Under the pieces are notes generated by a model, which was given only the letters and a program-made list of their open reading frames with translations, had not been told where the DNA came from and ran no database searches. This document shows, one piece after another, positions 1 through 12,943 of a stretch of DNA of 12,943 nucleotides; positions within the stretch are counted from its first letter, which is position 1, and the number at the start of each line of letters is the position of its first letter. The DNA is taken from the NCBI GenBank assembly GCA_003223835.1, contig QHWR01000042.1:1-12943 (forward strand). Reading direction: 5' to 3'. Source of the DNA: Acidobacteriota bacterium. GTDB lineage: Bacteria > Acidobacteriota > Vicinamibacteria > Vicinamibacterales > 2-12-FULL-66-21. A program made the translations under genes and the position numbers.

Positions 1-107
1 AAATAAAAGCCGCCCGACGCGGTGACCTCGACGACGATGAGCGCAAGACCGGCGGCGCCAGCCAGTGCCACCACTCCAATGTCATGGAACGGCGGTCATT
101 GTAATGC

Positions 108-136
108 CGAATGGCGACCCTCGACAGCGATCAGGG
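108..136. other. Small inverted repeat (GGCGACCCT ... AGGGTCGCC, 9-bp stem with an 11-nt loop) flanked by direct CCGAATG(G/C) motifs in the 5' leader region
   Basis: Read directly from the sequence: ccgaatggcgaccctcgacagcgatcagggtcgccgaatgcc. There is no convincing ORF in 1-298, where all six frames are Arg/Ala-rich and look like off-frame GC noise. Confidence 0.3.
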
Positions 137-298
137 TCGCCGAATGCCGAAAGCGACCGCGCGTGAGCAGCGTCCGCCCGGGCTGCACGTTCGTGATCGG
201 CGGCACGAAACTGTCGCCGGCCGCCGGCGGAACCCGTCGAAGACGGCGCGCGCGCCGCGCGAGAGGTCGGCAGCGTTCTTGCCCTCGCCGGCGCGTCC

Positions 299-1582
299 AT
301 GTCACGCGGTCGCATCGTCCTGCGTGTGGTGCTCGGCGGCCTCGTGGCGGCCATGGCGCTGTTCGTGTGCGCGGTGTTGGTCGCGCCGCTCGTGGCCCGC
401 GCGATCGCGCTGTCGCAGGCGGCGACCGGCTCGGGACGCGCCCGCCCGCTGCCTGCGGGCTACCGGCCGCTGCACAAGGGTCACATCGATATGGGGACGG
501 GACTCTACGTGCGGGAAGACGAAGATCTCGCGCTCCCCGGGAGCCCGTCGTTCGTGCTGCGCCGGACGTATCGGACCCGCGACTCGCGGTCGCGCGCGTT
601 CGGGATCGGCGGCTCGCACACCGGCGACTGGTTCCTCGTCGGCGACAGCAGGACGTTCCAGTGGGCCGACGTGATCCTCGAAGATGGCGGACGGATCCAT
701 TACGAGCGCACGTCGAGCGGCACGGGCATCTCGAACGCCCGCTACAAGCACCGGGCGACGCCATCGTCCTTCTACGGATCGGAGCTCGCGTGGACCGGCG
801 CGGACTGGATGGTGCGGCAGCGCGACGGCACGGTCCTCACCTTCCGCGCATGCAGTCCGGCCAGCGGGAACTGCGCCATCACGAGCATTCGGGAACCCGA
901 CGGACAGATTATCCGCTTTGCGCGCGACGCGGAAGGGACGCTGATGCGCATCGACGCCGGCGCGCAGTGGATCGCGTTCGATTACGGCGGGGGCCGACGC
1001 ATCGCGCGCGCGCGAGACAACGCGGGTCACGCGGTTGCCTACACGTACGACGCACGAGGCCGGCTGCGGCAGGCGCTCGAGTCGGACGGGACGAAGCGCT
1101 CGTACGACTACGACGACCATGACCGTCTGACCCGGATCGAGGAACCGGGCCGCATCGTGGAAAACCGCTATGACGCCGCGGACATGTGCGTGTGGCAGCG
1201 CGTGCGCTTTCCGGCCGGCCCGCCGCACGGCGTCCCCGCCGACGATGAGCCGGACATCTTCCAGTTCTCGTACGTGATGGAAAACGGACGCGTCCGTCAG
1301 GTGGACACACACGAATCGAACGCGCCGAGCCATCGGTGCGTGTTCACCGTGCACGGCCACCTGGAGTCGGAGACCTACGACTTCGACACCGTCCGCGCGA
1401 AGACGATCACGTACCAGCGCGACCCGGGGACGGGCCTGGTGAGCGGCCTCACGTTGATGTGCGGGAGCGGCCGGTGGCGCGCGTCACGGTCGCTGCCCGC
1501 CACTCCCCGCACACAGCCCCGGGTGAAGGCGGAGCTGCTCGCGATGCCCTGCGATCTCGCCGGCGACAAGCGCATCCGCTGA
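299..1582 (+). CDS. YD-repeat / RHS-family protein (short, 427 aa) with an N-terminal hydrophobic anchor or signal
   Basis: The N-terminus MSRGRIVLRVVLGGLVAAMALFVCAVLVAPLVARA is a TM/signal segment. Downstream motifs LPGSPSFVLRRTYRTRDSRSRAFGIGGSHTGDW, AYTYDARGRL and RSYDYDDHDRLTRIEEPGRIVENRYD are characteristic of the RHS/YD repeat region (the YD-x-x-GRL and xYxYDxxxRL patterns). The codon composition looks coherent, unlike the overlapping frames. The C-terminal ~40 aa (RWRASRSLPATPRTQPRVK...) is Arg-rich, so the true end may be affected by a frame error. The protein is much shorter than canonical Rhs proteins. Confidence 0.6.
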   Translation: MSRGRIVLRVVLGGLVAAMALFVCAVLVAPLVARAIALSQAATGSGRARPLPAGYRPLHKGHIDMGTGLYVREDEDLALPGSPSFVLRRTYRTRDSRSRAFGIGGSHTGDWFLVGDSRTFQWADVILEDGGRIHYERTSSGTGISNARYKHRATPSSFYGSELAWTGADWMVRQRDGTVLTFRACSPASGNCAITSIREPDGQIIRFARDAEGTLMRIDAGAQWIAFDYGGGRRIARARDNAGHAVAYTYDARGRLRQALESDGTKRSYDYDDHDRLTRIEEPGRIVENRYDAADMCVWQRVRFPAGPPHGVPADDEPDIFQFSYVMENGRVRQVDTHESNAPSHRCVFTVHGHLESETYDFDTVRAKTITYQRDPGTGLVSGLTLMCGSGRWRASRSLPATPRTQPRVKAELLAMPCDLAGDKRIR

Positions 1583-1623
1583 GCCACGGGACACAGGGGC
1601 ACTTCGACCGGCCTCCGGCCGCG

Positions 1624-1800
1624 GATCACACGGACGGCCACGGACCGACGAGGGATCGTCAGCCACCGATCACACGGACGGGCCACGGACCGACGAGGGA
1701 TCTTCAGCCGCCGATCACACGGACGGGCCACGGACCGACGAGGGAACTTCAGCCGCGGCCCACACGAATGGCCACGGGCCGACGCAAGATCTTCAGCGCA
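1624..1800. repeat. Tandem repeat, ~45-bp unit x4 (copy 1 is 44 bp, copies 2-3 are 45 bp, copy 4 is degenerate); consensus gatcacacggacgggccacggaccgacgagggatcttcagccgcc
   Basis: Copies at 1624-1667, 1668-1712, 1713-1757 and 1758-1800 are head-to-tail with a few substitutions. The motif cacacggacg recurs once more at ~1803-1812. The array lies downstream of the YD-repeat gene stop. Confidence 0.9.
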
Positions 1801-1852
1801 TAACACGGACGCTCGCGACGCTGTACGCAATTCCTTATTTACTGATCCGTGT

Positions 1853-2008
1853 ACTTCCGTGTAATCCGTGGCTAAACGTTCCGTGTAATCCGTGGCTAAA
1901 CGTTCCGTGTGATCCGTGGCTAAATGTCCCGTGCGATCCGTGACTAGATCCTCCGTGGGATCCGTGGCCAAATGTCCGTACCGATTCGCGGCAAGGCCCT
2001 GCGGTTGC
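1853..2008. repeat. Tandem repeat, 24-bp unit x5-6 (ccgtgtaatccgtggctaaacgtt), degenerating toward the 3' end; core ATCCGTG(G)
   Basis: Units at 1867-1890 and 1891-1914 are identical. Units at 1915-1938, 1939-1962 and 1963-1985 are progressively diverged. Partial copies flank the array (1853-1866 and 1986-2008). The array sits directly upstream of a TATAAA box and the 2094 gene start. Confidence 0.9.
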
Positions 2009-2019
2009 ATTTTCCGGCG

Positions 2020-2093
2020 GCGGCAGCTATAAACCATTACCCTCGGCATCATCTGTGGAGACGGCCCGCCCGAGGCGGGCAGTGAGGATGGCA
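2020..2093 (+). promoter_or_regulatory. Putative promoter and RBS region for the small secreted protein (TATAAA at ~2027-2032; GAGG at 2084-2087)
   Basis: cagcTATAAAccatt lies ~60 bp upstream of the ATG, and gtGAGGatggcaATG places GAGG 6 nt before ATG 2094. This is sequence inspection only. Sigma-70-like consensus elements are weak in such GC-rich genomes. Confidence 0.3.
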
Positions 2094-2552
2094 ATGAGAC
2101 GAGCACTCGCGCTTGTGACGGCGGCCGTTCTGATCGGCGGCGCGCAGCCAGCCCTGGCGGTGTCGACGCCGACGATCAACGCCGTCACCTCGGGGATCGA
2201 GCTGTGCCCGCAGACCGTCTGCGGCGCGGCGATCTTCGCCGGCGTGCTGAAAGGTCAGGTCGGATCGAACCTCAACGCGCTGGGACTGTTCGCGGTCGCG
2301 GTCACGCACGAACCCCTGCCGGATCCGTTCCAATCCGCCGCGATCACCGGCGGCGTGTTTCAGTTCCAGGTCGGCCTGCGCCAGATCAAAGGCGTCGTGC
2401 TGGGGGGCACGCTGTTCAACAACGGCGACAACACGTTCACGGTGCGCGCCGTTCTCGGGATCACGAGTGGCGGCAGCGGACAGGTGATCTACACGGGCCT
2501 GCTGAACCACAACGTCTTCCCGCCGACCGTGATCGGGACGTTGACGCAGTAA
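2094..2552 (+). CDS. Small secreted hypothetical protein (152 aa) with a cleavable signal peptide; Gly/Val/Thr-rich with two Cys
   Basis: MRRALALVTAAVLIGGAQPALA-VSTP is a classic signal peptide ending in AxA. The ORF track starts the ORF at GTG 2055. I prefer ATG 2094 because of the GAGG spacing and because the signal peptide begins immediately. The stop TAA is at 2550-2552. I recognise no family motif. Confidence 0.6.
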   Translation: MRRALALVTAAVLIGGAQPALAVSTPTINAVTSGIELCPQTVCGAAIFAGVLKGQVGSNLNALGLFAVAVTHEPLPDPFQSAAITGGVFQFQVGLRQIKGVVLGGTLFNNGDNTFTVRAVLGITSGGSGQVIYTGLLNHNVFPPTVIGTLTQ

Positions 2553-2561
2553 GACGAAATA

Positions 2562-2632
2562 CCAAATGCTAAATGCCAAAGAGACCCTGATTCGGATCCC
2601 TTTTGGCATTTGTCATTTGGCATTTGGCATTG
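2562..2632. terminator. AT-rich hairpin between convergent genes; arms built from heptamer tandem repeats (CCAAATG/CTAAATG versus TGGCATT x4)
   Basis: The left arm ccaaatgctaaatgccaaa (2562-2580) is near-perfectly complementary to tttggcatttgtcatttgg (2602-2620), giving a ~19-bp stem with 1-2 mismatches and a 21-nt loop. The right arm continues with two more TGGCATT units through 2632. It lies between the stop of the 2094 gene (2552) and the stop of msrA (2636). The local AT-richness is exceptional for this window. Confidence 0.6.
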
Positions 2633-2635
2633 ACG

Positions 2636-3286
2636 CTAGGTCTTTACAGCGACGCCCACCGGACAGCTCACCCCCGTGCCGCCGAGGCCGCAGTAGCCGG
2701 CCGGATTCTTCGCCAGATACTGCTGGTGGTAGTCCTCCGCGTAGTAGAACTCCGGCGCGTCGACGATCTCGGTCGTGATCCGGCCGTAGCCGGCGGCGGT
2801 CAGCATCCGCTGATACGCGTCGCGCGAGCGTTCCGCCGCGTCGCGCTGCGCCGGGGAGAAGACGTAGATCCCGGATCGATACTGCGTGCCGGCGTCGTTC
2901 CCCTGCCGCATGCCCTGTGTGGGATCGTGACTCTCCCAGAACACCTTCAGCAGATCGTCGTAGGAGATCTTGTTGGGATCGAACACGACGAGGACGACTT
3001 CCGCGTGTCCCGTCATGCCGCTGCACACCTCGCGGTACGTCGGATTCGGCGTGATCCCGGCCGCGTAGCCGACCGCCGTCGTATAGACGCCGGGGAGCTG
3101 CCAGAACTTGCGCTCCGCCCCCCAGAAGCAGCCGAGCCCGAACATCGCGCGCTCGAGCCCGGAGGGAACCGTCCCCTGCAGCGGCGCGTCGAGCACGTAA
3201 TGCTTCGCCGGCACCGGCATGCGATCGTCGCGCCCCTTCAACGCCTGTTCGCGCGTGGGCATCTTCAGCTTGTTTTCGAACATCAT
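2636..3286 (-). CDS. msrA: Peptide methionine sulfoxide reductase A (MsrA)
   Basis: The translation contains the MsrA active-site signature GLGCFWGAE plus [12 protein letters not shown] and [10 protein letters not shown], and full length is consistent with MsrA. I chose ATG 3286 (MMFENKLK...) as the start. The ORF track's 18-aa N-terminal extension (start 3340) is encoded entirely by the heptamer repeat array and overlaps the upstream gene's stop. Confidence 0.9.
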
Positions 3287-3291
3287 GTTTT

Positions 3292-3327
3292 CTGCCTTCC
3301 TGCCTTCTGCCTTCTGCCTTCTGCCTT
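3292..3327. repeat. Heptanucleotide tandem repeat (CTGCCTT)x5 on the + strand, i.e. (AAGGCAG)x5 on the minus-strand mRNA, in the 45-nt spacer between the zinc-ribbon/TM gene stop and the msrA start
   Basis: The + strand reads tctgccttcctgccttctgccttctgccttctgccttccg. On the minus-strand transcript this is a purine-rich run of AAGG(C)AG units ending 5 nt before the msrA ATG. Confidence 0.9.
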
Positions 3328-3332
3328 CCGCA

Positions 3333-4427
3333 TTACCCATTCCCCTGCGCCAGCAGGAAGATGATGATCAGGATGATCACGCCCAGCACGATCAGCGCGA
3401 TTTTCCACGGGCTCTTCGGGTACTGCCCGGCCATCCGCCCGCTGTGGCCGTTCACGATCAGCTGATAGACCTTCGCGGCGTACGTGTACGTCAGCAGCCA
3501 GACCGGCACCAGGATGTGCTTGAACGTCTGGCCCGAGTACGTCGGTTGGATCTGCAGGTTGCGAAACGTGTCGCCCGGAATCTGCGCCGCGCAGAGATCG
3601 TAGAGCTTGCGCGTCATCTGCTCCTGCGACGCCTTCGCCGCGTCGAGCAGCACCACCTGGTAGTGCTCGACGATGAAGCCGGACAAGTACGCCGTGTCGT
3701 ACGGCGTCAGCTCGTTCGTCATGAACGGCTCCACCTGTCTCAGCAGCGCCTGGGAGACGCCGTGCGTCCCCGGCACCGGCTCGTCGTCGAAGAAATGACG
3801 CACGACGCCGGACGCGGGTTCCCAGCGGACCTGCCGTACCTGGCGCGTCTGCGTGCGGCCGCCTTCCATGTACGACTCGGTCGTGTAGTAGTAGTGGCCC
3901 GCTTCCGCGTTCCACGGACAGACGACTTGCGCGTCAAACGTCCAGTACGGGATGTAGACGCCCCGCACCGTATCCACGAGCGCGCGCGTTTTGAGCGAGC
4001 CGGGCGCGAGCCACTTGCTTTTGTACCACCGGCGGATCTGTTCGCGCACGGTGCTTTCCGGCACCTTGAACGGGAGCAGACTCTGCGGCCGGATCGGCGC
4101 CTTGATTTCCTGGTAATCCACCAGCTCCGGCGATCCGCAGAATTCGCAGCGCTGGCCGACGCGCGCCGGATCGAACACCGACACCGCCTTGCAGCTCCGG
4201 CACTGCACGGTCCGCCGCTCGACTTGCCAGCCGCGCGCCTCGTCGGGCAGTTCTCGCAGCGCTTTCACGAGATCCAGCTCGACGATCGCGCCGGCCTGCG
4301 TCACGTCGTACGGCGCTTCCGTGCCGCAGAACGGACAGACCAGCTTCTGCTTGCCCGGATTCCATTCAGCCTGCGCGCCGCAGGCGGGACAGGGATGTTT
4401 CTCGATCGCGGAAACGGGGTCGGGCAT
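3333..4427 (-). CDS. Double zinc-ribbon protein with a C-terminal transmembrane helix (function unknown)
   Basis: N-terminal [23 protein letters not shown] and [24 protein letters not shown] give two CxxC...CxxC zinc ribbons. A ~250-aa central domain follows. The C-terminus [20 protein letters not shown] is a TM helix. The start lies 14 nt after the stop of the SPFH gene on the same strand, suggesting co-transcription. Composition is coherent and not Arg-biased. Confidence 0.7.
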
Positions 4428-4441
4428 TTAAACCGAGAACC

Positions 4442-5470
4442 CTATTTCGACAGATATTCATCCAGCGCCGACCGTTTCACGCGCCAGGATGTGCCGATCT
4501 TCTTCCCCGCCAGTTCACCCGACTGAAGAATCGTCATGACGTCGGATTCGGGAACGCCCAGCGCCTTGGCGACGTCGGCGGGCGACAGCAGCTCCCCGGT
4601 CGCATCCCCGGGCGCCGCGGCGGGCGCCGGCGCCTTGACGGCGACGCCCGCGACGCCTCCCTGCTGCTGCATGATCTGCTGCGCGATCGACAGGCCGACG
4701 GCCATCTCGGTCGCCATGCCGCCCGCCGAGCCCCCGCGCTCCATGCCTTGCGCCATCTGGAATTTCACGTAGTCGTTCAGGTTCCCGATCGCGGCCATGC
4801 TGGATCGCTTGTCGATCGCCGTTTCGACCTCCGCCGGCACCGACACGTTCTCGACGACGAACGTGGGCATCTCGATCCCGTACTTCGCGGTGATGACGGG
4901 GTTGATGAGCGGCAGCAGCGCCTGCCCCAGTTCCGAGTAGCGCTGCGCGACGTCGAACACGGGAATCTTCGCCGTCGCGATCGCCTCGGAAAAGACGCTG
5001 ACGACGCGGGATCGCATCGTATCGGCGAACTCGTCGAGCCGGAAGTTCTGATCCGATCCGGCGACCTCTTTCAGGAACAGCTTCGGGTTCGTGATGTGGA
5101 AGTCGTACGTGCCGAACGCGCGCGCGCGGACGACGCCCAGCTCCTGGTCGTGCATCATCACCGGATTCGCCGTGCCCCACTTGTTGCCGGTGAACAGCCG
5201 CGTGTTGAGGAAGTACACGTCCGCCTTGAACGGCGAGTTGAAGCCGTACTTCCAGGATTTCAGCTTGGTCAGGATCGGAATGTTGTCCGTCGTCAGCGTG
5301 TGCTTCCCCGGCCCGAACGTGTCGCCGAATTCGCCGAGGACGATGAGCTGCGCGCCGTTCTTGATCGCTTTGTCATCGTCGGGGAATCGAAACGAGAGCG
5401 TATCGCGCGAGTCGTCGGTCCATTCGATGACGTCGATCAGCTCGCCCTTGATGAAGTCCATCAAACCCAT
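4442..5470 (-). CDS. SPFH/band-7 superfamily protein (YdjI / COG4260-like) fused to a C-terminal excisionase-type helix-turn-helix domain
   Basis: The N-terminus MGLMDFIKGELIDVIEWTDDSRDTLSFRFP matches my memory of the conserved start of COG4260 ('virion core protein'-annotated) SPFH proteins. The C-terminus LLSPADVAKALGVPESDVMTILQSGELAGKKIGTSWRVKRSALDEYL fits the excisionase/HTH_17 pattern (L..ee.A..LgvS..tv.....G.lp..kiG...r..r..L.e.l). A Gly/Ala/Gln-rich linker lies between them. I chose ATG 5470, which has GGAG 9 nt upstream. The track's start at 5563 would add 31 aa encoded by the upstream heptamer repeat. Confidence 0.7.
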   Translation of the reverse strand: MGLMDFIKGELIDVIEWTDDSRDTLSFRFPDDDKAIKNGAQLIVLGEFGDTFGPGKHTLTTDNIPILTKLKSWKYGFNSPFKADVYFLNTRLFTGNKWGTANPVMMHDQELGVVRARAFGTYDFHITNPKLFLKEVAGSDQNFRLDEFADTMRSRVVSVFSEAIATAKIPVFDVAQRYSELGQALLPLINPVITAKYGIEMPTFVVENVSVPAEVETAIDKRSSMAAIGNLNDYVKFQMAQGMERGGSAGGMATEMAVGLSIAQQIMQQQGGVAGVAVKAPAPAAAPGDATGELLSPADVAKALGVPESDVMTILQSGELAGKKIGTSWRVKRSALDEYLSK

Positions 5471-5485
5471 GGTGAAAACTCCGAT

Positions 5486-5580
5486 CGGACAGATGGCGGA
5501 TGGAAGATGGTGGATGGCGGAACGGCGGCTGATAGGGGCATCGGATTTTCCGTCATCCGCCATCCGTCATCCGTCATCGG
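5486..5580. promoter_or_regulatory. Divergent intergenic region containing inverted arrays of heptamer tandem repeats: (GATGGCG/GATGGAA/GATGGTG/GATGGCG) versus (TCCGTCA/TCCGCCA/TCCGTCA/TCCGTCA)
   Basis: cagatggcggatggaagatggtggatggcggaacgg (5490-5525) and ccgtcatccgccatccgtcatccgtcatcgg (5550-5580) are imperfect reverse complements, each made of about four 7-bp units, separated by ~25 nt. The region lies between the SPFH gene start (5470) and the multi-zinc-ribbon gene start (5608). An AT-rich stretch aactagtatcgtattctaaactgagcc (5581-5607) directly precedes the + strand ATG and may be a promoter or leader. Confidence 0.7.
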
Positions 5581-5607
5581 AACTAGTATCGTATTCTAAA
5601 CTGAGCC

Positions 5608-6330
5608 ATGGCCCAGAGCGCCGGAAGCCTGCATTGTCCCAACTGCGGGGCGCCCGCGGCGGCGGCCGACGGGCGGTGTCCGTACTGCCGCGCGCGGCTG
5701 GCGACGGTGAGTTGTCCCTCGTGTTTCGGGCTGTTGTTCGAGGGCGCGGCGTACTGCCCGCACTGCGGCGCCCGGCGCGAGCGGCGCGCGGTCGGCGAGC
5801 CGGCCGGCGCCTGTCCCGCCTGCCGGAAGACACTCGCCCGGGTCGACGTCGGCTCCGCCACGCTGTTCGAGTGCGAGGGCTGCGACGGGATCTGGCTCGA
5901 CGCGGAGGGCTTCGAGAAGCTGTGCGCCGACCGCGAAGCGCAGGCGGCGGTCCTCCATCGCATCACCGCCCTCCCGCACGCGGCGACGGGGCCGGTCCGC
6001 TATCGCCCGTGCGTGCGGTGCGGCAAGCTCATGAACCGCGTGAACTTCGCGAAGGCGTCAGGCGTGATCGTGGACGTCTGCCGCGGGCACGGCACGTTCC
6101 TCGACGCCGGGGAGCTGCACCAGATCGTCACGTTCATCCACGGCGGCGGGCTCGATCGCGCGCGCGAACGCCAGCTCGAAGACCTGGCCGAACAAGAGCG
6201 CCGCCTCCGATCGCTCCAGAACGTTCAGCAGCGCACCGAGATGGACATGGGAGGCCTGTCCATCGAATTCAGCCGCGGGACGCACGTGCTGTCCTTCGAA
6301 CAGCTACTGCGGCATTTATTCGAATCCTGA
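5608..6330 (+). CDS. Multi-zinc-ribbon protein: two N-terminal CxxC pairs plus two zf-TFIIB-like (PF13453-type) zinc-ribbon modules
   Basis: CPNCGAPAAAADGRCPYC and CPSCFGLLFEGAAYCPHCG are zinc ribbons. CPACRKTL...CEGCDGIWLDAEGFEKL and CVRCGKLMNRV...VDVCRGHGTFLDAGELHQIV each match the zf-TFIIB-like pattern C..C.....[5-10]...C..C.G.WLD.gEl. The C-terminal ~50 aa is charged, helical and probably coiled-coil. The stop TGA is at 6328-6330. Confidence 0.75.
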   Translation: MAQSAGSLHCPNCGAPAAAADGRCPYCRARLATVSCPSCFGLLFEGAAYCPHCGARRERRAVGEPAGACPACRKTLARVDVGSATLFECEGCDGIWLDAEGFEKLCADREAQAAVLHRITALPHAATGPVRYRPCVRCGKLMNRVNFAKASGVIVDVCRGHGTFLDAGELHQIVTFIHGGGLDRARERQLEDLAEQERRLRSLQNVQQRTEMDMGGLSIEFSRGTHVLSFEQLLRHLFES

Positions 6331-6333
6331 TCG

Positions 6334-6361
6334 GTTCGGGGTTCGACCCCGAACCCCGAAC
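6334..6361. terminator. GC-rich hairpin (12-bp perfect stem gttcggggttcg/cgaaccccgaac with a 4-nt loop ACCC) between convergent genes; each arm consists of two heptamers
   Basis: Read directly: gttcggggttcg-accc-cgaaccccgaac. It sits between the zinc-ribbon gene stop (6330) and the msrB stop (6362). There is no U-tract on either strand, so it may act as an RNA-stability or Rho-dependent element instead of a canonical intrinsic terminator. Confidence 0.6.
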
Positions 6362-6763
6362 TCATTTCGGCTCGAATCTCAGCGCGATGCCGTTGATGCA
6401 GTAGCGTTGCCCCGTCGGCGGCGGGCCGTCGGGGAACACGTGACCGAGATGGCTGCCGCACCGGGCGCAGTGCACTTCGGTCCGCGTGCCGTAGCTCCGA
6501 TCCACGGTCTCGCCGATCGCGCCCGCCGTCGGCGCATGGAAACTTGGCCAGCCGGTGCCCGAGTTGAACTTCGTGTCGTTCGTGAAGAGTTCCTGTCCGC
6601 AGCCCGCGCAATAGAACGTGCCGGCGCGCTTCTCGGTGTTCAGCGCGCAACTGCCCGGACGTTCCGTCCCGTGCTCGCGCATGATGTGGTACTGCTCGGG
6701 CGTCAGCATGCGCCGCCACTCTTCCTCCGTCCGCTGGACGGGGAACGTCTCCGTTTTGTTCAT
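6362..6763 (-). CDS. msrB: Peptide methionine sulfoxide reductase B (MsrB/SelR), zinc-binding type
   Basis: CAGCGQELF...[11 protein letters not shown] and [35 protein letters not shown] carry the MsrB signatures: two CxxC zinc-binding pairs, the GWPSF motif and the catalytic RYCINS-like motif. AGGA lies 8 nt upstream of the ATG. The start is 12 nt after the asmA stop on the same strand. Confidence 0.9.
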
Positions 6764-6774
6764 CGGCTGGTCCT

Positions 6775-8367
6775 CTAATCCTTCGACCCGAACACGCGGC
6801 CGACATCGAGACCGAACTTCGGGTCCTTCCGCATGCCGTTGATCTTAATCGGAACGACGGCCCCCGCGCCGTTCTTCCGAAACAACGGGTCGACGGCCTT
6901 CAGCAGCAGGCGCTTGACGCCGGTCGTGCCGGTCGCTTCGGAGATCGGCGCCTGCATCCGGAGCGTGCCGGCGAAGTCGAGCGCCTCGCTCCGCAGCGCA
7001 TACGTGCCCGCGAGCGTGATCTCCGCGCCCGGGACCCCGAACTGAAGGTTCGCGAACCGCACCACTCCGTTGCCCATCGTGAATCGCCCGCGCATGTCCG
7101 ACAGCACCCGGCCTACCGGCTCGTCTTTCTGCTTCCCTTGCCCGTGGCGGCTGAGATCGGTGATCTTGCGCTGCACTTCGGCGTCCGTGAATCGTGCGTC
7201 GTCCACGGCGAACGTCCCGTCGAGACGCAGGCGATCGGCGACCTTGCGGTGTTCCGGCGGCAGCACCAGCTTCGTCTTCATCGTCAGGCGTCCCTCCATC
7301 ACGGCCTTGGAGGACTTGACCGCGAGCTTCAGCACGTCTTCGACGCGCCCCTTCGGCATCACGACGTCGAGGTCGACGGTGCGGCCGTGGCCATGCGGCC
7401 CGCCGACGATCGCGCCGCGCGCGGTCAGCGACGTCTGGAGAAACTGCGCGTCCACCTGTTCGAGGTACGTGTCGCCGTTCGTGCCGTCCACGATGGCGCG
7501 AAAACGCGTGTCGAGCGGCACGCCCTGTCCCGCGACGTCTACGCTGAAGTCCGGTGTCTTCGTGGTGCCGTTGACGCGGATTCGCTCGAGCCGGCCGTAG
7601 AAGTTGCCTTTCGACGACAACGTCCCGCCCAGACCGTCGATCGTGTTCAGGTCCGCGTGGGTGAAGTCGTACTTGCCGTCGAGCGGCGAAGATCCGGGGC
7701 CGTCCGCGATCCACGGGCCGAACGTGCCGGTCGTCTCGATGTCGCCGCGCGGGATCGGATTGGTCAGCGTCGCCCGAAACGGCATGCGTCGATCGAAACC
7801 CAGCGAGTCGACGCGGAGATGATGAATCGTGAAACGTTTCGGTTCCCTTCCGGACTGCTTCGGCAGAATCGTCAGGACCGCATCGTCCGAGACGAGATGG
7901 TCGATGAGGACGGGGCCCTGCCGATCGGGTTCTTTGCCGCGCGCCCCGTCCTTGTCGTTGTCGTTGTCCTTGTCCTTGTCGTCCTCGTGCCGGTTCAGCC
8001 CGCCCGGCGGGATGTTGATGCGCAGCCCTTCCAGCATGACGCTCCTGAACCGCCGCGGCCGATGGAGAAGGCCGAGCACTCCGCCTTCCGCATAAAAATG
8101 CTTCACTTCGATCAATGGCGGGCCGCCGGTCTGACGCTTGTGGTGGACGCGCAGGCCGTCGCCCGTGATGCTCAGCGTCGGAAAGGTCGAGACGTGAAAG
8201 CTTTCCAGCTCGACGCGGGCGTCGAGGTGTTGACTCATCGCGTCGAGAAGTGCCGCGTTGAGGACGCTGGTGCGGGAGCCGCCGACGGCGACGATCCAGA
8301 GCGTGACGAGCACGCCGCCGAAGATGGCGATGAACCACCGCGCAACGCGCAGAGCGGGTTTACGCAC
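6775..8367 (-). CDS. AsmA-family outer-membrane biogenesis protein (530 aa) with an N-terminal TM anchor
   Basis: N-terminus [30 protein letters not shown] is a TM anchor. A large, soluble, beta-rich periplasmic region follows, with the general architecture and Gly/Asp/Thr-rich composition of AsmA-like proteins. An internal low-complexity [11 protein letters not shown] run is encoded by a hexamer DNA repeat at ~7948-7988. The family call rests on overall architecture and on remembered N-terminal similarity. Confidence 0.65.
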
Positions 8368-8539
8368 TACCTGATCACTGCAAGACGCGTGCTGGAAAAC
8401 CAGGACTCATTACTGTCGCGCTGTTCGGTCGAGGCCGGGCCGTCGTTGATCTAATGGCGCACCGGGGAGGGCCGAGGTGTAGTAACTCCGGCGCACCCAT
8501 CAGCCTACAGTCATCGACGTCGCCGGAGGAGGCGAGGCC

Positions 8540-10510
8540 ATGGCTAGAAGTCAGGTCTTTGTCAGCTACAGCCACAAGGACGCGAAGTGGCTGGGCGAGC
8601 TGAAGAAGTTTCTTACGCCTCTCGTTCGGGACCAGCCGATCGAAATCTGGGAGGACACGAAGCTTCGCGCCGGCGACAAGTGGCTGCCGGGGATCGAAGG
8701 CGCCCTGAGCTCCGCGAAGGTCGCGGTGCTCCTCGTCAGCGCGAATTACCTCGCGTCGGACTTCATCGCGTCCCGCGAAATGCCCCCCATCTTCGAGGCG
8801 CAGACGCGAGAGGGGCTCCGGATCATCTGGATCCCGATCAGCGCCAGCGCGTACGCCGTGACGCCGATCAAGAACTTTCAGGCCGCGTCCGACCCCGCGC
8901 GGCCGCTCGATACGTTCACGGCCGCCAAACGCAACCAGCTCTGGGTGGAGATCTGCGACGCGATCGTCGAGGCGATGGAGCTGCCGGCGGCCGCTGCTGA
9001 AACCCCGGTCGAGGACGATGGTCCGGTCGAAGACCGAGTGGTGCTGCTGTACAAACGCGGCGCCCAGCCCGACGAACAGCTGCTCCACGCGCTCGAGACC
9101 GAGCTTGGCAGGCGCGGGGTTCCTGTGTGGATCGATCGGCACCTGCGCGTCGGGATGGATTGGGCGCGCGCGATTTCCGACCGCCTCGAACGGGCGGTGG
9201 CCGTGATCCCGCTGCTTTCCGCGCAGTCGGTGCACAGCGAGATGCTGTCCTACGAAGTGCAGGTCGCGCATCAGGCTCGGCAGCGCAACGGCGGCCGTCC
9301 GAAAATCCTGCCGGTGCGCGTCCAGTTCGACGACGCCCTCGTGTCGCCGCTCGACATTCTCAGTCCGCTGCAGCACGCGGTGTGGACGGGCGGTCAGGAC
9401 ACGCCGCGCGTCATCGCCGAATTGAACGCCGCCCTCGCGGCGGAGTCGCACGAGATTCCGCGCTACGTCCCGCCGGTCGGCGGCGCCCTGCCGCTCGACG
9501 ACGAGTTCTACATCGCGCGGCAGGCGGATACGGATCTGGCCGCGGCGATCCGGCGGAAGGAAAACATCATCCTGCTGAAGGGCGCGCGTCAGATGGGCAA
9601 GACGTCGCTGCTCATCCGCGGCTCGAAAGAAGCGCGGACGGCGGGCGCCCGCACCGTCTACATCGACTACCAGAAACTGAACCTCACGCAGCTCGTGTCG
9701 CTCGACGTGTTCTACCGCAGCCTCTGCGAGTGGCTGGCGGAGGAGCTCGAGCTCGAGGTGAGCGTCGAGTCCTTCTGGAACACGCGGCGCACGGCGAACA
9801 TGAACTTCGAGCGGTTCCTCGAGCGCGAGCTGCTCCCCCGGGTGGGCGGCCACTTCGTTCTCGCGATGGACGAGACGGACCGGCTGTTCGACTTTCCTTT
9901 CAAGGACGAGTTCTTCGGCCTGCTGCGGTCCTGGTACAACGAACGCCAGATGAACCCGGACTCGGCGTGGCGGCGCATGACGATCCTGATTGCCTACGCG
10001 ACGGAGCCGCACCTGTTCATCTCGAACCTGAGTCAGTCGCCGTTCAACGTCGGCCTGGCGCTCGATCTGGCGGACTTCACGCCCGAACAGACCGGGCGGA
10101 TGAACCAGCTATACGGGAGTCCTCTGACCGCGCTGTCAAAGGTCACGTCGTTCCACAACCTGGTGGGAGGGCAACCGTATCTCGTCAGGCGCGGCCTGTT
10201 CGAGATCCGCACGAAGAACTACTCCATCGAGCAGTTCGAGGAGCTCGCCGTCAAAGACGATGGACCGTTCGGCGATCATCTGCGCCGCATGCTCGTCGTC
10301 CTCGCCCGCAATCCGCCGCTCTGCGAGGCGATGCGGGAGCACCTGCGCACGCGCCGGACCGTCGCGACCGCGGACTTCTACCGCCTGCGGCGCGCGGGCA
10401 TTCTGGTCGGCGGGAGTCCGCTGGAAGCGAGGCCGCGCTGCCGTTTGTACGCCGAGTACCTGCAGCGACATCTGGACGCGGTCCAGAGCGCCGCGACCGT
10501 CGCGGGGTGA
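8540..10510 (+). CDS. Tandem TIR domains fused to an AAA_35-type (PF14516-like) P-loop NTPase domain
   Basis: GGAGGAGG lies 8 nt upstream of the ATG. TIR domain 1, VFVSYSHKDAKWLGELKKFL...IWEDTKLRAGDKWLPGIEGALSSAKVAVLLVSANYLASDFIASREM, matches the bacterial TIR_2 pattern (FISYsh.D......L...L......W.D...l..G......I..ai..s...i.lvS..y..S.wc..E). A second TIR-like module runs ~VVLLYKRG...VWIDRHLRVGMDWARAISDRLERAVAVIPLLSAQSVHSEMLSYEV. The NTPase region has Walker A ILLKGARQMGKTSLL, Walker B FVLAMDETD, and the family-typical C-terminal GGQPYLV motif. Confidence 0.8.
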   Translation: MARSQVFVSYSHKDAKWLGELKKFLTPLVRDQPIEIWEDTKLRAGDKWLPGIEGALSSAKVAVLLVSANYLASDFIASREMPPIFEAQTREGLRIIWIPISASAYAVTPIKNFQAASDPARPLDTFTAAKRNQLWVEICDAIVEAMELPAAAAETPVEDDGPVEDRVVLLYKRGAQPDEQLLHALETELGRRGVPVWIDRHLRVGMDWARAISDRLERAVAVIPLLSAQSVHSEMLSYEVQVAHQARQRNGGRPKILPVRVQFDDALVSPLDILSPLQHAVWTGGQDTPRVIAELNAALAAESHEIPRYVPPVGGALPLDDEFYIARQADTDLAAAIRRKENIILLKGARQMGKTSLLIRGSKEARTAGARTVYIDYQKLNLTQLVSLDVFYRSLCEWLAEELELEVSVESFWNTRRTANMNFERFLERELLPRVGGHFVLAMDETDRLFDFPFKDEFFGLLRSWYNERQMNPDSAWRRMTILIAYATEPHLFISNLSQSPFNVGLALDLADFTPEQTGRMNQLYGSPLTALSKVTSFHNLVGGQPYLVRRGLFEIRTKNYSIEQFEELAVKDDGPFGDHLRRMLVVLARNPPLCEAMREHLRTRRTVATADFYRLRRAGILVGGSPLEARPRCRLYAEYLQRHLDAVQSAATVAG

Positions 10511-10516
10511 TCGCCC

Positions 10517-12604
10517 ATGCTGACCTATTCCGATCGGATCACGCCCTTGCGGGCCGCGGACAACGCGTTCTTCATCACCGGCGGCACGCTCAGCCCCGGC
10601 GCGGCGAGCTACGTCGAGCGCGCGGCCGATTCGCAGTTGTACGACGTGCTGCTGCGGATGGACTTCTGCTACGTCCTCGACACCCGCCAGATGGGCAAAT
10701 CGTCGCTCATGGCCCGCGCGGCGCATCGCCTGCGCACCTACGCGAACTTCTCGGTCGCGACGATCGATCTGAGCGGGCTCGGACAGACCGTTTCCGCGGA
10801 CCAGTGGTACGACTCGCAGCTCGTCTCGATTGGGAAGGCGCTCAACCTGCAGCGCGAGCTGGAGGAATTCGCGGACGCACACGACCGCCTGGCCCCGCTC
10901 GATCGCTGGAAGCGCGCATTTACCGAGGTCCTGCTGCCCCGGATCGAGACGAACCTCGTCGTTTTCGTCGACGAGATCGACTACGTGCGCAGCCTGCCGT
11001 TTTCGACCGACGAGTTTTTCGCCGGCATCCGCGAGTTCTACAATCGCCGTCCGTTCGAACCGGAGTTCAACCGACTGACCTTCTGCCTGCTTGGCGTCGC
11101 GACCCCTTCGGATCTCATTCGATCGGACGAGACCACCCCGTTCAATATCGGCCGCCGGATAACGCTCACCGACCTCTCGGAAGAGGACGCGGGCATCGCC
11201 GTCCTGCAGACGGGGCTGTCGCGTGACGACCGCGTCGGGCGCGCGATGTTGCACCGGGTCCTCCATTGGACGGGCGGACACCCGTACCTGACGCAGCGGC
11301 TCTGCGAGGAAGCGACCAGGATCGGCCGCGACGGCAAACGGGCGTATACGTCCGACGCGCACGGCGTCGATGCCGCGTGCCACACCCTCTATTTGTCGAA
11401 GAGCGCGCGCGACCAGAACGACAACCTGCGATTCGTCGCCAAGCGGATCGAGGAGTCGGCGAATCCCGTGGAGGCGGTGTCGCAGTACGCGCGGATCCGC
11501 CGCGGCGAGAAGGTCCGCGGGACGGGAACAGAACCGTGGGTCGACGTCCTGCGCCTCAGCGGGATCGCGCGACTCGTGGGCAACGAGCTCGAGGTCAGGA
11601 ACGAGATTTACCGGCGCGTCTTCGACGAGGCGTGGATCGAAGCGAACCTCACGCCCGACGAGCTGCTCCGGCAGCGCCACGCCGCGCGCGATGCGCGGCG
11701 GCGCACGCTGACATATATGACCGCCGTCGGCGCGGTGCTGGCGCTGTTGGTGCTGACGCCTCTCAGTTTTCTCTTGTACTCGAAGAATCGCACATTGGAT
11801 TCCCAGCAGCGGAGCTTGGTGGACGTGACCCAGATGCTCCGACACAGGACGGCCGACCTGCAGGAGCAGCGCGACCGTCAGGCGGACACCAACAGGCAAC
11901 TCGCCGCAGCCGGAAAGGCCAAAGACGCGGCCCTGGCAGAGGCGAACCGTCGCGCCGTCGAAATCGCGCGTCTGAAGCAACAGGTCGAGACGCAGAAGGA
12001 CACCGAGCTGCGCGATCAGTGGAGTCTGTTCAGCTCACGCGACCTGGCCAACGCGTCCCGGTTCGAGCGAATGCGTCAGCCGGGTTTCATCACCGGAAGT
12101 CTGCTGCTCAGCATCGAAGCCGCCGGACGGAGTCCGAGCGCGCCTGCGTACACCGCGCTCGTCGAAGCCATGCAGCTCGCGGCGCCTCGCGTCGGAACAT
12201 CGCACCCGTGGCAAATTCAGACGGGCAGCGTCGGCGCGGCGCTGAGCGGGTCACGCCGCTACATCGCGATGTGGAACGCGGCAGAAGGCATGTGCGTCCA
12301 CAACACCGACACTCCCGGGACCGTCGCGTGTGTGCCTCTCAATGACGCATCGCGCGGTGCCGTGGACGACAACGGCAACCGGACATCTGCAATGCGTGCC
12401 CAGAGGACGCGAGCCTGTCCCGTGCGCCGGCGCGCCCGACGCGATCGCCAAGCCCATCTTCAGCACGGACGGGAAGTATGTCGGCTGGCTCTCGGGCACG
12501 GGGTCGAACCAGCTGCACATCCTGGACCTGGCGACGGGAAGCCCGGCCGACGTTTCCGATCTGAACGCGCTGCTGCCCCGCGAACAAGAGACCGGCTCGC
12601 CTGA
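10517..12604 (+). CDS. AAA_35-type NTPase, then a single TM helix, a long coiled coil and a beta-propeller-like C-terminal region (paralogue of the upstream gene's NTPase domain); the 3' end is disrupted by an apparent frameshift
   Basis: Walker A YVLDTRQMGKSSLMARA, Walker B LVVFVDEID and the family motif HWTGGHPYLTQRL are present. The TM helix is TYMTAVGAVLALLVLTPLSFLLY. It is followed by ~90 aa of Q/R/E/A-rich coiled coil, then IAMWNAAEGMCVHNTDTPGTVACVPLNDASRGAVDDNGN. From ~12400 the annotated frame turns into Arg-rich noise (RTRACPVRRRARRDRQ...) up to the stop at 12602-12604, so the last ~200 nt of this ORF are probably not the real frame. The start is 6 nt after the TIR gene stop, suggesting translational coupling. 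Confidence 0.7.
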   Translation: MLTYSDRITPLRAADNAFFITGGTLSPGAASYVERAADSQLYDVLLRMDFCYVLDTRQMGKSSLMARAAHRLRTYANFSVATIDLSGLGQTVSADQWYDSQLVSIGKALNLQRELEEFADAHDRLAPLDRWKRAFTEVLLPRIETNLVVFVDEIDYVRSLPFSTDEFFAGIREFYNRRPFEPEFNRLTFCLLGVATPSDLIRSDETTPFNIGRRITLTDLSEEDAGIAVLQTGLSRDDRVGRAMLHRVLHWTGGHPYLTQRLCEEATRIGRDGKRAYTSDAHGVDAACHTLYLSKSARDQNDNLRFVAKRIEESANPVEAVSQYARIRRGEKVRGTGTEPWVDVLRLSGIARLVGNELEVRNEIYRRVFDEAWIEANLTPDELLRQRHAARDARRRTLTYMTAVGAVLALLVLTPLSFLLYSKNRTLDSQQRSLVDVTQMLRHRTADLQEQRDRQADTNRQLAAAGKAKDAALAEANRRAVEIARLKQQVETQKDTELRDQWSLFSSRDLANASRFERMRQPGFITGSLLLSIEAAGRSPSAPAYTALVEAMQLAAPRVGTSHPWQIQTGSVGAALSGSRRYIAMWNAAEGMCVHNTDTPGTVACVPLNDASRGAVDDNGNRTSAMRAQRTRACPVRRRARRDRQAHLQHGREVCRLALGHGVEPAAHPGPGDGKPGRRFRSERAAAPRTRDRLA

Positions 12605-12943
12605 CTCGCTCACACGGTCCTCCGCCCCCGGCGAAACCGCGGCGGCCGATGACTCGCCGGAGTTGTTGCAGGTCGGCGATGGCGGGAGGTACGCGCTGCT
12701 GGCGGCGCGAGACTCCGTCTGGATCTACCGAGTCGGCTCGGACACCGTCGCGCGCGCACCGGACGCGACCGCGCTGCTGGTGAGTTCGCCCGATACGGGG
12801 GAGAGCCTGCTCGCCACGCCGCGAGGACTGTGGTCGCTGACCGCCGCGGCGAAAGGCCTCGCGCTTGCAAAATCACCGACGACGGCGTTCGAGGACAGGG
12901 CGGGAATCGGCCGTTATGACGCCAACGATCCGTGGCTGCCGAT
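12342..12943 (+). CDS. +1-frame continuation, or a separate downstream ORF; beta-propeller-like C-terminal segment, 3'-partial (runs off the window)
   Basis: The frame ≡0 mod 3 is open from 12246 to the end of the window. It reads ...APDAIAKPIFSTDGKYVGWLSGTGSNQLHILDLATGSPADVSDLNALLP...DSVWIYRVGSDTVARAPDATALLVSSPDTGESLLATPRGLWSL, with protein-like composition and propeller-blade-like motifs (xDGKYVxW, LxxxDxxTGS). The first ATG in this frame is at 12342. This is most simply the true C-terminus of the 10517 gene after a +1 shift near 12340-12420. Confidence 0.4.
   Translation, partial: MTHRAVPWTTTATGHLQCVPRGREPVPCAGAPDAIAKPIFSTDGKYVGWLSGTGSNQLHILDLATGSPADVSDLNALLPREQETGSPDSLTRSSAPGETAAADDSPELLQVGDGGRYALLAARDSVWIYRVGSDTVARAPDATALLVSSPDTGESLLATPRGLWSLTAAAKGLALAKSPTTAFEDRAGIGRYDANDPWLP

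Follow-up and report, generated by a model that had tools for sequence, protein, structure and literature searches.

Tandem heptanucleotide repeats, mostly facing each other in inverted orientation, occupy the short spacers of a 12,943-bp stretch of bacterial DNA (the window) and raise the question of what such arrays are and what maintains them. An earlier note, made from the sequence alone, had described four such sites and offered two readings, RNA-level elements and hypermutable simple-sequence repeats. The genome, presumed in that note not to be cyanobacterial, is indeed assigned to Vicinamibacterales, Acidobacteriota, and comes from a soil acidobacterium. We covered it over 13 kb and compared 40 related loci, which all represent a single syntenic neighbourhood of about 21 kb in each genome; array counts thus hold at neighbourhood scale.

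Array sites in the window and in related loci

TRF and direct sequence reading, used together on the window, confirmed 7-bp tandem arrays at all four sites, each lying between called genes. At site 1, a left arm of (AAATGCC)x3.4 (2557-2580, TRF and direct reading) is paired in inverted orientation with a right arm of (TTTGGCA)x4.3 (2602-2631, TRF), and the hairpin separates orf152 from msrA, convergent genes that stop at 2552 and 2636, respectively. The left-arm unit is the one written as CCAAATG/CTAAATG in the earlier note. Site 2 (3290-3328), the one array assigned to a strand (minus), is a single arm detected by TRF, (TTCTGCC)x5.4 with one 1-nt insertion. On the msrA strand it reads (AAGGCAG)x5 and fills the 46-bp spacer from the stop of a Zn-ribbon gene to the msrA ATG; the sole Shine-Dalgarno-like AAGG of the msrA start comes from the unit closest to the ATG. 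Site 3 forms a hairpin (5492-5578) in the spacer from which the SPFH-HTH gene and a Zn-ribbon gene diverge, with (GATGGCG)x4.3 at 5492-5521 (TRF, folding, inverted pairing) opposite (TCCGTCA)x4.3 at 5549-5578 (TRF, folding). It spares the GGAG ahead of the SPFH start and a TATTCTA box (5593-5599) ahead of the Zn-ribbon ATG. Site 4 (6333-6362) is a 13-bp stem, 6333-6345/6350-6362, GGTTCGGGGTTCG / CGAACCCCGAACT, with two units per arm and a TRF row at 6346-6361 (ACCCCGA x2.3). It lies between the convergent stops of a Zn-ribbon gene (6330) and of msrB, whose stop codon is inside the site.

Just beyond the region described earlier we found a larger inverted array that had been missed, site 5. Its left arm (1618-1811), between the stop of an RHS-fragment gene (1582) and orf152, holds 4.4 copies of a 45-bp unit (TRF; inverted pairs I1, I2 and I10), and the inverted right arm (1855-1979) holds 5.2 copies of a 24-bp unit, TTCCGTGTGATCCGTGGCTAAATG. 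Both arms have a common 18-nt inverted core, GCCACGGATCACACGGA. The edges of the arrays run to within a few bases of stop and start codons, a Shine-Dalgarno sequence and a -10-like box.

Inverted pairing was confirmed at sites 1, 3 and 4, so the description of the four sites as mostly inverted, with site 2 a single arm, was correct. Folding gave -29.1 kcal/mol (z -4.1) on the plus and -40.4 (z -7.7) on the minus strand for site 1, -58.0 (z -4.0) and -45.5 (z -2.5) for site 3, and -25.9 (z -4.5) and -24.9 (z -3.6) for site 4. Site 2, folded on both strands, showed no structure (z -1.9 and +0.4). As DNA, the site 5 region (1583-2054) folds at -107 kcal/mol, z -3.2.

Among window spacers of at least 30 bp, five of six contain an array. 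All six period-7 TRF rows fall within the 966 bp of intergenic DNA, and 200 dinucleotide-preserving shuffles of that DNA yielded a mean of 0.025 such rows and a maximum of 1. Chance is excluded as the origin of the period-7 arrays.

Arrays of 7 and 8 bp are about 20 times denser in the 40 related loci than in loci of other taxa; TRF reported 167 period-7 rows for the Vicinamibacterales loci (734 kb) and 24 for the others (641 kb). With a strict set (score at least 40 and at least 3 copies), and genes in relatives called with our own GC3-based caller, Vicinamibacterales loci have 91 intergenic and 7 coding period-7 arrays and 41 and 0 of period 8, against 3 and 1 of period 7 and none of period 8 in other taxa (rate test p = 6e-24). 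Across related loci about 95% of arrays are intergenic, some 30% of spacers longer than 15 bp hold one, and lengths reach 10-24 units. Arrays make up between 0 and 31% of intergenic bases, a load that varies by lineage and is patchy among close lineages. The suspected lineage-specific class resembling short tandemly repeated repetitive (STRR) sequences is therefore real, as lineage-wide intergenic arrays of Vicinamibacterales loci. Its units are mostly 7 nt, some 8 nt, and some are of higher order, 24 or 45 nt long; the statement that every unit is exactly 7 bp holds at the four sites and fails for the class.

Convergent spacers carry arrays most often (38%), followed by co-directional (32%) and divergent ones (19%). 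Depletion of divergent spacers (15/80, 19%, vs 112/337 others; p = 0.01) is likewise seen for the heptamer repeats of Xanthomonas and Nostoc (PMC4692102). Arrays occur in all spacer contexts. An inverted partner at most 350 bp away exists for 44-51% of 176 arrays, compared with 0-1% in a reversed-sequence control, so that many members of the class are inverted arrays, as had been claimed, but only about half of them. Single-arm arrays are as frequent as hairpins.

Variation between strains and relatives

Contigs 98-100% identical to the window made up the strain-level set. Metagenome assemblies may collapse or break repeats, and at site 3 four contigs stop within the hairpin and one (L183) has an N run. 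Over 4.5 kb, contig L178 and the window are separated by 9 substitutions and 3 indels, and all three indels are inside arrays: at site 5, two of them (44+1 bp) add up to the loss of one 45-bp unit, and the third covers 14 bp at site 2. Site 2 occurs with 5, 3 or 2 units in contigs that encode an identical MsrA protein. Site 1 is unchanged in nine of ten strain-level contigs, with one additional CTAAATG unit in the left arm of L177. At site 3, L181 has one additional TCCGTCA unit and the five other full-length strain contigs are identical. Comparison at orthologous sites, which the earlier note had proposed as a check, thus reveals whole-unit variation at sites 1, 2, 3 and 5 and presence or absence at site 4, in line with its notion of hypermutable simple-sequence repeats. 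Gain and loss of whole units between near-identical strains is the signature of slipped-strand mispairing. On the shortest timescale the arrays are not hypervariable, since most strain-level contigs show no change at sites 3 and 4.

Eleven strain contigs contain the site 4 hairpin, and L170, L182 and L183 lack it. Its absence is a clean 31-bp indel with TTCGG flanks (a 5-bp direct repeat), and msrB of these three contigs extends 6 codons further, overlapping the Zn-ribbon gene. The heptamer GGTTCGG is already there in the "empty" allele. The window's 14-bp spacer TTAAACCGAGAACC (4428-4441), from the SPFH stop to the start of a Zn-ribbon gene, corresponds in L182 (Zn-ribbon gene 99.2% identical) to a 221-bp inverted GGTTCGG/CGAACC array and in L002 to a 127-bp hairpin of the GGGGTTC family. 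Whole hairpins are gained or lost between genomes about 99% identical. Because of the L182 and L002 hairpins, the 14-bp spacer is probably a remnant or seed of a GGGGTTC-family hairpin.

In more distant relatives, an orthologous spacer may measure 2-30 bp and have no array or contain 100-220 bp of unrelated 7-/8-mers, and at matching spacers the arrays of L053 and L055 (92% identical) are unrelated. Two arrays at different sites have the identical unit in 13.9% of pairs when both come from one genome, in 0.78% when they come from two, and in 0.12% after shuffling. The window's site 3 family, GGATGAC, also appears at two non-orthologous spacers in L001. Unit families reappear at different spacers of a single genome.

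Origin and possible effects of the arrays

We consider that the arrays are probably slippage-driven, STRR-like intergenic repeat DNA of many Vicinamibacterales, mostly tolerated and not required, and not conserved regulatory elements. They would arise at the DNA level and expand into any unconstrained spacer DNA. Inverted pairs may begin as local inverted duplications, for example by template switch, after which each arm would be homogenised mostly independently; new sites could be seeded by copies of arrays already in the genome. Slippage alone leaves three things unexplained: the preference for 7-8 nt, the first inverted copy and the spread of one family to many spacers. Inverted pairs that are transcribed should form very stable stem-loops, which could stop 3' exonucleases or, where genes end convergently or co-directionally, terminate transcription with no U-tract, and (AAGGCAG)n copy number could tune msrA translation. 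Such RNA effects would be by-products, tolerated or occasionally co-opted, and not the reason for the arrays.

That the hairpins are instead dedicated RNA-level elements (terminators lacking a U-tract, 3' exonuclease barriers or processing sites between cistrons), selected for structure and not sequence as with REP/BIME in enterobacteria, is in our judgement unlikely. Their stability is high (window -25 to -58 kcal/mol, z -3.6 to -7.7; relatives -45 to -213 kcal/mol), they adjoin stop codons, and convergent and co-directional spacers are favoured over divergent ones, as a 3'-end function would predict; the arms of site 1 and of the L017/L019 hairpin differ by transitions that give G-U pairs on the mRNA strand. 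Mirrored order of variant units was seen in a few hairpins (L002 3857-3984, L019 5807-6007, L020 19841-19940), yet it is not general (15/28 hairpins, p = 0.49). Sense and antisense folding in co-directional spacers are balanced (28 vs 28, Wilcoxon p = 0.5), and no U-tract follows the stems (2.18 T per 10 nt 3' of the stem in the terminator-relevant orientation vs 2.57). All of these tests of RNA-level selection are negative, and at the window sites neither an Rfam family match nor a terminator-scan hit was obtained. The partner arm is missing in about half of the arrays, site 3 is placed between divergent starts, and many hairpins, 0-13 nt from a downstream start, would bury the ribosome-binding region. 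Moreover, the elements are dispensable: many relatives lack them at the orthologous spacers, as do strains about 99% identical. The proposals of dedicated RNA-level elements in general, and of terminators, stability or processing hairpins in particular, thus find no support.

Genome-specific unit families at several spacers (the 13.9% against 0.78% above), GGATGAC at non-orthologous spacers of the window genome and L001, the 31-bp site 4 indel with its 5-bp direct repeat among whole elements present or absent at about 99% identity, and a load as patchy as expected from a trans-acting gene that comes and goes would all suit non-autonomous mobile elements of MITE/REPIN type, copied by an enzyme encoded elsewhere and remodelled by slippage only afterwards. 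Same-family sites, however, differ in length and agree in neither termini nor loops, the window's sites have no dispersed non-tandem sequence in common, and the window contains no transposase-like gene. Single-arm arrays match hairpins in frequency, and GGTTCGG in the "empty" site 4 allele fits local origin or microhomology-mediated deletion equally well; we therefore hold mobility to be rather improbable. Still less probable, and in fact very doubtful, is selection of the arrays as binding or structure platforms for copy-number-dependent control of neighbouring genes, whether they served as contingency or "rheostat" loci, formed G-quadruplexes or bound in array a single-strand binding protein whose footprint is 7 nt (e.g. 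cold-shock proteins). In its favour, site 2 is 4 nt upstream of the msrA ATG and has 2-5 units among strains of identical MsrA; co-directional single arrays are more often purine-rich on the sense strand (27 vs 13, p = 0.04), 38% of units have a G3 or C3 run, and TAACTGA repeats ahead of start codons (PMC4679880) and G4-forming GGGAATC repeats (PMC4692102) are published parallels. Against this, the window's units have no common motif and most lack G-runs, the neighbours are ordinary housekeeping genes, arrays occupy every spacer context, and units wholly different between relatives at one gene are hard to fit with one conserved binding protein. It is extremely improbable that the arrays are assembly artefacts: several contigs break off in site 3 and one has an N run there, but identical arrays, base for base, were assembled independently 5-10 times, by different pipelines and from different samples, and equivalent ones occur in long-read MAG contigs above 1 Mb.

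Likeness to known repeat systems

As tolerated, slippage-driven DNA, the arrays look like the counterpart, in a new phylum, of the cyanobacterial STRR repeats. Mazel and colleagues are said to have described STRR in 1990 as tandem 7-nt intergenic units, in several dispersed families per genome and of no known function; some arrays are reportedly inverted, able to form stem-loops, and variable between related strains. The arrays studied here share the tandem 7-nt intergenic units, the several dispersed families per genome, the partly inverted arrangement and the strain variability. Unlike STRR, they belong to Acidobacteriota of about 66% G+C, include octamers and 24/45-bp higher-order units, are about half inverted pairs and fill as much as 31% of intergenic DNA in examined loci; among 126 heptamer arrays, no unit is the same as that of STRR1-3.

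REP/BIME and REPINs of proteobacteria are intergenic hairpin repeats at 3' ends and between cistrons, with genome-specific families and presence or absence by strain. A REP itself is an imperfect palindrome of fixed form, 20-40 nt long, with conserved sequence and an associated RAYT transposase. Our arrays are similarly intergenic, hairpin-forming, genome-specific and present or absent by strain; unlike REPs, they are tandem, of variable length and without conserved sequence between sites, and the DNA examined showed no RAYT. Should RNA hairpins matter, REP/BIME would be the likeliest functional analogy (exonuclease protection, partial termination).

STRR heptamers of heterocystous cyanobacteria (Calothrix, Nostoc, Anabaena) are among the repeats cited in PMC4692102, which also attributes to a 2007 survey the finding that heptameric long SSRs are generally in excess in bacteria. 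In that paper, Rehm et al. 2015 describe GGGAATC repeats in Xanthomonas and GGGGA(C/T)T repeats in Nostoc PCC 7120, with strong intergenic bias, few arrays between divergent genes and some inverted pairs at convergent ends. They occur at the same gene pairs in related species, highly variable in length and sequence; no function is demonstrated and polymerase slippage is proposed as origin (PMC4692102). Intergenic bias, divergent-spacer depletion, inverted pairs at convergent ends and variation in length and sequence between relatives recur in our arrays. In Xanthomonas and Nostoc, however, a single G-rich, quadruplex-forming unit dominates each genome and arrays typically have four units, whereas here units are many and unrelated, 38% with a G3/C3 run, and arrays extend to 10-24 units. 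The arrays add a member to an already known, unexplained kind of repeat.

The TAACTGA direct repeats of marine Beggiatoaceae, some Cyanobacteria and some Bacteroidetes (MacGregor 2015, PMC4679880) are intergenic and often just ahead of start codons, and the spacers of close relatives are shorter and repeat-free. Theirs is a single unit sequence with one indirect repeat in 170 sets, and a translation role is proposed (PMC4679880). Heptamer direct repeats near a start codon (site 2) and shorter repeat-free spacers in relatives are found here too; TAACTGA is almost never inverted, and none of our units is identical to it. Promoter or 5' UTR "rheostat" simple-sequence repeats of host-adapted pathogens, exemplified by Haemophilus influenzae in PMC12721329, resemble our arrays in whole-unit copy-number change between strains and in the position of site 2 in the msrA leader. 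Phase-variable repeats, though, accompany surface and virulence genes and are few per genome, whereas the arrays here flank ordinary genes and occupy about one third of all spacers.

Gene content and intergenic arrays of the window

Genes were mapped from an ORF list, Pfam matches and a GC3-based caller. The leftmost gene (299-1582, plus strand) encodes a protein of only 427 aa with Pfam DUF6531 and RHS repeat matches; it lies directly 5' of a large inverted array of 45- and 24-bp units, and its product may be an RHS fragment. It is followed by orf152, a small protein without Pfam match (2094-2552, plus), and by three minus-strand genes: msrA (2636-3286), a Zn-ribbon protein (3333-4427) and an SPFH/band-7 protein with an HTH domain (4442-5470). 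Further along lie a zf-TFIIB-type Zn-ribbon protein (5608-6330, plus), msrB (6362-6763, minus), a 530-aa protein without Pfam match (6775-8367, minus), a TIR-AAA_35 protein of 656 aa (8540-10510, plus) and, adjoining it, an AAA_35 protein of 695 aa (10517-12604, plus). In the strain contig L162 the AAA_35 gene runs on to give a 1659-residue product with WD40/beta-propeller domain matches. The architecture of this pair recalls STAND/TIR defence or signalling proteins. The nearest kin of every window gene are found in Vicinamibacterales or Acidobacteriota MAGs (the SPFH protein reaches 75-84% amino-acid identity with its closest relatives, all Vicinamibacterales), so that the genome is indeed not cyanobacterial, as the earlier note had presumed.

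The same note described 7-bp tandem arrays at four places, each in a spacer between genes, and both TRF and direct reading confirmed them. Sites 1 (2557-2580 and 2602-2631), 2 (3290-3328, before msrA) and 3 (5492-5521 and 5549-5578) contain 3.4-5.4 heptamer copies each, while site 4 (6333-6362, at the msrB end) has only about two units per arm. A fifth element, site 5, was detected by TRF upstream of orf152, shortly before the range that the note covers. Its left block consists of a 45-bp unit repeated 4.4 times (1618-1811) and its right block of a 24-bp unit repeated 5.2 times (1855-1979); both contain a common 18-nt core in inverted arrangement, and the spacer reaches -107 kcal/mol when folded as DNA. 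Since site 5 adds to the four sites already noticed, five of the six window spacers of at least 30 bp carry an array. All arrays of the window are intergenic, none coding. Its 966 bp of intergenic DNA yield six period-7 TRF rows, against a mean of 0.025 in dinucleotide-preserving shuffles.

The arrays had been called mostly inverted. This holds for sites 1, 3 and 4, whose paired arms fold well beyond shuffled sequence (z-scores -3.6 to -7.7), and fails for site 2, a single arm without structure. A 6-bp unit repeated within the 530-aa gene (GTCCTT x5.5, 7948-7982, minus strand) is in frame and encodes a short Asp/Lys/Asn-rich run; as a normal coding repeat it has nothing to do with the intergenic arrays.

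The arrays leave gene-proximal signals clear: the SPFH start keeps its GGAG, the ATG of msrA the final AAGG of site 2, and the ATG of the Zn-ribbon gene at 5608-6330 a TATTCTA box. This box (5593-5599, about 10 nt before the ATG) looks like the -10 element of a leaderless or near-leaderless mRNA. It is kept in most relatives, several others having TATTGTA or no clear copy at that position. The site 3 hairpin sits where a -35 element would be expected. Among relatives, the divergent spacer between the SPFH and Zn-ribbon genes shrinks to a minimum of only 22-25 bp.

Variation between near-identical contigs

Strain loci, gathered by protein-cluster and exact-contig look-ups, numbered 24 from independent assemblies, or 23 distinct contigs (L171 and L179 being one scaffold), 98.3-100% identical to the window in the overlap; they are consensus sequences of natural populations, and such MAG or metagenome assemblies may collapse, truncate or chimerise repeats. 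A metagenome scan with the Zn-ribbon protein added no close strain, its best match having 80% amino-acid identity.

The copy-number comparison between strains proposed in the earlier note showed variation at sites 1, 2, 3 and 5 and absence of site 4 from three contigs. In an overlap of 4.5 kb, nine substitutions and three indels separate contig L178 from the window, and the indels all fall inside arrays. At site 5 its gaps of 44 bp and 1 bp amount to loss of one 45-bp unit; at site 2 a 14-bp gap removes two heptamers. Alleles of five, three and two units occur at site 2, the encoded MsrA being identical among contigs. One more CTAAATG unit is present at site 1 of L177, and one more TCCGTCA unit at site 3 of L181, where five other full-length contigs are identical to the window. 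These whole-unit indels bear out the suggestion that the arrays are hypermutable repeats. Assembly breaks inside the site 3 array in four contigs, as commonly happens to such repeats when short reads are assembled. Contig L172 was left out of the site 3 comparison; its positions 1-555, before the SPFH start, hold a divergent Zn-ribbon gene, clearly unlike the window protein, and an array-free spacer of 73 bp, a result of recombination or of chimeric assembly.

Whole hairpins also come and go. Site 4 is identical in 11 contigs and is lacking from three (L170, L182, L183) through a clean indel of 31 bp with TTCGG on its flanks; in these three, msrB extends six codons further, into the Zn-ribbon gene. 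In the opposite direction, L182 carries an inverted GGTTCGG/CGAACC array of 221 bp where the window has a 14-bp spacer (TTAAACCGAGAACC). This array belongs to the unit family of site 4 and of the hairpin that a more distant relative, L002, carries at the same spacer, and for this reason the 14 bp of the window look like what is left of such a hairpin, or like its seed. Evidently, arrays change by whole units, and entire hairpins are gained and lost, at about 1% divergence.

Outside the arrays, the window lacks, relative to sister strains (e.g. L162, L164, L165, L181), 30 bp of the SPFH gene at about 5337, an in-frame deletion, and 3 bp of msrB at 6486. An exact look-up of the window SPFH protein returned no identical protein on record, because of the private 30-bp deletion.

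Distribution and turnover of arrays in Vicinamibacterales

Next, 40 Vicinamibacterales loci (734 kb) were compared by TRF with 40 loci from other taxa sharing the gene neighbourhood (641 kb). Period-7 rows numbered 167 in the former and 24 in the latter. With a score of at least 40 and at least three copies, 91 of the 98 period-7 arrays in Vicinamibacterales were intergenic (seven coding), as were all 41 of period 8; the other taxa had three intergenic arrays and one coding array of period 7 and none of period 8. Genes of the relatives were called by a simple GC3 caller tuned to high G+C, which under-calls in the other taxa (coding fraction 0.55). The difference in array rate is highly significant (p = 6e-24). 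Periods 7 and 8 prevail in the period spectrum and, within these loci of about 21 kb per genome around one gene neighbourhood (13 kb for the source genome), are approximately 20-fold denser than outside Vicinamibacterales. It follows from these counts that the class is clade-wide, nearly entirely intergenic and made up of octamers as well as heptamers. The proposed lineage-specific class is therefore upheld in its distribution and needs widening in its content, which includes octamers and the 24/45-bp units.

About 30% of Vicinamibacterales spacers longer than 15 bp contain an array. Divergent spacers have fewer (15 of 80, p = 0.01) than co-directional (83 of 261) or convergent ones (29 of 76). 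Heptamer repeats are likewise rarer between divergent genes in Xanthomonas and Nostoc (PMC4692102). An inverted partner lies within 350 bp for 44-51% of 176 merged arrays, against 0-1% in a reversed-sequence control; "mostly inverted" thus overstates the situation in relatives. Their hairpins often fill the spacer, in many cases leaving 0-13 nt to the genes on both sides. The load varies from 0% of intergenic bases (L007, L010, L032, L035) to 31% (L002).

Orthologous spacers, taken around the conserved block msrA, Zn-ribbon, SPFH, Zn-ribbon, msrB, allow turnover to be followed. One and the same spacer measures 2-30 bp and is array-free in some relatives, and is occupied in others by 100-220 bp of inverted 7- or 8-mer arrays with unrelated units. 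An example is the spacer that follows the SPFH stop: 14 bp long in the window, it measures 127 bp in L002 (units GGGTTCS), 179 bp in L020 (GGTCGTYC), 117 bp in L071 (GAATKCA) and 166 bp in L055 (GGGTTCTG). Relatives L053 and L055 have unrelated arrays at matching spacers, yet their flanking DNA is 92% identical. Two other close pairs, L103/L104 and L122/L136, are rearranged or without arrays and give no information on turnover.

Inside a single genome, however, units recur from spacer to spacer. Of array pairs at different sites, 13.9% have an identical unit when both arrays lie in one genome and 0.78% when they lie in two (0.12% when the letters of one unit per pair are shuffled), an 18-fold higher sharing within genomes, as sampled over about 21 kb of each and 13 kb of the source genome. 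The site 3 unit (GGATGAC/TCCGTCA), for instance, also occurs at two non-orthologous spacers of the relative L001. Among the relatives, many units hold 6-bp palindromes or restriction-type words (CAGCTG, GGATCC/GATC, GAATTC, GGATG), and the core GGTTC/GAACC is found again in the units of many genomes.

Kinship with known repeats and probable origin of the arrays

Heptamer repeats of the STRR kind came to light in cyanobacteria decades ago and were later found in xanthomonads. STRR in the strict sense are repeats of heterocystous cyanobacteria, with units CCCCAGT, TTGGTCA and CAACAGT for STRR1-3, none of which is identical, in any rotation or on either strand, to a unit of 126 heptamer arrays compared here. 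No identity was found either between the units here and the published set of STRR1-3, GGGAATC, GGGGAYT, TAACTGA and ATCTTTC, of which TAACTGA occurs in Beggiatoaceae, Microcystis and some Bacteroidetes (PMC4679880). The resemblance to STRR pointed out in the earlier note is real in unit size, intergenic bias and instability; because host phylum (Acidobacteriota) and units differ, the window arrays are not STRR sensu stricto.

In Xanthomonas and Nostoc, heptamer repeats are G4-forming (PMC4692102). The window units lack the pattern of that type, at least four G3+ tracts at the repeat period: AAATGCC, AAGGCAG and GATGGCG have no G3 runs, and each arm of site 4 offers no more than two G4 tracts. 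Among relatives, just 38% of units contain a G3 or C3 run. The arrays share with the broad heptamer class their unit size, intergenic bias and rarity between divergent genes, the occurrence of some pairs in inverted arrangement and the differences from one relative to another; over the loci examined, they also seem to share its dispersed families. They go beyond it in octamers, higher-order units, many inverted pairs and very high load. They are a further case of this broad STRR-like class, not cyanobacterial STRR. Our literature search, incomplete in coverage, found nothing linking such repeats to Acidobacteriota, Vicinamibacter or Luteitalea.

The best-supported reading, and in our judgement a probable one, is that the arrays are STRR-like intergenic repeats driven by slippage. 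They would originate at the DNA level and then grow into unconstrained spacer DNA, each array being homogenised largely independently. About half would become inverted pairs by local inverted duplication, and turnover would be rapid. The comparisons show indels of whole units, gain and loss of entire elements, replacement at individual spacers and unit families specific to a genome; slippage itself, how the inverted copy arose and how new sites are seeded are what we infer. The general excess of heptameric long SSRs in bacteria is tentatively put down, as reviewed in PMC4692102 and PMC4679880, to the footprint of DNA polymerase.

RNA hairpins under selection, of the REP type, would offer a different explanation, and the earlier note had likewise considered RNA-level elements such as terminators. 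Selected at the RNA level, hairpins should fold better on the transcribed strand, as a G-U pair on one strand is an A-C mismatch on the other. Of 56 co-directional array spacers, one half (28) had the sense strand folding better than its complement and the other half (28) had it folding less well. Over the 10 nt that follow 38 array hairpins on the 3' side, T was not in excess (2.18 in the terminator-relevant orientation against 2.57), and a promoter and terminator consensus scan of the window gave no match at array sites; on these results the arrays do not qualify as intrinsic (Rho-independent) terminators, G+C-rich stem-loops with a U-tract behind them on the transcribed strand. Rfam covariance models run over the whole window, both strands, gave no match at E <= 1. 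Permuting the unit order of one arm in 28 hairpins left the real order more stable in 15 (p = 0.49), three hairpins being individually significant. Since permutation does not generally destabilise the hairpins, variant units are not generally in mirrored register, and the idea that arms co-evolve unit by unit in general was dropped. Hairpins of such stability must fold when transcribed and could then affect the RNA; still, these results argue that RNA function neither creates nor maintains them. We regard RNA-level selection as unlikely, and the terminator proposal as unsupported.

Mobilisation in trans, in the manner of MITEs or REPINs, appears quite improbable. REPs and REPINs have a palindrome conserved among all copies of a genome and a cognate RAYT (IS200/IS605-like) transposase. 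The window sites have no common dispersed non-tandem sequence, same-family sites in relatives differ in loops and lengths, and none of the 10 window proteins is a RAYT. That the arrays are regulatory or binding platforms whose effect depends on copy number is very doubtful, even with copy numbers differing between strains, and an assembly artefact is hardly conceivable given recurrence of the arrays in independent assemblies. There is a slim chance of an active, lineage-encoded process, in which an enzyme or mobile system seeds and extends 7-8-nt repeats at hairpins or breaks from genome-specific templates; room for it is left by the load of 0-31% among sister lineages, the recurring genome-specific families and the hairpins appearing at about 99% identity. 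If true, the arrays would be repeat DNA of a new, self-propagating kind, passive polymerase slippage would be at most a secondary cause, and the same process could underlie the heptamer repeats of cyanobacteria and xanthomonads.

Vicinamibacterales, among the most abundant soil bacteria, carry heptamer-type DNA in extreme form, with up to a third of examined spacers filled and arrays often forming hairpins of -50 to -200 kcal/mol. With near kin ranging from array-free to array-saturated, and with differences between strains, it becomes testable why the unit is 7 nt, how arrays spread and whether they have any effect. They also break short-read assemblies, and by shifting stop codons (msrB, site 4) and the spacing of ribosome-binding regions they affect annotation of the clade.

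Two elements in relatives deserve mention. In L006, positions 3766-4048 (283 bp) form an almost perfect palindrome of -213 kcal/mol; its outer arms consist of the octamers ACGGAGAC/CCGTGTCT, using CACGGA/TCCGTG as does the window element at 1618-1979. In L027 (14304-15480), very long inverted heptamer arrays AGGGTTC x22.7 and ACCCTGC x15.6 bracket about 900 bp, in which a direct repeat of about 120 bp lies on either side of a lower-G+C core of about 500 bp; this could be DNA inserted in a hairpin loop or an array-bounded cassette.

Follow-up and report, generated by a model that had tools for sequence, protein, structure and literature searches.

Genomic setting

The question raised by this locus is which of its genes belong together, as a gene for an SPFH protein and a gene for a membrane-anchored zinc-ribbon protein lie between the methionine sulfoxide reductase genes msrA and msrB, with a further zinc-ribbon gene divergently oriented. 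The window, i.e. the whole stretch of 12,943 nucleotides that was analysed, originates from an Acidobacteriota bacterium (lineage Vicinamibacterales; 2-12-FULL-66-21) and covers positions 1-12,943 of the forward strand of contig QHWR01000042.1 (assembly GCA_003223835.1). An initial annotation had interpreted the cluster as a PspA-less variant of the Bacillus subtilis envelope-stress module, wired to methionine-sulfoxide repair and to an outer-membrane biogenesis factor. Its gene layout agrees with the open reading frames: the minus strand carries, in order, the SPFH gene (4442-5470), the gene for a double zinc-ribbon protein with a C-terminal transmembrane (TM) helix (3333-4427) and msrA, with gaps of 14 bp and 46 bp, respectively, and the divergent gene on the plus strand (5608-6330) encodes four zinc ribbons. 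Beyond this block the window contains an RHS gene.

Homology of the SPFH and zinc-ribbon proteins to SamI and SamG

Alignments bear out the kinship proposed in the initial annotation: the SPFH protein is distantly homologous to B. subtilis SamI (YdjI), and the zinc-ribbon protein to SamG (YdjG). The SPFH protein (342 aa) is soluble, with no TM segment detected (Kyte-Doolittle 19-residue maximum of 1.38), and matches YdjI over 269 aa (BLASTP 4e-27, 25% identity). The SPFH fold that had been proposed from the letters was recovered by profile search as a Band_7_1 domain (PF13421; aa 27-226, about 4793-5392; E 7.4e-70, 235.3 bits against a cutoff of 24), and the reading does not fail for want of the fold. 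A long flexible Gly/Ala/Met/Gln-rich linker, which aligns with the linker of YdjI, connects this domain to a C-terminal HTH_17 domain (aa 294-341, about 4448-4591) that exceeds both the Pfam cutoff (E 3.8e-10) and that of the excisionase-type HTH model TIGR01764 (1.5e-08). HTH_17 occupies the terminus, and the C-terminal zinc ribbon of YdjI is not present in the SPFH protein. The HTH_17 domain and the missing YdjH (TPM) partner were both overlooked in the initial annotation. The start at 5470 is backed by the N-terminus MGLMDFIKGE, which is conserved in homologs. In the window copy, 10 aa of a conserved segment that all homologs retain are deleted in frame; this copy may be impaired, or the contig may contain an assembly error.

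The YdjG/SamG-family protein (364 aa, minus strand) aligns with B. subtilis YdjG over its full length (aa 8-364, BLASTP 1e-36, 23% identity; hhalign probability 100%, E 5.4e-50, 320 aligned columns), while its sole Pfam match, Zn_Ribbon_TF, is sub-threshold. Its four CxxC pairs (C13/C16, C31/C34, C76/C79 and C94/C97) make up two N-terminal ribbons; among 37 diverse homologs the last six of these cysteines are invariant, and C13 and C16 are nearly so. The middle of the protein is an alpha+beta domain with long beta-hairpins and a weak resemblance to PepSY/YpeB/NTF2-like domains. It has a single hydrophobic segment (aa 337-364; AF2 helix 340-362) and is predicted to be tail-anchored. As this helix is located at the C-terminus, nearly the whole protein would face the cytoplasm.

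Conservation of the gene pair across phyla

Outside the close Vicinamibacterales group, 63 loci, drawn from a collection with a single genome for each species, have enough upstream DNA to be informative; in 62 of these the SPFH-HTH_17 gene immediately precedes the YdjG-like gene on the same strand. The adjacency, shared strand and order of the two genes are thus retained in several phyla, including Acidobacteriota, Beta- and Gammaproteobacteria, Verrucomicrobiota and others, and many of the carriers are Gram-negative bacteria from soil. Cultured carriers are Comamonas testosteroni, C. aquatilis, Corticibacter populi, Nibricoccus and a Verrucomicrobium sp. Across phyla the SPFH domains share 65-88% identity. 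All 62 cross-phylum pairs keep HTH_17, at 33-86% identity to that of the window, while a planctomycete pair carries GYF_2 at this position. In locus L044, which has ample upstream DNA, and in Bernardetia (L091), the YdjG-like gene has no adjoining SPFH gene.

Neither B. subtilis PspA nor YdjH found a tblastn match (E<=0.01) within 8 kb in the window and 89 other loci, while YdjG matched in all 90 of these and YdjI in 73. For 70 loci, the list of the 25 commonest families among the two neighbouring genes to each side contained neither PspA nor TPM, and PspA_IM30 and TPM_phosphatase had no match among ten scanned window proteins, a result that applies to the 13-kb window and not to the rest of the genome. 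In the window itself, the 14-bp gap leaves no room for an intervening ydjH. The earlier term "PspA-less variant" is therefore fair as a local description, pspA being near the pair neither here nor in 90 related loci. The conserved unit is the two-gene module of SPFH-HTH_17 and the YdjG-like gene, and not the msr or zinc-ribbon neighbours.

Lineage-specific neighbours in Vicinamibacterales

Both msr genes are assigned at the equivalog level: msrA (2636-3286, minus strand) encodes a peptide-methionine (S)-S-oxide reductase (TIGR00401, E 2.2e-68, 229.4 bits against a cutoff of 108.1) and msrB (6362-6763, minus strand) a peptide-methionine (R)-S-oxide reductase (TIGR00357, E 6.8e-46, 155.6 bits against 113.05; SelR 6.5e-46). 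The 46-nt spacer between the stop of the YdjG-like gene and the start of msrA is filled by a heptamer tandem repeat (TTCTGCC x5.4, 3290-3328; Tandem Repeats Finder), and no terminator-like site is predicted in it. An alternative msrA start at 3340 would run through this repeat. The initial annotation had placed msrB convergently next door, in an operon with asmA; this holds for msrB, while the asmA identity is reached only below threshold. This protein (6775-8367, minus strand, 530 aa, N-terminal TM at aa 7-32) is weakly AsmA-like, with YhdP/DUF748/TamB-type similarity below all Pfam cutoffs (YhdP E 0.2 in the window; YhdP C-terminus 3.2e-5 and DUF748 4.5e-4 in the ortholog of locus L006), and its gene ends 11 bp upstream of msrB.

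All 12 assessable Vicinamibacterales genomes have msrB upstream of the pair. In 9 of the 12, msrA immediately follows the YdjG-like gene; it has been lost from this position in L009, L092 and L094. The gene order in Vicinamibacterales is a same-strand cluster of (AsmA-like)-msrB-[zinc-ribbon gene]-SPFH-YdjG-like-msrA. In L003, the AsmA-like gene, msrB, the pair, msrA and the next genes are co-directional with gaps of at most 84 bp, and the arrangement looks like an operon. The pair is probably co-transcribed with msrA in Vicinamibacterales, which would couple expression of the two genes to methionine-sulfoxide repair, though in no other lineage. The proposed coupling of the module to msrA, msrB and the AsmA-like gene therefore stands inside Vicinamibacterales, in relatives with at least 69% YdjG-like identity, but finds no support as a general feature of the module, being absent from 70 loci of other lineages with the partial exception of L080 (msrA 3 kb away). 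Comparison of neighbourhoods thus separates the SPFH-YdjG-like order, which is kept across lineages, from the msrA link, which is not. As these links are confined to Vicinamibacterales, shared ancestry explains them as well as shared function.

The divergent gene does not belong to the conserved unit, contrary to what had been supposed. Its product (240 aa) has eight motifs (seven CxxC and one CxxH) forming four ribbons, followed by a coiled-coil-like C-terminal tail. Profile matches comprise DZR (8.3e-07, 29.5 bits against a cutoff of 27.3) and two stretches of Zn_ribbon_TFIIB (PF13453; 2.9e-11, 43 bits against 22), the ribbons of the latter type showing the motif G-x-[WF]-LD-x-G-E/F. Identity among its best 120 homologs is 56-100%, and wherever a source names the taxon, it is Vicinamibacterales. 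The gene is missing in L003 and L015, lies on the opposite strand in L006 and is still located beside msrB in L093, where SPFH has moved away. It is a lineage-specific accessory gene that tracks msrB rather than SPFH. Between this gene and the convergent msrB, a GC-rich hairpin with a 13-bp stem (6333-6362; RNAfold -25.9 kcal/mol on the plus and -23.9 kcal/mol on the minus strand) is likely to act as a bidirectional terminator.

In the divergent intergenic region (5471-5607, 137 bp), comparison of SPFH upstream sequences yielded a -10-like box, TAGAAT, ahead of the SPFH gene (plus-strand ATTCTA at about 5589-5594), and two heptamer arrays (5492-5521 and 5549-5578) lie in the predicted SPFH leader. 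A consensus sigma-70 scan of the region found no full promoter, and apart from the TAGAAT box, comparison across loci revealed no conserved palindrome or operator-like repeat ahead of the operon.

Possible connection to oxidised-protein repair

The neighbours in Vicinamibacterales could suggest that the SPFH and YdjG-like proteins act with Msr, and elsewhere with DsbC, in one oxidative or envelope stress response. Besides the frequencies of msrB and msrA given above, this would fit the observation that genes past the block differ between relatives (RHS in the window, DUF3592/MBOAT in L003, NfeD-stomatin-PspC in L006, epimerase/GT2 in L092 and L094) and that the YdjG-like gene and msrA remain together in L093 despite an inversion of SPFH. 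Independently, in a betaproteobacterial clade (18 loci), dsbC precedes SPFH on the same strand at a distance of 30-180 bp, a weak hint at a shared oxidative-repair theme; AhpC/Redoxin genes follow downstream in two loci, and HtrA-like proteases are encoded further upstream in L092-L094. However, most lineages (Verrucomicrobiota, Gammaproteobacteria, Comamonadaceae and other Acidobacteriota) have no redox-repair neighbour, and msrA has been lost from its position in three of the Vicinamibacterales genomes. MsrA and MsrB are moreover cytoplasmic (no signal peptide or TM) while DsbC is periplasmic, which places them in different compartments. As each redox association is restricted to one clade, inherited gene order explains it equally well, and a functional connection of this kind appears doubtful.

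Comparison with known membrane-stress systems

In B. subtilis, the pspA-ydjGHI (pspA-samGHI) operon is an envelope-stress operon (Scholz et al. 2021, PMC8581546; Baur et al. 2026, bioRxiv 10.64898/2026.02.06.704340; Ravi et al. 2024, PMC11237479). YdjI/SamI brings PspA to the membrane and itself depends on YdjG/YdjH for localisation, YdjG and YdjH being needed for membrane foci of both YdjI and PspA (PMC8581546). SamI also holds back SamGH signalling (bioRxiv 10.64898/2026.02.06.704340). Our reference for the B. subtilis-type architecture (locus L089) encodes PspA_IM30, Zn_Ribbon_TF, TPM and Band_7_1 with a zinc ribbon. The pair described here resembles this system in several respects: its SPFH protein is soluble, of the Band_7_1 type and ends in a small domain behind a Gly/Met/Gln-rich linker, its YdjG-type partner combines two zinc ribbons with a TM helix at the C-terminus and a middle domain that weakly recalls YpeB/PepSY, and the SPFH and YdjG-type genes adjoin. 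It differs in having neither pspA nor ydjH (TPM) within 8 kb in the 90 loci, in its order of SPFH followed by YdjG-like (pspA-ydjG-ydjH-ydjI in B. subtilis) and in carrying HTH_17 where YdjI carries a zinc ribbon. Unlike B. subtilis, its hosts belong to diderm phyla, and identity to the Bacillus proteins is 23-25%. Regulation by sigma-W as in B. subtilis cannot be assumed for the pair, only the TAGAAT box being seen upstream.

SPFH-NfeD operons (stomatin/QmcA-YbbJ type) likewise combine a gene for an SPFH scaffold with one for a dedicated membrane partner by which the scaffold is organised at the membrane. The adjoining of scaffold and membrane-partner genes is shared with the pair, but the SPFH protein of the pair is of the Band_7_1 type with no anchor of its own and its partner is a tail-anchored zinc-ribbon protein rather than NfeD. 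A separate NfeD/stomatin(Band_7)/PspC cluster is located a few genes away in L006, L007, L012, L015 and L017, which indicates that both systems coexist in some relatives. With the Psp system of Escherichia coli (PspA-PspF, PspBC) the pair may share a logic, namely a membrane scaffold that controls a DNA-binding activity under stress, but no homology: the pair has no PspA/IM30, AAA+ enhancer-binding protein or PspB, PspC occurs only in some relatives several genes away, and its DNA-binding domain would form part of the scaffold protein.

Proposed role of the SPFH/YdjG-like pair

Taken together, the homologies and gene order probably reflect a two-gene SamI/SamG-like module in which an anchor recruits an SPFH scaffold to the membrane. 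By analogy with B. subtilis, where membrane localisation of YdjI requires YdjG and YdjH, the tail-anchored YdjG-like protein would recruit and organise SPFH oligomers at the inner face of the cytoplasmic membrane, where the complex might sense or buffer membrane perturbation. Two-hybrid data from B. subtilis identified YdjH, and not YdjG, as the main contact of YdjI, and as YdjH is absent here, direct binding between the SPFH and YdjG-like proteins is an assumption. HTH_17 would then serve as an output or adaptor domain: it could bind DNA, its availability depending on the scaffold being at the membrane, or alternatively it could dock a client protein.

Alternatively, the SPFH-HTH_17 protein could be mainly a membrane-sequestered transcription factor, a one-protein analogue of PspA/PspF in which the YdjG-like anchor would keep the SPFH oligomer with its HTH at the membrane until damage frees it to bind DNA and change transcription. 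Such a role would be consistent with the retention of HTH_17 on a long flexible linker in 62 of 62 cross-phylum pairs, and loss of SamI in B. subtilis causes a global transcriptional change (bioRxiv 10.64898/2026.02.06.704340). Related proteins, however, carry domains that do not bind DNA at the same position, such as GYF_2 in the planctomycete, the zinc ribbon of Bacillus YdjI, and SHOCT, found C-terminally in other Band_7_1 proteins (PMC3581485), which favours a generic adaptor role. The upstream regions also showed no conserved operator-like repeat, and this alternative is unlikely. HTH_17 domains are in some systems protein-binding modules.

That the cluster forms part of an anti-phage defence island is highly improbable and largely refuted by gene context: it adjoins TIR-TIR-AAA_35 and AAA_35-TM genes (8540-10510 protein: ThsB-like TIR 2.8e-20 in PADLOC, AAA_35 3.1e-77 in Pfam), and SPFH proteins and zinc ribbons are found in some conflict systems, but the TIR/AAA_35 genes lie beside the pair in no relative examined, PADLOC gave only chance-level matches for the three core proteins (Cas12f zinc-ribbon region 5.7e-3; the HTH of the SPFH protein to mad1, 1.3e-3, as its sole match; none meaningful for the YdjG-like and four-ribbon proteins), and the pair resides in stable chromosomal contexts with 65-88% conservation across phyla, unlike fast-evolving defence genes.

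Returning to the anchor-and-scaffold module, one could speculate that the pair is a PspA-independent sensor and regulator of membrane integrity, widespread in diderms, in which release or capture of the HTH by membrane state alters transcription and which some lineages have coupled to oxidised-protein repair (Msr in Vicinamibacterales, DsbC in the betaproteobacterial clade); in this extended form the proposal is quite unlikely.

Implications

To our knowledge, Band_7_1-type SPFH proteins have been investigated solely in B. subtilis, where interpretation centred on their link to PspA. What is new here is that the SamI/SamG-like core stands alone as a gene pair, with neither pspA nor samH, in many diderm phyla, and that this very strongly conserved pair includes a scaffold bearing a domain of the DNA-binding type. 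The msr link is of local interest only, pointing to a possible oxidative-stress operon in Vicinamibacterales. For the family as a whole, the functional unit may be the SPFH protein with its zinc-ribbon anchor, PspA being a Firmicute addition, and the HTH fusion offers a concrete possible route from membrane state to gene expression.

Gene content of the window

The window has a GC content of about 65%, and the closest relatives of its proteins are found in Vicinamibacterales. A gene map built from an ORF listing together with Pfam and NCBIfam scans recovered every gene described in the initial annotation, at the same coordinates. The map comprises an RHS/YD-repeat protein (299-1582, +), a small protein with one N-terminal hydrophobic segment, termed secreted (2055-2552, +), msrA (2636-3286, -), a 364-aa double zinc-ribbon protein with a single C-terminal TM helix (3333-4427, -), a 342-aa Band_7_1 SPFH protein (4442-5470, -), a 240-aa four-zinc-ribbon protein (5608-6330, +), msrB (6362-6763, -), an N-terminally anchored protein of 530 aa (6775-8367, -), a TIR-TIR-AAA_35 protein (8540-10510, +) and an AAA_35 protein (10517-12604, +). 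The product of 6775-8367 had been called AsmA. Its N-terminal anchor was evident, but similarity to the AsmA-like clan stayed below threshold (YhdP, E 0.2), as did the matches of its ortholog in the Vicinamibacterales locus L006 to the YhdP C-terminus (3.2e-5) and DUF748 (4.5e-4).

The RHS-like protein (299-1582, +; 427 aa) consists of an N-terminal TM segment, DUF6531 and RHS/YD repeats; no toxin tip was recognisable within the window, and the gene may be a truncated RHS element. Between it and the small secreted-protein gene lie two longer tandem arrays within 1618-1979, one with a 45-nt period and 4.4 copies (1618-1811) and the other with a 24-nt period and 5.2 copies (1855-1979). Heptanucleotide arrays of 2-5 copies occupy at least four intergenic spacers (2557-2580, 2602-2631, 3290-3328, 5492-5521, 5549-5578 and 6346-6361) and recall the STRR heptamer repeats of cyanobacteria. 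Their units differ, TTCTGCC, TCCGTCA, GATGGCG and TTTGGCA being among them, and relatives carry other heptamer arrays at equivalent positions, as upstream of the SPFH gene in the comparison loci L006, L009 and L059.

Relationship of the core proteins to YdjI and YdjG

The double zinc-ribbon protein (3333-4427, -) aligns end to end with B. subtilis YdjG (SamG) in BLASTP (1e-36, 23% identity), and a profile of 37 family members matches YdjG with a probability of 100% (E 5.4e-50). As a reference, a metagenomic locus of the B. subtilis pspA-ydjG-ydjH-ydjI type was retrieved by an exact-DNA-pattern search with a published ydjG cloning primer (PMC8581546) and displayed the expected Pfam architectures (PspA_IM30, Zn_Ribbon_TF, TPM, and Band_7_1 with a zinc ribbon). 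The YdjG-like family is large, with 7076 representatives of 50%-identity clusters at E<=1e-3 and 966 at E<=1e-30. As the sole hydrophobic segment comprises residues 337-364 of 364, the YdjG-like protein is tail-anchored and almost wholly cytoplasmic. An AF2 prediction on a 15-sequence alignment (74-100% identity) was unusable (pLDDT 41), and the model was remade with 50 more diverse sequences. Foldseek matched long-beta-hairpin pore proteins in the PDB at chance level only, and these matches are not taken to indicate pore formation. A sequence search of the PDB turned up no solved structure related to the core proteins; HflC (E 0.05) and isolated zinc ribbons scored best.

The SPFH protein (4442-5470, -) lacks any TM segment and aligns with YdjI (SamI) across the SPFH domain (4e-27, 25% identity); the Gly/Met/Gln-rich linker that follows is also alignable. 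While its description as an SPFH protein was correct, a C-terminal HTH_17/excisionase-type domain had been overlooked (aa 294-341; Pfam 3.8e-10, TIGR01764 1.5e-8). In a planctomycete locus (L090, 6613-9089) the Band_7_1 protein adjoining the YdjG-like gene is fused to a C-terminal GYF_2 instead of HTH_17, which indicates that one C-terminal adaptor domain can replace another in the SPFH partner. SHOCT occupies the same position in related Band_7_1 proteins (PMC3581485).

The window copy of the SPFH protein is missing a 10-aa segment, RESQxxQFVY, at aa 43/44 (about position 5341). All homologs keep it, B. subtilis YdjI as well as L002, a contig of 94% identity. The gap could reflect either a real in-frame deletion of 30 nt or an assembly error. 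When upstream sequences of SPFH were compared across loci, a TAGAAT box was the sole recurring motif, with no conserved operator or palindrome beyond it, and a consensus sigma-70 scan of window positions 2500-8600 found no promoter.

Conservation of the pair across phyla

A scan for related loci, seeded with an alignment of seven YdjG-like sequences and covering a single genome for each species, yielded 80 loci at identities of 50-82%. These belong to Acidobacteriota, Candidatus Eiseniibacteriota, Beta- and Gammaproteobacteria, Verrucomicrobiota, Abditibacterium and others, and cultured carriers include Comamonas testosteroni, C. aquatilis, Corticibacter populi, Vandammella, Nibricoccus and Verrucomicrobium sp. 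Of the 63 loci that lie outside the close Vicinamibacterales group and had enough upstream DNA to be counted, 62 carry, by tblastn with the window proteins, an HTH_17-tailed SPFH gene immediately upstream of the YdjG-like gene on the same strand, L044 being the single exception. SPFH domain identity across phyla is 65-88%. In Bernardetia, the YdjG-like gene occurs by itself, without an SPFH neighbour.

Other partners were sought without success. B. subtilis PspA and YdjH gave no tblastn match in 90 loci, in a search in which YdjG matched all 90 and YdjI 73. Likewise, PspA, TPM, PMSR and SelR were absent from the 25 most frequent families among two flanking genes on each side in 70 distant loci. 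Genes of the comparison loci were called by a simple GC3-filtered ORF picker with Pfam scans, so that neighbour statistics are approximate, and single-linkage clustering of flank ORFs, polluted by spurious high-GC ORFs, gave no universal third partner. The initial designation of the module as PspA-less is therefore borne out near the pair, as a local statement based on the 13-kb window and the fetched loci. With the pair kept and other partners not found, the conserved unit is an SPFH protein with a variable C-terminal adaptor domain plus a YdjG-like anchor.

Lineage-specific neighbourhoods

The adjacency of SPFH and YdjG-like genes extends across phyla. Two minor exceptions aside, tblastn found the two msr genes, the AsmA-like gene and the four-ribbon gene only in close relatives from Vicinamibacterales (YdjG-like identity >=69%); in the exceptions, msrA lies 3 kb away in L080, and a four-ribbon homolog of 36% identity lies 3.2 kb away in L023. 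Among the 12 Vicinamibacterales genomes assessable on both sides (the window, L003, L006, L008-L011, L013, L015 and L092-L094), msrB is upstream in all, msrA is directly downstream of the YdjG-like gene in nine (not in L009, L092 and L094) and the four-ribbon gene is present in ten (not in L003 and L015). In L003, the AsmA-like, msrB, SPFH, YdjG-like, msrA, DUF3592-like and MBOAT genes follow one another in the same orientation, never more than 84 bp apart, which looks like an operon. The corresponding gaps in the window are 11 bp (AsmA-like/msrB), 14 bp (SPFH/YdjG-like) and 46 bp (YdjG-like/msrA), and no terminator-like site was predicted in the last of these; SPFH, YdjG-like and msrA could plausibly be co-transcribed.

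Most genomes encode the four-ribbon gene (5608-6330, +) on the opposite strand, but L006 on the same strand. It has stayed next to msrB in L093, where SPFH is displaced by two genes and inverted, and thus it follows msrB rather than the pair. Given its patchy presence, variable orientation and closer tie to msrB, it was rejected as a YdjH substitute or core member. A strong hairpin (-25.9 kcal/mol, about 6333-6362) separates it from msrB in the window.

As all these neighbour associations fall within one order, shared ancestry is an adequate explanation. The initial interpretation finds partial support, the methionine-sulfoxide reductase, AsmA-like and four-ribbon neighbours forming a lineage-specific, operon-like setting in Vicinamibacterales. 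Further genes accompany it in some relatives. In L006 (8620-10008) and L007 (763-2151), a 462-aa multi-TM protein with a PMT_2 (GT-C glycosyltransferase-like) match of 6.3e-5 is encoded between SPFH and YdjG-like, and beyond msrA and a DUF3592-like gene lies an NfeD-stomatin(Band_7)-PspC cluster. In L092-L094, genes for HtrA/DegP-like Trypsin_2-PDZ proteases lie 2-5 kb beyond msrB, upstream of AsmA-like-msrB, and strengthen the impression of an envelope quality-control neighbourhood.

A different conserved layout surrounds the same pair in L028 (5643-9851) and 17 further betaproteobacterial loci (L024-L076), where dsbC, SPFH-HTH_17, a secreted DUF4019 protein (148 aa), YdjG-like and SDR genes are arranged on one strand with short gaps. 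In this clade, dsbC ends 30-180 bp upstream of SPFH (18 loci).

Known systems and proposed function

No description of an SPFH-HTH_17/YdjG-like pair or of an msr-SPFH linkage was found in the literature. A defence-island reading was rejected: the core proteins have only chance-level PADLOC hits, the pair is not a recognised defence system, and the TIR/AAA_35 genes were not seen beside it in the relatives examined. The TIR-TIR-AAA_35 protein (8540-10510, +) itself matches a ThsB-like TIR (2.8e-20, PADLOC) and AAA_35 (3.1e-77, Pfam), and with the AAA_35 protein (10517-12604, +) could form a TIR/STAND-like signalling or defence pair. Neither is the pair an SPFH-NfeD operon; in some relatives an NfeD-stomatin-PspC cluster occurs separately, at a distance of a few genes. 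In kind, the pair corresponds to the SamI/SamG part of the pspA-samGHI operon. However, that operon has pspA and ydjH in cis, of which the pair has neither, and YdjI ends in a zinc ribbon whereas the window SPFH protein ends in HTH_17. These two defining operon features and one YdjI feature set the pair apart from the Psp-type operon.

In B. subtilis, YdjI is soluble, requires YdjG and YdjH for its membrane foci and recruits PspA (PMC8581546), and without SamI, SamGH signalling is no longer restrained and transcription changes globally (bioRxiv 10.64898/2026.02.06.704340). By analogy, the YdjG-like protein would tether and organise SPFH oligomers on the cytoplasmic face of the membrane, although YdjH, the two-hybrid contact of YdjI in Bacillus, is missing near the pair and identity to the Bacillus proteins is low (23-25%). 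HTH_17, on its flexible linker, would then be the output or adaptor end of the SPFH protein. A generic adaptor role is favoured over dedicated DNA binding, as the same position carries a zinc ribbon, GYF_2 or SHOCT in related proteins. Alternatively, SPFH-HTH_17 could be a membrane-sequestered transcription factor, a reading that remains beside the favoured adaptor role.

With dsbC in the betaproteobacterial clade and msrB in Vicinamibacterales, two lineages have an enzyme that repairs oxidised proteins encoded directly upstream of SPFH, which is no more than a hint of a functional tie of the pair to oxidation repair. The pair itself is a stand-alone SamI/SamG-like module with an HTH_17 tail and with no pspA or ydjH nearby, widespread and very strongly conserved in diderms.

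Follow-up and report, generated by a model that had tools for sequence, protein, structure and literature searches.

A gene pair of paralogous AAA_35 NTPases, one fused to two TIR domains and one with a membrane helix, as a possible two-subunit STAND-like switch

Bacterial, plant and animal immunity all make central use of STAND/NLR-type switches that carry TIR effectors, and those characterised in bacteria are, to our knowledge, each one cytosolic protein that binds a protein of the phage. In the plant TIR-NLRs the TIR serves as executor domain, and in paired or helper-sensor plant NLRs (RRS1/RPS4, the NRC network) a sensor and an executor work together through homologous nucleotide-binding domains. 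Animal Toll-like receptors have an extracytoplasmic repeat ectodomain, a single transmembrane (TM) helix and a cytoplasmic TIR domain that signals through induced proximity. A 2026 survey of STAND proteins gives 589 clades. A two-gene arrangement is described for nSTAND2 (Kaur, Burroughs, Iyer, Aravind 2021, PMC8195603), a mobile operon with the STAND core in both proteins and a variable effector on one of them, for which a hetero-multimeric ring is predicted and in which the effector-bearing gene has eroded NTP-binding motifs.

The locus described here is found in a stretch of 12,943 nucleotides, below called the window, which is positions 1–12,943 of the forward strand of contig QHWR01000042.1 (assembly GCA_003223835.1, Acidobacteriota bacterium). 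Gene 1, encoding the A subunit, is an ORF at 8540..10510 on the + strand with a GC3 of 0.88 and a Shine-Dalgarno-like GGAGGAGG upstream of its ATG. The product of 656 aa gives two Pfam TIR_2 matches followed by AAA_35, as a first reading of the sequence only had proposed, and the HMM search that this reading had suggested as a check supports both assignments in the window with scores above the thresholds. AAA_35 (PF14516), with a Pfam gathering threshold of 27 bits, scores 260 bits, and the NTPase module spans residues 315–642 (9482..10465, +) with Walker A at 9581-9607, Walker B at 9857-9880 and a GGxPYLVRR motif at 10166-10192, all on the + strand. The structure predicted by AF2 has a mean pLDDT of 84. 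The peak hydropathy is 1.39 in a 19-residue window, and gene 1 is therefore expected to lack a TM helix and to encode a soluble protein.

The TIR region has HMM matches above threshold (PF13676/PF01582) and the flavodoxin-like TIR fold. TIR domain 1, residues 5–150 (8552..8989, +), is matched by a ThsB-type TIR model of PADLOC over residues 5–152 (E 2.8e-20), and residues 5–104 match solved TIR domains when searched with a profile built from 23 homologues. Its candidate catalytic Glu80 (8777-8779, +) is kept in at least 90% of 23 TIR-TIR homologues. TIR domain 2, residues 166–300 (9035..9439, +) with the best Pfam TIR_2 stretch at residues 176–285, is the TIR common to the homologues examined, and has its candidate catalytic Glu239 at 9254-9256 (+). 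This residue is identical in all 82 gene-1-type sequences, as are S227, S233 and M235, and E234 is found in 81 of the 82. The resulting motif S-x5-S-EMLxYE presumably fits the catalytic-Glu position of TIR NADases, and a Glu at the start of helix alpha-C, assigned by motif, is thus present in gene 1. Since this Glu and the surrounding motif are invariant, an enzymatic role of TIR2 can be argued, and we infer a candidate TIR activity of the A subunit from this one conserved Glu.

Gene 2, encoding the B subunit, starts 6 nt downstream of gene 1 and was called as an ORF at 10517-12604 (GC3 0.82), of which residues 1–621 (10517..12379, +) are the intact in-frame part. It is an AAA_35 NTPase without TIR, as had been proposed, with a Pfam score of 76.9 bits and the module at residues 20–380 (10574..11656, +), containing Walker A (10682-10708, +), Walker B (10958-10981, +) and a GGHPYLTQR motif (11273-11299, +). 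A basic juxtamembrane motif, residues 382–400 (ELLRQRHAARDARRRTLTY), and a single TM helix, residues 401–421, follow at 11660..11779 (+), and after these comes a long helix or coiled-coil-like stalk, residues 424–505 (11786..12031, +). The membrane anchor and long helix of the sequence-only reading are borne out by a hydropathy of 2.27 across residues 402–420 and by the AF2 model, where residues 380–505 form one helix with a pLDDT of only 50–60 in the stalk. The stalk keeps a constant heptad register in which 50–75% of the a and d positions are hydrophobic.

The same reading had taken gene 2 as one open frame to 12943 with a propeller-like C-terminus. The frame does not run through, as the in-frame reading stops at 12604, and a global alignment together with direct reading shows that 20 bp (GTGGTGGTGCAGGCCGGCGA) are missing at 12379..12380 (+) compared to the near-identical contigs L001 and L002. 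After the deletion the propeller-like residues are thus found in the +1 frame from 12381, and an open frame supported by GC3 continues for 187 codons (12381..12941, +) as the start of a repeat or propeller-like ectodomain that runs off the window. The GC3 signal changes frame near 12.1–12.3 kb. The tail of the called ORF at 12380..12604 (+), Arg/Ala-rich with a stop at 12602-12604, is out of frame, missing from the intact allele and not real protein sequence. The propeller-like part of gene 2 is in another frame than believed, and Pfam detects no propeller inside the window and no domain at all in the +1-frame C-terminal piece. In the orthologue P0121, 99% identical, the WD40 matches are at residues 935–1166, beyond the window end, and full-length orthologues of gene 2 have 1650–1673 aa, so that only a part of the gene is in the window.

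The frameshift might have arisen in the assembly or the consensus of a mixed metagenomic population while the organism itself has an intact gene, a quite possible explanation that we nevertheless lean against. In its favour, the 20 bp are present in two further assemblies of this locus, and the deletion is flanked by the near-repeats GGCAACG and GGCGACG, a setting prone to slippage and to errors of a mixed-strain consensus. On the contig L001, which is 99.3% identical to the window, gene 2 is intact. The in-frame part differs from L001:4970-6832 by 7 synonymous and 4 non-synonymous codons and the +1-frame part from L001 and P0121 by 5 and 2, which gives 12 synonymous against 6 non-synonymous substitutions in gene 2. 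L002, however, has other lesions, with gene 1 interrupted by a nonsense mutation at codon 23 and gene 2 lacking 76 nt that correspond to 11531-11606 of the window. Of the three near-identical alleles two are thus damaged, and a real decay in the population is plausible. If the deletion is real, the copy in the window would yield a B subunit without its sensor.

Relatives of the locus were sought in one genome per species over 185,579 GTDB species, which gave at least 509 confirmed relatives, and the best 80 of more than 509 loci by score were analysed, a sample that is therefore biased to close relatives. A protein library contains 2,758 clusters of the family (50% identity, E<=1e-30). The sequence-only reading had proposed the co-occurrence of the two genes as a check, and a B-type AAA_35 gene lies directly downstream of the TIR-AAA_35 gene on the same strand in 58 of the 72 assessable species-level GTDB loci, from several phyla. 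A B-type gene is located within about 2.5 kb in 64/72 and none that near in the other 8. The seven independent TIR-TIR loci examined have the pair without exception, three of three independently picked B-type homologues have a kinase-(TIR)-AAA_35 gene upstream, and the pair is also plasmid-borne in Tolypothrix sp. PCC 7601 (WP_263420184.1 and WP_045874702.1) and in an Abditibacteriota isolate. The spacing between A and B is tiny or the genes overlap by 4–8 nt. Identity across loci is about 50% within each AAA_35 subtype and about 30% between the two, and none of the 82 A-type and 57 B-type sequences has a damaged Walker A or B. The window itself has an A-type TIR-AAA_35 gene, the 6-nt gap and a B-type AAA_35 gene with the TM helix at residues 401–421. 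Judged by these comparisons the pair is a conserved module of two distinct AAA_35 subtypes, one that recurs over hundreds of genomes of soil bacteria. Some loci, for example L090, have two A genes beside one B. The locus L075 appeared to be a single-ORF A-B fusion of the "Rosetta stone" kind, and was rejected because tblastn had read through a stop codon at 10447-10449.

Tandem paralogues could also work independently, gene 1 as a TIR-NTPase that lacks a sensor and is regulated constitutively, gene 2 as a membrane NTPase in its own right. Both have complete Walker motifs and could form homo-oligomers, and besides the 8/72 loci without a near B gene there is one locus with two tandem A-type genes and no B. 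We regard this as highly improbable, as order and adjacency are kept across several phyla despite the low identity between subtypes, the gaps are very short or the genes overlapping, and the architectures are complementary. Sensor-type variable domains (WD40, TPR, PEGA/CarboxypepD_reg, PAS-GAF) are found on the B type only, and TIR and other output-type domains on the A type only. This distribution, with the subtypes adjacent across phyla, agrees with the earlier idea of a split effector and sensor, and with modest confidence we favour a STAND-like ATP switch of two subunits as the product of the locus, B being the sensor in the membrane and A giving the TIR output.

A TM helix directly after the NTPase is present in 55 of 58 B partners, two of the exceptions ending at contig ends, and is preceded by a conserved motif E-(L/V)-RRQRAAYRRG. 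K and R are richer on the N-side of the helix in 45 partners and on the C-side in one, with 9 ties, and PEGA and CarboxypepD_reg domains are found after the helix. The helix in 55/58 partners together with these domains indicates that the sensor should be outside the cytoplasm, a topology derived from hydropathy, domain types and the positive-inside rule. Among STAND sensors, however, WD40 and TPR repeats are more usual in cytosolic ones. In one distant pair the TM helix is absent and the PAS-GAF sensor cytosolic, so that membrane anchoring is not universal.

A classical cytosolic antiphage abortive infection system of the Avs/TIR-NLR kind, split over two genes, would have repeats that bind a phage protein and TIRs that deplete NAD+ so that the infected cell dies. 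This is quite improbable considering the strongly hydrophobic helix that parts ATPase from sensor in nearly all partners and the PEGA and CarboxypepD_reg domains that follow it. The genomic context does not favour it either, in a coarse comparison of 128 neighbouring ORFs from 16 loci without a formal background model. The best 25 of 82 PADLOC families by ORF count were each matched by no more than 3 of these ORFs and are kinase-type or generic models; the ORFs come from a crude GC3-based caller, and with only the best 25 families considered rare matches may have been missed. The best 25 Pfam families likewise show no recurrent partner or defence gene in the pair neighbourhoods, which are varied and include housekeeping genes, and a single distant relative was found among 2.9 million viral contigs of IMG/VR. 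Gene 2 has no match in PADLOC-DB v2.0. For the antiphage role suggested earlier no defence-island signal is seen in these neighbourhoods, and kinase and cyclase are the commonest extra outputs of the family.

Those outputs bear on another explanation, that the pair serves ordinary outside-in signalling and not conflict, with the B ectodomain sensing a cue from the environment or the envelope and A relaying it by phosphorylation, cNMP synthesis or an NAD-derived messenger, and TIR2 being an assembly scaffold or a messenger synthase and no killer. The N-terminal domains of the A subunits are Ser/Thr kinase in 40/71, class III cyclase in 18/71 and TIR in 5/71, variants with SARP/BTAD also occur, and PAS-GAF sensors are present in the distant pair mentioned above. 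At one locus an ECF sigma factor gene overlaps the start of the kinase-AAA_35 gene. The neighbourhoods are varied and non-defence, and the large family (the 2,758 clusters) is found in soil phyla with big signalling repertoires. We nevertheless consider it rather unlikely, since the TIR2 Glu and its surrounding motif are invariant, two TIR domains are the only output in the subtype of the window, and the ECF link is seen in one case only. Predicted conflict systems moreover have sets of effectors in which kinases, cyclases, TIR and TCAD9 are found side by side (PMC7159879, PMC8195603). The biological role could be either an envelope-triggered conflict or stress response, or signalling.

For the two-subunit switch that we favour the following mechanism may be proposed. 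B would be a single-pass membrane protein with its AAA_35 ATPase in the cytoplasm, joined by the TM helix and the helical stalk to a large repeat ectodomain outside the cytoplasmic membrane, probably of WD40 type in the lineage of the window. The A subunit would be soluble and sensor-less, with two TIR domains ahead of the paralogous ATPase. Binding of a cue to the B ectodomain could be relayed along the helix to the B ATPase, which might then assemble with A subunits through the homologous ATPase modules, and this assembly could cluster the TIRs and turn on NAD+ cleavage or the synthesis of an NAD-derived signal. The output of this core in sister systems would be a Ser/Thr kinase or nucleotide cyclase in place of TIR. 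A generalisation to widespread bacterial outside-in receptors, in which an ectodomain acts through a helix and a STAND-like ATPase on a paralogous ATPase with TIR, kinase or cyclase outputs, is tentative and on balance doubtful.

The locus of the window is one member of a large uncharacterised family of paralogous sensor and effector ATPase subunits in which the sensor is predicted to cross the membrane. If the generalisation is true, it would amount to a split, ATP-gated version of Toll-like-receptor logic with a mechanism other than that of two-component, ECF/anti-sigma or receptor-kinase signalling, by which a TIR enzyme could answer envelope events, among them the adsorption of a phage, a contact-dependent attack or damage to the envelope. 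If the two-subunit model is right, the family would also offer a natural test bed for signal transfer between two STAND modules, for a STAND switch that reads an extracytoplasmic cue and for one core that drives TIR, kinase or cyclase outputs. Experiments should be feasible because the cyanobacterium Tolypothrix sp. PCC 7601, which has a related pair on one of its plasmids, is in culture.

By fold both ATPases resemble archaeal Arch_ATPase, Orc/Cdc6 and STAND proteins, the best matches being the Arch_ATPase-type archaeal proteins 2qen and 2fna, with solved TIR-NLRs also among the matches. A sequence search of the PDB found no solved AAA_35 relative, only TIR relatives. The P-loop of the STAND class, Walker A and a Walker B of the form hhhhDE, is invariant in the 82 A-type and 57 B-type sequences, but an effector and a repeat sensor do not flank one NTPase as in STAND proteins, the TIR being in gene 1 only and the repeats in gene 2 only. 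Gene 1 matches only TIR models in PADLOC-DB v2.0, plus a marginal PDC-S01 at E about 1e-3, neither gene has an NCBIfam model, and a full-text literature search on AAA_35 or membrane-linked STAND proteins gave no description or name of the pair. By these searches it is unnamed, as had been said, but not without precedent, since nSTAND2 (PMC8195603) is a two-gene STAND operon.

The Avs and TIR-NLR defence proteins (PMC13581612) likewise combine an effector at the N-terminus, which is TIR here, with a STAND-like P-loop NTPase in the middle, large WD40/TPR repeat sensors and a presumed logic of oligomerisation on ligand. The GxP-type motif and the helical/winged-helix extension, an arrangement also found in CED-4, NB-ARC and MalT, may be shared as well. 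The present locus differs in that effector and sensor are split over two paralogous NTPase subunits, the NTPase is AAA_35 and not NACHT or NB-ARC, a TM helix is located between sensor and NTPase, and PADLOC matches are limited to TIR, with no defence-island signal in the neighbourhoods of the 16 loci. With nSTAND2 it shares, by architecture and motif state, an adjacent two-gene NTPase operon with the effector on one protein, but here the NTP-binding motifs are intact in both genes. TIR1 resembles the ThsB TIR of Thoeris (ThsA/ThsB; model PDLC00420, E 2.8e-20), but the TIR is fused to an NTPase, and Thoeris membership was ruled out because no ThsA-type gene (SIR2 or Macro/SLOG) is found among the ORFs of the window. 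The division of labour between sensor and executor recalls the paired plant NLRs by analogy only, the locus here being bacterial, with another NTPase family and a membrane-spanning sensor subunit. A repeat ectodomain, a single TM helix and TIR are likewise the elements of Toll-like receptors, with no homology implied beyond TIR, but in this family a separate protein carries the TIR, with coupling by way of two ATPase modules, and the ectodomain is WD40, TPR or PEGA and not LRR.

Of the ten real genes that GC3 frame analysis picked out in the window, the pair under study constitutes the last two. Gene 1 (8540–10510, plus strand) encodes a protein of 656 aa with two stretches matching the Pfam family TIR_2 (E 2.6e-28), followed by a full-length match to AAA_35 at residues 315–642 (E 3.1e-77). 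An AF2 model built from 23 homologues (mean pLDDT 84) has two flavodoxin-like TIR folds and then the ATPase, so that the tandem TIR plus AAA_35 architecture proposed from sequence alone is borne out, and the unusual Walker A RQMGK[TS]SL and the GGxPYL motif are present as described. In PADLOC, residues 5–152 match a ThsB-type TIR, with further matches to SAVED-TIR and Argonaute-associated TIR models, and no PADLOC model recognises anything outside the TIR parts. Residues S227, S233, M235 and E239 of the second TIR domain are identical in all 82 A-type sequences (gene 1 and its relatives) and E234 in 81 of them, while at least 90% of sequences in the TIR-TIR subfamily keep E80 of the first; judged from these sequences, gene 1 may have TIR activity.

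Gene 2 starts 6 nt past the gene 1 stop and has an AAA_35 match at residues 24–261 (E 1.6e-21) and no TIR domain in Pfam, confirming the second, TIR-less NTPase. Residues 401–421 form a strongly hydrophobic helix (hydropathy 2.27), and a single continuous helix with constant heptad register is predicted for residues 380–505. The membrane anchor and coiled coil of the sequence-only reading thus stand, but its propeller holds by orthology only, since no such domain is detectable by Pfam inside the window and the WD40 matches (residues 935–1166 of a 99%-identical C-terminal orthologue fragment) lie beyond it. That fragment extends gene 2 by 1259 aa from residue 401 and orthologues are 1650 and 1673 aa long, so gene 2 is only partly contained in the window. 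It had also been read as open all the way to the window end; the called frame stops at 12604 after an arginine-rich tail, the GC3 signal switches frame around 12.1–12.3 kb, and plausible repeat-like sequence (IFSTDGKYVGWLS and onward) is in the +1 frame, a frameshift that had been missed.

The same study yielded a 7.7-kb contig (L001, 99.3% identical to the window) that has 20 extra bases (GTGGTGGTGCAGGCCGGCGA) after the equivalent of 12379 and whose gene 2 is uninterrupted for at least 926 aa; the window gene carries a 20-bp deletion at 12379–12380 (plus strand), between the near-repeats GGCAACG and GGCGACG. A third near-identical contig, from an Acidobacteria MAG (L002, GenBank QHWS01000258.1), retains the 20 bp but has a nonsense codon in gene 1 (codon 23, AAG to TAG, L002:1894–1896) and lacks 76 nt of gene 2 (L002:4818). 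Two of the three alleles are hence disrupted, at different sites, and L001 is intact, which could reflect either real recent decay by recurrent inactivation within the population or artefacts of metagenome consensus. Synonymous substitutions outnumber non-synonymous ones in gene 2 (12 versus 6).

Homologues of gene 1 are numerous, with 854 proteins at E≤1e-5 among the candidates tested, 2,758 clusters (50% identity) at E≤1e-30 in 1.84 billion representatives, and at least 509 relatives confirmed by scanning one genome per GTDB species; the core common to those examined is the second TIR domain with AAA_35 (residues ~166–645). The best 80 of these 509 or more GTDB loci, from Acidobacteriota, Verrucomicrobiota, Armatimonadota, Planctomycetota and Chloroflexota among others, were compared with each gene's domains taken separately. 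Their A-type ATPases are ~50% identical to gene 1 and the B-type ~50% to gene 2, with only ~30% identity between the types. Co-occurrence across genomes is seen as direct adjacency, the B type following the A type on the same strand within 304 nt at 58 of the 72 loci whose downstream sequence is long enough. The order is reversed at three further loci, and one each has a convergent arrangement, a single intervening gene, or the partner 2.3 kb off. Gaps within the pair are tiny, or there are overlaps of 4–8 nt. Each of the seven independent TIR-TIR loci examined has a partner gene, three of three independently chosen B-type homologues have a kinase-(TIR)-AAA_35 gene upstream, and the pair is also plasmid-borne in Tolypothrix sp. 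PCC 7601 and an Abditibacteriota isolate. The A/B pair is therefore a conserved module. An apparent A-B fusion at one locus (L075) was rejected as an artefact. Two tandem A-type (TIR-AAA_35) genes are found with one B partner at L090:6887–15947 and with none at L046:8359–11993, which suggests modular combinations of effector subunits.

The extra N-terminal domain of the A type (n=71) is a Ser/Thr kinase in 40 cases, a class III cyclase in 18, TIR in five and TCAD9 in two; SARP variants likewise occur among the homologues, and eight more A-type genes have no N-terminal extension. Both Walker motifs are intact throughout the A and B sequences compared. A strongly hydrophobic helix comes right after the ATPase in 55 of 58 partners (two exceptions are cut by contig ends), preceded by a conserved basic motif E(L/V)RRQRAAYRRG, and the K+R excess is on the N-side in 45, on the C-side in one and tied in nine. 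The helix and its basic flank therefore predict that the ATPase is cytoplasmic and the C-terminus extracytoplasmic. The region past the helix is variable, with WD40 propellers in 16 of 52; others carry TPR, PEGA together with CarboxypepD_reg, or no domain that could be recognised. Since PEGA and CarboxypepD_reg are domains typical of exported proteins, their presence here agrees with that topology. Membrane anchoring, though common, is not found throughout: on plasmid AP024153.1 (L092:6016–10402) a distant pair, lying between two XerC-type recombinase genes, has a B protein that lacks a TM helix and carries cytosolic PAS and GAF domains. The split sensor/effector reading is well supported by comparative genomics, and the B subunit may sense extracytoplasmic signals and hetero-oligomerise with A.

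Divergent from gene 1 is a 530-aa ORF of high GC3 (6775–8367, minus strand) with an N-terminal hydrophobic anchor (hydropathy 2.31) and no match in Pfam, NCBIfam or PADLOC; it recurs in L001 and L002 and was seen beside the pair in no other lineage. The remaining neighbours include MsrA (2636–3340) and MsrB (6362–6763), methionine sulfoxide reductases ~3 kb apart on the minus strand with SPFH, zinc-ribbon and double-zinc-ribbon genes in between. The SPFH protein (4442–5563, minus strand) is an unusual fusion of Band_7_1 and a C-terminal excisionase-type HTH_17, with a weak MAD1-like match. The gene that follows it directly (3333–4427, minus strand) encodes 364 aa with a zinc ribbon at the N-terminus. 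At the other end, where GC is also raised, a 427-aa ORF with DUF6531 and RHS/YD repeats (299–1582, plus strand) is much shorter than the RHS core protein (model of 1261 positions) and is probably a truncated RHS toxin gene or fragment.

The pair may have a role in defence or other conflict; coarse tests gave no support for a defence island, either among the window neighbours or elsewhere. Across 128 ORFs around the pair at 16 loci, the 25 PADLOC families with the most ORF matches are kinase-type or generic models that each match at most three ORFs, and no Pfam family recurs apart from TonB-type outer-membrane barrels, kinases, helicases and transposases. Some surroundings are plainly housekeeping. 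In one case (L087:3123–5971) an ECF sigma gene overlaps the start of a kinase-AAA_35 gene without TIR, followed by an AAA_35-WD40/PQQ partner, a hint that some relatives feed into ECF sigma regulation. The only relative found in IMG/VR is a distant one: a putative viral contig of 12.9 kb (L091, IMGVR_UViG_3300031236_000894) has a TIR-TIR-AAA_35-like gene with 35% identity. The same combination of kinase, cyclase, TIR and TCAD9 domains typifies predicted conflict systems as well (PMC7159879, PMC8195603).

The logic of the pair resembles that of antiviral STANDs (PMC13581612) and of plant sensor/helper NLR pairs. The architecture had been held to match no named defence system, and no name turned up in PADLOC, NCBIfam or the literature searchable outside the 2026 STAND survey's clade tables, but a two-gene precedent exists: the closest published one is the nSTAND2 operon, with STAND modules in both genes and a predicted hetero-multimeric ring (PMC8195603). 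Its effectors are GT4 or HEPN (PMC8195603) and its effector-bearing subunit is catalytically eroded, whereas both AAA_35 proteins keep intact Walker motifs. We rate the pair as a STAND-like NTPase with a TIR output, notable for its membrane-spanning two-subunit design.
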